This document shows positions 1-64,000 of a stretch of 64,000 nt of DNA, piece by piece. Position numbers and translations under genes: made by a program. Source of the stretch: an uncultured Verrucomicrobiae bacterium (GTDB lineage: Bacteria; Verrucomicrobiota; Verrucomicrobiia; Chthoniobacterales; UBA10450); the NCBI GenBank assembly GCA_963815455.1, contig CAWFGO010000003.1:320001-384000 (forward strand), in the 5' to 3' direction. Position 1 is the first letter of the stretch, and each line of letters opens with the position of its first letter. The notes beneath the pieces are model-generated. The model was not told the origin of the DNA and made no database searches. It worked only from the letters and a program-made list of their open reading frames with translations.

Positions 1-843
<843 letters not shown>

Positions 844-1719
844 CTAAGAGCCGAGCGCCATTTGCGCAGTCGCGATTTCAAGCAACTCGGTGGTAATACT
901 GGCCTGACGCATCTTGTTGTATTCGAGCGTCAAATCTTTGATGAACTGCTGCGCGTTATCGGTGGCGTTCTTCATCGCCACCATTCGCGCACTGTGCTCC
1001 GATGCGCGGGCGTCGAGGATCATCTGGTAAATCTGATACTGAAGGTAATAGGGCAACATGATATCGAGCACGGCTTCGGCGTTCGGCTCGAACGTATAAG
1101 TCGCCATCACATCGACATCTTTCTTATCGCCCTCAGTCGATTCGCCTTTCGGCAAATCAAAACTGCTGATCGGCAGCAACGTGCTCAGGACCGGACGCTG
1201 ATTAATCGTGTTGATGAATTGCGTGTAGAGAACGGTCACCTTGTCCACTTCGCGCTTCAGAAATGCTTCGGTGGCGAATTTGGCGATGACTTTGGTTTCG
1301 ACGAACGATGGCGCGTCTTTCAATTCGAAATCGGCGAGCAATTCCCGTTTGGTCCGGGTAACAAACTGCCGCGCCTTGCGTCCGGTCACGACGAAAACGC
1401 TTTTGTCAGCTTCGAACTGCGATGCTTCACGGAAAAGATTGGTATTTAGCGCGCCGGCCAGGCCTTTGTCCGTGCTGATAATGATCACCAGTTCCTTTTG
1501 CACGGGGCGAATCTGCAGAAGCGGATGCGTTCTCGGATCGGTGCGCTTTTGAAGGGAGACCAGCACCTTGTTCATCAGGGTGGCATACGGCCGTCCGGCC
1601 AATGCCTGCTGCTGCGCCTTGCGCATCTTCGAAGCGGCCACCATCTGCATCGCCTTCGTAATTTGCGCCGTATTGCGGATCGATTTGATCCGGCGTCGTA
1701 TTTCCTGGGTATTGGCCAT
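844..1719 (-). CDS. atpG: ATP synthase F1 subunit gamma
   Basis: IRRRIKSIRNTAQITKAMQMVAASK, DKGLAGALN, ASEHSARMVAMKNATDNA, RQASITTELLEI. Confidence 0.98.
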   Translation of the reverse strand: MANTQEIRRRIKSIRNTAQITKAMQMVAASKMRKAQQQALAGRPYATLMNKVLVSLQKRTDPRTHPLLQIRPVQKELVIIISTDKGLAGALNTNLFREASQFEADKSVFVVTGRKARQFVTRTKRELLADFELKDAPSFVETKVIAKFATEAFLKREVDKVTVLYTQFINTINQRPVLSTLLPISSFDLPKGESTEGDKKDVDVMATYTFEPNAEAVLDIMLPYYLQYQIYQMILDARASEHSARMVAMKNATDNAQQFIKDLTLEYNKMRQASITTELLEIATAQMALGS

Positions 1720-2307
1720 TTAGCGAATTTTCGATTTCCGATTGATCCGATAGCGCGCGGTTCGCTCGCGAACGTGAAAGCCGATCTCGCGCTTTTTCGG
1801 CGGCACTGTTGGCTCAAGCAGGCGTTTCAACGCCGCGAAAAGATCGATGATTGCTTCGTCATGCGAATCGAGCCGGCGCTCCAGTTCTTTCAAGTTTGGC
1901 CGCGAGTTGCGCATTCGCTGCAACCATTTCGCGCAGCTTAATGAACGCGCGAACCACCCGCACACTCGCTTGAATAGCGATATCGCTATTGAGCACGCTC
2001 GCGAGCATGATTGCGCCATGCTCGGTGAAAACCCATGGCAGCTTTCGTTTGCCACCGTGCGGTTTGAGGTCACAATTGCCTAAACTTGAAGTCGCAAATT
2101 GCGACTTCAAGTTTGTAAACTCCTCAGCCACTAAGCTGAAACGCAAAGTCTTCCGGGAAGCGTGAGCGATTTCTCTTCAGTTGTTCATTGAGGCGCTTGG
2201 TCGTGACGCCGTAAATCGCAGCCAAGATCCGAATCGAGCATGACCCGCTGGCCGCGAATCAGGTAGATCGCGCTTTCGACCGGGTCGATCTTGCGATTGG
2301 AAGCCAT
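1720..2307 (-). CDS. ORF6N-domain DNA-binding protein (frameshifted in this assembly)
   Basis: Pieces across frames: [28 protein letters not shown] / [10 protein letters not shown]...[42 protein letters not shown] / [25 protein letters not shown]...[10 protein letters not shown]. Confidence 0.88.
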
Positions 2308-2333
2308 AGCTGAATCGAAAGCGTGCAACGAAA

Positions 2334-3867
<1,534 letters not shown>

Positions 3868-3876
3868 GGTTTCGGA

Positions 3877-4278
3877 TTAGTTGTGTGAAAGTTCCTGCTG
3901 CAGCCGCTCCAAACGATTTCGAACGCTGCCATCCCAGACGTCGCTCCCCACCCGGACGCGCACGCCACCGAGAAGAGTTGGATCGACGATGACCTCGGCA
4001 GTCAAATCGTCGCCGTATTTTTGTTTTAATCGCTCGATCATTTTCGCCGAAGCTTCCTTGCTCAGCTCGCTGGCGCTCTCGATCTTCGCGTGCCGTTTTT
4101 CGATCTCGAGTCGAACCAGGCGCTGGAAGTTCTGTAAAATTTCCGCAACGTAGCGCGGCTTCTTTGTGATCAATAATTGGACCAACGCCGCAACCTTGCC
4201 CCGATCGAGCCGGCCATCGGTAAAACTGGCCCGCAACATTTCCCGCGAAAGCCTGCGGATCTCCTTGTTGATCTTCAT
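3877..4278 (-). CDS. atpH: ATP synthase subunit delta
   Basis: C-terminal VDPTLLGGVRVRVGSDVWDGSVRNRL; operon position. Confidence 0.93.
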   Translation of the reverse strand: MKINKEIRRLSREMLRASFTDGRLDRGKVAALVQLLITKKPRYVAEILQNFQRLVRLEIEKRHAKIESASELSKEASAKMIERLKQKYGDDLTAEVIVDPTLLGGVRVRVGSDVWDGSVRNRLERLQQELSHN

Positions 4279-4820
4279 CAGGCCAGCTGGCGAGCGGCCT
4301 CTTCCTGAAGCCGCCGTTGATCGTCCGGGGTCAACACTTTGCCCGTGACTTTTGCGGTGGTATCGACCACGAGACGCCCCAATTCACGTTTCATCGCTTC
4401 CATTGTGCGTTCGTGTTCCATCGTGCTGGCTTCGCGGGCCTTCGCCAGGATTTGCTCGGCCGCGACAATCGCTTCCTGCTGCTTGCGCTCGGACAAATGC
4501 GCGGCGCTCGCCCGCGCTTCGTCGATCATTTTTTGCGCTTCCGCATTCGCCTTGGTCAGGATTTCCGCATGCCGTTCCTCCGCTTCCGCGAGCTGCTGCT
4601 TGATTTTCTCTGCGTTAAGCTGGCCTTCTTCGATCTTACGCCGGCGTTCCTCAAGGATGGCAAGAATCGGCTTGTAGGCGAACCGGCGCAGCAGCAAGGC
4701 GACAATCGTAAAACTAATAACTTGCGACAAAAAGAGCCATGGATTCCAACCGAAGGTCTCGGAAATATCGCGCAACATATCGCCCGCGCCTCCGCTTGCT
4801 GCGGCAATCATCGTGTTCAT
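4278..4820 (-). CDS. atpF: ATP synthase F0 subunit b
   Basis: N-terminal TM helix, FAYKPILAILEERRRKI, long coiled coil. Confidence 0.95.
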   Translation of the reverse strand: MNTMIAAASGGAGDMLRDISETFGWNPWLFLSQVISFTIVALLLRRFAYKPILAILEERRRKIEEGQLNAEKIKQQLAEAEERHAEILTKANAEAQKMIDEARASAAHLSERKQQEAIVAAEQILAKAREASTMEHERTMEAMKRELGRLVVDTTAKVTGKVLTPDDQRRLQEEAARQLA

Positions 4821-4865
4821 AAGCTAAACCTCACCGCAGAAGCAGTCATCGCGCGTTGCCCAGGA

Positions 4866-5081
4866 TTAATGGCCAATGAGAAAGAGCGCGTAGAAAACGA
4901 TCGCCTCGGTCAACGCGATGGCGAGAATTCCGTGCACCAATACAGGCGTAAAAGCGCCCGGGTTTCGCCCGACCGCCGTCGTCATGCCGAGGCCGATCAG
5001 GCCGAGGCCGATTCCCACGCCCATGGCTGCCAAACCAACGTGAATGCTGCCGCCCATTTCTGCTAGTAGTGATAACATCAT
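4866..5081 (-). CDS. atpE: ATP synthase F0 subunit c
   Basis: MMLSLLAEMGGSIHVGLAAMGVGIGLGLIG...VGRNPGA...ALTEAIVFY with glycine stripe and conserved Glu. Confidence 0.95.
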   Translation of the reverse strand: MMLSLLAEMGGSIHVGLAAMGVGIGLGLIGLGMTTAVGRNPGAFTPVLVHGILAIALTEAIVFYALFLIGH

Positions 5082-5133
5082 AGTTCTTAGTCTTGTTGTT
5101 TGTTCCGCGATCCCGTTATGAAATCGCTTAAAT

Positions 5134-6054
5134 TCAATGTGCCTTCTCCGCGCTGTGTTCCGCAATCAAGAGAGTGAAAACCGCCGTGAGCAACATAAAG
5201 ACCAGCGCCTGGACGAATCCTACCAGCACCTCCAAAAAATAAAATGGAATTGGGATCAGCCAGGAAAGCATCGGCACCATGCTCGATAAAACCTCGATGA
5301 TGCTCTCCCCCGCGTAAATGTTTCCGAACAATCGAAAGCTCAGGGCGATCGGGCGGAAAAGGATCGAGACCACTTCTAGCCAGCCCACCATGAAGAAAAT
5401 AACCACCATCAAAATCCGCACAATTCCCGTGGTCTCGCCTTTCGGGCCAAAGAGGTGAAGCAACAGGCCGCCCACGCCATTGGCTTGAATCGCCCAAATG
5501 ATCCAAAGAACAAAGAAGATTGCCGCCATCGCGGTCGTCATGTTTAAGTCCGCGTTGCCGCCACGCAGTAGGGGCCGATCCACGTGGAAAATGCCCGTCG
5601 CCGCATCGTGATGGCCCCAGCCGATCGTCCCCACGCCGGGAATCAGTCCTAACCAGTTGACGAACAGGATGAAAATGAAAATGGTCGCAAAAAACCAAAA
5701 CGTCTTTCGGACCAGATCGCGGCCGATAATGCCCTCGAGAAAATTGTAGAGACTTTCCACCAGCCATTCCCAGAAATTCTGCAATCCGCTGGGAATCGAC
5801 TTCGCTTTTCGCGTAGCCAATTGGGCCAGAATGATAATACCGGCCGCCACCACCCATGTGACCAACATCGAGTTCGTAATCGCAAACTTTCCAATGTGAA
5901 CGAGCTCCGCGGCCTTTAACGAAAGTGCTTCGTGCTCCTCGGCGACCGCCGCGCCTGATGCGGGTTCCATCCCGAATGCCGCTGTGGCCAGAACACAGCC
6001 GCAACACAGCGCGAAGATCGACAACGATAGACAGGAAAAATAACGGTCCTGCAT
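5134..6054 (-). CDS. atpB: ATP synthase F0 subunit a
   Basis: PSGLQNFWE, NADLNMT, RPIALSFRLFGNIYAGE, VQALVFMLLTAVF. Confidence 0.97.
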   Translation of the reverse strand: MQDRYFSCLSLSIFALCCGCVLATAAFGMEPASGAAVAEEHEALSLKAAELVHIGKFAITNSMLVTWVVAAGIIILAQLATRKAKSIPSGLQNFWEWLVESLYNFLEGIIGRDLVRKTFWFFATIFIFILFVNWLGLIPGVGTIGWGHHDAATGIFHVDRPLLRGGNADLNMTTAMAAIFFVLWIIWAIQANGVGGLLLHLFGPKGETTGIVRILMVVIFFMVGWLEVVSILFRPIALSFRLFGNIYAGESIIEVLSSMVPMLSWLIPIPFYFLEVLVGFVQALVFMLLTAVFTLLIAEHSAEKAH

Positions 6055-6232
6055 TCAGTTAGTGGCAATGCCGCGGCCTGACGTTTATTCGTCCGCGTCA
6101 GGTGCAAAAAGCATCGACGCTCGGGGCAAGGCGCGCTTGCGTCGCGGATATCAAAGCTGCTTTTGCGCGGATGACAAGCGCCTTTCCTGAAAAAATTCCA
6201 CATCCGGTGGATACGGCCTGCGTATCAAACAT

Positions 6233-7064
6233 TTGCATCCCCATACATCTTCCGGCGATAGGACGCCTTCTCGCAGCTCCCGGCTTGTTTGTCGCCGACT
6301 TATCGGCATCCTTTTCCCCGTGCGGCTCGCGCGAAAAATTCAAAAGCTCTTCTCGGCCGAAATCTTTCCCAGTTTCTGGGAAAACGCGGCGCGAGCATTG
6401 CATCCGGTAAACAGCCGCCGAATCCTCGCCACGATCGACAAGGATAAACTTGTCCGCTTGCGCCAGCAGTGTCCGCGGCGGCCGAATGCGCGACAAATCA
6501 ACGCCTACGAGAACGCTGATTACTGGATCGGCGTGAACGTGAAGCGGGTGCAGGACCTTTGGCTCGATCGCACACGGCCGCTGCGCATTCTCGATCTTGG
6601 CTGCGGCCCGGGATATTTTCTCTACGTCTGCCGTCTGTTCGGGCATGAGGGCATCGGTCTCGATCGCGACCAGGAACCGATTTTTCGCGGACTGACCGAG
6701 TTCTTCAACGTGCGCCGCGTGATCTCGCAGATCGACCGTGAGGTTCCCCTGCCCGATCTCGGAGGAAAATTCGACCTGGTGACTTCGCATCGCGTCTGTT
6801 TTCACCGAATCAATCGCGCGGCGAACGACGACTGGAACGAGTGGACTCCCGTCGACTGGCGATTCCTTATTAACGATATCAGAACGCGATTTCTGAAACC
6901 GAACGGCCGATTGCTGCTCGAGTTCATGCCCCGGCCCGACGGCAGCTCATTTTTCAAGCCGGAGCTGCGCGCTTGTTTTATCAAGCGAGGGCGCTCGCAT
7001 CTTTCGCTCGAAGGCACTGTTCGCGGCGGATCCGAAGCAACGCCCACGATTCAAACAGCTGTAG
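6233..7064 (+). CDS. Class I SAM-dependent methyltransferase (frameshift near 6990; true end ...RPRFKQL*)
   Basis: LRILDLGCGPGYF motif I, KFDLVTS, LKPNGRLLLEF; start uncertain. Confidence 0.8.
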
Positions 7065-7131
7065 CCGCGTCGCTCTGTCGACGCGATCCGCATCGCGACT
7101 GGCATTGCGGCGACACAGCGCCGTGGCTACA
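7060..7131. repeat. GTAG-family REP doublet (REPIN-like) between convergent genes
   Basis: TGTAGCCGCGTCGCTCTGTCGACGC ... GCGGCGACACAGCGCCGTGGCTACA: two inverted ~25-nt imperfect hairpins each with a GTAG foot. Confidence 0.85.
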
Positions 7132-7927
7132 ACTTCCAATCCGCGCAATCCCACCAAGCAGCTTTTCGAGTCTTGCGACGTCATCGGCAAAAATTGGGAC
7201 GCAAATATTCCCGTTCCGCCGACGTGATCTCGCGTTCGTAGGGCACGACGTTGCTGATCCTTGTTTCGCGGGACCGAGGCCTTGTCCACACCAGAAACTC
7301 AAAAATGGAATCGAGCGTCTTGCTGGTTGTCCGGTCGCGAAATTCTTCGGATTTGACGATCTTCACCTGTTCCCGCGGGAAAAACTTGAAAACGCGTTCG
7401 ATCTGTTCGGCATACAGTCCCCGATCGACATAGGAAAACCGTCGGGATTGCAGCGGAGCTTCCTGCCGCGCTCGATCCGGTTCCGTTTTCACAGCTTCCA
7501 AAAAATCGAGCGGCTCGCGTTTCTTGAACCGCTGCATGTTCCAATGGGCGAAGGCCCGGTCGATCGGATTTCGTAACAGAATCAGCAGCTTGATCTTTGG
7601 ATTGTATTTCCAAATTCGCTCCATGGCCGGATTCCAATAAAGATAGATCGGAGTGCAATCGCCGGCGACTGCCTGCCGCGCCGTAGTGCTACGAAGGCGG
7701 GTCGATCCTCCGACCGGCGAATAGTGCCGGTGCAGCAGTTCGTAATCGACTGGCCCGGCAAAAATTTTCTCATCATCGAAGAAGTGCATCTCCTGCTTGT
7801 CGCCCATCGTGATATCGGGGTGTTTCGACAAGAAATAATGAAGCGCCGTCGTTCCCGACTTTTGCGCGCCGGCGAGAATAAAATCGAGCGCGTTGATCTT
7901 GTGCCGTTTAGTTCGAAGCATTGCCAT
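7127..7927 (-). CDS. Sulfotransferase domain protein (frameshifts near the 3' end)
   Basis: 5'-PSB motif FILAGAQKSGTTALH, EMHFFD, CTPIY, LRNPIDRAFAHW, RGLY; reconstructed end LEKLLGWDCADWKL*. Confidence 0.88.
7671..7701 (-). repeat. 30-31-nt mini-element inserted in frame in the sulfotransferase
   Basis: Reverse complement CCCGCCTTCGTAGCACTACGGCGCGGCAGGC matches 10076-10106 at 27/31 nt. Confidence 0.85.
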
Positions 7928-7936
7928 CCAAGCTAA

Positions 7937-8627
7937 TCAAAACCGATAGCCGTGCAGGTCGATTTCTTTGGCGAAAGCTTCTTCCACGATCCGGCGTTGT
8001 GTTTCGTTAAATACTTCCTGATAGGGCCTGCGATCGGTCCGATGTTCCGATTTCGCGCGGACCCCAAGCGAGCCGTCAAACGGCACACCGAGCCGCGCAA
8101 ACACTTCCGCCAACTCGGCCATGAGATTTTCATACCGCACAATACGATCGACAATGATCTTGTTTCCAGAGGGATCGGTATATCGGACGTAATTAAGCGG
8201 AAACTTTCCGATCGCGAGGTATTGATCGAGCGTGAGCGTGCCGCCTTTCCGTGAGGCGTTCATGTGATAATGCGACAGAACTTTGTCCCACGGGTTTCGT
8301 TCCACGCAGAATTTGAAATAAGTATTCCAGATTTCTGGCGACACGCGCTTTTGGATGAGCCACGCAGGCATATGATTGTAAAATTTCTTGCGCCTGCGGA
8401 CCGGGTGCCGCAAATCCTTAAGCGGACCGAATGGCTGTTTGAACACGTCCGCGATTGGATAAGCGAAGCCTTCGTCGTTGCGCGGCTGGTGTCCTTCAAC
8501 CGGCGGGCGGATAGGCGTCAGGAACGTCGTTGGCACCACAGTGCTTCGAGAGAAAAACCTCGATGCTCGTCCCCGCCGTCTTCACTGTTTTGATGAAGAT
8601 AAATTTGTGCTTGTGGGAAATGATCAT
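7937..8627 (-). CDS. Sulfotransferase family 2 domain protein (frameshift near 8535)
   Basis: MIISHKHKFIFIKTVKTAGTSIEVFL, YFKFCVERNPWDKVLSHY, IVRYENL. Confidence 0.88.
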
Positions 8628-8639
8628 CCGAGCCCGCCT

Positions 8640-8703
8640 GGCGTCTGATACAGACGCCCTACAGTTCTTTTCGTCGTCGGCTCCGCGGAGCGTCGCCTTA
8701 CCA
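8640..8703. repeat. Two single REP-like hairpins
   Basis: GGCGTCTGATACAGACGCCCTACA (same family as 27966-27988) and GCGGAGCGTCGCCTTACC. Confidence 0.7.
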
Positions 8704-8708
8704 GCAGA

Positions 8709-9500
8709 CTACGGCAACTGCTTCAGCAGTTTTTTCCAGCGCTCCCAGGCATCGTCGTGCGCTTTTCTATCGGATTCGCGCACATTGGGATTCGCCGGGT
8801 CGCCCGAACGCATGAACCCGTGGCCCGCGCCTTTGTAAATTACCGGCTCGTATTTTTTCCCGGCGGCTTTCATGAGCTCTTCTCCTCTTGGAATCGTCGC
8901 GTCCACGCGCTCATCGTTCTCCCCGTAGAATCCGTAAACGGGACACACCACCTTCGCCACCTCTGCCGGGTCGTCCAATGCGGTGCCGTAGAAAGAATAG
9001 GCCGCTTTCAGTTTGGAGTTCGTCGTCGCGTACTTGAACGTCCATCCCCCGCCCCAGCAGAAACCGCACACCGCGAGCGTACCGTTGCCGGCGGAAATTT
9101 TCAGCGCGTAGTCGGCAGTCGCGTTAAGATCCGATTCGACCTGTTCTTTAGGCAACGCCGAAATCGCTTTTCGGGACCCGTCCACGTCCTCAAACGTCTG
9201 ACCGCTGAGCAAATCGGGCGCGATGGCGATGACTCCGTTTTCCGCAAGTTCATCGCACAAGCTGCGCACCCAATCGGTGAGTCCGAAGATTTCATGGATA
9301 ACGAGCACCACCGGCGCCTTGTCTTTGCGCTCCGGATAGACCACGAACGCTTTGATGGTGCGATCGCCCGATTTGATTTCAACCCATTCGCCATGACGCG
9401 GCGAACCGTTCAGGCGTTTTTTGCCAAAATCCTTGAATTCCTGCGCCGGCAGTGACTGGACAAGGAAAACCAGGCAAATTCCGATGAGGATGCGTTTCAT
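8709..9500 (-). CDS. Dienelactone hydrolase family protein with signal peptide
   Basis: MKRILIGICLVFLVQSLPA signal, VIHEIFGL, GFCWGG nucleophile motif, GAGHGFM. Confidence 0.92.
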   Translation of the reverse strand: MKRILIGICLVFLVQSLPAQEFKDFGKKRLNGSPRHGEWVEIKSGDRTIKAFVVYPERKDKAPVVLVIHEIFGLTDWVRSLCDELAENGVIAIAPDLLSGQTFEDVDGSRKAISALPKEQVESDLNATADYALKISAGNGTLAVCGFCWGGGWTFKYATTNSKLKAAYSFYGTALDDPAEVAKVVCPVYGFYGENDERVDATIPRGEELMKAAGKKYEPVIYKGAGHGFMRSGDPANPNVRESDRKAHDDAWERWKKLLKQLP

Positions 9501-9526
9501 GCCTACGCAGGTGTACGATCCTGTCC

Positions 9527-9943
9527 CTACGCTGTCGATGACGTGCCGGCCCCTTTGGTCATCATCGCATCGACGCTCCACCGGCCCGGGCCATGAAAGA
9601 ACATGAACAGAAATATGAAGCAATAGAGCACAGCCACTTCGCCGTGATTAACAATCGGAATCAAACTGCCGCCGGCGGCGTGAACCATGAAGAACCCAAC
9701 CGCCATTTCGCCCGAAGCGATGAACGCCGCCAAACGGGTGAGAAGTCCAATCGCGATAAGGAGGCCGGCGATAATTTCGATCCAGCCACCGATAGTCATC
9801 ATCATGTTGAGATCATGCGGCGCTTTGTCGGGGGGCGTAAACCAGCCCAGGATCTTTTGGGCGCCATGACAGAAAAACATCAGGCCCACAATCAGCCGCA
9901 TAATGCAAAAGACCGGATCCGCGAAACGATTGAGTGAGTTCAT
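9527..9943 (-). CDS. DoxX family membrane protein
   Basis: RLIVGLMFFCHGAQK, GLLTRLAAFIASGEMAV, GPGRWSVD. Confidence 0.92.
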   Translation of the reverse strand: MNSLNRFADPVFCIMRLIVGLMFFCHGAQKILGWFTPPDKAPHDLNMMMTIGGWIEIIAGLLIAIGLLTRLAAFIASGEMAVGFFMVHAAGGSLIPIVNHGEVAVLYCFIFLFMFFHGPGRWSVDAMMTKGAGTSSTA

Positions 9944-10011
9944 GGCCGGCAGGCTGAACGATTTCGATCGGCACTGTCAAGCCAATCGCGTTTGCCGACG
10001 CCCCACCCGCT

Positions 10012-10124
10012 GTCATCCTGAGCAGAGTCGAAGGATCCCGATGAATCAGCTTTAAGCTCCCGTCTCGGGAATCCTCCCGCCTTCGCAACGCTACTGCGCG
10101 GCAGGCGACTCCGCTCGGAATGGC
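10012..10124. repeat. GTCATCC..GGATGAC-type long palindromic element with nested 30-nt insert
   Basis: Left arm GTCATCCTGAGCAGAGTCGAAGGATCCCG; right arm CGGGAATCCT[insert]CGACTCCGCTCGGAATGGC; sister copy at 23918-24012. Confidence 0.82.
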
Positions 10125-10145
10125 GGGCACAGACGATTGTCGATC

Positions 10146-11386
10146 CTAAGCGGCGAGTTCGAGCTTTTCGCGGGAGATACCCCGCAATTCAAACAACCGG
10201 ATCAAAGTTTCCTCGATCAAATTGTTCGGACAGGAGGCACCGGCGGTGATGCCGACCACGGCCGGGCCGCTCGGCAGCCAGAAATGGGAAACGACTTCGC
10301 GTTTCTCGTGCAAGTTGTAATGCTTGATCTCGCTGGTAGAAACCAGCCGGGAAGCATTCAATACAAAATAGGTCGGCAATTTTTCCTCGCCCATCTCGGC
10401 CAGATGCGACGTATTCGAGCTGTTGTAACCGCCCACGACAAGGAGCAGGTCCATATTCACGCCGAGCAGCTCGCGTAACGCGTCCTGGCGTTCCTGAGTC
10501 GCGCCGCAAATGGTGTCGAAGAAACGAAAATGGTTTTCCGCGAGCTCGGGGCCGTCCCGATCGACAATCGCCTGGCGGACTCGCCGCTGCACTTCCTCGG
10601 TTTCGCCTCGCAACATCGTGGTTTGATTGGCCACGCCGACTGTTCGCAGGTGAACGTCAGGATCGAACCCGGGCGAATATGCGCCGCTGAAATTTTTCGA
10701 GGAATGCCTGCTTGTCGCCGCCGTGGCGGATGTAATCGCAAACGTAATCCGTATCGGCCAGCGTGAGGACGACGAGATAATGTCCATTGCCGTCACCTAG
10801 CGCGCGGGAACTGGTGGCCTTTGTCTCTTCGTGTTCGGCCTTGCCGTGAATGATGGAAGTGGCCGATTCGCTGGCATATTTGCGGACGCGTTTCCAGACG
10901 CTCATCACGTCGCCGCAAGTGGTATCGACGATCTGGCAGCCGCGATCTTTGATTTGCTGCTGGATCGACAATTCGGTTCCAAACGCCGGCACGATCACGA
11001 CGTCGTCGGGGCCGAGCTCGGATATGTCCGCCTGCTTGTTTTCACCGGTGAGATTCTTGATGCCGAGCGACGATATTTGTTCGTTTACCTCCGGATTGTG
11101 AATGATTTCGCCCACGATGAAGAGACGGCGATCTTTGAAAACCTTGCGCGCGGCATAGGCGAGATCGATCGCGCGCTCGACGCCGTAACAAAATCCGAAT
11201 TGCTTGGCCAGGCGCACGGTTGTGTCCCCCACTGAAATGGTGCCGCCCGTACGCCGGATCTTTTCCACAATATCGCTGCGGTAATGCGATTCGACCTGCT
11301 GCTGGACCGCAGCCATCACATCCGGCGTACGCAGGTTGACCTTTCTCGCGGGCAGTTGTGCCGCTGGAAATCAGGTTCGTGCTCAT
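10146..11386 (-). CDS. ispH: 4-hydroxy-3-methylbut-2-enyl diphosphate reductase (frameshifted in assembly)
   Basis: FGFCYGVERA, EIIHNP, DTTC, NQTTM, DTICGATQERQ, VVGGYNSSNT, GITAGASCP. Confidence 0.95.
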
Positions 11387-11455
11387 GACTTGGTAACGAT
11401 AGCACGTGCCGGCCGCTTTTCAGAGGCCGGCAATTTCGTCCCTTCCAAATGCAGT

Positions 11456-12076
11456 TTACTGGTCAACCAGTAACGGCCCGGGCGGATCCTTGAACCAGCT
11501 GTCCGACATCAGCGCTGAGCGTGGCGGATTCGGGTCCCGGCTTTGATCGATCCGCAGGATCTTGTTACCGAATTTTTGGTCTTCGGGAAGCGACGTAGCA
11601 ATGTCCACCGGCGTGCCGATTCGCGTCAGCGCGAAAAGTCGAGCCGCGGCCTCGCGATGCAGCCGAACGCAGCCGTGTGTGCGGGGCTGCGCCCAGACGA
11701 ATCCTTCGTGAAATCCGTAAGCCGGGGCGAACTCGCACCAGTAGGCCATCGGATAACCGGCATCCGGCTCGCTCACGCGGCGTTTGTTTTTGATCTTGTT
11801 GTAAATGGTGAAATGCCCGTGAGGGGTCGCCGCGCCACCTCGGCCGACGTTGGCCTGCGCAGCCATGAGCAATCGGTCGCCTTCCATGACGTAGAGGCTC
11901 TGGGTGGAAGTCGAGAGTTTCACTCGCACTTTTGACGGGTCGTGCGGCCGATAGGCCACAACGTGGTAAGAACTCCCTCCTCTGTAGCCCATCCCTCCGC
12001 TGCCAGTTTCGCAACCGGTAAGCAGTGAAATCGCCACGGCGCCGCCTAACAAAACAAACGGGGAAACGATCTTCAT
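11456..12076 (-). CDS. L,D-transpeptidase (YkuD) family lipoprotein
   Basis: Lipobox LLTGC; YGFHEG...THGCVRL catalytic His/Cys motif. Confidence 0.9.
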   Translation of the reverse strand: MKIVSPFVLLGGAVAISLLTGCETGSGGMGYRGGSSYHVVAYRPHDPSKVRVKLSTSTQSLYVMEGDRLLMAAQANVGRGGAATPHGHFTIYNKIKNKRRVSEPDAGYPMAYWCEFAPAYGFHEGFVWAQPRTHGCVRLHREAAARLFALTRIGTPVDIATSLPEDQKFGNKILRIDQSRDPNPPRSALMSDSWFKDPPGPLLVDQ

Positions 12077-12146
12077 AGTGGCCGATACTGGAAAAGGACC
12101 GGAGGGTTTTGTCAACTTACCGCTGCCTGGCGATGTCGATCTATCT

Positions 12147-13184
12147 TTAGGTCAGGTCGTAGCTGGGATCTTTGGCAGCGCGGCCGGGGTCATCGACCCC
12201 GGCTACAGTTTGGTCTCGAATCAATCGATGAAATTTGGGCGAAAACTTCGCATAGAACGGATAACGTCGTTTCGGATTCGCCGGCCGGTAACGCCAAAGC
12301 TTGTACATCCACAACCACGGGGCCGGGTCTTTGCGCACGTAGGGCTCAAACGAATCCCAGCATGCTTGTGCAATCTCCTGCTGCGTTTTTCCCGCGACAT
12401 TGTCGATCTTCGAATGGAAAACGACACGATAACGACCATCCGGCAGCGGCTGGCAATGCACGGGAATAATCGGGACGCCAGTCTGTTCGCGGAGCCAGAC
12501 GTGCGCGGAGGTCACGCTCGTTTTTAATCCAAAGACATCGATCGCGACCGCGCCCTGGTTTGGCGGCACGCTAAGATCGACCAGCATCGCTGTCGCGCCT
12601 TTGCGCCGAAGCGCTTTGTAAAGCCGAATGATCCCGCGCTCGCGGGGAATGAATTCATGGCCGCATCGCTCGCGAAGCTTCTTAAAGATCGGATCCAATA
12701 ACGGATTCTTAAATTCTTGCGCGATAATTGTCCCGGTCACGCCGGCGAAACCGCTGGCCAGGCTGAACCATTCGAAATTGCTGTAGTGATAGGTCGCCGC
12801 AATGAAACTGCGATCGGGGCCGCTGGTCCGGGCGATTTCATCGAAGTTTTCCATCTCGATGTAACGGGAGAAATTTTCGGCAGTCAGACGCGCACTCCAT
12901 AGAAGATCGAGCATGGTTCGGGCAAAATGTTGAAACGATTCGCGAGCGATTTGCTCGCGCTGCGCGTTCGAGAACCGATCGCCAAACGCGGCCTCCAGGT
13001 TGCTCATGGCCACTTCGCGTCCTTCCCGATCGAAGATCGACATCAGCGTTCCGAGAACATTCGCTAGCCGGGAACAGCTCTTACGCGAGAGCAGCGGAAC
13101 CAGTTTTGACGCCAGGAAAAGCCCTATCCACTCAAGCCGGTAACGAAGCCGCTTCCATGGCGAACGCATTCTGGATGTAACCAT
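12147..13184 (-). CDS. Lipid A biosynthesis acyltransferase (LpxL/HtrB family)
   Basis: HYSNFEW, KNPLLD, AMLVD, PWLWMYKLWR; start could also be 13169. Confidence 0.88.
   Translation of the reverse strand: MVTSRMRSPWKRLRYRLEWIGLFLASKLVPLLSRKSCSRLANVLGTLMSIFDREGREVAMSNLEAAFGDRFSNAQREQIARESFQHFARTMLDLLWSARLTAENFSRYIEMENFDEIARTSGPDRSFIAATYHYSNFEWFSLASGFAGVTGTIIAQEFKNPLLDPIFKKLRERCGHEFIPRERGIIRLYKALRRKGATAMLVDLSVPPNQGAVAIDVFGLKTSVTSAHVWLREQTGVPIIPVHCQPLPDGRYRVVFHSKIDNVAGKTQQEIAQACWDSFEPYVRKDPAPWLWMYKLWRYRPANPKRRYPFYAKFSPKFHRLIRDQTVAGVDDPGRAAKDPSYDLT
12167..12207. repeat. GTAG REP-like element overlapping the acyltransferase 3' end
   Basis: GCCGGGGTCATCGACCCCGGCTACA hairpin plus a degenerate inverted partner CGTAGCTGGGATC. 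Confidence 0.75.
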
Positions 13185-13241
13185 GCCTTTTCCAAAACGC
13201 CAGACATCAAAGTAGAGACAGCGCTCTGTCGCCATGCTTCC

Positions 13242-13290
13242 GGAGGGACGTGCTTCTGCACGTCCTGGACTCGCCGCGGCGAGTCCCTCC
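13242..13290. repeat. GGAG-footed REP doublet
   Basis: GGAGGGACGTGCTTCTGCACGTCC-T-GGACTCGCCGCGGCGAGTCCCTCC. Confidence 0.75.
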
Positions 13291-13306
13291 GATCGGAAAC
13301 CGAAAA

Positions 13307-14441
13307 TCAGTAGGCCGGAGCGTTGGTCCAGAATACCGTCGCGCCGCCGGCCGTCCTGGCTTTTCGAATCACCATGGCGCTTCCAGCCGGGATCACGTCA
13401 TCGCCATGATCGGCCGAACCGTCACCGATCAGTTTCCAGCCCGCCTTCTTGCCGGGGCCTTCACTATAGTAGTACACAGCGCTGGGCTGCTTATCGAAGG
13501 CGGCCTGGGAATTGTCGAAGACCAGAAGCTGATCCTTAATCGCCAGCTTGGTCTCTCTATTCAGCTGCATCGGCGGCGTCGCCACAAAAGAGCCGTCGGC
13601 TGGGCCCAGCCCGGTCTGGTTCAAAGTCACATCTACCGGGCGCACCATCGACACCGCATTATCCTGAAACCCGCTGGCCGAGGTCCGCAGCGCCGTGGCC
13701 AGTTTCTTGGTCAGCACCGCGCCGATCCCCTTCAAGGGAAGCGTGGGCGCGCCATTCATGTTACGCACAATAAAATAATTGTTCGCGACCAGGGGATCAT
13801 CGCCGTGATCGGTCGTGTTATTACCCACCAGACGCCATCCGACGTTGTTCGTCGTGCCGTTGACATTGTTGCTAAAGAAATAGGTCGTAACGGGAAGATT
13901 AGTTCCAACCGCGGCATTATTCGGCACCAAAATCTGAGTTTTATAACTCGCGGTAGAAGTCGTGGGGGTGAAAGACACATTGGCATCGGTAGGCGGGAAA
14001 AATCGTGGCCGGCGTCCAATAGGGAATCAGTATCAGCTGGGTGTTGGCGGTGATCCCGGTGAGATTGTCCGTGGTCGTATTAACCGTCAGAGTGTTCGAG
14101 CCATTGGCGGTGACAGGGTAGGTGTGGCCTTCTTTGGGATTCGATGCGCCGCCCGCGCCGATGAGCACGTAATACGTTTTCGGTTGCGAGCCCGCGGCAT
14201 AAACGAATTGATTCGTGGTCCATCCGGGCGTGCCGGCAACCGTGATCACGCTGCCGGCAACCGATTGAATCGCTCCGGTAAACTCCGGCGGACGAGTGAA
14301 AGGAATCGAGAGCAACGTGTCGGAATTGGACAGGCTCGTCGCGGTCGTAAACCCTACCGGATCGGTGGTGGCGCTTTGAGGAGTGGCCGTGTCCGACAAG
14401 AGGAGCGTGATCGCTGCAACAGCTAAGAAAAATTGGCGCAT
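13307..14441 (-). CDS. TIGR02597-like secreted protein (frameshift near 13990)
   Basis: Signal peptide then TTDPVGFT...SDTLLSIPFTRPPEF, LIPYWTPATIFP, C-terminal IPAGSAMVIRK...FWTNAPAY, typical of this Verrucomicrobial family. Confidence 0.8.
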
Positions 14442-14602
14442 TAAAGAAGATTGGGAACGAAGCCGAGCTTAGAACCCTGGGGAAAAAGCTCAAGAAAATT
14501 CCGGCTACGAGCTTCGGATTAAGCTCGGGCTCGACGGTGCAAAATTGACTTGGCCTTCTTCGATCCTAGGTTGAAGCTTCGCCCGCGCGTGGAGCCTCGA
14601 TC

Positions 14603-16396
14603 GTGAAAAGCGTTCTCTTTGTTTGCACCGGAAATATCTGCCGCAGCCCCATTGCCGAGGGGCTTTTCCGCCAAATGCTGGGCAATCGCAAGGACATCGA
14701 AGTCGCTTCCGCCGGCGTCCACGCCGTCCGGGGTCAGCCACCCAGTCTCTACGCCGTGCAAGTGGCCGATCGCGAAGGCGCCGATATCAGCGGTTTGCGC
14801 AGCCAGCCGCTCACAGCCGCGCTGGTCGATCAGGCCACCCATATTTTCGGAATGACCGGGGCCCATCTCGAGACGATCCATGTGCTCTTCCCCAATGGCG
14901 CCGAAAAATCGTTCCTGCTCCGCGAGTTCGAACAGCCCGGGGCAACGGTCTGGCGCGATGTGCCGGACCCGATTGGCATGGGTTACGATGTCTATGAAGA
15001 TTGCGCCCGCATCATCAAAAACGCTTTACCGAGCGTGCTGGCCTTCGTAGAACAAGGCGAGCTTGCCCCCGCGTCGCGCGTTAGTCGGGCGGCTCCTTAT
15101 TTTATGAGCGAGCGTCCTCAACCCATCGAAACCGCGCCGACAGGATCGACATCGTCTTCCGGCGGCGCGCTGCGCAAAGTCGATCCGGAAATTTTCGATG
15201 CCATTCAGGCCGAGGAAAAACGGCAGCGGGAAAACATTGAGCTGATCGCCTCGGAAAATTTCACCAGCCGCGCGGTGATGGAAGCGCAAGGCAGCTGTCT
15301 GACCAACAAGTACGCCGAAGGGTATCCGAGAAAGCGCTGGTATGGCGGTTGCGAGAATGTCGATGTTGCTGAGCAGCTTGCCATCGATCGAGCGAAACGT
15401 TTGTTCGGCTGCGAACACGTCAATGTTCAGCCCCACAGCGGCGCCCAGGCCAACATGGCGGTTTACTTCTCGATGCTAAAACCGGGCGATAAAATTCTGG
15501 CGATGAACCTGGCCCACGGCGGACACCTCACGCACGGACATCCGGCCAATTTTTCCGGTAAGTTTTACACGGTTTCGCAATACGGCGTGAGCGAGAAAAC
15601 CGAGCAGATCGATTACGACGCGTTGCAAAAACAAGCCGAGGAAGTGAAGCCGGTAATGATCACCGCCGGCGCGTCGGCCTACCCGCGCATTATTGATTTC
15701 CCGCGGCTGCGCCAGATCGCCGATTCCGTCGGCGCGATCTTATTCATCGACATGGCGCATATCGCCGGACTGGTCGCTGGCGGCCAGCATCCGACCCCGA
15801 TTCCGCACGCCCAATTTGTCACGACGACCACGCACAAAAGTTTGCGCGGGCCGCGCGGCGGGATTGTCATGTGCCAGGAGCAATTCGCCAAGCAAATCGA
15901 CGCCACGGTTTTCCCCGGAGTTCAGGGCGGCCCGCTGATGCACGTGATCGCGGCTAAAGCGGTTTGTTTTCACGAAGCGCTCCAGCCGCAGTTTCGCGAT
16001 TATCAGCGGCAAGTCGTTGTGAATGCCAAAGCGCTCGCCGCCGGTTTGGCCAAACACGGTTACCGGATCGTATCCGGCGGCACCGATAATCATCTGATGC
16101 TTGTCGATCTTCGCCCGAAGGAAATTAACGGCAAAGAAGCTCAGGAAGTCCTCGATCGGGCCGGGATCACCGTAAACAAGAACGGGATTCCATTCGATAC
16201 CTATCCGATTTTCAAACCCGGCGGCATCCGCGTCGGCACACCGGCTGTGACCACGCGCGGAATGAAAGAGGAAGAAATGCTTGAGATTGCAGATTTGATT
16301 GCCGAAGCGCTGGAGAAGCGCACCGACGCCGACGCGTTAGAGCGGGTTCGAGCCAAGGTGCGCGAACTCACCCGAAGATTCCCGCTGCCGTCATGA
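14603..16396 (+). CDS. glyA: Fusion: LMW protein phosphatase domain + serine hydroxymethyltransferase
   Basis: N-terminal [14 protein letters not shown] and DVPDPIG; C-terminal [37 protein letters not shown]. Confidence 0.93.
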
Positions 16397-17935
16397 ATCG
16401 AGCGGCCGATCAACCGCAGTTGAATCCGTTACGCGAGGGCATCTCCTCGCGCTCCGTGCCGCAGCCATGCACCGTGGTCATTTTTGGCGCGACCGGCGAT
16501 CTCACCCACCGCAAGCTCGTGCCGGCGCTGTACAATCTCGCCGCCGACGGCGAATTGCCGCCGGCCGTTACCGTGGTCGGTTTCGCCCGGCGCGAGAAAA
16601 GCGACGACGATTTCCGCCGCGAGATGGAAGAAGCGACCCGAAAATTTTCGCGCCAGGCTGTGCGCGACGAGATTTGGAACACATTTGGGCAATCTATTTT
16701 TTATCACCAGAGCGAGTTTGGAGACGAAGCCGGCTACAGGAGTTTGGCCAAACGCCTGGACAAGATCGACAAGGAACGCGGCACGCGCGGCAACCGGCTT
16801 TTCTACCTGGCGGTCGCGCCTGACCAATTTGAACCAATCATAAAAAATCTGAAAGCCGCCGGTTTGAATGACGCCTGCAAGGGAAGCTGGGCCCGGGTGA
16901 TCGTCGAAAAACCGTTCGGGACCGATCTGGCTTCGGCGCGGGAGCTGAATCGCGTCGTCGACCATGCCTTCTCCGAAGAACAGACCTACCGGATCGATCA
17001 TTTTCTCGGCAAAGAAACCGCGCAGAACATTTTGGTGTTGCGCTTCGCCAACGCGATTTTCGCTCCGCTCTGGAACCGGCGGTACATCGATCATCTGCAA
17101 ATTACCGCTTCGGAAACGCTCGGCGTGGAAGGCCGGGCCGGTTATTACGAAGGCGCCGGCGCGTTGCGCGACATGGTGCAAAATCATTTGCTCCAACTTC
17201 TTTGCCTCGTCACCATGGAAGCGCCTACTGATCTGAGCGCGGATAGCATTCGCGACGAAAAGGTGAAAGTCGTCCGATCGCTTCGCCATTTTGCCCAGAA
17301 CGACGTGGGCAAACACGTGATCCGCGGCCAATACGCCGAGGGCGCGATCAACGGCAAACCGGTCCCTGGTTATCGCGCGGAAAAGAATGTCGATCCTAAA
17401 TCGATGACGGAAACGTTCGTGGCCCTGCGGCTCAACATCGACAACTGGCGTTTTTGGGACGTGCCGATCTATATGCGGGTCGGCAAGCGGCTCCCGAAAT
17501 CCGGCACCGAGATCTCAGTTCATTTCAAGAAGGCGCCGGCCGTTCTTTTTAACAAGGAACTGACCGATCAGAACGTGCTGGTGATTCGGATCCAACCCGA
17601 TGAAGGAATGTCGCTGCGGATGCACGCCAAGGTGCCGGGCACGAGTTTTCGAGTCGAGCCGGTCAAGATGGATTTCCACTACGGAACGTCGTTCGGCAAA
17701 GCCAGCCCGGAAGCGTACGAACGTTTGCTTCTCGATGCCATGAGCGGCGATGCCACGCTGTTCGCCCGCCGCGACGAAGTTGAAGAAGCCTGGGCTTTCA
17801 TCGACATCATCGAGAATGCCTGGGCCGCAAAAAAGGACGCCGCCGGAATTGTTCTTTTATCCGGCCGGTTCATGGGGTCCGGACGCAGCCGACGAATTAC
17901 TGGCCCGTGATGGACAGGCGTGGAGAAGATTGTGA
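16393..17935 (+). CDS. zwf: Glucose-6-phosphate 1-dehydrogenase (frameshift near 17845)
   Basis: [31 protein letters not shown]; true end YPAGSWGP...WRRL*. Confidence 0.96.
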
Positions 17936-17938
17936 GCC

Positions 17939-18997
17939 ATGCCCGCTGTTGCTGAGACATACTCGCTCGGAACTCCAGTCGAGATCGGCAAGATCGGCAA
18001 GGAGCTAAAAAAACTCTGGGACCAGGGCGAAGGCGCGATGACTCGTGCCTCGCTGATGAATCTCGCAGTTTATGGCGAGAAGCCCGGTTCGTTGGAGAAA
18101 AACACGCAGTTGATTGCAAAGATCACAGAGAATCATCTCTGTCGCGCGATCGTGGTCGAGGCCGATTGCAGTTCGAAGGAGGATCGCGTCGAAGCATGGG
18201 TCAGCACCCATTGCCACGTTGGGGGCGCCGGGGGCAAGCAAGTTTGCTCGGAACAAATCTCTTTTCGCCTGGAGGGCTCGTGCGCGGATCTATTGCCAAG
18301 CATTCTTCTTTCCCACCTCGATTCCGATCTGCCGTTTTATCTTTGGTGGCAGGGCGAGCTGCACGATCCGATGGACGCGCAGCTTTGGGCCTGGGTGGAC
18401 CGGTTCATTTACGATTCGCAAACCTGGAAAAATTTCGACGAGCAACTCCGCCTGGTCGAGACCGCGCAGGAGGAAGCCAAACAGCGGATTATTCTTTGCG
18501 ATTTGAACTGGACCCGCCTGGACAAAATCCGTTACGCGTTTGCCCAGTTCTTCGATCATCCCGCTTCCCTTCATCATTTTGCCGAGATTGAGAACGCTCA
18601 AATCGACTTCGCGCCCGGATTCAGATCGACCGCGTTGCTCCTGGCCGGCTGGCTCGGGGCCCAATTGAACTGGCGCGCGGAGAAGACAAGCAGCGCAAAC
18701 AAGATTCAATTCGTGGACGGAAGCGGGCGCAAGATCGACATCGATCTGCGCGAAAATGGCCGCGATCCAATCGAGAAGATCGTTCTTAACTCCGGCGGGA
18801 TAGAATTTTTCGTCGGCCCGGCTAAATGCGGCGATCTTCTCGAAGTCTGGCGCACAGGCCGCGGCCAGAAGGCCGTTCCGCAAATGATGCCGGCCCAAAG
18901 CAACGATCTGGTGAGTCTGATGAGTCAGGAATTAATGCGCGGCGGCCCGCATCGTGTTTATCTCCACGCCATCAATTGCGTTCGCGCGTTGCTGTAG
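17939..18997 (+). CDS. opcA: G6PDH assembly protein OpcA
   Basis: Follows zwf; RASLMNL, VCSEQI, DLPFYLWWQG, DLNWTRL. Confidence 0.9.
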   Translation: MPAVAETYSLGTPVEIGKIGKELKKLWDQGEGAMTRASLMNLAVYGEKPGSLEKNTQLIAKITENHLCRAIVVEADCSSKEDRVEAWVSTHCHVGGAGGKQVCSEQISFRLEGSCADLLPSILLSHLDSDLPFYLWWQGELHDPMDAQLWAWVDRFIYDSQTWKNFDEQLRLVETAQEEAKQRIILCDLNWTRLDKIRYAFAQFFDHPASLHHFAEIENAQIDFAPGFRSTALLLAGWLGAQLNWRAEKTSSANKIQFVDGSGRKIDIDLRENGRDPIEKIVLNSGGIEFFVGPAKCGDLLEVWRTGRGQKAVPQMMPAQSNDLVSLMSQELMRGGPHRVYLHAINCVRALL

Positions 18998-19017
18998 CCG
19001 CGGACGCTGACCGCGGC
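18993..19017. repeat. Single GTAG REP overlapping the opcA stop
   Basis: TGTAGCCGCGGACGCTGACCGCGGC; near-identical copy at 58267-58291. Confidence 0.75.
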
Positions 19018-19019
19018 AA

Positions 19020-19727
19020 TTATCGTTCCAGAAGAAATTGTATCCGAGGCCTGGACGGAGACGGATCAGTCGCCGTCTTGAAATCTGTGCAGCATTGAAC
19101 GATGGCAAGACCGACCGAGTGGGCTAGTTCTTTCATTTGCTGTGGCGTGAACAATTGCCATTCGAATTGTTCCCGATCGCCATCTGGATATTCGAGATGC
19201 ACGAATAACCGCTCGCCATCGACATGTTTATTTTCTCGAACAATTCCGCGGGGCGTTTCTAATTCGCGCTGGCCCTGATGGGCGGCGAAAAACTCAGGAT
19301 TCCACAAATCGAGAATCACCCGCCCGCCTTCGCGAACACTTCTCGCCAGCCGATCAATAACATCGCGATTCGTTTCCGAATCGAAGTAACCAAAGCTTTG
19401 AGACATAACAATCACGACGTCGAACGCGCCCTGCTCCGGACGGTATTCGCGAATGTCCGCATGGACATAGCTTGGCCCGCCACCCAGTTTGCGCGCCTCT
19501 GCGATAGCCGCTGCATCGCGGTCGATGCCGATGACTGAATAACCCCGGACCGAAAGCGCCCGGGCATGTCGCCCCGTGCCGCAGCACACATCGGCAAGTT
19601 TGCGGAAATCGGGCAGCGGCGCCCAAGAGCAGACAAACATCGCCTCTTGAACGGTCCGCGATTCGTCAATCCCGACGTGGAAGAAATCAAACCATCGAGA
19701 CGAATACACATTGGGTTCTGCGGTCAT
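19020..19727 (-). CDS. Class I SAM-dependent methyltransferase
   Basis: LADVCCGTGRHA, GIDRD, FDVVIVMSQSFGYF, GGRVILD. Confidence 0.88.
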   Translation of the reverse strand: MTAEPNVYSSRWFDFFHVGIDESRTVQEAMFVCSWAPLPDFRKLADVCCGTGRHARALSVRGYSVIGIDRDAAAIAEARKLGGGPSYVHADIREYRPEQGAFDVVIVMSQSFGYFDSETNRDVIDRLARSVREGGRVILDLWNPEFFAAHQGQRELETPRGIVRENKHVDGERLFVHLEYPDGDREQFEWQLFTPQQMKELAHSVGLAIVQCCTDFKTATDPSPSRPRIQFLLER

Positions 19728-19742
19728 TGATCGTTTGGCGTT

Positions 19743-20258
19743 TCACGTCCGGCTCGGACCGATGACATATTTTGCGAATTGCATTTCCCAGCAGCGCACA
19801 TTTTCGCTAAAGCGCAGACCGGCCTTCTCCAAAACGCGCACGGAAGCAATGTTCTCCGGCATCACCAGACCGATGATGTGTTCCAGCGCGAGATCAGCGA
19901 GCCCGAAACGAACGACGGCGATCGCGGCTTCGGTGGCGAACCCAAAGCCCCATCGATTGCGAACCAAACGATACCCAATCTCGACCTCACCGAGCTCCTC
20001 CAGATATTTCAGGCCGGAAAAGCCAATATGCTCTCCAGTGCTCTTGAGAATGCAGGCCCAGCGTCCGAATCCGTACTTCCGGTAATCGGCCATCGGATTG
20101 GCCAGCAAGATCTCCCGGGCCTGATCAACATTCTGCAAGACCGCATTGGGGGTGAATCGCACCACCTCCGGATCGCTGTTCAACTGGAAGAACGCCTCAG
20201 CGTCATCCTCGACATACTCTCGCAGAAATAATCGGTCGGTCTCGAGAACCACCTTCAT
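19743..20258 (-). CDS. GNAT N-acetyltransferase (RimJ/RimL family)
   Basis: LETDRLFLR, EIGYRL...WGFGFATEAA, ENIASVRVLEKAG. Confidence 0.92.
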   Translation of the reverse strand: MKVVLETDRLFLREYVEDDAEAFFQLNSDPEVVRFTPNAVLQNVDQAREILLANPMADYRKYGFGRWACILKSTGEHIGFSGLKYLEELGEVEIGYRLVRNRWGFGFATEAAIAVVRFGLADLALEHIIGLVMPENIASVRVLEKAGLRFSENVRCWEMQFAKYVIGPSRT

Positions 20259-20270
20259 TCAACGCTTCTT

Positions 20271-20300
20271 AACCACAAATGAACACCAATGAACACGAAT
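20271..20300. repeat. Short 10-nt tandem repeat
   Basis: AACCACAAAT-GAACACCAAT-GAACACGAAT. Confidence 0.7.
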
Positions 20301-20321
20301 TTGAGGGAAAAGAAGAGTGCG

Positions 20322-20349
20322 TTGACACCAGGTCCGATAAATGTAGTCT
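20322..20349 (+). promoter_or_regulatory. Sigma70-type promoter for the aldo/keto reductase
   Basis: TTGACA-16 nt-TAGTCT, 7 nt before ATG 20357. Confidence 0.6.
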
Positions 20350-20356
20350 GCGTTTG

Positions 20357-21358
20357 ATGGCCCAAGGATCCGCAGGAACGACGGAAAGTTCAACAGTTCG
20401 CGGTGTAACCCGTCGAAAATTTCTTGGCGCGACCGTCGCTGGCGGGGCTACCATTCTGGCGGGAGGGTTATCACGACTTGTTTCGGCGGCGATGAGTTCA
20501 TCTAACAAATCTTCATTTCTTCTGGGCGGCGATCTTTCGGTTCATCGGCTTGGCTTTGGTGCGATGCGCCTGACCGGCGACGGCGTTTGGGGATGGCCGG
20601 CTGATCGAGGCAACGCGCTAAAAGTTCTGCGCCGGGCAGTCGAGCTCGGCGTAAACCTCATCGATACCGCCGATGCCTACGGGCCCGACGTAAGCGAATT
20701 GCTCATCGCCGAGGCTCTTCATCCGTATCCGGCCGGCCTGGTCATCGCGACCAAGGGCGGCCTGACCCGACCCGGTCCCGGTCAGTGGGTGCCAAACGGT
20801 CGACCCGAATATCTGACCAAATGCGTCGAGAACAGTCTCAAGCGTCTGAAGCTCGACCGGATCGATCTGTATCAATTGCATCGCATCGATCCGAAGGTGC
20901 CAGCCGAAGAATCGTTAGGGGCGCTCAAGAAGATGCAGGATGCCGGAAAAATCCGGCATGTTGGGCTATCCGAAGTGACGCCGAAAGAAATCGAACAGGC
21001 CAGGAAGATTCTCCCAATCGTGAGCGTGCAGAACGAATACAACATCGCTTATCGCAAATCGGAAAAGACCCTGACTTATTGCGAGAAAGAGAATCTCGGA
21101 TTTATCCCGTGGTTTCCCCTTGGCGGAGGACAAAGTTCGTTAACCAAGCCGGGCAATCCGTTGGAAGCCGAAGCGAAGCGTCACGGCACCAGCTCAGTGC
21201 AGCTCGCGCTGGCCTGGCTTCTCCAGCGATCTCCGGTGATGCTGCCGATCCCTGGCACGTCCTCTCTGGCGCATCTCGAGGAAAACATGGCGTCCGCGAA
21301 ACTTCAGCTCACGCCGGCTGATTGGAAAACGATAGAATCGCTGGTGAAGCCGGCGTAA
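20357..21358 (+). CDS. Aldo/keto reductase with twin-arginine leader
   Basis: TRRKFLGATVAGG leader; RLGFGAMRL, IDTADAYGP, IATKGG, LYQLHRID, LPIPGTSS. Confidence 0.92.
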   Translation: MAQGSAGTTESSTVRGVTRRKFLGATVAGGATILAGGLSRLVSAAMSSSNKSSFLLGGDLSVHRLGFGAMRLTGDGVWGWPADRGNALKVLRRAVELGVNLIDTADAYGPDVSELLIAEALHPYPAGLVIATKGGLTRPGPGQWVPNGRPEYLTKCVENSLKRLKLDRIDLYQLHRIDPKVPAEESLGALKKMQDAGKIRHVGLSEVTPKEIEQARKILPIVSVQNEYNIAYRKSEKTLTYCEKENLGFIPWFPLGGGQSSLTKPGNPLEAEAKRHGTSSVQLALAWLLQRSPVMLPIPGTSSLAHLEENMASAKLQLTPADWKTIESLVKPA

Positions 21359-21396
21359 CCCGACGCAGGATGTGCTGCGCGCGTTTCGCATCTCCT

Positions 21397-21420
21397 GCGG
21401 CCGGCACGGCCGCCGCTACA
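21397..21420. repeat. GTAG REP-like hairpin between convergent genes
   Basis: GCGGCCGGCACGGCCGCCGCTACA. Confidence 0.6.
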
Positions 21421-21428
21421 TCGGCGCA

Positions 21429-23084
21429 TTAGGGCAGCCCGGTGCCGATGTTCGATTTAACGATCGCGGTGTCGGTGGCGTTGATGACGGCGTTGGCGTT
21501 CACATCCGAGCGGAAATTGCTCCCATCGATCGCCTGACCGATGCGCGATTTGGTCTGCGAAACGTCCGCTGAGTTCACCACACCGTTGGCATTGGTGTCC
21601 CCAACGAGAACGTTCATCGAAATCATGACGTTGCCACTGGATGGACTGTCACTCACGGAATTTAGCATAACGTTGACTGTCTGCGCGTTGCCCACATTTG
21701 TGAGCGGCAGGGTCACACTGTTTCCGCTGACCGTCACCATGCCGCCATTGCCGACTCCTCCAGTGCCAACAGTCGCAGTCCCCGAAATGACTTGAGCCTG
21801 GGGATTTCCGGCAACGGTCACGGGCGCGCTAAAAGTCACGACAATTTGATAATCGTTCGTTGCGCCGCCGTTTCGGCATTCGATCCCCGGCGTCCCGCCC
21901 GGCGCCAGATCGATATCGAAATCGCCTAACGGGCCGTGGGTTTTCCGGGAAACGACGCTGGCCGGCGTCGGACCCACCGGAACCATTGCATACGCATGTG
22001 TCTCGCCATTGCGAACACCGGTGCCGACAATGATTCCGTTGTCACTGATGCCGAGCGCCGACGATGAAGTGTTCATCGACAAGTCCCAGCCCGAGCCGCC
22101 GGGGATAAGATCGGCAAGGCGATAAGTCATCGACCCGTCGTATAGAAAAGGAATCGAAAATGCGGAAGAATCGTTGCCCACTGCCCAACCGGCCGAGTTC
22201 ACGGCCCGAGCGGATCCCTGGCTCGTGCCTGAAGCGAGCGGAATCGCGACGATGCCGCCGGCATCCGACCAGATGAACGGTAAGCCCGAGCCCTGATTCA
22301 GCATGCTCGAACCAACCACGTGACCGCCGTTGCCCACGCCAAAAGCAAGCGCGCCGTTCATTCCGGGCAGCGCGCCGACTTCGAAAGCCATGCTGTCGCC
22401 GATATTGTAAACGATCCCCACGTTCCGAGCGGCGTTGTTTGGATCGATGCCTTGTCCGACGATCCGGCCGGAATCATTGATTCCGAACGCGGTAAGAAAG
22501 TAACATCCGATCGACGTTGTCTGGGTAATGAAGGTGCCGTTGCCACCGCTGTAAATTACACCGCGCTGCAAACTCCCGGCGTTGGCCGAGCCGACCGCAA
22601 CGCCCGAGGCGTTTACATGGTTCGCGTCGCCCAGCGTTTGACCGGAAGGAAGAGGCAGCTGCGAAACCACCCCGTTCTGCCAAACGACCGGTAACCGGCC
22701 CGAGCCGAACGCGGTGGTCGAACCGGCGCCCACGACGAGACCGTTGTCATTGGCACTATTGGAAACGCAGTAGCTGCGCCCAGCCAGATTCGGCAGGCCG
22801 GCGATGCCGCCGCCGAGGGTCCAGCTGAAAGCCTGGGTCGCGTTGGTCCTGAACGAACGGCCAACCGCAATTCCACCCGGCGAGACACCAAAACCCTGCG
22901 AAGCGCTGTCACCAGTCTGAACGACGCCGATGTCGTAAATCTGATATTGCGGCGGCACGGCGAACGCGTTTGAAAATCCGCCAAAGCACACGACCACCAA
23001 AAAAACGCCGCCCCGCAAGGCAAACACATCAAGTAAGGCAACGAGATTAGAGATAACGGATTGATCAGCGGATTTCGTTTTCAT
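21429..23084 (-). CDS. Secreted protein with HAF-like extracellular repeats and C-terminal dockerin-like domain
   Basis: Signal peptide; repeats such as AFGINDSGRIVG, ARAVNSAGWAVG, ALGISDNGIIVG, HAYAM; tail SVVSRKTHG...GDTNANGVVNSADV...RSDVNANAVINATD. Confidence 0.8.
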   Translation of the reverse strand: MKTKSADQSVISNLVALLDVFALRGGVFLVVVCFGGFSNAFAVPPQYQIYDIGVVQTGDSASQGFGVSPGGIAVGRSFRTNATQAFSWTLGGGIAGLPNLAGRSYCVSNSANDNGLVVGAGSTTAFGSGRLPVVWQNGVVSQLPLPSGQTLGDANHVNASGVAVGSANAGSLQRGVIYSGGNGTFITQTTSIGCYFLTAFGINDSGRIVGQGIDPNNAARNVGIVYNIGDSMAFEVGALPGMNGALAFGVGNGGHVVGSSMLNQGSGLPFIWSDAGGIVAIPLASGTSQGSARAVNSAGWAVGNDSSAFSIPFLYDGSMTYRLADLIPGGSGWDLSMNTSSSALGISDNGIIVGTGVRNGETHAYAMVPVGPTPASVVSRKTHGPLGDFDIDLAPGGTPGIECRNGGATNDYQIVVTFSAPVTVAGNPQAQVISGTATVGTGGVGNGGMVTVSGNSVTLPLTNVGNAQTVNVMLNSVSDSPSSGNVMISMNVLVGDTNANGVVNSADVSQTKSRIGQAIDGSNFRSDVNANAVINATDTAIVKSNIGTGLP

Positions 23085-23244
23085 TGGTGGAGTTCGATCT
23101 GGTTGGACACAGCTCGGAAGTGAGAGGGCTCAACGTCGAAAGATATAGCCTGGAAAAGAACCTGACAATGCTTGATAGCGCTTGGCCGCAGCAGGTTTTG
23201 CGGCCGACTGCGCCTCTGCGCACGCGATCTGCTTTTAGGAGGGC

Positions 23245-23504
23245 ATGCTGGAACGAATTCTCAGAATTTCGGTCGTCGTCTTAGTCGGCTGTTTTCTTCT
23301 GCCGGGTTGCGGGAACCTGACCCACAGCGGCCGCCAACGGATCGCTTATCAACGCTACGTTAAAAAGAGCATGAAAAATCGCGAGCGATGGCGGAAGAAA
23401 ATTGCGAAACAGCGCACCGGGTCCCGAAACACAAACCGTCGGACTACTCGGTTAGCACCGGCACGGCCGATGGGCCGCAGTCGGTTGCCTCGGGGGATCA
23501 ATAG
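23245..23504 (+). CDS. Small hypothetical lipoprotein (frameshift near 3' end)
   Basis: MLERILRISVVVLVGCFLLPGC lipobox, basic helix YQRYVKK; reconstructed end GPQSVASGDQ*. Confidence 0.55.
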
Positions 23505-23513
23505 ACAGGCTCC

Positions 23514-23900
23514 TCAGGCCGGTTCGCGTTTTACCGGGACGGGTTTCCCGGTGCCATCGACAGCGACATAAATAAAGACGCCGTGGGTCACGCGCAATTG
23601 CTGGCCGGTCATGTAGCGGGTCACCCACACTTCGACCGGAATCGTCATCGACGTCCGCCCAATTTTTTCGACCCAGGCATAAACCGCGACCGTGTCCCCT
23701 ACCCGCACCGGTTGAAGAAACGACATTCCTTCCATGGCCACGGTCACAACGCGCGTCTGCGCAGTTTTCGATGCCAGAATGCCGCTGCCCAAATCCATTT
23801 GCGACATCAACCAGCCGCCAAAGATGTCGCCGTTCGGATTTGTGTCCTTGGGCATCGCGATCGTCTGGATGACCAATTCGCCTTTGGGTTGATCGGGCAT
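23514..23900 (-). CDS. yciA: Acyl-CoA thioesterase (YciA, hotdog fold)
   Basis: AMPKDTNPNGDIFGGWLMSQMD, FLQPVRVGD, IGRTSM. Confidence 0.9.
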   Translation of the reverse strand: MPDQPKGELVIQTIAMPKDTNPNGDIFGGWLMSQMDLGSGILASKTAQTRVVTVAMEGMSFLQPVRVGDTVAVYAWVEKIGRTSMTIPVEVWVTRYMTGQQLRVTHGVFIYVAVDGTGKPVPVKREPA

Positions 23901-23917
23901 GGCTATTAATCTAGTCC

Positions 23918-24012
23918 GTCATCCCGAGCGAAGTCGAGGGATCCGGTGGCATTACTTCACGGTAGCATCGCGGGATCCTTCGACCCCGAAGGTTTTCGGG
24001 GCTCAGGATGAC
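23918..24012. repeat. GTCATCC..GGATGAC-type long palindromic element
   Basis: GTCATCCCGAGCGAAGTCGAGGGATCC ... GGATCCTTCGA[CCCCGAAGGTTTTCGGGG]CTCAGGATGAC. Confidence 0.85.
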
Positions 24013-24020
24013 AACGTGCG

Positions 24021-25001
24021 CTACAAAATCAGCATGCAATCGCCGTAGCTGAAAAAACGATATCGCTCCCGGATCGCTTCGGCATAGGCCCGAAGAATAA
24101 ATTCGCGCCCGGCGAAAGCGCTCACCAGCATGAGCAGAGTCGAGCGCGGCAGATGAAAATTCGTTAGGAGAAGATCGACATGCTGGAACCGGTAGGGCGG
24201 ATAAATGAAGATGTCGGTCGAGCCGGTTTGGGCAATCAACTTGCCATTTTCGCGCCGGGCTGATTCCAAAACGCGCACCACCGTTGTTCCCACCGCCAGG
24301 ACGCGTTTCCCGTTGTCGATCTTCGCCGCGGCCGAAGCCGAAATCGAAAAGTGTTCGGCGTGCATGCGATGCTCGGCCACGTTTTCCGAGCGCACCGGCA
24401 AGAACGTTCCCGTTCCGACATGGAGTGTGACGAACGTGTGGGCAATTTCCGCCAAAATTTCCGGGGTGAAGTGAAGACCCGCGGTCGGGGCGGCCAGCGC
24501 GCCGGGCGTCTGCGCAAAAACGGTTTGGTAACGCGCAGTGTCATCGGCGTCGCTTTCGCGCCCGATATATGGCGGCAACGGCATCGATCCGCCGGCGTAA
24601 GGATCGACATCGTCATCGAGCGACACGATCCGATCGCCCTCCGGCGTGATTTCTTCAACGCGCACCGTCGCATTGTCGATCATGGCAATCGCGCCGATAC
24701 GCATTTTGCGTCCCGGTTTCACCAGACATTTCCAGCGAGCCGGCCCGAGTTTTTCGAGGAACAAAAATTCAATCGTCCCATCGGTCGAAAAGCGCCGGGC
24801 CGGCAACACGCGAGTATCGTTCAGGACCGCCAGGTGGCCGGGCGCCAGAAGTTCTTTCAGTTCGCGGAATTGTCGATGCTCGATTGCCCGCGTGTCGCGA
24901 CGCAGGACCATCAGCCGGGAATCTTCGCGGCGCCCGGGCGGCCTCTGCGCGATCAATTCCCGCGGCAGATCGTAATCATAATCGCTCAACCGGGCGCTCA
25001 T
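24021..25001 (-). CDS. queA: SAM:tRNA ribosyltransferase-isomerase
   Basis: YDLPRELIAQ, LPPYI, YQTVFA, AAPTAGLHF, VGTT, TNFHLPRSTL, YRFFSYGDCM. Confidence 0.97.
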   Translation of the reverse strand: MSARLSDYDYDLPRELIAQRPPGRREDSRLMVLRRDTRAIEHRQFRELKELLAPGHLAVLNDTRVLPARRFSTDGTIEFLFLEKLGPARWKCLVKPGRKMRIGAIAMIDNATVRVEEITPEGDRIVSLDDDVDPYAGGSMPLPPYIGRESDADDTARYQTVFAQTPGALAAPTAGLHFTPEILAEIAHTFVTLHVGTGTFLPVRSENVAEHRMHAEHFSISASAAAKIDNGKRVLAVGTTVVRVLESARRENGKLIAQTGSTDIFIYPPYRFQHVDLLLTNFHLPRSTLLMLVSAFAGREFILRAYAEAIRERYRFFSYGDCMLIL

Positions 25002-25056
25002 TGTTGCATCATTAAAGAATTTGCAGCCGCACGCAAAATTTGGATGATCGACTCAG

Positions 25057-25839
25057 ATGCAAGAACCGGCTCTCGATCTCGTCATTGCGGCCTTGAAGAA
25101 GATCCGCGAAACGAGCGACCGGCTGCCGCGGGCGTCGAGAAGTGCGCTTTCTGGTTTGCAGTTCGTTGAGCCGGCAATTGGCGCGACATCAGCGCCCCAG
25201 ACGACAACCGCCCCAAATGCAGCGGACAAATCATCGTTACTTGAGCCGATTCGGGAACGGGTTCGCGTCTGCACCAACTGTTCCCATCTCGCCTGCTCCC
25301 GGACCCAGACTGTTTTCGGCGTCGGCAATCCGGACGCGGACTTGATGTTCGTCGGAGAAGCTCCCGGCGCGGATGAAGATCGACAGGGCGAACCATTCGT
25401 CGGACGCGCGGGACAATTGTTAACCAAGATTATCAAGGCAATGGGTTTTGCTCGCGAAGATGTTTACATCGCGAACATCCTCAAATGCCGGCCCGACATG
25501 CCGGCCGGCTCGTTTGGGAACCGCGCGCCGACGCCGAAGGAGATGGAGACCTGCCGGCCATATCTTGTCGAGCAGATCGACGTGATTCAGCCGAAAGTTG
25601 TCGTCGCGCTCGGCGCGGTGGCGGTGGAAGGATTGCTCGGAACGCGCGGGACAATGCGGGATTTGCGCGGTCGCTGGCATTCTTACAATGATACGCCGTT
25701 GATGATCACCTATCATCCGGCCTATCTGTTGCGAAATCAGAGCCCATCGGAGAAGCGCAAGGTTTGGGAAGACATGCTTCTGGTGCTGGAAAAGCTGGAG
25801 CGACCGATCACCGAGAAGCAGCGCAATTATTTTCGGTAA
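25057..25839 (+). CDS. Uracil-DNA glycosylase, family 4
   Basis: CTNC, FVGEAPGADED, PFVGRAGQLL, NILKCRP, YHPAYLLR. Confidence 0.93.
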   Translation: MQEPALDLVIAALKKIRETSDRLPRASRSALSGLQFVEPAIGATSAPQTTTAPNAADKSSLLEPIRERVRVCTNCSHLACSRTQTVFGVGNPDADLMFVGEAPGADEDRQGEPFVGRAGQLLTKIIKAMGFAREDVYIANILKCRPDMPAGSFGNRAPTPKEMETCRPYLVEQIDVIQPKVVVALGAVAVEGLLGTRGTMRDLRGRWHSYNDTPLMITYHPAYLLRNQSPSEKRKVWEDMLLVLEKLERPITEKQRNYFR

Positions 25840-25845
25840 CGTATT

Positions 25846-26829
25846 CTAGATCTTGGCCCGCTTGAAAATCGCGTCGATTTTCTTGCGCGAAGCGAGAGTG
25901 ATGGCAAGCGACACAATCATCCCGTGCACTTCGCGGCGCGGGACTTTTAGATTGCGGGTTAGCGCAGTCGAACCGGCGTCGCGCAAAAGGGAAAGTGTGC
26001 GCGTTCCGATCAATGCCGGAAGAGCCGTCGCCGCACGTACACGGCAATTGCGAATTGCGCGCGCATATTGCATCCCCGACTCAAGACCGCGGCCGGCCTT
26101 TCCGATCCATTTCCGGTAAATCGGCTGGAAACGCCCGGGCTGGCGCAGGATTTGCCCGGGAGTCATGCACGCCGCCGCCAATTCCTCTTCGGGAAAATAA
26201 GATCGTCCGGCTCGCAGATCGGACCCGGCATCGCGCAAAATGTTTATCAATTGCAATCCCATTCCGTATTGCTTGCCGAGCACCAGCATTTTCGCCTCGC
26301 TCATGGTGGCGAACTTTCGAATGTGCCTGAAGCAAAGCCGTGTCCAAAATTCGCCTACGCAGCCGGCAACGAGATAGGTGTATTTATCGAGATCGGCCGC
26401 GGTGGCGAGCGCGCGAATTCCGTGCGGCTTGTCGAACCATTGCAAGTCGAGCATCTGACCTTGCGTGATTTTGCCGAGCACGTCGCGAACGTCGTTGCGA
26501 TCCTCAGCTTCCAATCGCTCGAGACTATCCAGGCAATCCGGCAGTGATTCGATCAGTTTTCGTTCGGCGGTATTTTTCTGCAACGGTGCAAACGCCGCGA
26601 CAAGATCGACAATGGCATCCCGTGCCGCCTGGCCCTGAATCATGTTCGACAAATCCTGCAGAGTGGTCACCCGCAGTTTTCTCTCGATTTGTGCCGTATC
26701 GGCCACCGTGTCGGTGGCGCGGGCCAGCGAATACGCCAGCGCCACAGGTTCGCGCAATCGCGCGGGCAAAATGCGGATGGAAAGATAAAAAGAGCGCGAA
26801 ACGGCGCGCAGAATTTTATCGGCCGACAT
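25846..26829 (-). CDS. Squalene/phytoene synthase family protein
   Basis: VSRSFYLSI, ARATDTVAD, YTYLVAGCVGEFWT, GLQLINILRD. Confidence 0.9.
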   Translation of the reverse strand: MSADKILRAVSRSFYLSIRILPARLREPVALAYSLARATDTVADTAQIERKLRVTTLQDLSNMIQGQAARDAIVDLVAAFAPLQKNTAERKLIESLPDCLDSLERLEAEDRNDVRDVLGKITQGQMLDLQWFDKPHGIRALATAADLDKYTYLVAGCVGEFWTRLCFRHIRKFATMSEAKMLVLGKQYGMGLQLINILRDAGSDLRAGRSYFPEEELAAACMTPGQILRQPGRFQPIYRKWIGKAGRGLESGMQYARAIRNCRVRAATALPALIGTRTLSLLRDAGSTALTRNLKVPRREVHGMIVSLAITLASRKKIDAIFKRAKI

Positions 26830-27901
26830 TTTTGATCTCGATCCGATTCGACGACGCATTGCCCAGGCCAATGTCCGCGGCGGCTTTCACGTAATCGGCG
26901 GTGTGACCGATGGAGGGCAGACTGGCGCGCAACCGCCATTCCTCCAATTGCCGCAACGTCACGGCATCGATGGCCACCGGGTCCTTGCTCGCGTAAAGCG
27001 TGGCGTGATGCACCGCCCAGTTCGGTTGCGATTCCGGCCCGCCGGCATATTGAGCGACCAAGCCATCCATCAAATTAAGCACGACTTTTTTTCCGATCAG
27101 CGGATTGCTGTAAATCTCGGCCAGGCTTTCCCGGCCGAAGCCGGTGGGTTGGGTGAACCGGCGCCAGTTGTCGATGTTCGGCAGGGTCATGTTGTAAATG
27201 CAACCGGCGATGCCGTTGGTTTCGCTGCTGGTCATGACCGGCACGTTGATAACCTTGGTCACTTCGGTGGATAAAATGCGCGCAAGATGGCTGACGTTGC
27301 TCGTGTTCTCGATATCGGAGAGGCCGGCCAATTTCCCCGTGTTGGCCCGGTAATCGAAATCGCCCCATACCAGTTTCCCGATCAACGGCGCCGAGATCGT
27401 TGCTTTCGGATCGTAGCCATCTCGGGGCGGGACTGCTCTTAGCTGATATCCATCGGCCCGGCTGTAGCCGGCATCCTTGATTCCGCCAAGGGAACGGTCC
27501 CACACGACAATGCTGCTGCGCGGATGTCCGGCAGCGACCAGACCTTCGACAATCGCGTTCACCACATCGTGATGCGTGGTGAAAAGCTCGCCACCGGCTG
27601 CGCAAATCTTTATTCCAATCTTGTCTTCCGGCGAAACCAACGATGCCCAGGCCTTGGCGATATCGGATTCGTGGGTAACCGCCAGCACGAGCCGGTTGAC
27701 CATCGCGCGAACGGCTCGCGCGTTTGTTTCGTAATCCTTGATCGCGTCCGGGTTGTGGACCGTATACACGACGGACGGAGTGGGACTTGGCGGCGGGGTG
27801 GAATCCTGGGCGAGCCCGCAGGAGATGGCGCAGAACCAAACAAGAGCTACGTTTCGGATCGACAAGGTGACCACGAACTTATGAGCGGGCGCGCGAATCA
27901 C
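26816..27901 (-). CDS. DUF362-like secreted protein
   Basis: Signal peptide, KIGIKI, IVVWDR, KVINVPV, MDGLVAQYAGGP, SKDPVAIDA; start uncertain. Confidence 0.75.
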   Translation of the reverse strand: MIRAPAHKFVVTLSIRNVALVWFCAISCGLAQDSTPPPSPTPSVVYTVHNPDAIKDYETNARAVRAMVNRLVLAVTHESDIAKAWASLVSPEDKIGIKICAAGGELFTTHHDVVNAIVEGLVAAGHPRSSIVVWDRSLGGIKDAGYSRADGYQLRAVPPRDGYDPKATISAPLIGKLVWGDFDYRANTGKLAGLSDIENTSNVSHLARILSTEVTKVINVPVMTSSETNGIAGCIYNMTLPNIDNWRRFTQPTGFGRESLAEIYSNPLIGKKVVLNLMDGLVAQYAGGPESQPNWAVHHATLYASKDPVAIDAVTLRQLEEWRLRASLPSIGHTADYVKAAADIGLGNASSNRIEIKNVGR

Positions 27902-27928
27902 AACTGGATCAACGAATCAGGGAAACTC

Positions 27929-27988
27929 TGTAGGGCGTTCCTGTGAAACGCCAACCAAATGGGTGGCGTCTGGCACAGACGCCCTACA
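27929..27988. repeat. GTAG REP doublet (REPIN-like)
   Basis: TGTAGGGCGTTCCTGTGAAACGCC ... GGCGTCTGGCACAGACGCCCTACA. Confidence 0.85.
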
Positions 27989-28009
27989 ATTGTTCCAGGC
28001 AATGATGAC

Positions 28010-29098
28010 ATGATCCGGCACCTCTACGTTCACATTCCGTTTTGCGCGCGCATCTGCCCTTACTGCGCTTTCTACAAGGATCTGCTCGATCGTTCCCAAA
28101 CCGGGCGGTTCTGCGAGGCCATCTTGCAGGAACTCAAATGCCAGGAACATCTCCGTCCATCGACAATTTATTTCGGCGGCGGAACCCCGACCGCGCTCAC
28201 GACTTCACAATTGGAATTTTTGCTCGGGGGCTTTCGCGAAATTCTTGATCTCTCGGTGTTGGTGGAATGGACCACCGAAGCAAATCCCGGGAGCGTTTCC
28301 GCGCACAAGGCCGCGGTGTTGCGCAAGCTCGGCGTGAATCGAATCAGCCTCGGCGTGCAATCGTGGGACGAAAATTTGCTCAAAGTCCTCGGGCGCGAAC
28401 ATAACGGGCCGCAGGCCGAGCAATCCTTCCGGATCCTGCGCGACGCCGGCTTTTCGAACATCAATATCGATCTCATGTTCGGGTTACCCGGCCAGACCAT
28501 CGAGCAATGGCGAACCACCCTCGAAAAAACGGTCGCCCTTCAGCCCGAGCACATTTCCGCCTACTGCCTCACTTACGAGGAGGACACGGAATTCTTCCTG
28601 CGACATGCCCGCGGCGAGTTCCGGCAGGACTCCGACGCCGATGCCGAATTTTTCGAGATGACGATGTCGATCCTGCAAGATGCCGGCTACGAGCACTACG
28701 AAATCTCGAATTACGCGCGACCCGGTTTCGCTTCGGCCCATAACCAGGCTTACTGGTCGGGCGAAGATTATTTGGGAATCGGCCCGAGCGCATTTTCCAC
28801 GCATGGCATGGAGCGATGGCAGAATATCTGCGATTATCGAGAATATGCCGATCGCGTTTTATCCGGGAAAGCGGCGATTGGATCGACCGAGAATCTGACC
28901 AGCGAAATGAAACGGGCCGAGCGAATCGCGCTCTTGCTACGCACCCGAAACGGCATTTCCGCAACGGAATTGCAAGGGGGCGCACTACAAACGGACGAGT
29001 TTCTCGCTCTGGGATTGATCCAAATATCCAACGGCAATGTCGTGCTGACACAAAAAGGAAAATGTCTCGCCGATTCCGTCACCGAACCGCTCCAGTAA
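28010..29098 (+). CDS. hemW: Radical SAM heme chaperone HemW
   Basis: LYVHIPFCARICPYCAF, YFGGGTP, EANP, RISLGVQS, YEISNYA, HNQAYW. Confidence 0.93.
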   Translation: MIRHLYVHIPFCARICPYCAFYKDLLDRSQTGRFCEAILQELKCQEHLRPSTIYFGGGTPTALTTSQLEFLLGGFREILDLSVLVEWTTEANPGSVSAHKAAVLRKLGVNRISLGVQSWDENLLKVLGREHNGPQAEQSFRILRDAGFSNINIDLMFGLPGQTIEQWRTTLEKTVALQPEHISAYCLTYEEDTEFFLRHARGEFRQDSDADAEFFEMTMSILQDAGYEHYEISNYARPGFASAHNQAYWSGEDYLGIGPSAFSTHGMERWQNICDYREYADRVLSGKAAIGSTENLTSEMKRAERIALLLRTRNGISATELQGGALQTDEFLALGLIQISNGNVVLTQKGKCLADSVTEPLQ

Positions 29099-29136
29099 AT
29101 CTCCCAAACGTCTCTCGATTTTCAGATAAAATTCAA

Positions 29137-29174
29137 GTGCGATATTTTATTGCACGTGCAACAAAATATTGCAC
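29137..29174. repeat. 38-bp AT-rich quasi-palindrome, left boundary of the PaaX-like cassette
   Basis: GTGCGATATTTTATTGCAC|GTGCAACAAAATATTGCAC, 17/19 arm complementarity. Confidence 0.9.
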
Positions 29175-29194
29175 GACGGAGAACTGGTCCCACC

Positions 29195-29980
29195 CTAACC
29201 GAGTCGAAAAGTGCGAAGCTGCCGCCCAGCTTTTCCCAGCCCTTTCACCCGTTCTTTCCATGCCTTCTGCCCTAGGTAGCCAGCCGGCAACAAACAGGAC
29301 GGCAGTAACGGGTCAATCGTAAACCCCGCCATCCAGGCCTCGCGTTCGGCCCTCCCCCAACGCAACAACGCTTTTGCCGCCCCTTCGCCAACCAATGCGC
29401 CGTCCGGACGTGTCGCCAAGATTTTCAGGTATTGATCATAGCGGCGATTGATACGTTCGAAGTCCCAACCGCCGGCAACAATTTGCGCATCCGATTCGCC
29501 CGCACATGGCCGTGCTTCCATAACGACCAGCGATTCCACGTCAATGCTGGCACCACCGAAAATGCCCCGTTCCTCATCCAATGGATCAGGGGTGATCCAA
29601 ACGCTGTGTTGCAAACAACCAAAACCCTTCCCTCGCAAATACCGCCTGAGCTGCTCACGCTGGACGTTGTGCTTTGTCGGTACGTCAAAGAGCACCACCC
29701 GCCACTTTCCATCCCAGGACCGGGCCCACCGTTCCATAGGATCGCGTCCGCCCAAAACATGCACGCGCCCCTGCGCGCTCAATCGATACAAGCGGTCCTT
29801 CCTGGAACCGCCTCGTCGGTCCAGGAATTTTTCTCTCTCCAAAGCCGCGAGCTGTCGCATGAAGCCGTTGCGATAGGCCCAGCTTTCGAAAGAATCCGTT
29901 ACGCTACGAAAGCCAGGACGCATCAGCTGATCCGCGGTCCAGAGAAGATGGTACAAAAACTCCTCCGTTTTAGGGTGCAT
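29195..29980 (-). CDS. PaaX-like protein (wHTH-like N-terminus, Cas2-like centre, PaaX C-terminal domain)
   Basis: YRLSAQG, WDGKWRVVLFDVP, LRRYLRGKGFGCLQHSVWITP, WDFERIN, DPLLPSCLLPAGYLG. Confidence 0.85.
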   Translation of the reverse strand: MHPKTEEFLYHLLWTADQLMRPGFRSVTDSFESWAYRNGFMRQLAALEREKFLDRRGGSRKDRLYRLSAQGRVHVLGGRDPMERWARSWDGKWRVVLFDVPTKHNVQREQLRRYLRGKGFGCLQHSVWITPDPLDEERGIFGGASIDVESLVVMEARPCAGESDAQIVAGGWDFERINRRYDQYLKILATRPDGALVGEGAAKALLRWGRAEREAWMAGFTIDPLLPSCLLPAGYLGQKAWKERVKGLGKAGRQLRTFRLG

Positions 29981-30007
29981 GTCTCAGTGGTTTATAGCGA
30001 GAAGAGA

Positions 30008-30045
30008 TTGCAACTTTTTGTTGCACATGCAATAAAATTACGACC
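30008..30045. repeat. Inverted partner palindrome, right boundary of the PaaX-like cassette
   Basis: TTGCAACTTTTTGTTGCACATGCAATAAAAT; its reverse complement matches the 29144-29173 core at 27/30 nt. Confidence 0.9.
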
Positions 30046-30060
30046 ACGATTGCAGACGGG

Positions 30061-30774
30061 TTACTCCACGGCGCCGTAGCGGCGTTGTCTTCGTCCGTAT
30101 TCTTCCACGGCGGCGAGCAAATCCTTTTTGGTGAAATCGGGCCAGAGCTTCGCCGTTACGTACATTTCGGTGTAGGAAAGCTGCCAGAGAAGAAAATTCG
30201 ACAGACGCATTTCGCCCGAGGTGCGGATGAGCAAGTCGGGATCGGGATAGTACCGCGTGTAAAGATGTTTGCTGAACATCTCGACGTCGATCATTCCTTT
30301 GTCGATATGACCGAGCTCGATGGCGCGCAGCAGACTCTTGATGCCATCGATAATCTCGAGCCGCCCGCCATAGCTGAGCGCAAGAACCAAGGTGAGTCCG
30401 GTATTCTTTGACGTTTGCTCGATCGTCTTGTGAAGTTGTTCCTGGCAACTCTTGGGAAGATCTGTCAATCGACCGATCGCCTGGAGACGAACGTTTTTGT
30501 CGAGTAATTCCGGCGTTTTCTCCTTCAGGAATTTTTCAAGCAGCCGCATCAGGGCGAACACTTCGCTCTTCGGCCGGCTCCAATTTTCGGCGGAGAAGGC
30601 GTAGAGCGTCAGGTATTCGATCTTCAATTCGCCACAACCTTCCACGCATTCGCGGACGGCCTGGGCGCCTTGTTCGTGGCCCTTGATTCGGGGCAGGCCG
30701 CGGCCCTTGGCCCATCGGCCGTTGCCGTCCATGATGATGGCGACATGACGGGGAACCGACTTGAGCGGAGCCAT
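30061..30774 (-). CDS. uppS: Undecaprenyl diphosphate synthase
   Basis: PRHVAIIMDGNGRWA, LYAFSAENWSRP, DLLIRTSGEMRLSNFLLWQ, RRYG. Confidence 0.97.
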   Translation of the reverse strand: MAPLKSVPRHVAIIMDGNGRWAKGRGLPRIKGHEQGAQAVRECVEGCGELKIEYLTLYAFSAENWSRPKSEVFALMRLLEKFLKEKTPELLDKNVRLQAIGRLTDLPKSCQEQLHKTIEQTSKNTGLTLVLALSYGGRLEIIDGIKSLLRAIELGHIDKGMIDVEMFSKHLYTRYYPDPDLLIRTSGEMRLSNFLLWQLSYTEMYVTAKLWPDFTKKDLLAAVEEYGRRQRRYGAVE

Positions 30775-30775
30775 G

Positions 30776-32044
30776 CTAGAGGACAATGGTCTGGGCCCGG
30801 CCCGGGCCGACGCTGACGATCGACAATTTCGCCCCGGTGAGTCCGGCAATATATTTCACGTAATCTCTTGCGGCTGAAGGAAGTTGCGAAAATTTGCGCG
30901 CCGATTGCGTAGATTGATTCCAGCCCCGCATCTCGTTGTAAATCGGCTCGCAATTCTCCAGCTGAGTTGCATCGGAGGGCGGGACAGCCAGGCGTTTCCC
31001 GTTCAGCCTATACGCTACGCAGACGCGAATCGGATCGAGATCGTCCAGTCCATCCAGGTTCGTGATGGCCAACTCGTCGATCCCATTAATCATCGCCGAA
31101 TAATGCGTCGCCACGGCGTCGAACCAGCCGCAGCGCCGGGCCCGGCCGGTTGTCGCGCCAAACTCGCGGCCCAGGCCGTGCAGCATTTCGGAGACTTGTC
31201 GATCCTCGGTTGGCAGCGGTCCCTCGCCTACCCGGGTGGTATAAGCTTTCATCACGCCCATCACGCGGTCCATTCGATGCGGCGGCACGCCTGTGCCGGT
31301 GCAGGCGCCGCCCGCCGTGGTGTTGGATGAAGTGACATAGGGATAGGTGCCGTGATCGATATCGAGAAACGTGCCCTGGGCGCCTTCGAAGAGAATGCCT
31401 TTCTTGCGCTCGATGGCGCGATGAAGATAAACCACCGTGTTCGCCACGAACGGGCGCAATTTTTTCCCGGCGGCGAGATAGCTCTCGTTCACATCGCGAA
31501 AATTGATCGGTCGCGCCCCGAGCGCCTGCAGGATGCTGTTGTTCTCGGTAATCTTGGCCTGCAATTTTTTCGAGAACAGAATCGGCTGCATCAGGTCGGA
31601 GACGCGCAAGCCGGTGCGCGCGGCCTTATCGCCGTAGGCCGGACCGATCCCGCGTTTGGTCGTGCCGATTTTGGCGCGGCCTTTCCGCAGCTCGCGCTGT
31701 TCGTCCAGCAGCCGGTGGTAAGGCAGAACCAGATGCGCGCAGTCGCTGAGCAAAAGGTTCTTGTCGATCTTGATCCCGAGCTTGCGCAACCCTTCGATCT
31801 CCGCCACGAGCGCGATCGGATCGACCACCACGCCGTTGCCGATCACGCAAATCTTTCCGCGCCGAAGAATGCCAGACGGAATGAGATGCAGAACATATTT
31901 GTTGCCACGGTGAATGACGGTGTGGCCGGCATTGTTTCCGCCCTGGCTGCGCACCACCACGTCGGCCCCGGCGGTGAGGACATCGATAATCTTCCCTTTT
32001 CCTTCATCGCCCCATTGCGCGCCGACCAGGATTGTGTTCGCCAT
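30776..32044 (-). CDS. purA: Adenylosuccinate synthetase
   Basis: GAQWGDEGKGK, GGNNAGHT, FEGAQG, GTYPYVTSS, GATTGRARRCGW. Confidence 0.98.
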   Translation of the reverse strand: MANTILVGAQWGDEGKGKIIDVLTAGADVVVRSQGGNNAGHTVIHRGNKYVLHLIPSGILRRGKICVIGNGVVVDPIALVAEIEGLRKLGIKIDKNLLLSDCAHLVLPYHRLLDEQRELRKGRAKIGTTKRGIGPAYGDKAARTGLRVSDLMQPILFSKKLQAKITENNSILQALGARPINFRDVNESYLAAGKKLRPFVANTVVYLHRAIERKKGILFEGAQGTFLDIDHGTYPYVTSSNTTAGGACTGTGVPPHRMDRVMGVMKAYTTRVGEGPLPTEDRQVSEMLHGLGREFGATTGRARRCGWFDAVATHYSAMINGIDELAITNLDGLDDLDPIRVCVAYRLNGKRLAVPPSDATQLENCEPIYNEMRGWNQSTQSARKFSQLPSAARDYVKYIAGLTGAKLSIVSVGPGRAQTIVL

Positions 32045-32217
32045 AATTGAACTGGGCAAAAAATTTTCCCGATGCATCAGGGAGACGCATTCGGGAGTGC
32101 TCGAAACGATAGGACACCCGCCCGCGGCTGCAAGGATGTTTTGCAGCAAAAGACTTGGCGGAAAAAAATACGCGCGAAGACGCATCCAATCCAACAATCA
32201 GGCGCGTTAAGTAAGTC

Positions 32218-32370
32218 ATGCGCACAATTCTGCTTATTATCCTCATTCTTCTGTTGATCGGAGCATTCCCGGCTTGGCCGTACAGCGCCAGCTGGGGCTA
32301 TTATCCGAGCGGTGGAATAGGTCTCGTGTTGCTGATCGTCCTGATTCTCGCCTTGCTTGGCCGAGTCTAG
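32218..32370 (+). CDS. DUF3309 family small membrane protein (50 aa, absent from the ORF track)
   Basis: Manual translation MRTILLIILILLLIGAFPAWPYSASWGYYPSGGIGLVLLIVLILALLGRV*. Confidence 0.9.
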   Translation: MRTILLIILILLLIGAFPAWPYSASWGYYPSGGIGLVLLIVLILALLGRV

Positions 32371-32384
32371 GCCGAGCGGGAAAT

Positions 32385-33590
32385 CTAGTTCGCGCGAGCG
32401 CCGACGTTCTGCGCGGCGAGTGCCTTCTTCAAATTCCGCGCCGACTGGCTCGAACCGCCGCCGGTCCGAGCGCGGGAATAATTGCGCAATTTATCCCAGC
32501 GGATCTTTTCGTCGTAGGTGAATGTGTTCATCGCGATCCGATAATTCCCTCTGCTATTTTCGAGACGCCGGTGCGACGTGATGAATTGGGTGGGATCGCA
32601 ATAATTGCTGAAGTCTTTGGCAAACTTATCGCGGCTCATCCCGATGGCGATGTTCTTGCGGATTTCAAAATGCAGGTGCGCATCGTAAAGACCATGGGCA
32701 TTGCCGATGGTCGCGATCTGCTGCCCGCGCGACACCGTGTCGCCACGGCGAACAAGAAGCTTCTGACAATGCGCGTAGAGCGAATCGATGTTCCGGATGG
32801 TCCCGCCTTCACGATAGGCGTGACGAACAATGGCGACGTTCCCCCAACCCTGATGACAATCCCGGGCAAAAACCACCACGCCGTCGCCGGCACAATACAC
32901 CGGATCACCGAGATCCGTGTCCCCGCCGCCTACGCCATCCCAGTCTTCGCCAACATGACTGCGTCCCTGAAATCCGCGCGCCTTGTAATAGCCTTGCGCG
33001 TCCGGCTTACCGATTGGGAAATCAAAGCCGTTCGCCAATTTGGTAAAGGCGGTCGTGCCCCGGATATTAAGCGGTTGGGCCAGGACGCTGTCCGGCTCAC
33101 GACTCTTTTTGCTCGGGGCCGATGAGGCAACGGTTGCGATCGCTGGTTTGCCCGGAGCCACATTCGGCTGGGGCTTGGCTGCGGCCGGTTTCGCGGCAGC
33201 TACCGAAGCGCTAACTGGACTTGTCTGGAAGTTCACCTTGCCCAGCTGTGGCGGCGGTGGCAGTCCCGGCGCGACTGGCGCAGCGGGCGTGGTGCGAACT
33301 TCGACACTGGGCGATTGAGTGGCGACTTTGGGCGCCGGTGGTTTGATCTGCACGATCGGTTCCGATCGACTGGCCGTGGTTTTCGATTCCACTGCCGGCT
33401 GACTTACTGGTCGCACCGGGATTGCTTTCTCGACATGAAATTCTGCCGCGACCTGCTTCGGCGCGACCGCTTCGGCCTTGGGAATTGCCGGCGCCTTTTC
33501 GCGAACAATGATCACTTCCTGCGCCGATAATTGCGCGGCAAGAGCAAAGCCACAGAACACCCCGATAAAAACCTTCGTGGACATGAGCAT
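32385..33590 (-). CDS. M23 family metallopeptidase with Pro/Ala-rich N-terminal linker
   Basis: Signal peptide; HVGEDWD (HxxxD), SLYAHC, AHLHFEIR. Confidence 0.9.
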   Translation of the reverse strand: MLMSTKVFIGVFCGFALAAQLSAQEVIIVREKAPAIPKAEAVAPKQVAAEFHVEKAIPVRPVSQPAVESKTTASRSEPIVQIKPPAPKVATQSPSVEVRTTPAAPVAPGLPPPPQLGKVNFQTSPVSASVAAAKPAAAKPQPNVAPGKPAIATVASSAPSKKSREPDSVLAQPLNIRGTTAFTKLANGFDFPIGKPDAQGYYKARGFQGRSHVGEDWDGVGGGDTDLGDPVYCAGDGVVVFARDCHQGWGNVAIVRHAYREGGTIRNIDSLYAHCQKLLVRRGDTVSRGQQIATIGNAHGLYDAHLHFEIRKNIAIGMSRDKFAKDFSNYCDPTQFITSHRRLENSRGNYRIAMNTFTYDEKIRWDKLRNYSRARTGGGSSQSARNLKKALAAQNVGARAN

Positions 33591-33671
33591 GTCCGTTCTA
33601 GAAAAACGCCGGCCTTATGGCAAGCGGTTAATTACAGAAATTTGAAGTTTTTTTAGCTCCCCCCTTTTCAT

Positions 33672-33712
33672 GCGACATCGCCCTACCTGACCGGCCTCAG
33701 GCCAGTGGCTAC
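33672..33712. repeat. REP-like remnants downstream of uppP
   Basis: GCGACATCGCCCTACC and CCGGCCTCAGGCCAGTGGCTACA. Confidence 0.55.
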
Positions 33713-33714
33713 AG

Positions 33715-34584
33715 CTAAATCACCCCGCGCCAGAGCAGCGCCAGGAGGACCACACCCACCAGGATTCGGTAAATTGCGAAGGGAGCGAAACCTCGCTGGC
33801 GCACCCAATTCATGAACCAGGCGACGACGCCGAGCGCAACAACAAACGAAATCACGAATCCGATGGCCAGGACCACCCATTGATGACCGGTCATTGCCAG
33901 CGGCGCGAGATCTTCCCCAAGATCGGCGCCATGATGCGGCTTGACCGTTTTCAGAAAATCGTAGCCAGTCGCCACGACCATGGTCGGCATCGACAGGAAA
34001 AAGGAAAACTCCAGCGCAGCCGGGCGCGACATCCCGGCGATTTGCCCCGCGGCAATGGTGGACATCGAACGCGACGTGCCTGGGAAAACCGCGGAAAGAA
34101 TCTGGGCCGCACCGATCCAGACGGCTTGGGGCAAACTCATCTCCTCCATGTGCGTCACCCGCGGCCGGGTAAAAATTGCATCGACAATCCACATCACGAT
34201 TCCGCCGATCAACAGGGCCAGCGCCATGACCCAGAGACTTTCCAGGTTTTTTCCGATCGTTTTTGACAAAACCCACGCCGGAACCGCGGTAACTACAAAA
34301 GCGATCAATGTCAGGCTCAGCGGATGAGTGAGGACAGTACGGTCGCCCCGCTCGCCCCGTGGAAATGTCCCGAGGAATTTCAGGATGCGATTCCAAAAAT
34401 AAACCGGCAACGCCAGGATCGCGCCGAGCTGGATCACGATCGTGTACATCTTCCAAAACCCGTCGTGAAGATCGATATGGAAAAGCGATTCGAAGATGCG
34501 CAGATGCGCCGTTGAGCTGACCGGCAGGAATTCGGTGAGTCCCTCGATGATTCCGAGCAAGATCGACAATAAATAATCGTTCAT
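33715..34584 (-). CDS. uppP: Undecaprenyl-diphosphate phosphatase
   Basis: GIIEGLTEFLPVSSTAH, IQLGAILA, PGTSRS, ALEFSFFL. Confidence 0.96.
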   Translation of the reverse strand: MNDYLLSILLGIIEGLTEFLPVSSTAHLRIFESLFHIDLHDGFWKMYTIVIQLGAILALPVYFWNRILKFLGTFPRGERGDRTVLTHPLSLTLIAFVVTAVPAWVLSKTIGKNLESLWVMALALLIGGIVMWIVDAIFTRPRVTHMEEMSLPQAVWIGAAQILSAVFPGTSRSMSTIAAGQIAGMSRPAALEFSFFLSMPTMVVATGYDFLKTVKPHHGADLGEDLAPLAMTGHQWVVLAIGFVISFVVALGVVAWFMNWVRQRGFAPFAIYRILVGVVLLALLWRGVI

Positions 34585-34600
34585 GCGTTACAGGCTGCTA

Positions 34601-34632
34601 ACTTGTCACTTGTCACTTGTCACTCATCACTT
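34601..34632. repeat. 7-nt tandem repeat
   Basis: ACTTGTC x3 + ACTCATC + ACTT between P-II and uppP. Confidence 0.85.
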
Positions 34633-34633
34633 C

Positions 34634-35053
<420 letters not shown>

Positions 35054-35066
35054 CTATCGTCACTGG

Positions 35067-35252
35067 ATGCGGCGCGTGGACGCTGAGGCAATTTTTAAAG
35101 CATTGAATGACGCAAATGCCCGCTATCTGGTCGTGGGCGGACTGGCGGTGATTGCGCACGGCCATGTCCGGGCGACGGTCGATGTCGATATTGTGCTGCA
35201 CCTCGAACAAGGCAATGTGCTGCGTGCGATGGAAGCGCGCTTAAAGCGTTGA
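35067..35252 (+). pseudogene. Truncated nucleotidyltransferase-like gene
   Basis: YLVVGGLAVIAHGHVRATVDVDIV (GG...RxTxDxD motif) but only 61 aa, ending in a GTTGAA repeat. Confidence 0.7.
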
Positions 35253-35332
35253 AGGGTTGAAGCGTGAAAAGGGGCCGCGATGTTTGGGCGCGGGCACTTA
35301 GTCTGCTATTTTGCCCGCCGTAAATCACCCGG

Positions 35333-35364
35333 CTCAACTTCTCAACTTCTCAACTCCTCAACTT
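35333..35364. repeat. 8-nt tandem repeat (CTCAACTY x4) in the glf leader
   Basis: CTCAACTT CTCAACTT CTCAACTC CTCAACTT. Confidence 0.9.
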
Positions 35365-35369
35365 CTTCC

Positions 35370-36488
35370 GTGTCTTCTTCTTTTGATTTCCTGATCGTCG
35401 GCGCGGGCTTCGCCGGCGCGGTTTTGGCGGAGCGGATCGCCAGCCAGCTCGATAAGACCGTTCTCGTTGTTGAACGCCGCAATCATATCGCCGGCAACGC
35501 TTACGATCACTACGATGACGCCGGCGTTCTCGTGCACGATTACGGTCCGCATTATTTCCGGACCAACTCGCCGCGCATTGTCGATTACCTGAGCCAATTC
35601 ACCGACTGGCAACCGGTCGATTACAAAGTGCTTTCCTGGACGCACGGCCGCTTCTGGCAATTCCCGATCAATCTGAACACATTCGAGCAGTTCGTTGGCC
35701 GGCCATCGACCACCGAAGAAATGGAAGCGCAGCTCGCGAAATGGCGGGTCAAGATCGACAATCCGAAAAACTCCGAGGAAATGATCGTCTCCCAGGTCGG
35801 CTGGGAGTTGTACGAAATGTTTTTCAAAAACTACACGCGCAAACAATGGCAGCGCGACGCCAAAGACCTCGATGCCAGCGTTTGCGGACGCATCCCGATC
35901 CGGACCAATCGCGACGATCGTTATTTATCGGAAAATTTTCAGGCCCTGCCCCGCGAGGGTTACACCAGGATGTTCGAGCGGATGCTGGCCAATCCGAAGA
36001 TCGACATCCGCCTCAACACCGATTTTCGAGAAATACGCGAACAAGTGAAATTCAGGCATCTCATCTTCACCGGCCCGATCGACGAGTATTACGATCATTG
36101 CTTTGGCCATTTGCCGTATCGCTCGATCCGATTCGAACCGGAAACCCTTTCCAAAGAATTTTTTCAACCGGCAATGCAGGTGAACTACCCGAACGATCAC
36201 GAATTCACCCGCATTGTCGAAATCAAACACGCCACCGGCCAAAAAATAGGATCGACAACGATCGTGCGCGAATATCCCCAGGAGTTCGGTCCCGGCCGCG
36301 AACCGTATTATCCGATTCCCGCCCCCGATGCGAAAGCGCTGTATGCGAAATACGCCGAGCGCGCCGCGGCGGAAAAGAATGTCAGTTTCGTAGGCCGCCT
36401 CGCCACCTATCGTTATTACAACATGGACCAGGTAGTCGGAATGGCGCTGGCGGAATTTGAGAAGCTGAAGGGGAAGTTGAGTTGTTGA
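35370..36488 (+). CDS. glf: UDP-galactopyranose mutase
   Basis: IVGAGFAG, HIAGNAYD, YGPHYF, YTRKQW, EPYYP, GRLATYRYYNMDQ. Confidence 0.96.
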   Translation: MSSSFDFLIVGAGFAGAVLAERIASQLDKTVLVVERRNHIAGNAYDHYDDAGVLVHDYGPHYFRTNSPRIVDYLSQFTDWQPVDYKVLSWTHGRFWQFPINLNTFEQFVGRPSTTEEMEAQLAKWRVKIDNPKNSEEMIVSQVGWELYEMFFKNYTRKQWQRDAKDLDASVCGRIPIRTNRDDRYLSENFQALPREGYTRMFERMLANPKIDIRLNTDFREIREQVKFRHLIFTGPIDEYYDHCFGHLPYRSIRFEPETLSKEFFQPAMQVNYPNDHEFTRIVEIKHATGQKIGSTTIVREYPQEFGPGREPYYPIPAPDAKALYAKYAERAAAEKNVSFVGRLATYRYYNMDQVVGMALAEFEKLKGKLSC

Positions 36489-36563
36489 GAGGTTGAGTGG
36501 TTGAGAACGTTGGGGAAGACGCATAAGAGAGTTGAGCCGTTGAGAGAGTTGAGGAGTTGAGGG
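36476..36563. repeat. Two blocks of GTTGAGNN tandem repeats
   Basis: GTTGAG at 36476, 36484, 36492, 36500 (GTTGGG at 36509) and at 36531, 36539, 36548, 36556. Confidence 0.9.
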
Positions 36564-36573
36564 AGACTTGGGA

Positions 36574-36960
36574 ATGAAGACAAAGAACGATTATTCGTTT
36601 GAAAAGTTGCGTGTTTGGCAAGCTGCGAGCGAGTTGGCGAAAGCCGTTTATTTGACGACATCACGGTTTCCGCAGCGCGAGACGTATGGACTGACCAGCC
36701 AGTGCAATCGACAAGCTATTTCCGTATCGGCCAATCTTGCCGAGGGCAGTTCGCGCCAAAGCCGAAAAGAACAGGCACACGTTATGCGGAAATCGCTGCA
36801 CGGATAGTCTGATGGAACTGGCCTGTTTGACTGATCCAGAGCAAAGACGTCGGCATTTTATCTGCTGATGTTGAATCTTCTCTGCGCGCCTCAATCGAAC
36901 AGGTGTCGATCCAACTAAATGCTCTCCATCGCAGTCAGCGCGCCCGGAATATGCTGATCG
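36574..36960 (+). CDS. Four helix bundle protein (23S rRNA IVS-protein/TIGR02436-like), frameshifted; 3' end approximate
   Basis: YSFEKLRVWQ, FPQRETYGLTSQ, ISVSANLAEGSSR, then GSLMEL...IEQVSIQLNALHRS in shifted frames. Confidence 0.88.
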
Positions 36961-38791
36961 CCTACTCATTCTCAACCACTCAACCCCTCGACCTTTCAAC
37001 CTGCCGTCGTCGCTTCCTTTTATCCTGTCTCCTGACGTTGGCATTAGCTCCCAGCCCGCACACGGCGAGAACTCATCGTCGATCAACGCGCACCGGCAGC
37101 ATCCGAACACAACCCGGGCACGCCGAAAAAACCGTTCAAGACAATTTCGGCCGCAGTATCGAAAGTTCGCGCCGGCGATCATGTGATCATCCACGGCGGC
37201 GACTACCGGGAGGCAGTCGTGATTGGCGCAGCAATATCGGGAACAAAGAAGGCACCCATCGTCATCGAAGCCGCTCGTGAAGAGACCGTAGTTATCAAAG
37301 GTTCGGACGTGATCAGCGGCTGGAAACTGGATCGCGATGCAATCTGGAAAGCAAAGATATCCAAATCCGCCTTGCGCTCAAAGACATCGATGATCTGTCG
37401 CGCGAGATCATAAATGAACCCGAGCAGGTGTTCATCCGGGACGGTGTGTTGCTCGATGCCATTCGTCTGCGTCGCGTGACCGCAAGAAATAAACTTCAGC
37501 CCGGCGAGCTTTTTTCTATGACGCCAAAACGTCCATGATTTACCTCTGGTTGCCCGATTCGGCGATCCGAACAAGTGCAAGGTGGAAGTTGCGGTGCGAC
37601 CGGTCTTGCTCAACATCAGGGCAAGCTTTGTCGATTGTTCGCGGTATCCAGATGCGTCACGCGAGTACGCTCGCAGTCGGTCCTGGCCCCGGTTGCGGCC
37701 TCCAAGGCACGGACTCCCGATTCGAAGACTGCGCAATCACCTGGACAGACTGGATCGGAGTCATTCTCAGCGGAAGTACAAACAGTCTTGTCCGGTGCTT
37801 GATCGCCTGCAGCGGCAACTCGGGGATCGACGGTGCCGGGGAAAATCATCTGATCGAAGGATGTCGCGTCCTGTACAACAACATGGATCGGTACAGTCCG
37901 GGCTGGCATTGCGGCGGGGCAAAGTTGATTCCACACTTCAACAAGGGGCGAATCATTGGAAACGAGTTCGCCTACAACATCGGACCCGGCCTTTGGTTGG
38001 ACGAAAGCTGCAACGATAATCGAATCGAAAGAAACTACTGCCATGATAATGAGGGGCCCGGAATCATGGTCGAAGTCTCCGCCGGGAATCTCATTGCAAA
38101 CAACATTTGCGTCGCGAATCGGAATTCGCCGGCCGCGAAGTTCCTGAATCCGGATCCAGAAGCCGAGAAACACGGCCGGCACAATGTTTTTGTTGCCGAA
38201 CTCATCAATGAGAGGACACAGTCCAGCCTTATCTACCAAGGCGGCGGGGGGCTCGGGATTTTCATTTCCTCTTCGCCCGGCTCGCGAGTTTACAATAACA
38301 CCTGTTATCTGAATGAAGGAGGCGGGATCACAGTGGAAGGGCCGACGCGACAGGGTGCAACTGTGCCGATGTCGACTCATGATTGCCGCGTGGCGAACAA
38401 CATCAGCGTTTACAATAAGGGGCCGCAATTGATTCTGCGAAAAAATGGGATCGATGCCGACACGTCTGGAAATTCGTCTGATTACAATCTGCTGCTCGCG
38501 GTCGGTTCGATTCTGGCTAAGAATGGTTGGGCTGGAGAAACCACTTTTTCCATGGCCCATTGGCAACGCCTGACCAATCAGGACGGTCATTCACGCGAAG
38601 GTGATCCGCACTTCGCCATGCCGATCATGGGCGACTTTCGCCTTCTCGAAGGCAGCCCGGCCGTCGGCGCAGGACAACCGGTGCCCGAAATCAAAGCCGA
38701 TATTTTCAATCAGTTACGTTCCGGGAAGAATCCGAGCATCGGTGCCGCTGAAAAGGCCGGATTGGACTATCCTCGACTTCCGTTCCAGTAA
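36951..38791 (+). CDS. Secreted right-handed parallel beta-helix protein (multiple frameshifts; start approximate)
   Basis: GTPKKPFKTISAA, IHGGDYRE, repeated N-x-G-P-G-x-W/M...N motifs, GDFRLLEGSPAVGAG, PSIGAAE. Confidence 0.75.
36971..37002. repeat. CTCAACNN tandem repeat, inverted partner of 36531-36563
   Basis: CTCAACCA CTCAACCC CTCGACCT TTCAACCT. Confidence 0.85.
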
Positions 38792-38881
38792 TATCCGATT
38801 CCGTAGAAGCGGGACATGATTCAAGGATTTGCAATTTTTTTGCTTACACGACGCTTCTGCCGTCCCGACGAGTAATCTATA

Positions 38882-40428
38882 ATGGCACGACTGCGTCGAT
38901 TAGTTCATTCGCTTGCATCCGGCTACGCTGTTTTGTTGGCAAACGTCGTCTTCTCGCTGGCCCAGGTCCCGCTGGCATTGAGCTATCTGACCAAGGCGGA
39001 GTTTGGCCTGTGGGCGCTGGCTTTTCAGTTAGGCACATATTTGCAGCTGGTTGACTTTGGGATGTCCATCTCTGTCTCGCGGCTGCTCATAGACTACAAG
39101 CATGAGCCGAATGCCGGCGCTTATGGCAGCATCATAAAAACCGGGTCCCTGGTGCTTATCGTTCAAGGCCTTATCGTATTATTTGGCGGCGTCGCGTTTG
39201 CCTTCGGTTTTTCGCATTGGCTGCACCTGCCTTCGCAACTGCTGCCGACATTTCGACTCCTGATGAGCGGTTTGTGCGCAATGCTCGCCATCACTTTGTT
39301 TACAAAAATCTTCGCGCATATGCTCACGGCTCACCAGCGCTTCGATGTCATTAATTACTCCCAGATGGGATTGTTCGCGATCAACTTTTTCGTTCAATGG
39401 CTATGCTTCTATCTTGGCTTCGGCGTCTTCAGCATACTTTGGGGAAATGCAGCGGGTTGGGTGCTGACTTCGGTAGTGACCGGGGCGGCGTGCACGCAGC
39501 TGAAACTGTTTCCGGCCGCGAAACACTGGGGCAAAGCCACCTGGGATCGATTTCGGGAAATTTTCACATTCGGTAAAGACGTTTTTTGGGTTGCTCTCGG
39601 CTCTCAATTGATTATCGCGAGCCAAACCATCATCGTGACCCGGAGTCTGGGGCTGGATGCTGCGGCAACTTGGAGCGTTTGCACGCGAACCTACACGCTG
39701 GTGGCCATGCTGACCTGGCGAATTTTTGACTACTCTTCCCCGGCGCTGTCCGAAATGATCGTCTTCAAGGAACAAGCGCGCCTTTACAGCCGCCTTAAGT
39801 CGCTGGTCATCGTAAGCGCGTCGCTTGCCGTGCTGGGCGGCGTGATGTTCGCCGTTTACAATCAACCGTTCATAGCGATTTGGACAAAAGGCAAGATTGG
39901 CTGGGCGGCACAAACGACACGCTTCTTGGGTTTTGGCTCGTCCTTTCAACGATCGTGCATTGCCTTTGCGTATTTGTGCTCTCGACCAAACTAGTCGGCT
40001 TTATGCGATACATCTATTTTATCGAAGGCATCGTCTTTGTGATTGTCGGCAGTCTGGTTGCCCGAGTCGGCGGCATGACCGCGATCATAGCGACTTCGAT
40101 TGTTTGCACTTCCTTGTTCACCCTGCCGTATGGCATTTGGCGAACGCGGTCCTATTTTTCAGTATCGACTCGCGAAATGCCATTCGCCTGGGTGATTCCG
40201 CCACTGCGATTATTGCTGGTCCTGGCGCCGATTGGAGCAGCAGTTTGGTATTCGTGCGCGCAGCTAGATCTCAAAACACAGTTAATTGCTGGAATCCCGA
40301 TCCTCGGCTCCGTAGGCACCGTGCTGCTCCTGCGTCTCGGAATACATCGCGAATTGAAAGACGAGATTCGCGATCGGGCACCGGCTTCCTGGAGGCCGGC
40401 CCTGGGTGCGATCATGTCGGTGCGTTAG
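38882..40428 (+). CDS. Oligosaccharide flippase (Wzx-like), frameshift near 39905
   Basis: Many TM helices; YLTKAEFGLW, LVDFGMS; glycan locus context. Confidence 0.8.
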
Positions 40429-40473
40429 CACATTCAGTTCGCCACGATCGCCAGAGAGAGCGCGAGAATTTCA

Positions 40474-41688
40474 ATGAATTCAGAACTCGAGCAGCATATC
40501 GCGATGCCCCGGACAAATTCGGCGCCCCGGATCGTCTGCTTGAGCAATGTCTACGACCAGCAATATCTCGATTTTCGCGGGGAAGCGGTTCCTCCTTCGC
40601 TTTCTCATCCGAAGCGCCGCAACCTGTTCGAATGCCTTGAAGCTGCGACCGGACTCGAAGTGTTCGTGCTGTCGTCTCCACCAAAGGCTCTTGATCGAAG
40701 AAAGGGCCAATGGCTCCACGCCGTTGAAACCCAATTCTCACATCATCGACAGTTTTTCTGCGCAAACTGGGATGTTCCCAAGCTTCGAATCCCTTTTTCA
40801 TGGATTTCTTATGCGTTTCATGTCCGACGGCACGTGCGCGACGGCGACATCGTTCTGCTCGACAATTACGAATGGCTTTACGTTGTCGCCTCCTGGGTGG
40901 CGCGTATTGGACGCGGACTTCGGTTTGATCCTCGATTATGAGGACGGCAAGCATCTGATCGACAGCGGGGCTTTCTCTGTTGCTTGCGCGCCTTCGCGGA
41001 AGCGCATGGGCCGGCCCCTGCTTGCCGCAGCGCTCGTCGCCGCACCCGCATTGCAGAAGCGATTGCCCTCGTCTCTTCCGGTGGAATTTGTCCCCGGGTT
41101 TTATTGTCCTCCACTCGATAGGGATCGACCTCACTCCGAAGACCGGGCGTCTTGCGCTTCCTCTATTCGGGTTCTCTCGACAAAACGCGAGGAGTCGATC
41201 TCCTTCTCTCGGCTGTTGATCTTCTGCCGCCAGATGGCTGGCAGCCTGGATGTTACCGGCGCAGGCGACTTGCACGAGCAGGTGCGCGAACGCGCCGGCC
41301 GCTCGGGCAACCAGATTATCTTCATGCAACCCTCCCGCCGGATCGGTACGCGCGGCTTGTCGCCGAGTGCGACGTGGGCCTGAATTGCCAGCGCACAAGC
41401 GATCCGATTTCTAACGTCACGTTTCCGTCAAAGATTTTTACCTATCTCGCGGCAGGGCTGGTTGTGCTGAGCAGTCAGGCGAGCGATGTGCCCTCCGTAT
41501 GCGCTGATGCATGCATCTATTATGATGAAGAAACCCCTGCCAGCCTGGCTCAATCCATGCGACAGATGATGGAAAATTTTCCGGCCATTCGCAAAGAAAC
41601 GATGCAAAGATCGACACTCATGGAGAAATACAGTTTTGCAGGAACGGGCAAGAGGCTGCGGGAATCTATTCGAGAAGGCTGGGCTTAG
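40474..41688 (+). CDS. Glycosyltransferase (GT-B/GT4), frameshifted
   Basis: FLYSGSLDKTRGVD, FPSKIFTYLAAGLVVLSS. Confidence 0.75.
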
Positions 41689-41689
41689 A

Positions 41690-42884
41690 TCAGCGAATCG
41701 TCGGCTGAACAGCATCGCGTTCTTCTCGTTTCATGCGGGGCTTAGTACCTTCGTGAAACGGCGCGCGCATTTCATTCTCGCTCGGCTCTCGCCGGACTCT
41801 GGATTTCAGACAAGAACAGCACCGGGATTCCGCCGATGCTTTATCGGCGGTGTTGGCCGTTTCACGTTTGTATTAAGCCGTTCTATCATCTCGCTCCGCA
41901 AATTGTGGTGGAGCGAATGTTGTACGCGTTGTTCCCAATCTGGCGACAATGGTTTCTGCAACAACCTTTTCCCAGATGCAACGTCGTCCACGCCATGGCG
42001 GGTTATGCTACCGAGGCATTTACACAGGCTGAACAAATCGGCGCGCTTAAGGTCATCGACTTTCCGAATAGCCATCCCACCAGCTACTTTGGTTACTGGC
42101 AACGCGAGTGCGACATCTGGTGCCCGGGAGAGAAGGTTCCGATTCCGCGAAGGATGTTCGCACGCATGAACCGTGAGCTGGACCGAGCCGATATGGTCAT
42201 CGTGCAATCGCGCTTCGAGCAAAGATTCCATGGTGGCTAACGGAATTCCGCCGAACAAAGTGTTTGTCAATCCAATGGGCGTAGACACAACGCTTTTTAC
42301 GAAACGCCCAACTATTCCTTCGAAAACGCGCTTTGTTTATGTCGGAACGATCTGTCTTCGCAAAGGACACCAATATCTCTTTCGCGCGTGGGAAATCGTA
42401 AAACGTAAGTTGCCGGACGCTGAGCTTATCTGTGTAGGCCAATATAAGACCGACTTTCGAAAAGAACGGCCCAAATGGGAGAACACGTTCACCTGGATCC
42501 CAAGCTTAACACACGCTGAGCTTGCGGATTTGCTGAGGACTTGCACTGCGTTTGCTTTTCATCGCAGGAGGAAGGCATTGCCCGCGCGCAGATGGAAGCA
42601 TTGCCTGTGGCCTGCCGGTGATCGGCACGCACGAGGGAGGCGCGACTACGCTGGTAGATGATGGTGTTGAAGGTTTCATCGTGCGCGGACGTGAACCGGA
42701 AGATATCGCGGCGGCGATGATTAAGATCGCGTCCGACCGCGAGATGAACAACCGAATGGGGGAAGCGGCTTATCGGAAGGGATCAATCCGAAACTCCTGG
42801 CAGGACTATGGCGATCGGCTCTTACAAGAATACGCCACGCGACTGCGAGCGAGTGAACAAGAAAAACAAAGCGGGTTGCCTTAA
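41690..42884 (+). CDS. Glycosyltransferase family 4, frameshifted; start approximate
   Basis: NPMGVDT, FVYVGTICLRKGHQYL, ACGLPVIGTHEGG, GVEGFIV. Confidence 0.8.
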
Positions 42885-43627
42885 CTGGGCGTGCCAATAT
42901 CGCGAGATCGGGGCTTGAAAAGAGCGTCGGCAAACGTCATTTCCCGCTGCGAATTTCGTGCCGGATGGTAGATGTTGCAGAGCGCGTAATCACAGCTCGT
43001 TAAATATCCGAGAATTTCGTGAAACCATCCCTGGCCTGCGTATTGGGGATCAAAAATCGCTTCACACTGGATGAGACCCACGCGCTTCTCGCTCAACATT
43101 CGTTGCGCCCCCTTCAGCACGCGCAGATCGAATCCCTGACAATCCGTTTTTAGTAGATCGATTCGTCCGATCTGCTGTTCCGCACAAAATTCATCGAGCG
43201 TCGTCACATTGACCGGAATTTTCTCTCGTGTGGCCATCAGCACACCAATCTCAGTCTTGGCGGCTTGTGTCGCCGTGGGCGGCGACGAGTTCGTCATCGG
43301 CTCCACGTTCGAAAGAAATCGAACGATCCGGATTCGTCCCCAAGCGCGACCTGGCAAAAATGTACGTCGGAAAAATCGGCGGCCACTTCGCCAAAGCCAG
43401 AAACCAGTCCGGATCGGGTTCAAACAATAGATCCTGGCTGCGGGGAAAACGGGTTTTGCGTTTATTAGCGTTTCTCCCCTGTGCGCGCCGGCATCGACAA
43501 TCACCGGACTCGAGCTAGCCCCGATCAAACCAGCAATGTCTTGCCACGGATCCCACCCGAACCGGCGCTTCGAGACAAAGACATGACCAGTAAGGCCGAG
43601 AAGACGCTGCAATAAAGTTTTCAGCAT
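42881..43627 (-). CDS. FkbM family methyltransferase
   Basis: IVDAGAHRG, TTLDEF, IDLLKTDCQGFDLRVLKG. Confidence 0.85.
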   Translation of the reverse strand: MLKTLLQRLLGLTGHVFVSKRRFGWDPWQDIAGLIGASSSPVIVDAGAHRGETLINAKPVFPAARIYCLNPIRTGFWLWRSGRRFFRRTFLPGRAWGRIRIVRFLSNVEPMTNSSPPTATQAAKTEIGVLMATREKIPVNVTTLDEFCAEQQIGRIDLLKTDCQGFDLRVLKGAQRMLSEKRVGLIQCEAIFDPQYAGQGWFHEILGYLTSCDYALCNIYHPARNSQREMTFADALFKPRSRDIGTPS

Positions 43628-43857
43628 GTCGCCGCGAATATACTAACGTTGAAGGGTGAGACAGCCTTGTAGCCTGTGTCAAGACGGCCGTTCGTCCCGG
43701 CCGTGATCACCCTGCCTCCAAATCGGCTTTAACTTTGGAAGGCAATCACGGAGCATAAACATCAAGCGCCCGACAATCAGCTAATCCGGGTTCCGAGCAC
43801 GCACCGAAACCAAAGAATGAACAATGCAGGCGTTCGAGATTCGAAAGCCGAGAAGCA

Positions 43858-44610
43858 ATGGCAATAGTCAATATTCTCAAGAAAATCCTGCCCAAGCAGT
43901 TTAAGGATTTGATCAGGGGGCAAAGTGCCCGTCGTTCGGGGGTTCCGTCCATGCAATGGAGCTTGGAGAATATGTGCCGACTCGGTTTCCGACCGGCTGG
44001 CGTTGTGGACATCGGCGCTTACGAAGGAGAGTGGACGTTGATGGCCGCAAAAATCTTTCCGCGCGTTCCGTTTCTGATGATTGAGGCGCAACCGTCAAAA
44101 CGGGAAGTTCTCGAGCAGATCAAGAGGCAATATCCTGCCACCATTGGCTATCGAATAGCCTTGCTTGGGGACCGGGCAAAAGACGGGGTAGTTTTCCACC
44201 AGCTTGAAAATGCTCCGACGGCGTCCTCCATTTTGTCGGACCACGCCGGTACCCCCGCTCGCGACCTCGTCTGTAAGATGGAAGTCCTCGATCACGTGCT
44301 GGTGGAGGAGCATCTCCAACGTCCGGAATTAATTAAGATCGATGTCCAAGGCTACGAATTGGAGGTGTTGAAAGGGGCCACGGAAACCCTGGCCAAGGCA
44401 CACGCAATAATGATGGAAGTTTCTCTGATCGAGCTTTATAAAGGCAACCCGCTATTGAATGAAGCTATTGGCTTCATGCACGAAAAAGGTTTTAGACCTT
44501 ACGATATCTGCACTTTGAACCGCAGAAGTCTGGATAACGCCCTCGTGCAGGCGGACATGATTTTTCTGAAAAACGACTCTTTTCTGTTAGCGCAAAAGAC
44601 ATGGGCCTGA
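43858..44610 (+). CDS. FkbM family methyltransferase
   Basis: VVDIGAYEGEW, LIKIDVQGYELEVLKG, LVQADMIF. Confidence 0.9.
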   Translation: MAIVNILKKILPKQFKDLIRGQSARRSGVPSMQWSLENMCRLGFRPAGVVDIGAYEGEWTLMAAKIFPRVPFLMIEAQPSKREVLEQIKRQYPATIGYRIALLGDRAKDGVVFHQLENAPTASSILSDHAGTPARDLVCKMEVLDHVLVEEHLQRPELIKIDVQGYELEVLKGATETLAKAHAIMMEVSLIELYKGNPLLNEAIGFMHEKGFRPYDICTLNRRSLDNALVQADMIFLKNDSFLLAQKTWA

Positions 44611-44799
44611 AGTGCAACGCGGTTCTGATTACCTCGAGAGGTTGCGACTTCCCGATGCCAAGCTCCTTTTCTGAGCTTCTGGGCAGTTTATAGGGACTGA
44701 TGAAACAGCACGGCCAAGTAGCTCGGCCACCCAAGACAGGCAATATTTTGTGTGCTCATTTGAGTAAATCAAACCCTCTCCGAGCCTTTTTCCGTTTCA

Positions 44800-45936
44800 A
44801 TGAAAGTCGCACTCCTTACCACGGACAACCGCGAACATTATCGCGACTACAATGCGCAATATCCCTATTTCGGCATGGCTCCTGAGGCGTTGCTCCAAGG
44901 CTTCGCGGCGTCCCCAATGTCGAAGTTCACGCGATCTCCTGCACCAGCAGCCAATGAAATCCCCTGAAAAATTGGGTGATAACATTTGGTTTCACAGTCT
45001 GCTAGTGCCAAAAGTCGGCTGGCTACGCACAGGTTATCCGGGATGTGTCCGCGCAGTTCGCAGGAAACTGAAAGAAATTCGGCCGGATATGGTTCATGGC
45101 CAGGGAACAGAACGGGATTGCGGGCTGGAGGCAGTCTTCTCCGGGTTTCCGAATGTCGTGACGTTACATGGCGTCATGACGGAACAGGCGAAACTGTTGC
45201 ATGCCCGGCCCGGGATATTTTACTGGATGGCCGCCCAGCTGGAAAAATTCACTCTGCCCCGCGCGGGCGGGGTTTTCTGCAATTCGGAGTATACAGAGAA
45301 TGCTGTGCGGTCACTTGCCCGCAGAAAATGGCGAGTGCCGAATGCCCTTCGCGAAGCTTTCTTTCGCGAACCGATTACAACTCGTCCATCTGGAAAACCG
45401 ATTCTGCTGAATATCGGCATGATTTCTCCGCGCAAACAGCAATGCGAATTATTGATGGCCGCGCGCAAGTTGCAGGAGGCGGGCTTGCATTTCGAGCTCC
45501 ATTTCTTAGGAACGGTTAATCGCGAAACAACCTCCGGCCACCGATTCTCAACGCCATCGCGCAAAACATTTCGTTTGCTCGTCATCTCGGCTTTAAGTCG
45601 ATGGATGAGGCCATCCGCTGTTACGACCGCGCATCTGCAGTTGTGCATATCCCCTCCGAAGAAGCGTTGAGTCTCGTCAGTGGCTGAACCCTGGCTCGGA
45701 ATTTGAAATTCTTCGGTTTTGATGTCGGTGGCATACCCGAAATTGCCCTCGCCGTTGATGGCGCGGAACTATTTGCAGTCGATGACTGGGATGGGCTAGA
45801 AAACTCGATTCGCCGATGGATTGAGCAGATCGCCGCAGCCGACCTCAGCGGCTGATGTGATGCGCGAACGATATCACCAGCAGTGATCGCTAGGCGACAC
45901 CTTGAGATCTATCGAGAAGTCCTCGCCGCTTCGTAA
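44800..45936 (+). CDS. Glycosyltransferase family 4, multiple frameshifts
   Basis: MKVALLTTDNRE, PDMVHGQGTE, VTLHG, VPNALR, VGGIPE, end EIYREVLAAS*. Confidence 0.78.
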
Positions 45937-46911
45937 ATTTGTATCAATTGCCTGGCGACATCGTCCCAAGAATGCTGCTGGATTTGCGGTGAAGGAAGAT
46001 CGCGAGCCGAACATAGAAATTCTTCAGAATTTGCGCGTTTACCCCTCCGCCTGCCAAATTGAAATAGGTTGCTTGCTCGCCGAAACATTCGCGCGACCAG
46101 TTCAGATCGGGCAGCAGCAATGGCAATCCACAGACGGCGGCTTCATGGGCGACCAAACTCCAGTTTTCGTATCGACTGAACAAAACAAAGCCCCGGGCAG
46201 ACAAGTCAGGTTCTTCATCGCGGCCGGTCCTGAGTGTGCGTTTGTACAAGACAAAGCGGTTGTCCATCAGGCTTTGAAAGCGCGTCCAGTACTGGATCGT
46301 GCCAGAGTAGGATCGCCGACGAAGAGGATCGGCACTTCCGCCGCGCGCGCCATTTCTGCCAACTCGACCGAGCGTTTGACATCCCTAATTGTTCCAACAC
46401 TGATCAGATAGTTCTCTGGAGACGGCTCGGACGAAGGTTGCAGATAAATGTTGTCCAATCCCAACGGGATAACCGCTATCCGTGAGGCGGAGACCCCATA
46501 AACTTTCTCGAGAACACGACGCTCCGCTTCAATGCCGACGACAACACGGTCTGGCTTGTGAAAGGCGCGCCACTGAAGCTGCTTTTGGATTGAACCCCAG
46601 CCAGGAAGAGCGAGAAGACCCCGGGTAATCAATCCTTGAAGCGACAAACGAAGATCCGACCGATTGCATGTCTATGAAAAGAAGGTCGTCAAGACGACAG
46701 GAATTCTCTTCTGACGCGCGAGGTCGAAATAATGATGCGGAATCGATCCGAAATAATGGATCACGTCGGCTCGCTGTTGTTCATCCCACCACCGAACAAA
46801 TTCGACATCGATTCCCGCCTTTGCCAAAGCGAGCTTGGTTTGTTCGATTTGGATCTGAACTCCCCCGTGCGCCAGCAGAAACGGGCTGGAGTGGTCAATC
46901 AATACCTTCAT
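45909..46911 (-). CDS. Glycosyltransferase family 4, frameshifted
   Basis: LAHGGVQIQIEQT, SVGTIRDVKR, SRYENWSLVAHEAAVCGLP, end WDDVARQLIQIYEAARTSR*. Confidence 0.78.
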
Positions 46912-47108
46912 ACCGACGGCAAACGGGCAGTGTCGGCTCGGCCCGGCACGGGGTCAGTGAAATAAAGATTATCATTAGTCATCGGGGCGGAAATGTTATA
47001 AGCTCCCGAACGATCACAAGAGAGCGTGGCAATTTGCAACCTGGAATTTCTGCTTATCGAAAACGCTGCTTGATTTAGAGGACCTTTCCGTGGCAAAATC
47101 GCTGATTC

Positions 47109-48650
47109 ATGGATAATCCCGCGCTGACCCAACGAGTAAAGGCGCTATTAATCTGCGGCCTCGGGTTGGCTCTTGCCATTTTCCTTGGAACTCAGATCGG
47201 TCAGGAGAACTATGCGGAGCTGCTTCTCGGGACCGTCATCGCCGTCGTTGCCTGCCATTTCCCTTTTCTCGGGCCGATTTTTCTGGGTGCTCACGATTGC
47301 GTCATCTTTTCTCGGAGGAACGTTTCCGATTCTTGGTGGCCAGTTCACTCCATTTCAAATCTTGATGGTGATTGGCGTGGCAAAGTTCTTTGTTGGAGAT
47401 GTCGTCTTGCGACGGACGAAGATGAAACTGGGAACTCGGGTGGATGCGCTGCTTGATCCTGGCTTCATGGCGATTCTCACCTGGCATGGCATTCACGACC
47501 GATTCGGAATGCGCTTTCTGGGATCGAGTATTTGGGGCGGCAGGAATTATGTGAGCGTTTACGTCGGACTGGCGGCGTTTGTGGTGATCCAGAGCATCCC
47601 AATGAAACCGAGGCTTTGGGCAAAATTGCCCTATGTCATCCTGGCGGTGACCGGCATTCGATATGATCATCGCCATAATCACGACAATATTTCCAGATTC
47701 CATATATATGATATATCCATTTCTATTCGGCGGTATCCATGGCGGGAGTCGAAGAAATCCTACCGGCAATCTCGATGTACACGGGCGGATCGGCTGCATT
47801 CGGCAACTTTGGAGTTCATGATGATTATTCTCATCTTGGCCTCGACTTCGCTGACAAGAATTTTACACCCAGCGAACTTATTCCGCTTGTCGGTCTCGCA
47901 GCCGGCTCTCTGGCGGTTCTTTATTCCGGCTTTCGCTCTGCGGTCGCAAACGCTCTGATGCCGGATTTATCGCTGGAATTCGCGATCTAAAATGGGCTGT
48001 TTTGGCGGTCTTCCCATTTGTCGCCGTGTTTCTCTTTGGGCTTTCGGTAATCAATTCCGAAATTGTCGCTCTGCCCAAGCAGATCCAGCGCGGCCTGGCG
48101 TTTATTCCAGGAAAATGGGATATCGAGATGGACAGGATGCCGCTGCCTCCAACGATTTTCGAAGACAGGTCTGGACAATCTGGTGGAAAGAATATTTTCC
48201 GAGGCATCCCTTGCTCGGAAGAGGCTTCGGTTTTCGAAGTCAGTGGGCAAGGACTTCCGTGGTCCAGCACAGCGCCTGGGAAACAAAGCAGATGGTCGAA
48301 ACCGGGAATATTCATAACGGCCTGTTTTCAGCCATGGATGCTTTGGAATCGTCGGGGCAATTTTCTTCGTCATTTGGAATATTCGGCATGCTCGGCCGGA
48401 CCTTCCGGGTGCCAGGCCTCGGAACGATCCTGAATGGTCGCTATGCGTTTTCTCGCGCTCTACCTGGCAGTCCAGATCATATCCTATTGGTTCGGCGCTT
48501 CGAGCCTGGGTTCGTTTTTTGCCCAGGAATTCGCCTTGGCCGCTGTTTTCCTTCGCCTACAGAGCGAGATTTAATGAATCCAGGAGCAAAACGTCGGTCG
48601 GAGGTCAGACAGACGAGCAGAGTCTCCAAGACGAATTGGCAATCGCCTAG
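47109..48650 (+). CDS. O-antigen ligase/polymerase-like membrane protein, heavily frameshifted; end approximate
   Basis: Multi-TM; YSGFRS, FRRQVW, HPLLGRGFG, GNIHNGLFS (HNxx motif of Wzy_C/WaaL). Confidence 0.7.
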
Positions 48651-48697
48651 CTGCAAGCCCAGGATGCGTTCAAAATCAGGGGGCGCGAATCGGCCAG

Positions 48698-49560
48698 ATG
48701 ATCTCGATCGTTACGCCGAGTTTTCGACAGCTCGATTGGTTGCGACTCGCAATCGCATCGGTGGCGGACCAAGAAGGAGTGAAGGTCGAACATATCGTTC
48801 AAGATGGCGGGACGGAGGATGTCCAGGAAACGTTGGCCAAAATCGCGAAATCTTGGAGAAGCAATTCTTACAAGCCGAAATTGTTCGTTGAAAAAGATCA
48901 GGGAATGTACGATGCGATCAATCGTGGATTGCGGCGGACCACCGGTGAAATTTGCGGCTATCTGAATTGCGACGAGCAATATTTCCCGGAGCGCTAACCG
49001 AGGTGGAAAATTATTTCGAGGCGAATCCCCGGAAACCGATGTGCTTTTTGGCGATGCTATTCTGGTGAACGCGGAAGGCGTCCCCTCTCGTATCGCCGAG
49101 TGACCTCCCCTGCCTGGCCCACTTGCGTCTTGCCGATCTCAATACTCTAACGTGTGCGACCTTTTTCCGACGAACGGGCTGGTGGAAGCCGATCACCTCT
49201 TTCCTACTCACCTCAAGATTGCAGGCGATCAATCCTGGGTTTTTCAGCTACTTGAAGAGCGGAATTAAAATGGGCGTGCTGCAAAAACCTCTTAGTGTGT
49301 TTGCATTCACTGGGGCCAATCTTTCACACACCGCTTGGTGGATAGACGAACGATCGGCCTGGGCTTTCCCAGACGAGCGATCAAGCCCGTTCGATGACGC
49401 CGATTGTAATCTCCGGACATCGGTTCAGGAAACTGCTCGCGGGAGCGTATCGCTGGCGAGATGTTACCATCGAAATCTACACAAAAGCGCGGCCTGATCA
49501 GCGTAGAAAAGACATGCGCACGGATCGGCTTCCGCTGGCCGAAGAATCCCGCGGCGTGAT
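48698..49560 (+). CDS. Glycosyltransferase family 2, frameshifted; end approximate
   Basis: ISIVTPSFRQ, IVQDGGT, DQGMYDAINRG, GYLNCDEQY. Confidence 0.8.
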
Positions 49561-49565
49561 CTCAA

Positions 49566-50564
49566 GTGAAGATCGGGTTGCTTCAATGGCTGATTTGTCC
49601 CCGTGATCCGCGGCCCTTTTGAACTCATCGGTAGCAAAGATGCAAATGGCGAAATCGAATCGGGCGTGTTGCGATGTCTGAAATGTGGCTGTGAATACCC
49701 GATTGTGCGCGGCGTACCACGGTTCGTTCAATCGGACGATTATGCTTCAAGTTTTGGCTTACAATGGAACCGCCACGCACGGGTTCAGCTCGATTCCAAG
49801 AACGGCACGACATTTTCACGCGATCGATTTTATGCGATCACCGAATGGTTGCCGCCCTCGATTAGGGATAAGCTCGTCATGGATGTAGGCTGCGGTGCCG
49901 GGCGTTTTGCCGAGATTGCCCTGTCGGACGGCGCCGAAGTTGTTGCTGTGGATTTGAGCTCAGCAGTCGATGCGGCCTATCAAAATCTGGGCAGACATCC
50001 GAGGTTTCATTGCATACAGGCATCGATCTACGAATTACCCTTTGCCGACGGGACATTCGACTACGGATATTGCATCGGCGTGATTCAACATACACCCGAC
50101 CCGGAAAAGGCGGTGAAAAGCATTCTTCCAAAAATCAAAGTCGGCGGGAAAGCAGGCTTTTGGATTTATGAGCGCAATTGGAAAGCGTTCATCGGAACCG
50201 TCGGATTCAAATATCTATTGCGCCCGTTCACCGGCGATGGGATTTTCGAGCGCACCGAAGCATTCGCCACTTCATTAGAGAAATTCTTTTGGCCGATCAC
50301 GCGAGGGGCCGGCAGCGCGGAATCATTGGGAAGATCGTGATGAGAATGTTGCCGGTCTCCTCCGCTCACCTTCAAGGGTTGCCTCTGGGTGAAAGCGATT
50401 TTCGGGAATGGGTCAGGCTCGACACCCTCGACATGTATTCGCCCGCGCATGATCATCCGCAGACCTTTGCCCAAGTGAAAACGTGGTTGGAAGCAGGCGG
50501 GTTTCAGGTCGATCCTCGACACCCGCATGGAGGAATCTCGATTACGGGAAGCAGGTCTCGCTAA
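49566..50564 (+). CDS. Trm112-like N-terminus + class I SAM methyltransferase, frameshifted
   Basis: CLKCGCEYPIVRGVPRFV, SFGLQW, MDVGCGAGRF, GVIQHTPDP, LDTLDMYSP. Confidence 0.8.
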
Positions 50565-52108
50565 TGAACGAAAAGGATGTTTCGGTGCGTTTCCAGGGGA
50601 TTGAAATTCGATCGCCCTGTCTGGCTATTTCTTCTCGTGGGTATGGCCTTGCGTTGCGTGGCCATCAATAAACCACTGATTGACGCACATTTGGTCCGTC
50701 AAACTCAGACCGCAGCGGCTACGGAAAGCCTGATAAATCAGCCGGGTCTTAACCTCAGTTCCAATGTTCCATGGTCTGGGGACATCGATGACCGCTACCT
50801 GCAGGAGTTACCGCTCTATAACTATCTCGTGATTGGGATCTATCGAGTCGTCGGCGATCTCGATGCAAGCGGAAAAGTGACGAGCATCATTCTGTGGGCG
50901 GCTTCGTTTCTATGTTTACAGTTTATCTGGCGACGTTTTCTTGACCGGGAACAGACAAATTGGGCCAACCTCCTCTTTGTCGTTGCGCCTTTGGGCGTGT
51001 TCTTTGGTCAGGCGTTCATGCCCGAGATGCTGGTGCAGCTCCTGGCTTTCTCGTTCGTTCTGCTGGCAATACGCTATATCGAGATTCCAAGTGTCACACG
51101 CTGGATATCATGCGTGGCGGTTGGGCTGACCGGATTATTGGTCAAGCTGCCGGAAATCGCCCACCTCTACGTCATTTTGATTGCGTTGGTTTTCGGCTGC
51201 GAAGGGCGCAAAGGGCTGGTGCGACCACGATACTTGATAGCCGCTGCTGCGACAATTGTCGTACTCAAGCTCTGGGGCAACTATCCAGACACGGTGAACG
51301 TTGGACCTTTGTCTTTCGGCTCATCCGATAGACAAACTACTGCATACCTATATCGGAACATGAGGACAGTAGATTCCATTTCCTACCATGGGCGATGGTG
51401 GGTTTGTACCTGACGGCTTTCATCGCTGCCGGGCCGTGCCGCTCTGGTCATCGGTTACGGGCTGTGGATTTATCTGCGGAGGACGACGGGAGAAAATCCT
51501 TGGGTTGTGGCTCCTTTCGCTGGTGGTTTTTTATTTACTCTGGTTCGGGTTCGCAGCCACAAATCAAAGCTACTACAACCTGCCAGCGTTAGCTCCGGCT
51601 GTGCGCACTTTTCGGGATCGGCATGAAAGAGCTCTTTTCGTCGAGATATTTCATTCGATGGCGGTTGGCGGCAACGATTGGCGCCGCTCTGTTGGTAATC
51701 CTTCCCGCAATTCCGGTTTGGCAATACCTTTTCCGGCAAGATCGACAAATCTTTGCTGCGGCATCGTGGGTTCGGGCAAATACTCAGCCGGGCGACCTGA
51801 TCCTACTTCGGCTGAACCATCGTAATGACATGATCGACTATCCATTCAACCCGATAATCGCTTACTATGGTAAGCGTCCCACCTTTGTCTGGACCAGATA
51901 TACGCCCGAAGCTTATCGCAGAGCCGCTCTGGAACGCGCCAAATACGCAGTAGTGACGCCGCCTGCGCCGGCCGTGGGAGGTGTGCTGGCGTTAGTCAAC
52001 CGCTTGCGGCACTCCTCCCACTCTCCTGAGCCTACCGATTGGCTGGAAACGAGCGGATTTCACATGTTCGTGACAGAAAAAGGCTTTGTCGTTTACCGGA
52101 AGAACTGA
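50564..52108 (+). CDS. GT-C fold (ArnT/GT39-like) membrane glycosyltransferase, frameshifted
   Basis: DAHLVRQTQTA, QELPLYNY, FMPE, LVKLP; many TM helices. Confidence 0.72.
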
Positions 52109-52109
52109 T

Positions 52110-52314
52110 GCTCATGATCTCTTGCATCCGTTCACCGGTTTCGCTTGGATGAAGTGGATTTCTGCAAATGAAGAAGATTGAGCAGACTGCACTGATCCGC
52201 ACATGATCATCCCCAGACGTTCCAGCCGGAAAAGAATGGCTGGAAGAGGCGGGCTTCGATGTCGATCCAGGACGTCCGCATGGAGGCATCTAGATCGCTG
52301 GATACCGTAAACGA
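52110..52314 (+). pseudogene. Degenerate copy of the 3' end of the 49566-50564 methyltransferase
   Basis: CATGATCATCCCCAGAC...TGGCTGGAAG...GTCGATCC...CCGCATGGAGGCATCT aligns with 50448-50538 (HDHPQTF...WLE...VDP..PHGGI). Confidence 0.8.
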
Positions 52315-54012
52315 ATGAAGGCTGCAGATTTCTCAGCCGAAAATGGCCACGGGAAAAGGCCGGCGTTAGCGAATGGCTCCGAGCTGCCGCTGTTACTTCT
52401 ATTGTTCTGCATTCCGCCGCTGATCGGCATGGCGCGTCATCCATTCTGGCTGGATGAAGTGTTTACTTTGTTTCCGGCGCCAAACGACGATTCGTCTTTA
52501 CGCGCGGCTTTTGCGAGCGCCTTTCATTTTTCAGGGTCGGTCCAGTTTACTCCCCTTCACACCTTTCTTGTCGCGATCTGGGCGCGAATCGTGCCTTCCA
52601 CGGAATTCGCGCTCAGGTGCATGAACTTTCCGTTTCTGATCGGCATTGCCCTAATCTCTCGAGCACTTCTGCGCCGGCTGGCTTTGCGATCAGTGGCCAG
52701 CTACTGGCTTTTTCTGACATTTATCGCGTTAAGCCCGTTTTATCTTTATTACTCTCATTAGATCTGCGCCCCTACGCGTCACTGATTTGCTTTGGCGGAA
52801 TGATATTCCTTGGCCTGCTCTTGTGGAAAGAGTGGCAAAAGAGCGGGCCATGGCTGATTGCCACGGGATTTTCTCTAGCTTTCCTGACCCAACCGACGGG
52901 TATTTCTGTTGGCGCCGGTCATTCTGGCCAGCGTGATCTCGCGCGGGTGGCACGATCCTCGTCGAGCAGCCCGGATGTGGACTGCGCCAGGCTTAATTGG
53001 AACACTGGCCACTGGCGCGGGGAGCCTTTATTACCACGCCGTTCGCAGCGGAGGAGGAATGCAGTTCTGGGGCGGCGGTGGATTCGTCAAAAGCATCGGC
53101 TTCGTTCTTTACGAGTTCATGGGATTCGCCGGCCTGGGGCCAACCCGCTCGCAACTGCGGGCACTCGCTCCTCCAGCTGGTGTGGAATCGGCGCTCGCTC
53201 CGGTGCAACTCTCATGGATGGATTGGCTGCCGGCCGTTGTGCTCGCCATTTTATGGGGCGTCCTGGCCGGCCTTGTCCTCTACTCACTTGTCCGTGGTGG
53301 GACCCGGCGCTTCTGGGCGGTTCCAGTATTGCGTTGGAGCGCAATACTTTTCTTCGTCCGTCTGCTGCTACTGACCGTTTTCTTTGATCTAATCAATTAT
53401 CGTTTTCAGGCGCGGCACGCCAGTTTCCTCTACCTGCCGTTTCTTTTTCTTGTCTTCGCGTGTGTCGTACAAGCGAATGGAAAACTGACGATTCGCCTCC
53501 CTTTTCTCGCTTTGCTCGCAGTCATGGCACTGTCGTCGGCTCGTCTGCTGCTCGACCCGGTTTACATGCGGGAAGATCCCCGCGGATTGCTTGAAGCCTG
53601 GCGGCGATTCAACGCAACCGTCGGGCCGGCTGATCTCTGGGCGTTTTATCCGCCCGAGTCGATGATCTACTACGTCAAAGGCAGGGATTTACTCGTTCTC
53701 TCCGATTCCGCAGCTTACCGATACGACCGGATCGGGCCGGCAACCTTTCGAAAAACGGATTTGCCTGACGACGCTGCGCAAAAGGATCTCGCAAACGCGG
53801 ATGTAGTCTGCTTGATGAGACTAAGGCGTCGAGATTTGTGGCAGCACCTGGTGGAAAGTCACCGCGGCAAGAGGGTCGTGATTGCCGTGAACCGTGGCAC
53901 GGAATTCGATCCGGATAATTTTGCACGGGAATTGATCGATAACCCCGCTGCTCATGCGAAGAAGCTGGGCGAATGGCCTTTCGTCGAATGTTATCAGTGC
54001 GTTGTGCCTTAG
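52315..54012 (+). CDS. GT-C fold membrane protein (ArnT/PMT-like), frameshifted
   Basis: FWLDE, TPLH, EFALR, SPF..YYS.DLRPYA motifs; many TM helices. Confidence 0.72.
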
Positions 54013-54023
54013 CGACAACGCCG

Positions 54024-54758
54024 CTAGTCACGTTGTGCAAAAATGTTAAGGAAGAAATGTTCACCAACTCTGAAGTCCTCCTCGCCAAGGGGAATGAGCC
54101 GCCCGTTCCAGGCCACTTTGGAGACTGTGAAGCCGCTACTCGAAAGAAGATTAGTAAGCGCGCGCGGGTTTTCCCCCGCCATAGTTAAACCGTAAGGCCA
54201 GAACTCGAGCAGTAACTTCAGTGCCGGGCTCTGCTTGATGACCCGGCTCGCCCCGCGCAGCGCCGCCAATTCGAATCCCTGAATGTCCGCCTTGATAAAA
54301 TCGACGACTTTGCCATCGGGAAAATAGTCGTCCAAGGCAACGCAGGAGACCGGGATCACTTCGCGCGCCTCTCCGTGGGTCGGATACAAACGGTGATCGA
54401 CGTTTACCGCCTTCGATAAATAGAGCGACATCTGGCGTGTTTCCGCGGCAAGGGCCACAGGGTTGCAGATGATGTTTTGCTCATTTCGGGCTGCTGCGCT
54501 TAACCGAGAAAAATTCTCAGGCGATGGCTCGAAACTATGGACCTCTCCCGATGGACCGACCAGTCGAGCAAGATACCGGGAATAAATGCCGATGTTTGCA
54601 CCGGCATCGACGACGATCATGCCGGGAATAACATGCGCCCGTATCAGACTGCGCTCGGCGCGATCCCTTGTCGCTTTGTAGATGGAATAGAGCGGCCGAT
54701 AGAGCGGGAAGCAACGCTCAAATACTTTGTTTCCGATCCGGTGTAAAAGCGGCGACAT
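54024..54758 (-). CDS. FkbM family methyltransferase
   Basis: VVDAGANIGIYS, HSFEPSP, DFIKADIQGFE, EFWPYGL. Confidence 0.92.
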   Translation of the reverse strand: MSPLLHRIGNKVFERCFPLYRPLYSIYKATRDRAERSLIRAHVIPGMIVVDAGANIGIYSRYLARLVGPSGEVHSFEPSPENFSRLSAAARNEQNIICNPVALAAETRQMSLYLSKAVNVDHRLYPTHGEAREVIPVSCVALDDYFPDGKVVDFIKADIQGFELAALRGASRVIKQSPALKLLLEFWPYGLTMAGENPRALTNLLSSSGFTVSKVAWNGRLIPLGEEDFRVGEHFFLNIFAQRD

Positions 54759-54868
54759 CGGTCAGGCAAGGCGCACTGGCTGCGCCAGCTGCATCAGGCT
54801 CTGCTTGCCGCCTTTCTCGATCATGGTAAGCCGATCGAGAACATGAATGGCTAATGCGGACACAATGA

Positions 54869-56402
54869 TTAGTAGCCCAATTTCAGTTTGACGAAGCCGT
54901 GGAAACACATGCGCAGCATCACCAGACCATTCCGAAAGACCCTGGTCATCTTAGTCGTGCCGTAAACTCGCTCTTGATAGTGCACGGGAAGATCGACAAT
55001 GCGCAGGTTAAGTTTTGAAGCGCCAAAGAGGAGATCGTAGTCGCCCCAACGATCAATCGTTCCCCAGGAACCGACGTAAGACTTGATGCGTTCCCAGTCA
55101 CTGCGCCAAATGACTTTTGTCCCGCACAACGTGTCCTTGACGCGTTGTCCGAGCAGATACGAGAAGGCAACGCTGAAAAACTTGTTCCCGACCATGTTCG
55201 CTCCTTTCATTGCTGAAGTTGGCATTGGATAGATTAACCGGGAGCCGTTCACAAACTCCGCACCGCCGCCAGCGAGCAGGCTCAAGAACATCGGCAATTC
55301 TTCGGGCATCGTGGTTAGGTCCGCATCCAGAATCATCAGAACATCACCAGTTGCCGCCTCGAAGCCGGTCCAGACATTCTTTGATTTGCAGATGCCGGGG
55401 CCAGAGACGAGCCGGATCGTTTTTTCCGGGTAAAGCGCCGCCAACCGGCGCACCTCGTCAGCTGTTCCGTCCGTCGATCGATCGTCGCAGAAGATAAGTT
55501 CGGTTCCCGCCCGAGTCTGGGGATTCGCTGGATCGCGCCGGCGATGTTCCCCTTCTCATCCTTGCATGGAATGATCACGGATACTTTGAGCTCTTCGGTT
55601 TGATCGGCTCTGGCAAAACGCGGGCGACGATCACTTGAACCATGCAGAGCCGATTCAGTCCCGGCAGACGCGCACAAAAGCCGTTCAAGAATTCCGACAG
55701 GAGCGGAATGTATTTCGGCAACAAGACGATCCGATAAGTCTTGAGCGCTTCGTAATCGGAGATCGTAAGAAAATTCGCAACGTCGATCTCGGAAAGCCAG
55801 TTTTGGTTCACGGTCGGGACCTTGAGGCCAAACTTTCCGGCCAAAATGACCATTGGCTCCCAAAGGTGGTTGTACCAGACAATCAGAACACGCGTTTCTC
55901 TTTTAGCCAGTGCCCTAAGATTCGCGAATGCACTTTGGACATCAACCGTGTCATCGATTCCGTTGACGAGAATGTAATCGAAGGGTTCTTCGCCGGACAA
56001 AAGTTCGCGAAAGTCGTTGGTGTCTGGGAAACCGACGACAAACTTGAACTCCGGATGGCGCTTTTTCGCGACCTGTACCATCTCGCCGGCAATATCGATT
56101 CCGACACCATAAGCAGGCCGAACTTCGGCCAGCTGCTGACCTGGCCCCGATCGGATCGAGAGGACCCGCTTTCCCGGCTCCACCAAAAACCGAAGCAACC
56201 TGCTGACCATTCCATAATGGTACGGGTTCCGATTAATCCACTTTTCGCGAACATCGGCTACGCTGGCAAGGTGTTGACGGGTCAATTCTCGTCGCGCGTC
56301 GAGTGCCGCCGGACCCCATTTACTATTTTCCGGTTGCTGCGCGGGTTGCTTTGCCTCCGCAGGTTCTATTGTAGTCTCGCTCAGACCAGACGGAGATGTC
56401 AT
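54869..56402 (-). CDS. Methyltransferase-like domain + GT2 glycosyltransferase fusion, frameshifted
   Basis: N-terminal GVGIDI...FDYIL; C-terminal VSVIIPCKDEKGNI, MILDADLT, DTLCGTK, WGDYDLLFGA. Confidence 0.82.
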
Positions 56403-58259
56403 AGAGGTTCGCTCTCGCCAAAGAATTGTTCGGCCCAGATTTCGAAAGCAACGATGGCATGGAGTTTCCGGCCGAAATTGCGGCGGCCGGAAACATGGGA
56501 GTGGACAAAGCGCTGAACTGTGTCGGCATTCAGCAAGCCGCGCTTGACGAATTCTTGACGAAGATGTGTAACGTTCGAGGATATGGCGAAGTGGTCCGCG
56601 GTACCAGTCGTTGACCGGCATCCCGAACCCATGTTTCGGCCGTTCGAACAAACTGGCGCGGCATTCGTTTGGCCAGCATCTGTTTCAACAAGAACTTTCC
56701 TGGACGCGCCCGACACGCAATTTGCAACGCCGCGGTCACGAAGTTCTGATCCAATAAAGGATTTCGCACTTCCAACCCGTGGGCCATGCTGGCCCGATCC
56801 ACTTTGGCCAGAATATCGCCGGTAAGATACGTCTCCATGTCGGTGATCATGAAACGCTCGAGCGGAGGAAATGCTGGGCGGCGGTTCCAGGCCAATGAAA
56901 AGCATCCGACTTGGCTCGGGTTCGAACGTCCGGATCAACCGCGGCTTCCAACTCCGACTCTTTCCACAGAGTCGAGAGCCAGCGCGCCACGGCCTCGTCG
57001 TTAGGGGCGGCCAGCGCCTCCAGGCGTTTTAGATGGCGTCTCCTCCTCTTGAACCAAAAGAGAAGAGCAGCCTTTCGGGCCGGAGCCGGGAGAAGGCGTC
57101 TCACTCGTTGAGCTGCCGTGAATTGCCGATACTTGTGTAACCGCAGAACAGTTCGTCTCCGCCGTCACCGGACAGCGCAACTGTGACTTCACGGCGGGTC
57201 TCGCGCGAAATCAAAAAAGTCGGCAGAAATGAATCGTCACCAATCGGCTCCGGGGTTCTTTCGAAAATGTCCACGAATTCATCGATGACCGATTGAGGAT
57301 TGATCATGATCTCGTGATGCTCGGTCCCAAGATGTCGCGCGATCTCCGCTGCGTGGCGGCCTCGTTCATCGAAGAATTTTCAAAGCCAACCGTGTAGGTT
57401 TTGAGCCGACCTGGGAACAAGCTCCTGGGCATGGGCCGCGACCAGACTCGAATCGATTCCTCCGCTCAAAAAGCAGCCTAGCGGCACGTCGCTGATCAAT
57501 CGGCAGGCAACCGCATCGTGCAGCGGCGCCTCCAGATTCTCCGCCGCAGTGCAAGATCGACATTGTCCTTCCGCGCGGGAGGATCTTCTGGAAGCGCCCA
57601 AAACGAATGCAGAGATCAATCCCTCGCGGTTCAAAATTCCAAAGTGCCCAGCGGGCAATTGCTTCACTTCCTTCAAAATCGTTCGCGGACTTTGGACATA
57701 TCCAAACTCGATATATTCGCAGAAGGCGGACGGAGAAATCGACAGGATCAAGTCTGGACACGGCGAAACACCGTGAGCTCGGAGCCAAAAACGAAACGGC
57801 CTGCATTCTCCGCAAAAAAGAACGGCTTTTTCCCAAGTCGATCGCGGCCGAAGACAAGCTGCTGCTTCGGTTCGTCCCAGATCGCAAAGGCAAACATGCC
57901 GCGCAGTTTCTCGAAGATCCCTTCGCCCCAGCTTTCGTAGCCGTGCAGCAAGACTTCAGTGTCGCTGCGGCTTTTGAAATTGTGGCCTGACTTTTCCAGC
58001 TCCTTGCGAAGTTCGGCGAAAATTGTAAATTTCGCCATTGAAAATGACTTTCAGATCGCCGGTCTCATTCGACATCGGCTGCGCGGCCAATGGCGAAAGA
58101 TCGATGATCCGCAAGCGGCGATGGGCGAATCCGCAGATCTGGTTGCGCCAAATACTCCCTTCGTCCGGCCCGCGATGAGCGAGCGTTTGTTCCATCGCCC
58201 GCAAAATGGCCGCATCCGGTGGCGTTTCCCAACTCGACGTAACCGGCGATGCCGCACAT
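56399..58259 (-). CDS. asnB: Asparagine synthase-like glutamine amidotransferase, many frameshifts
   Basis: MCGIAG, HRGPD, FNGEIYNF, SDTEV, RDRLGKKP, LSGGIDSS, LSGDGGDELF, KVDRASMAHGLEVR. Confidence 0.9.
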
Positions 58260-58260
58260 C

Positions 58261-60612
58261 TTATGTTGTAGCCGCGGGCGCTGACCGTGGCTCCGGAGAT
58301 CTTTTCTGCTGGGACTTTCCGTGGCACGACGACTATCGTAAACCGCTTCGATCTTCTTCACCATTTCCGACAGACTGAAATTTCTCGGCGATTCGCTCCC
58401 GCCCGGCGGCGCCCATTTTTCGACGCAGCTCCGGGTCGTTGGCCAGAAGCTCGATTCTCTCGGCCAGCGTTTCGGATCCGCCGGCGGAACCAGAAATCCG
58501 GTCACGCCTTCAACCACTTGATCAAGCGAGCCGCCAAGATTGGTCGCAATCACGGGAAGCCCCATCGACATCGCCTCCATCACGACACCGCCAAACGGTT
58601 CCGGATAAGCGGAAGGCAAAACAAAAATATCCATGCTGGCATAGGCAGGTTTCGCATCGGCCACTTCACCCGTAAAAATGATTTGATCTTCGACGTCCAG
58701 TTCGCGGGCCAGCTCCTTGAGTCGTTCCAAATGAATTTCGTTGCCCGGAAAGGGCGAGCCCACAATGAGAATCTTCGAGATAATCCCGCGCGTTTTCAGC
58801 AGATGCGCGGCTTGAATCAGATGTTCCTGGCCTTTGCGTCCCCATTTAATTCGCCCGACGCAGCCGGTAACAAGATCGTTCTCGCCAATGTCCAAACTGT
58901 TGCCGAAATTCGGCATCGCGCGTTTGACGGCATGGCGAATTCATCGAGCGAAAAGCCATTGTGAATGACGACTACTTTGCTGCGATCGGAAAATTGCGCA
59001 GCAGTGGCATTCGAGACCGCAATAATTCTGTCGCGCAACCATTCGGATATACCTCGAGTAAATTTTCCAGAGCCACGGCGCGCGCCTTCGCGGAACGATT
59101 CGCGAATGTGCCAGACATGCGGAACGCCGGCCAGCTTGGCCGCCAGCCCGGGGCTGAGAATGACTCCGGTGTTGGTATGCACCAGATCGATATTTTCCTT
59201 TCGGATGAGCTTGAACAGCCGCCGGACCGAAAGTGGCAACCGGTAGACAAGAGTGCCAATCCAGGAGGCGTAGCGCGAGATGATGGCCAGCGATGGATCG
59301 ACAATCACTCTGACCCAGTTTTCGATCATCGCCGCAAAGCGTCCATCCTCGGGAATCACCACCACTGCATTGGCGCGCTGCGATACCGGAACCTCGAAGA
59401 AGCCGAGCCAACGAACGACTCGCCCCGTAGATATCGGCGCTGTTATGCACATAAAGAATCCGGCGGGCGTCGCGGCCGGCAGGCTCGATGAGAGAGAGCA
59501 AAGGATCGAGCAGCCAATGCTCCGCTCCATTCTTCCCGATAGCGCTCTTCGAAAATCGAGCGATTGACCTCGCCCCATTCCTGCCATTCGGCGCGCTGCG
59601 CCAAAGCTTCCTCCAAAGCCGCCGCGATATCCCGCGACAAGGGAAGAAGAAACCGGAAAACGGATCGCGCCCGCACGCTGAAGTCAGCACGTCCGAATTT
59701 CCTCGCCATTGCTGGCGACGATCGGCAATTTCCAGGCCATCGCTTCGGCCAGGACAAGTCCAAACGATTCGTAGGGCGCGATCGTCGGGAAAACAAAAAG
59801 GTCTGCGCGACCAAACGCTTCCGCTTTGGCGCGTCCAATGAAAAGGCCCGAAACGCGAACGTGGAGCGAATGCCGAACTCGATCGATTAGTCTTCTCCAG
59901 AAGTTCCGAAGTAAAAGGCGGCAGACATTCCCCCACCAGTTCCAATTCGAGTTCTGGATGATCCCGCCGCAACGCCGCGAATGCTGCCAGAAGCTGGGGC
60001 GTGCCTTTGTCGGCGCAAAGATGTCCCATATGCAACAGCCGCACGACCGACCATCTCCGCCTCGACGCACCAACGTCGGATCGAAATCGTCGACTTATCC
60101 GCCAGGGATAACGAAAGTTCGATTGATACCGACGGCCTCGCGGATCGCGCAGGCCGAACTCGGTCATGACAATCGCGGCAAACGCCTTGCTATAGATCAC
60201 TCGCGTCAGCCGCGCGATAATGCCGCCAGCCTCCAGTTGATCGGCGATCCCGGCAGCGTGAAAATGCAAAACCACCTGTCGCGAAAACAGAAGAATCAAC
60301 GGCAAAAGAAGCAGGTCGCGGATCATGGCCGGCCGTTTGCGGTCCGCCGGTTGGAAACAGGAGGATGTCGATCGGCCCGCCCATGCGAATGCGAAAGAGC
60401 CGTCCCATCACCCGAAGCAACTCAAACGCCTTGCCCGGATGACTGCTGCGAGCGCGTTTGAGCTCGGGGGTAAAGAAAAACGGCAGATGCACCGTTTGGC
60501 AGCGATCGGACTGCACGAATTGCGCGATCGCCTTCTCGATCATAAGGTTCTGTCCTCCAAACGGTGGAGGAACCTGACCCGCCACGACCACTCTCGGTTT
60601 GCGCAATGACAT
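58261..60612 (-). CDS. Two tandem GT4 glycosyltransferase modules, apparently one fused ORF; frameshifted
   Basis: Module 1: GQVPPPFGGQ...YESFGLVLAEAMAWKLP; module 2: ILYVHNSADIYGASRSL...EPFGGVVMEAMSMGLPVI. Confidence 0.78.
58267..58291. repeat. Single GTAG REP
   Basis: TGTAGCCGCGGGCGCTGACCGTGGC, sister of 18993-19017. Confidence 0.7.
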
Positions 60613-60700
60613 GAAACTTAGGCAACCATTTACCGGAATTGGCCGGTTATTCGACCTGTTTCCTCGGCGAAGACATTCCGCTGGAACGGTTGATTGGACA

Positions 60701-61696
60701 ATGAGGATTCTGATTACCGGCGGGTCCGGATTCATCGGCACGAACGTAATCGAAGGGTTTTCGAAGGATGCGGCGGCCCTTCTCAATTACTCTGTTCATC
60801 GCACCGCTCAATCCTGAGCAAATGTCATACTGGCGAGCAGGAGATATTCTGGATGCTGCCGCGACCACAGCCGTCTTCAGGGAGTTTCGGCCCGATCGAG
60901 TTCTGCATCTGGCGGCCCGGGCCGAATGCGACGAGAAAACAACTGTCGAGGAAGGTTATCGGGCAAATACCGAAGGCACGCGCAATGTTCTGGAGGCGAT
61001 TCGGGCGACGCCCTTCCGTTGAGCGAGTGATCATTACTTCATCGCAATTCGTTTGCGCTCCCGGGCGGTTGCCAGAAAACGACACCGATTATTTTCCGGA
61101 AACCGTTTATGGCCAAAGCAAAGTCGTTACCGAAAAATTGACACGCGAGGCGAATTTGCCGTGTTGCTGGACGATTATCCGGCCAACCAATATCTGGGGA
61201 CCATGGCACATGCGTTACCGGCGCGAGTTCTGGCGCGTGGTGGAGCGCGGCCTTTACGTGCATCCCGGTCGCGAGCCGGTGATCCGCTGCTACGGTTACG
61301 TGAAGAATGTCGCGCATCAGATCCGGAAAATTTTCGAAGCCGATGTCGATCTTGTCCGCGGCCAGACGTTTTATCTCGGTGATCGGCCGACGAATCTCTA
61401 CGACTGGACCAACGGCTTTTCCCGAGCGCTGCGCGGACGCGATGTGCTGGTCGTGCCGCGTCCACTGATGCGTACCCTTGCTCTGTTAGGAGACATCCCG
61501 AGTTCGCTAATGGGAAAATCTTTTTTGATTAACAGCTCCCGTTTCCGAAGCATGACGACGGATTACCAAACTCCGATGGAACGAACATTCGAGCTTGTTC
61601 GGCGAAAATCCCTATACGCTGGAGGCTGGAATCGAAGAGACAGTCAACTGGCTCAAATCTTACCAGGGCGACAACGATTCCGGCGGCGGTTTCTAA
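60701..61696 (+). CDS. NAD-dependent epimerase/dehydratase, frameshifted
   Basis: MRILITGGSGFIG, VLHLAA, TSS, YGQSK (YxxxK), IRPTNIWGP. Confidence 0.9.
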
Positions 61697-62439
61697 TGCA
61701 TGCCGTTGTAAACCTCATCCTGTCGCATCAGTCAGCGTCTGCTGTGGCAAAGATGCTCGATCATTGGAAGGGTTCGGTGCCCGGCGCAAGCATTGTTGTC
61801 GCTTACGGCGGCACAAAGAGTGGCTTCGAGGCGGTCGAGCACGAGGGCAAATTCTTTGTGGACGATCCACGATTGCGAACACGCGATCACCAGCGGGAAC
61901 TTCAAAGCTATACACGACTGTTTCAGTCTGCCGCAGAATTTTTGAAAGCCCGAGGCAGCGATTTTCACTTCGTCCATTTCGCCGAATACGATCACCTGCC
62001 GCTGGTCGAGAATTTGAACGAACGCCAGATCGAACGCTTGAATGCTGAACGCGCCGATCTGCTCGCATTCCACGTGCATCGTGTGGACGACACCAACAAT
62101 CCGCATTTTCTCTATCACGCCGCGGACGAAAGATTCATGAAACACTGGGCCGACATCACCCGTCGCGCAGAACCGGAGGTGGTGTTGTCGATGTTCGGCA
62201 GCGGAAGTTTTTGGACTCGCGAGGCGTTCCTGGCCATGTGCGCAGTTGACGAACCATTTCCGATTTACATGGAGCTGTATTTGCCCACGCTCGTTCATCA
62301 TCTCGGGTTTCGGGTCCGCGATTTTGGCGACCAGAACCGATTCGTTCGCGTTTTGAAAGACGAGACTGACTATGTTGACCAGGCCCGCAAAGAAGGCGCG
62401 TGGACTTTGCACCCGGTCAAGCGATTGTGGGACAAGTGA
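61696..62439 (+). CDS. Hypothetical protein (possible GT-A-like fold)
   Basis: Clean ORF from ATG overlapping the previous stop (TAATG); HFAEYDH, ELYLPT, LHPVK. Confidence 0.65.
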   Translation: MHAVVNLILSHQSASAVAKMLDHWKGSVPGASIVVAYGGTKSGFEAVEHEGKFFVDDPRLRTRDHQRELQSYTRLFQSAAEFLKARGSDFHFVHFAEYDHLPLVENLNERQIERLNAERADLLAFHVHRVDDTNNPHFLYHAADERFMKHWADITRRAEPEVVLSMFGSGSFWTREAFLAMCAVDEPFPIYMELYLPTLVHHLGFRVRDFGDQNRFVRVLKDETDYVDQARKEGAWTLHPVKRLWDK

Positions 62440-62703
62440 TGCGCAAATTTATCCGCGCCGTTCGGCTCTAAAATCGCACAAGCGATCGGCACCCCGATTA
62501 AAGATTTTCAGTCGGGACGAAAAATCGGCCGGGCGCTCATCATCCCGTGGCGCGGCAAAATTCACGTGATCGGACTGAACGCGGCCGTGCGTCCGATGTT
62601 TCAGCCGCAAAAACGCCTGACCTATTGGAAGCAGGAGATCGTCTTCACCGAACACGAGCAGCCCGATTTTCCTCGGGAACGGGGCAATGCAGCGAAAGAC
62701 TAG
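62439..62703 (+). CDS. Small hypothetical protein (one frameshift near start)
   Basis: ATG overlaps the previous TGA; GSKIAQAIGTPIKDF...IPWRGKIHVIG...YWKQEIVF...PDFPRE*. Confidence 0.55.
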
Positions 62704-62785
62704 GTAGATCGTGATCTCCGAGCGCGATGTTAAGTCAAAAGTTGCACAGCGGCTCAAATTTGATCGCTTCGCGATTCAGTTTTTG

Positions 62786-62813
62786 CCAACGCGCCCGGAG
62801 GTCGCGTTCCACC
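62786..62813. repeat. REP-like hairpin between convergent genes
   Basis: CCAACGCGCCCGGAGGTCGCGTTCCCACC. Confidence 0.55.
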
Positions 62814-62823
62814 TTCGAGTGCC

Positions 62824-63501
62824 TCAGAGCAGCGGGGTACCGTCAGGGCGCGTCAGTTTTGGCGCGAGTTCCTGGATAAATTGCTCGATCATCTCCGCCG
62901 TTTGTTCCTCGGTGCGTCCCGACAGCGGCACGTTTGTCGCAATCGTCACATAAGCCCAACGTTGGGCCTGCCCGCGCAAGATTCGATCGCGAATGTCAAT
63001 CCCGGTCCGGACTAGGTGCGAAGAGGTCATCTCCCTGGCGCCGACGAACCAGTAGTAATCCAAATTGTGCAGCAGGCCCTGCGATTTATCCGGCAGGTCG
63101 ATCGGATGAACGTTATGCAGTTTTGTTATCACCAACGGCTTTCCGTTAATGGACAACTCCTGTTTCTCGGCGCCCTGAATGCTCCAGCCCTGCGCCACTA
63201 AGCATCGTTCCGGCCGATGGATGCTGCTAGTCATGTCGTCGCCCGACATGATGATCGACGCAAAAATTTGCTGGCCATCAGGCCCAGAGTACGTCTTCCG
63301 CGCAAACTGTGTGTCTTTGGCCAAAACCTCGCGCTCGCGCTCTGTAATCGGGGCGTCTGCTCCAACCCATCGACCGACCACAGTGGGAAGCGCGATGGCA
63401 ATGCCCACCGGCGTGCTGGTGCTCGAATGCGGCAAAGCAAAGATCGAGACGAATCCCGCAAGCAAGACAATTTGAACGCTCAGAAGCCGCCTAGTAATCA
63501 T
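62824..63501 (-). CDS. Exosortase-associated EpsI family protein
   Basis: LPTVVGRWVG, SIHRPERCLVAQGW, YYWFVG; follows the exosortase. Confidence 0.88.
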   Translation of the reverse strand: MITRRLLSVQIVLLAGFVSIFALPHSSTSTPVGIAIALPTVVGRWVGADAPITEREREVLAKDTQFARKTYSGPDGQQIFASIIMSGDDMTSSIHRPERCLVAQGWSIQGAEKQELSINGKPLVITKLHNVHPIDLPDKSQGLLHNLDYYWFVGAREMTSSHLVRTGIDIRDRILRGQAQRWAYVTIATNVPLSGRTEEQTAEMIEQFIQELAPKLTRPDGTPLL

Positions 63502-64000
63502 ACGATACTTTCTCTTTTTCGGCCGCGAGCTGTTTCAACCGCGCCGGTTGGAGGTCGAGCAACTTTCCAAAGAGCATCATTGCCGCAATGGCGAAGGGAA
63601 ATGACAAGAAGCCGAGGAAAATGTGAAACTGCCCACCGGCAAATTCCTGTCCAAAGAAACGGCCCGTCACGAAGATCGACACCAGACGACCCGCGTTGCC
63701 AATGATGGCGAACAAGAGCGAGCCGGCAAACAGGGCCAGCTTCTTCCACAACCGGTTCTGGGTGAAATGTCCGTAAATGGCCGAAATCATCGCGATGGCC
63801 ATGAGCGAACGAATCCCGCTGCAGCCCTCGTCCACTTCGAATCTGAACGCGTTGTCCGTGGCCTGCACAACCGCGCCGATATTGTGCACGTGAATCCCGA
63901 TCAAATTGCAGATCGCGCTGGCCAGGCCCGTCTCGATTAATTGTAATTTCGCCGTGGCCTGCGTGAGAAAATTCAACGGCACCATGAACAACAGAAAGGC
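63491..64000 (-). CDS. Exosortase (EpsH family), 3' part; start lies outside the window
   Basis: FMVPL, FEVDEGCSGIRSL (catalytic Cys), NAGR (Arg), FH (His). Confidence 0.92.
   Translation of the reverse strand, partial: AFLLFMVPLNFLTQATAKLQLIETGLASAICNLIGIHVHNIGAVVQATDNAFRFEVDEGCSGIRSLMAIAMISAIYGHFTQNRLWKKLALFAGSLLFAIIGNAGRLVSIFVTGRFFGQEFAGGQFHIFLGFLSFPFAIAAMMLFGKLLDLQPARLKQLAAEKEKVSYDY

Follow-up and report, generated by a model that had tools for sequence, protein, structure and literature searches.

The 261-aa PaaX/Cas2-like gene located between hemW and uppS of this uncultured Verrucomicrobiae bacterium, together with the two palindromes that flank it, constitutes a mobile unit, as judged by comparing genomes: related copies have unrelated flanks, the ends of the unit are sharp, alleles are swapped, solo palindromes have been inserted into host DNA, and the unit is absent from the corresponding position in relatives. 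A self-contained single-gene mobile unit, as proposed in the initial annotation of the 64,000-nucleotide stretch of DNA analysed here (the window), is well supported.

The insert between hemW and uppS

In the window, hemW (27959..29098, plus strand; TIGR00539 match over the cut-off) and uppS (30061..30849, minus strand; TIGR00055 match over the cut-off) are convergent, and the 261-aa gene (29195..29980, minus strand) fills the gap between them. The gene is intact and is the only one in the element. It is bracketed by a downstream palindrome of 38 bp, the D site (29137..29174, dyad at 29155/29156, core CACGTG), and an upstream palindrome, the U site (30008..30045, dyad at 30026/30027, core CATGTG on the gene strand), which are positioned 20 and 27–28 nt from the gene ends, within the 20–30 nt given in the initial annotation. 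The segments 29144–29173 and 30009–30038 form an inverted repeat with 27 of 30 bases identical, as had been claimed. The best match in 200 shuffles of both gap ends was 20/30, and the next-best match of the repeat sequence across the 3.6-Mb genome was 21/30, which rules out the genome-wide site of a global regulator. Both sites had been described as palindromes of ~38 bp; this holds for the D site, in which 17 of 19 positions pair, but not for the U site, which pairs at just 10 of 19 positions over 38 bp and consists of a ~22-bp palindrome and a decayed outer arm. The tandem 19-bp boxes noticed earlier are limited to the site variant of the window and do not extend to the family.

The D site is likely the binding and cutting site, with its outer edge forming the left end of the element; this assignment, made from the sequence, matches the family boundary 17–18 bp from the dyad. 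The additional 38 nt beyond the D site (29099..29136) are absent from the hemW-uppS gap of a same-genus genome, which is 8 nt long compared with 962 nt here. The U dyad is 46 nt from the start codon and 871 bp from the D dyad, compared with usually 53 nt and ~860 bp in close relatives. The segment 29981–30007 combines a 46-nt spacing with the lack of a promoter in a sigma-70 scan of the window gap; the window copy may be poorly expressed. It looks old, judging from the decayed outer arm, the short promoter spacing, and the lack of close solo copies. The gene has been under purifying selection, with dN/dS of 0.12–0.13 when compared with its paralogue and one relative, and 0.12–0.19 across nine gene pairs. 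The C-terminus of hemW (29075–29098) reads SVTEPLQ in the window and SVAEAF(V/I/L), of equal length, in most relatives, and the last hemW codons may have been altered together with the insertion.

The unit of ~0.9 kb, comprising the gene and the two palindromes, is missing from the hemW-uppS gap of relatives. hemW adjoins uppS in 19 of 22 same-family genomes, and the gene is present there in none of the 19, which provides the empty junction that the initial annotation had suggested looking for. The unpublished genomes G015 and G008 are among the 19, and G003 is among the other three; when they are left out, 17 of 19 genomes keep hemW next to uppS, and all 17 are without the insert. The gene was detected in 17 of 300 genomes of the family, in 12 of which it is full-length and unbroken and in five broken, and in 20 of 400 genomes of the phylum. 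Stable synteny, named beforehand as evidence against mobility, was not seen: the gene is non-syntenic and patchy across the family. Empty alleles at the hemW-uppS junction, the mutS gap, and the mutL gap hold no palindrome, which leaves the idea of a solo palindrome as the empty allele unsupported. In relatives, other inserts of ~0.8–0.9 kb are located in the hemW-uppS gap, at L133 (G017) and in contigs of runs X1 and X2; this gap may be prone to insertion.

Protein fold, family and proposed site recognition

The protein is composed of an N-terminal winged-helix domain (residues ~1–75; 29756..29980, minus strand), a Cas2/VapD-like ferredoxin domain (residues 87–165; 29486..29722, minus strand), which contains the predicted dimer interface, and a PaaX_C-like C-terminal helical domain with a DPxLP motif (29213..29467, minus strand). 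The C-terminal domain is absent from short Patescibacteria members, and is therefore not needed for the core function. The AlphaFold model has a pLDDT of 88.5 and a fold like those of PaaX and Rv0674 (Foldseek E 2e-8; VIA Z 12.9–13.4); the model, this fold match, and covariation define the winged-helix domain, and the middle domain structurally matches Cas2/VapD. The central Cas2-like domain is over the cut-off of Pfam PaaX_M (E 3e-18), and the scores for the PaaX equivalog TIGR02277 and Cas2 TIGR01573 are 59 bits versus a cut-off of 265 and 17.7 bits versus a cut-off of 24.5, respectively.

The Cas2/VapD-like domain contains Asp99 (29684–29686), Arg108, Gln124 (29609–29611), and Ser126 (29603–29605); both the aspartate, in the sequence VLFDVP, and the Q124-x-S126-V-W motif are present as had been pointed out. 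Among 117 palindrome-flanked proteins, Asp99 and Ser126 are found in all 117, Gln124 in all but one, and Arg108 in nearly all. In an independent 113-row alignment, Gln124 and Arg108 are invariant, and Asp99 and Ser126 are conserved in at least 90% of rows. The Patescibacteria hits were collected by a peptide pattern covering residues 89–96, the invariance of which is artefactual there; Asp99, Gln124, and Ser126 are outside the patterns. The Asp/Gln/Ser set is fixed in flanked members only, and the residues at positions 99/124/126 are N/S/G in Bacillaceae PaaX, E/A/S in E. coli PaaX, and S/R/G in Rv0674. Asp99 and the Q-x-S turn correspond to the catalytic positions of Cas2/VapD, according to the accessible text of PMC10491678. 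The Cas2 aspartate is not always needed, as integration was unaffected by the substitution E9A in E. coli Cas2 in the available part of PMC13034035.

Modelling predicts a homodimer. The dimer model passes with a score of 0.47 (best control 0.00), at least 66% of contacts common to the runs, and a pLDDT of at least 69; the score mark was attained in 20 of 30 solved pairs and in one of 23 single chains. The modelled interface includes residues 97–99 and 123–127, which are positioned at the axis. The pass may be due to the likeness of the model to solved PaaX/Cas2 dimers.

Beyond the lack of paa and cas genes reported for the window, searches of the whole 90%-complete genome identified no PaaA or PaaC (control positive in 4/14) and no Cas1 (control positive in 7/14). 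Among the Pfam and NCBIfam families, the protein matches only PaaX_M, PaaX_C, and Cas2, with no match to HUH/Tyr or GIY-YIG domains, and there is no match to a DDE family. The alignments contain neither an invariant His pair nor an invariant Tyr common to the Verrucomicrobiota and Patescibacteria groups. An anti-phage system was considered and rejected, as PADLOC gave weak Cas2 matches only.

Homologues were searched for paired palindromes, as the initial annotation had recommended, using a score with a threshold of 46 of 68 that was fixed alongside the null in one script and not tuned later; 15 of 194 loci were scoreless because of short flanks or the lack of a stop codon. The window locus scores 53 of 68. 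Paired sites were found at 72/72 close metagenomic loci, 28/37 Verrucomicrobiota genome loci, where three of the misses are truncated genes, and 52/67 loci from Patescibacteria and others, compared with 0/3 true PaaX loci (Bacillaceae) and 5/600 random ORFs. The palindromes are 34–46 bp long and have locus-specific sequences; although these vary, a central C-N4-G is kept in 223 of 234 sites. The orientation of the palindrome pairs over 117 loci is inverted in five, direct in 17, and tied in 95. A 67% identical paralogue in the same genome, L002 (G000:C1:106936–107836), is located beside eno and has its own better-preserved palindrome pair, which differs from that of the window; L002 is missing at that place in G001. 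Homology of at least the E<=0.001 level takes in 3,064 clusters at 50% identity, true PaaX included. A protein atlas search returned PaaX_M clusters only, and a search of viral contigs with the family alignment found no relative. One homologue, P0211 (646 aa), has ~286 extra N-terminal residues and is possibly a fusion. Many close metagenomic loci have a short palindromic repeat, unrelated to the sites, immediately beyond the downstream site, namely L153, L155, L156, L158, L165–L167, and L170, and at L003 (G022), 882–1176 from the U dyad, there is a third site after ~15-bp tandem repeats and a half-site.

From the covariation of proteins and sites we infer, fairly firmly, that each protein reads the variant of the site found at its own locus; the winged helices would recognize the outer arms and a loop and helix of the Cas2-like domain the inner 7 bp. 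The recognition would span ~36–40 bp, like the operator of PaaX, which binds a 39-bp inverted repeat and represses its own promoter (PMC9493321, accessible text). Residues 102, 109, 113, and 125 of the Cas2-like domain, located beside Asp99, Gln124, and Ser126, covary with the inner positions of the site, and the outer positions covary mostly with winged-helix residues. The top covarying columns are 102 for site position 2 and 109 for position 4, separately in 68 Verrucomicrobiota loci and in 49 other loci. When reduced to independent tree pairs, residue 113 with site position 7 gives ~5.4 pairs in the expected direction versus 0.1 and residue 109 with position 4 gives ~5.5 versus 0 (median p 0.06); residue 102 with position 2 is represented by three pairs only, and residue 109 with position 5 (A with Glu) and residue 122 with position 1 are unsupported in such pairs. 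After phylogenetic correction, the covariation is suggestive of a residue-to-base code. Arm mismatches of the G-T and A-C types occur at ratios of 60:54 and 68:63, and the lack of a G-T bias on either strand favours recognition of a duplex over that of a hairpin or RNA. At site positions +/-2, the bases are complementary and vary together with residue 102; conservation ends symmetrically at the sites, with no one-sided foot or tag.

Mobility of the unit and dispersal of its palindromes

Elements with 85–93% identity are found in unrelated flanks. Both flanks are unrelated in 100 of 151 pairs of elements that are at least 85% identical (24 loci; the pairs are not independent), and flank identity falls to background 17–18 bp outside each dyad, which corresponds to the outer edges of the palindromes. 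The 77 close loci belong to 32 flank contexts, one of which accounts for 17 loci; that one lineage keeps the element at this single site is a point against mobility. At the shared site, flanks are mostly ~90–100% identical, with alleles down to 60–88% in many intervals, and the swap tracts begin in or near the U site and end 50–100 nt beyond the D site. One locus pair remains identical through the flank and the outer arm to within 5 bp of the dyad, and a new core is present in all four arms. Tails of old genes are located in register just before the palindrome at 5 of 46 loci, with scores of 47–116 compared with a null maximum of 31, and gene heads at 0 of 47. Further site-tail-site pieces lie downstream, and several share one ancestor; the tail-remnant loci and locus pairs are non-independent. 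An identical element at two sites was not found, the best pair being 92.7% identical. The 77 assembled loci include no inverted allele at shared sites, and the inverted site orientation is that of a minority (5/117), which leaves the invertible unit that the initial annotation had offered as an alternative without support. Plain autoregulation, against which it had argued from an operator downstream of the stop codon, is likewise not supported. Of the five elements from genus g8, four can be assigned to the mutS gap from the flanks on both sides, and the fifth (G568) is placed there by the mutS flank and a separate contig. The gap after mutS contains different element variants in two genera (L283–L287, L306, L453), and a second site is common to two variants (L003 and L456).

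Palindromes of the paralogue type were detected in nine of 151 family genomes, and the reversed control never occurred. Two genomes have 18 and 17 copies, and the genome of the window has six, which include a doublet 170 bp apart (G000:C3:387110–387318) and solos at C7:4437, C1:77187, and C3:630126. The doublet occupies an insert of 390 nt that separates mutL from the following gene, whereas in G001 these two genes almost touch; the spacing of doublets is 123–170 bp. One of the copies lies inside a pgeF-like gene, in a loop longer by 3 codons that G001 shares and 13 other orthologues (two of them unpublished) lack; given this loop, the idea that the palindrome rewrote host DNA without a change in length is not supported. 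The window's own site variant has no close solo copy in its genome. The genome also contains a putatively RAYT-like ORF, named from a motif (L232, G000:C3:385721–386143), and an abundant unrelated ~30-bp REP-like repeat family, one copy of which is beside the doublet.

The full gene is present in five of 26 genomes of genus g8, and these five carry the highest numbers of solo copies; G474, G522, G565, and G570 have a few palindromes, and the gene was undetected in them. In G494, a perfect 42-bp palindrome and 9 nt (+51 nt) are inserted in frame inside a coding gene and are absent in 4/4 congeners. Two further solos are accompanied by 95 and 218 additional bases, and one is a clean 45-bp indel, which is not polarised, as remnants occur at that site in G474 and G553. 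Target duplication is limited to a possible 2 bp at two solos. The surroundings of 69 solo loci are convergent in 14 cases, divergent in three, tandem in 15, and undetermined in 37 (p 0.013, orthologues included). In 15 orthologous solo pairs, which overlap and two of which have ambiguous orientation, the central two bases are 60% identical, the next base out 97%, and the flanks 87%. The arms of genus g8 solos are no more alike than the arms of different sites, and copying between arms is therefore not general. The explanation of solos as copies of a 5'-truncated tail and palindrome was rejected because a tail-like run of at least 8 is present in just one of 71 sites.

Proposed mechanism, alternatives and related systems

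The unit is probably a selfish mobile element, the predicted homodimer of which would bind the duplex palindrome and likely nick or cut its centre, with host repair spreading the unit and the solos. In the proposed sequence of events, the dimer binds its own double-stranded palindrome, and Asp99, Gln124, and Ser126 at the dimer axis are predicted to cut at the invariant C-N4-G centre. The cut half-site, homologous to every other half-site, would then enter host repair; this homology would result in re-insertion at the site of an older copy, arm-to-arm copying, and allele replacement with co-conversion of 0–120 flanking bases. Host repair would also spread solo palindromes, and binding to the U site probably represses the gene's own promoter as well. 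The weakest step is the first entry of a palindrome into naive DNA, as simple homing into a pre-existing site fails for the first arrival because empty alleles hold no palindrome. Two points speak against cutting: in Cas2 this aspartate is sometimes unnecessary or not involved in cutting, and of the three positions, two are still occupied by Glu and Ser in E. coli PaaX. The mechanism gives no account of the survival of the tails, rather than the heads, of old copies.

The same layout of a gene between its own palindromes, with solos, doublets, and co-evolution, is found in RAYT/REP and Ssn/NTS systems (PMC2817692 and PMC11893778, as far as accessible), and the protein might similarly recognize a single-stranded hairpin and nick beside it, moving by peel-and-paste or acting on incoming ssDNA. 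The spacing of the doublets resembles that of REP dimers, the C-G pair of C-N4-G could close a four-base loop, and in Verrucomicrobiota the most frequent two-by-two split consists of self-symmetric changes within one site (50 versus 22 and 13). We nevertheless consider hairpin recognition unlikely, given the absence of a wobble-pair bias on either strand, the complementary positions +/-2 that covary with residue 102, the lack of a conserved one-sided foot, the two-fold winged-helix dimer, which suits duplex DNA, and the lack of HUH/Tyr or GIY-YIG domains. It is quite improbable that the protein is a non-catalytic self-repressor, the sites of which are operators, possibly looped, in a cassette that host recombination or other enzymes would transfer passively. 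The closest folds are indeed PaaX and Rv0674, PaaX represses itself by binding a 39-bp inverted repeat (PMC9493321, in its accessible part), the U site is at a fixed distance from the promoter (53 nt in most loci), and inheritance is stable in one lineage. However, such an element would regulate itself alone, its sites are inserted DNA, with one inside a coding gene and a preference for convergent gaps, and its ends are sharp at the palindromes; furthermore, the residues at the catalytic positions are fixed in flanked members only, and the distribution is patchy, with the gene in 17 of 300 family genomes and broken in five.

A site-specific recombinase acting through a covalent intermediate, for which Ser126 is the sole universal candidate nucleophile, could excise a circle with one palindrome and integrate it at another palindrome. 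The tandem site-gene-site-tail-site arrangements, the invariance of Ser126, the predominance of direct repeats in Patescibacteria (48 versus 7), and the observation that the two sites of a locus never have two different symmetric cores at positions 1–3 (0/117) are consistent with such an enzyme. It is very unlikely in our view, because empty alleles are without a palindrome, replacement tracts extend beyond the sites, no inversions occur although symmetric sites would permit them, and the serine is also present in Cas2 and in E. coli PaaX (PMC10491678, accessible text). Inversion of the segment between inverted sites, which the window copy and three genus g8 copies possess, is extremely improbable as a switch: the promoter region and the gene are wholly inside the segment, so that flipping would switch nothing, most loci have symmetric or direct sites, and none of the 77 loci has an inverted allele.

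PaaX (PDB 8a39, 3l09; Rv0674 3kfw) shares with the protein described here its three-domain fold, a similar operator span, and plausible self-repression. The differences are the lack of paa genes, the score far below the equivalog cut-off, the 32 flank contexts, and the absence of flanking pairs (0/3) and the Asp/Gln/Ser set from true PaaX. A further hallmark of PaaX is its release from DNA by phenylacetyl-CoA. Homing endonucleases have a long recognition site and replace alleles with co-conversion of the flanks; a homing gene, on inserting, disrupts its own recognition site, and its enzyme cleaves the empty allele, whereas here the filled allele has two intact sites and the empty allele has none. 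In contrast to insertion sequences and MITEs, a split between inner and outer arms is the least frequent pattern (13 and 7), and there is no DDE match. CRISPR Cas2 is a stand-alone protein of ~90 aa with Cas1 as its partner, whereas the Cas2/VapD-like domain here is fused to a winged helix within 261 aa and has no Cas1, array, or antitoxin. Cas2, VapD, and BPSL1038 share the ferredoxin fold, the Q-x-S turn, and a pair of strand-1 aspartates located at the dimer axis (PMC10491678, accessible text), but the protein here appears specific for its own flanks, and the accessible text of the same source does not describe such specificity for Cas2/VapD.

REPtrons are similar in having a single gene between two cognate palindromes, gene-repeat co-evolution, and solo, doublet, and in-gene copies (available text of PMC2817692 and PMC3733652). 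Nevertheless, RAYT is an HUH/tyrosine IS200-like protein, whereas the protein here combines a winged helix with the Cas2/VapD fold, and REPs carry a one-sided GTAG/CGTC tag, whereas the sites here are loop-less, two-fold symmetric, and tag-less, with a fixed C-N4-G. The copies here number from a few to ~20–30 per genome, and the window's variant is without a close solo. The Ssn/NTS/SRM system is likewise built around a gene for a small nuclease flanked by its own palindromic repeats, with numerous cognate pairs, repeats that are dispersed, and a proposed mobile origin, but Ssn is a monomer of the GIY-YIG type, and its cleavage is restricted to directional hairpins of single-stranded DNA (both from the accessible part of PMC11893778); the protein here is unrelated and a predicted dimer, and neither a hairpin nor a strand bias is seen at its sites. 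In a 2026 survey of the paa pathway, paaX was seldom found outside its cluster, and Verrucomicrobia and Patescibacteria do not appear in the accessible main text (PMC13186573). A literature search, the reach of which ended at subscription papers and supplements, found no description of the element, and a prior description is possible.

The element does not qualify as PaaX, CRISPR-Cas2, RAYT/REP, or Ssn, and of the known families compared, it lacks at least one defining trait of each, the invertible switch aside; if the protein is non-catalytic or hairpin-specific, the element would instead be a variant of the REPtron/Ssn layout. More tentatively, and with a chance that we place a little short of even, a Cas2-fold protein alone, without Cas1, a transposase, or a known recombinase, may drive a widespread class of mobile elements. 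This class would consist of hundreds of duplex endonucleases or recombinases with long sites (34–46 bp) and a readable residue-to-base code, which write palindromes into new DNA, and it would be a mobile relative linking Cas2/VapD, palindromic repeats, and PaaX, the last as a tamed non-cutting offshoot.

To our knowledge, mobile elements are classed by a few enzyme chemistries, namely DDE, HUH, tyrosine and serine recombinases, and Cas1, and a mobiliser with the Cas2/VapD fold would, if confirmed, add one more. The substrate of each protein is written on both sides of its gene, which allows direct assays of cognate pairs and of swaps in specificity. The long-standing question of how the Cas2 active site acts on a defined substrate becomes testable. 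Rare-cutting enzymes with 34–46-bp sites could serve as tools. If the proposal is true, it would account for the many genes of Verrucomicrobiota and Patescibacteria that are annotated as orphan 'PaaX' or 'Cas2', as well as a class of dispersed palindromes.
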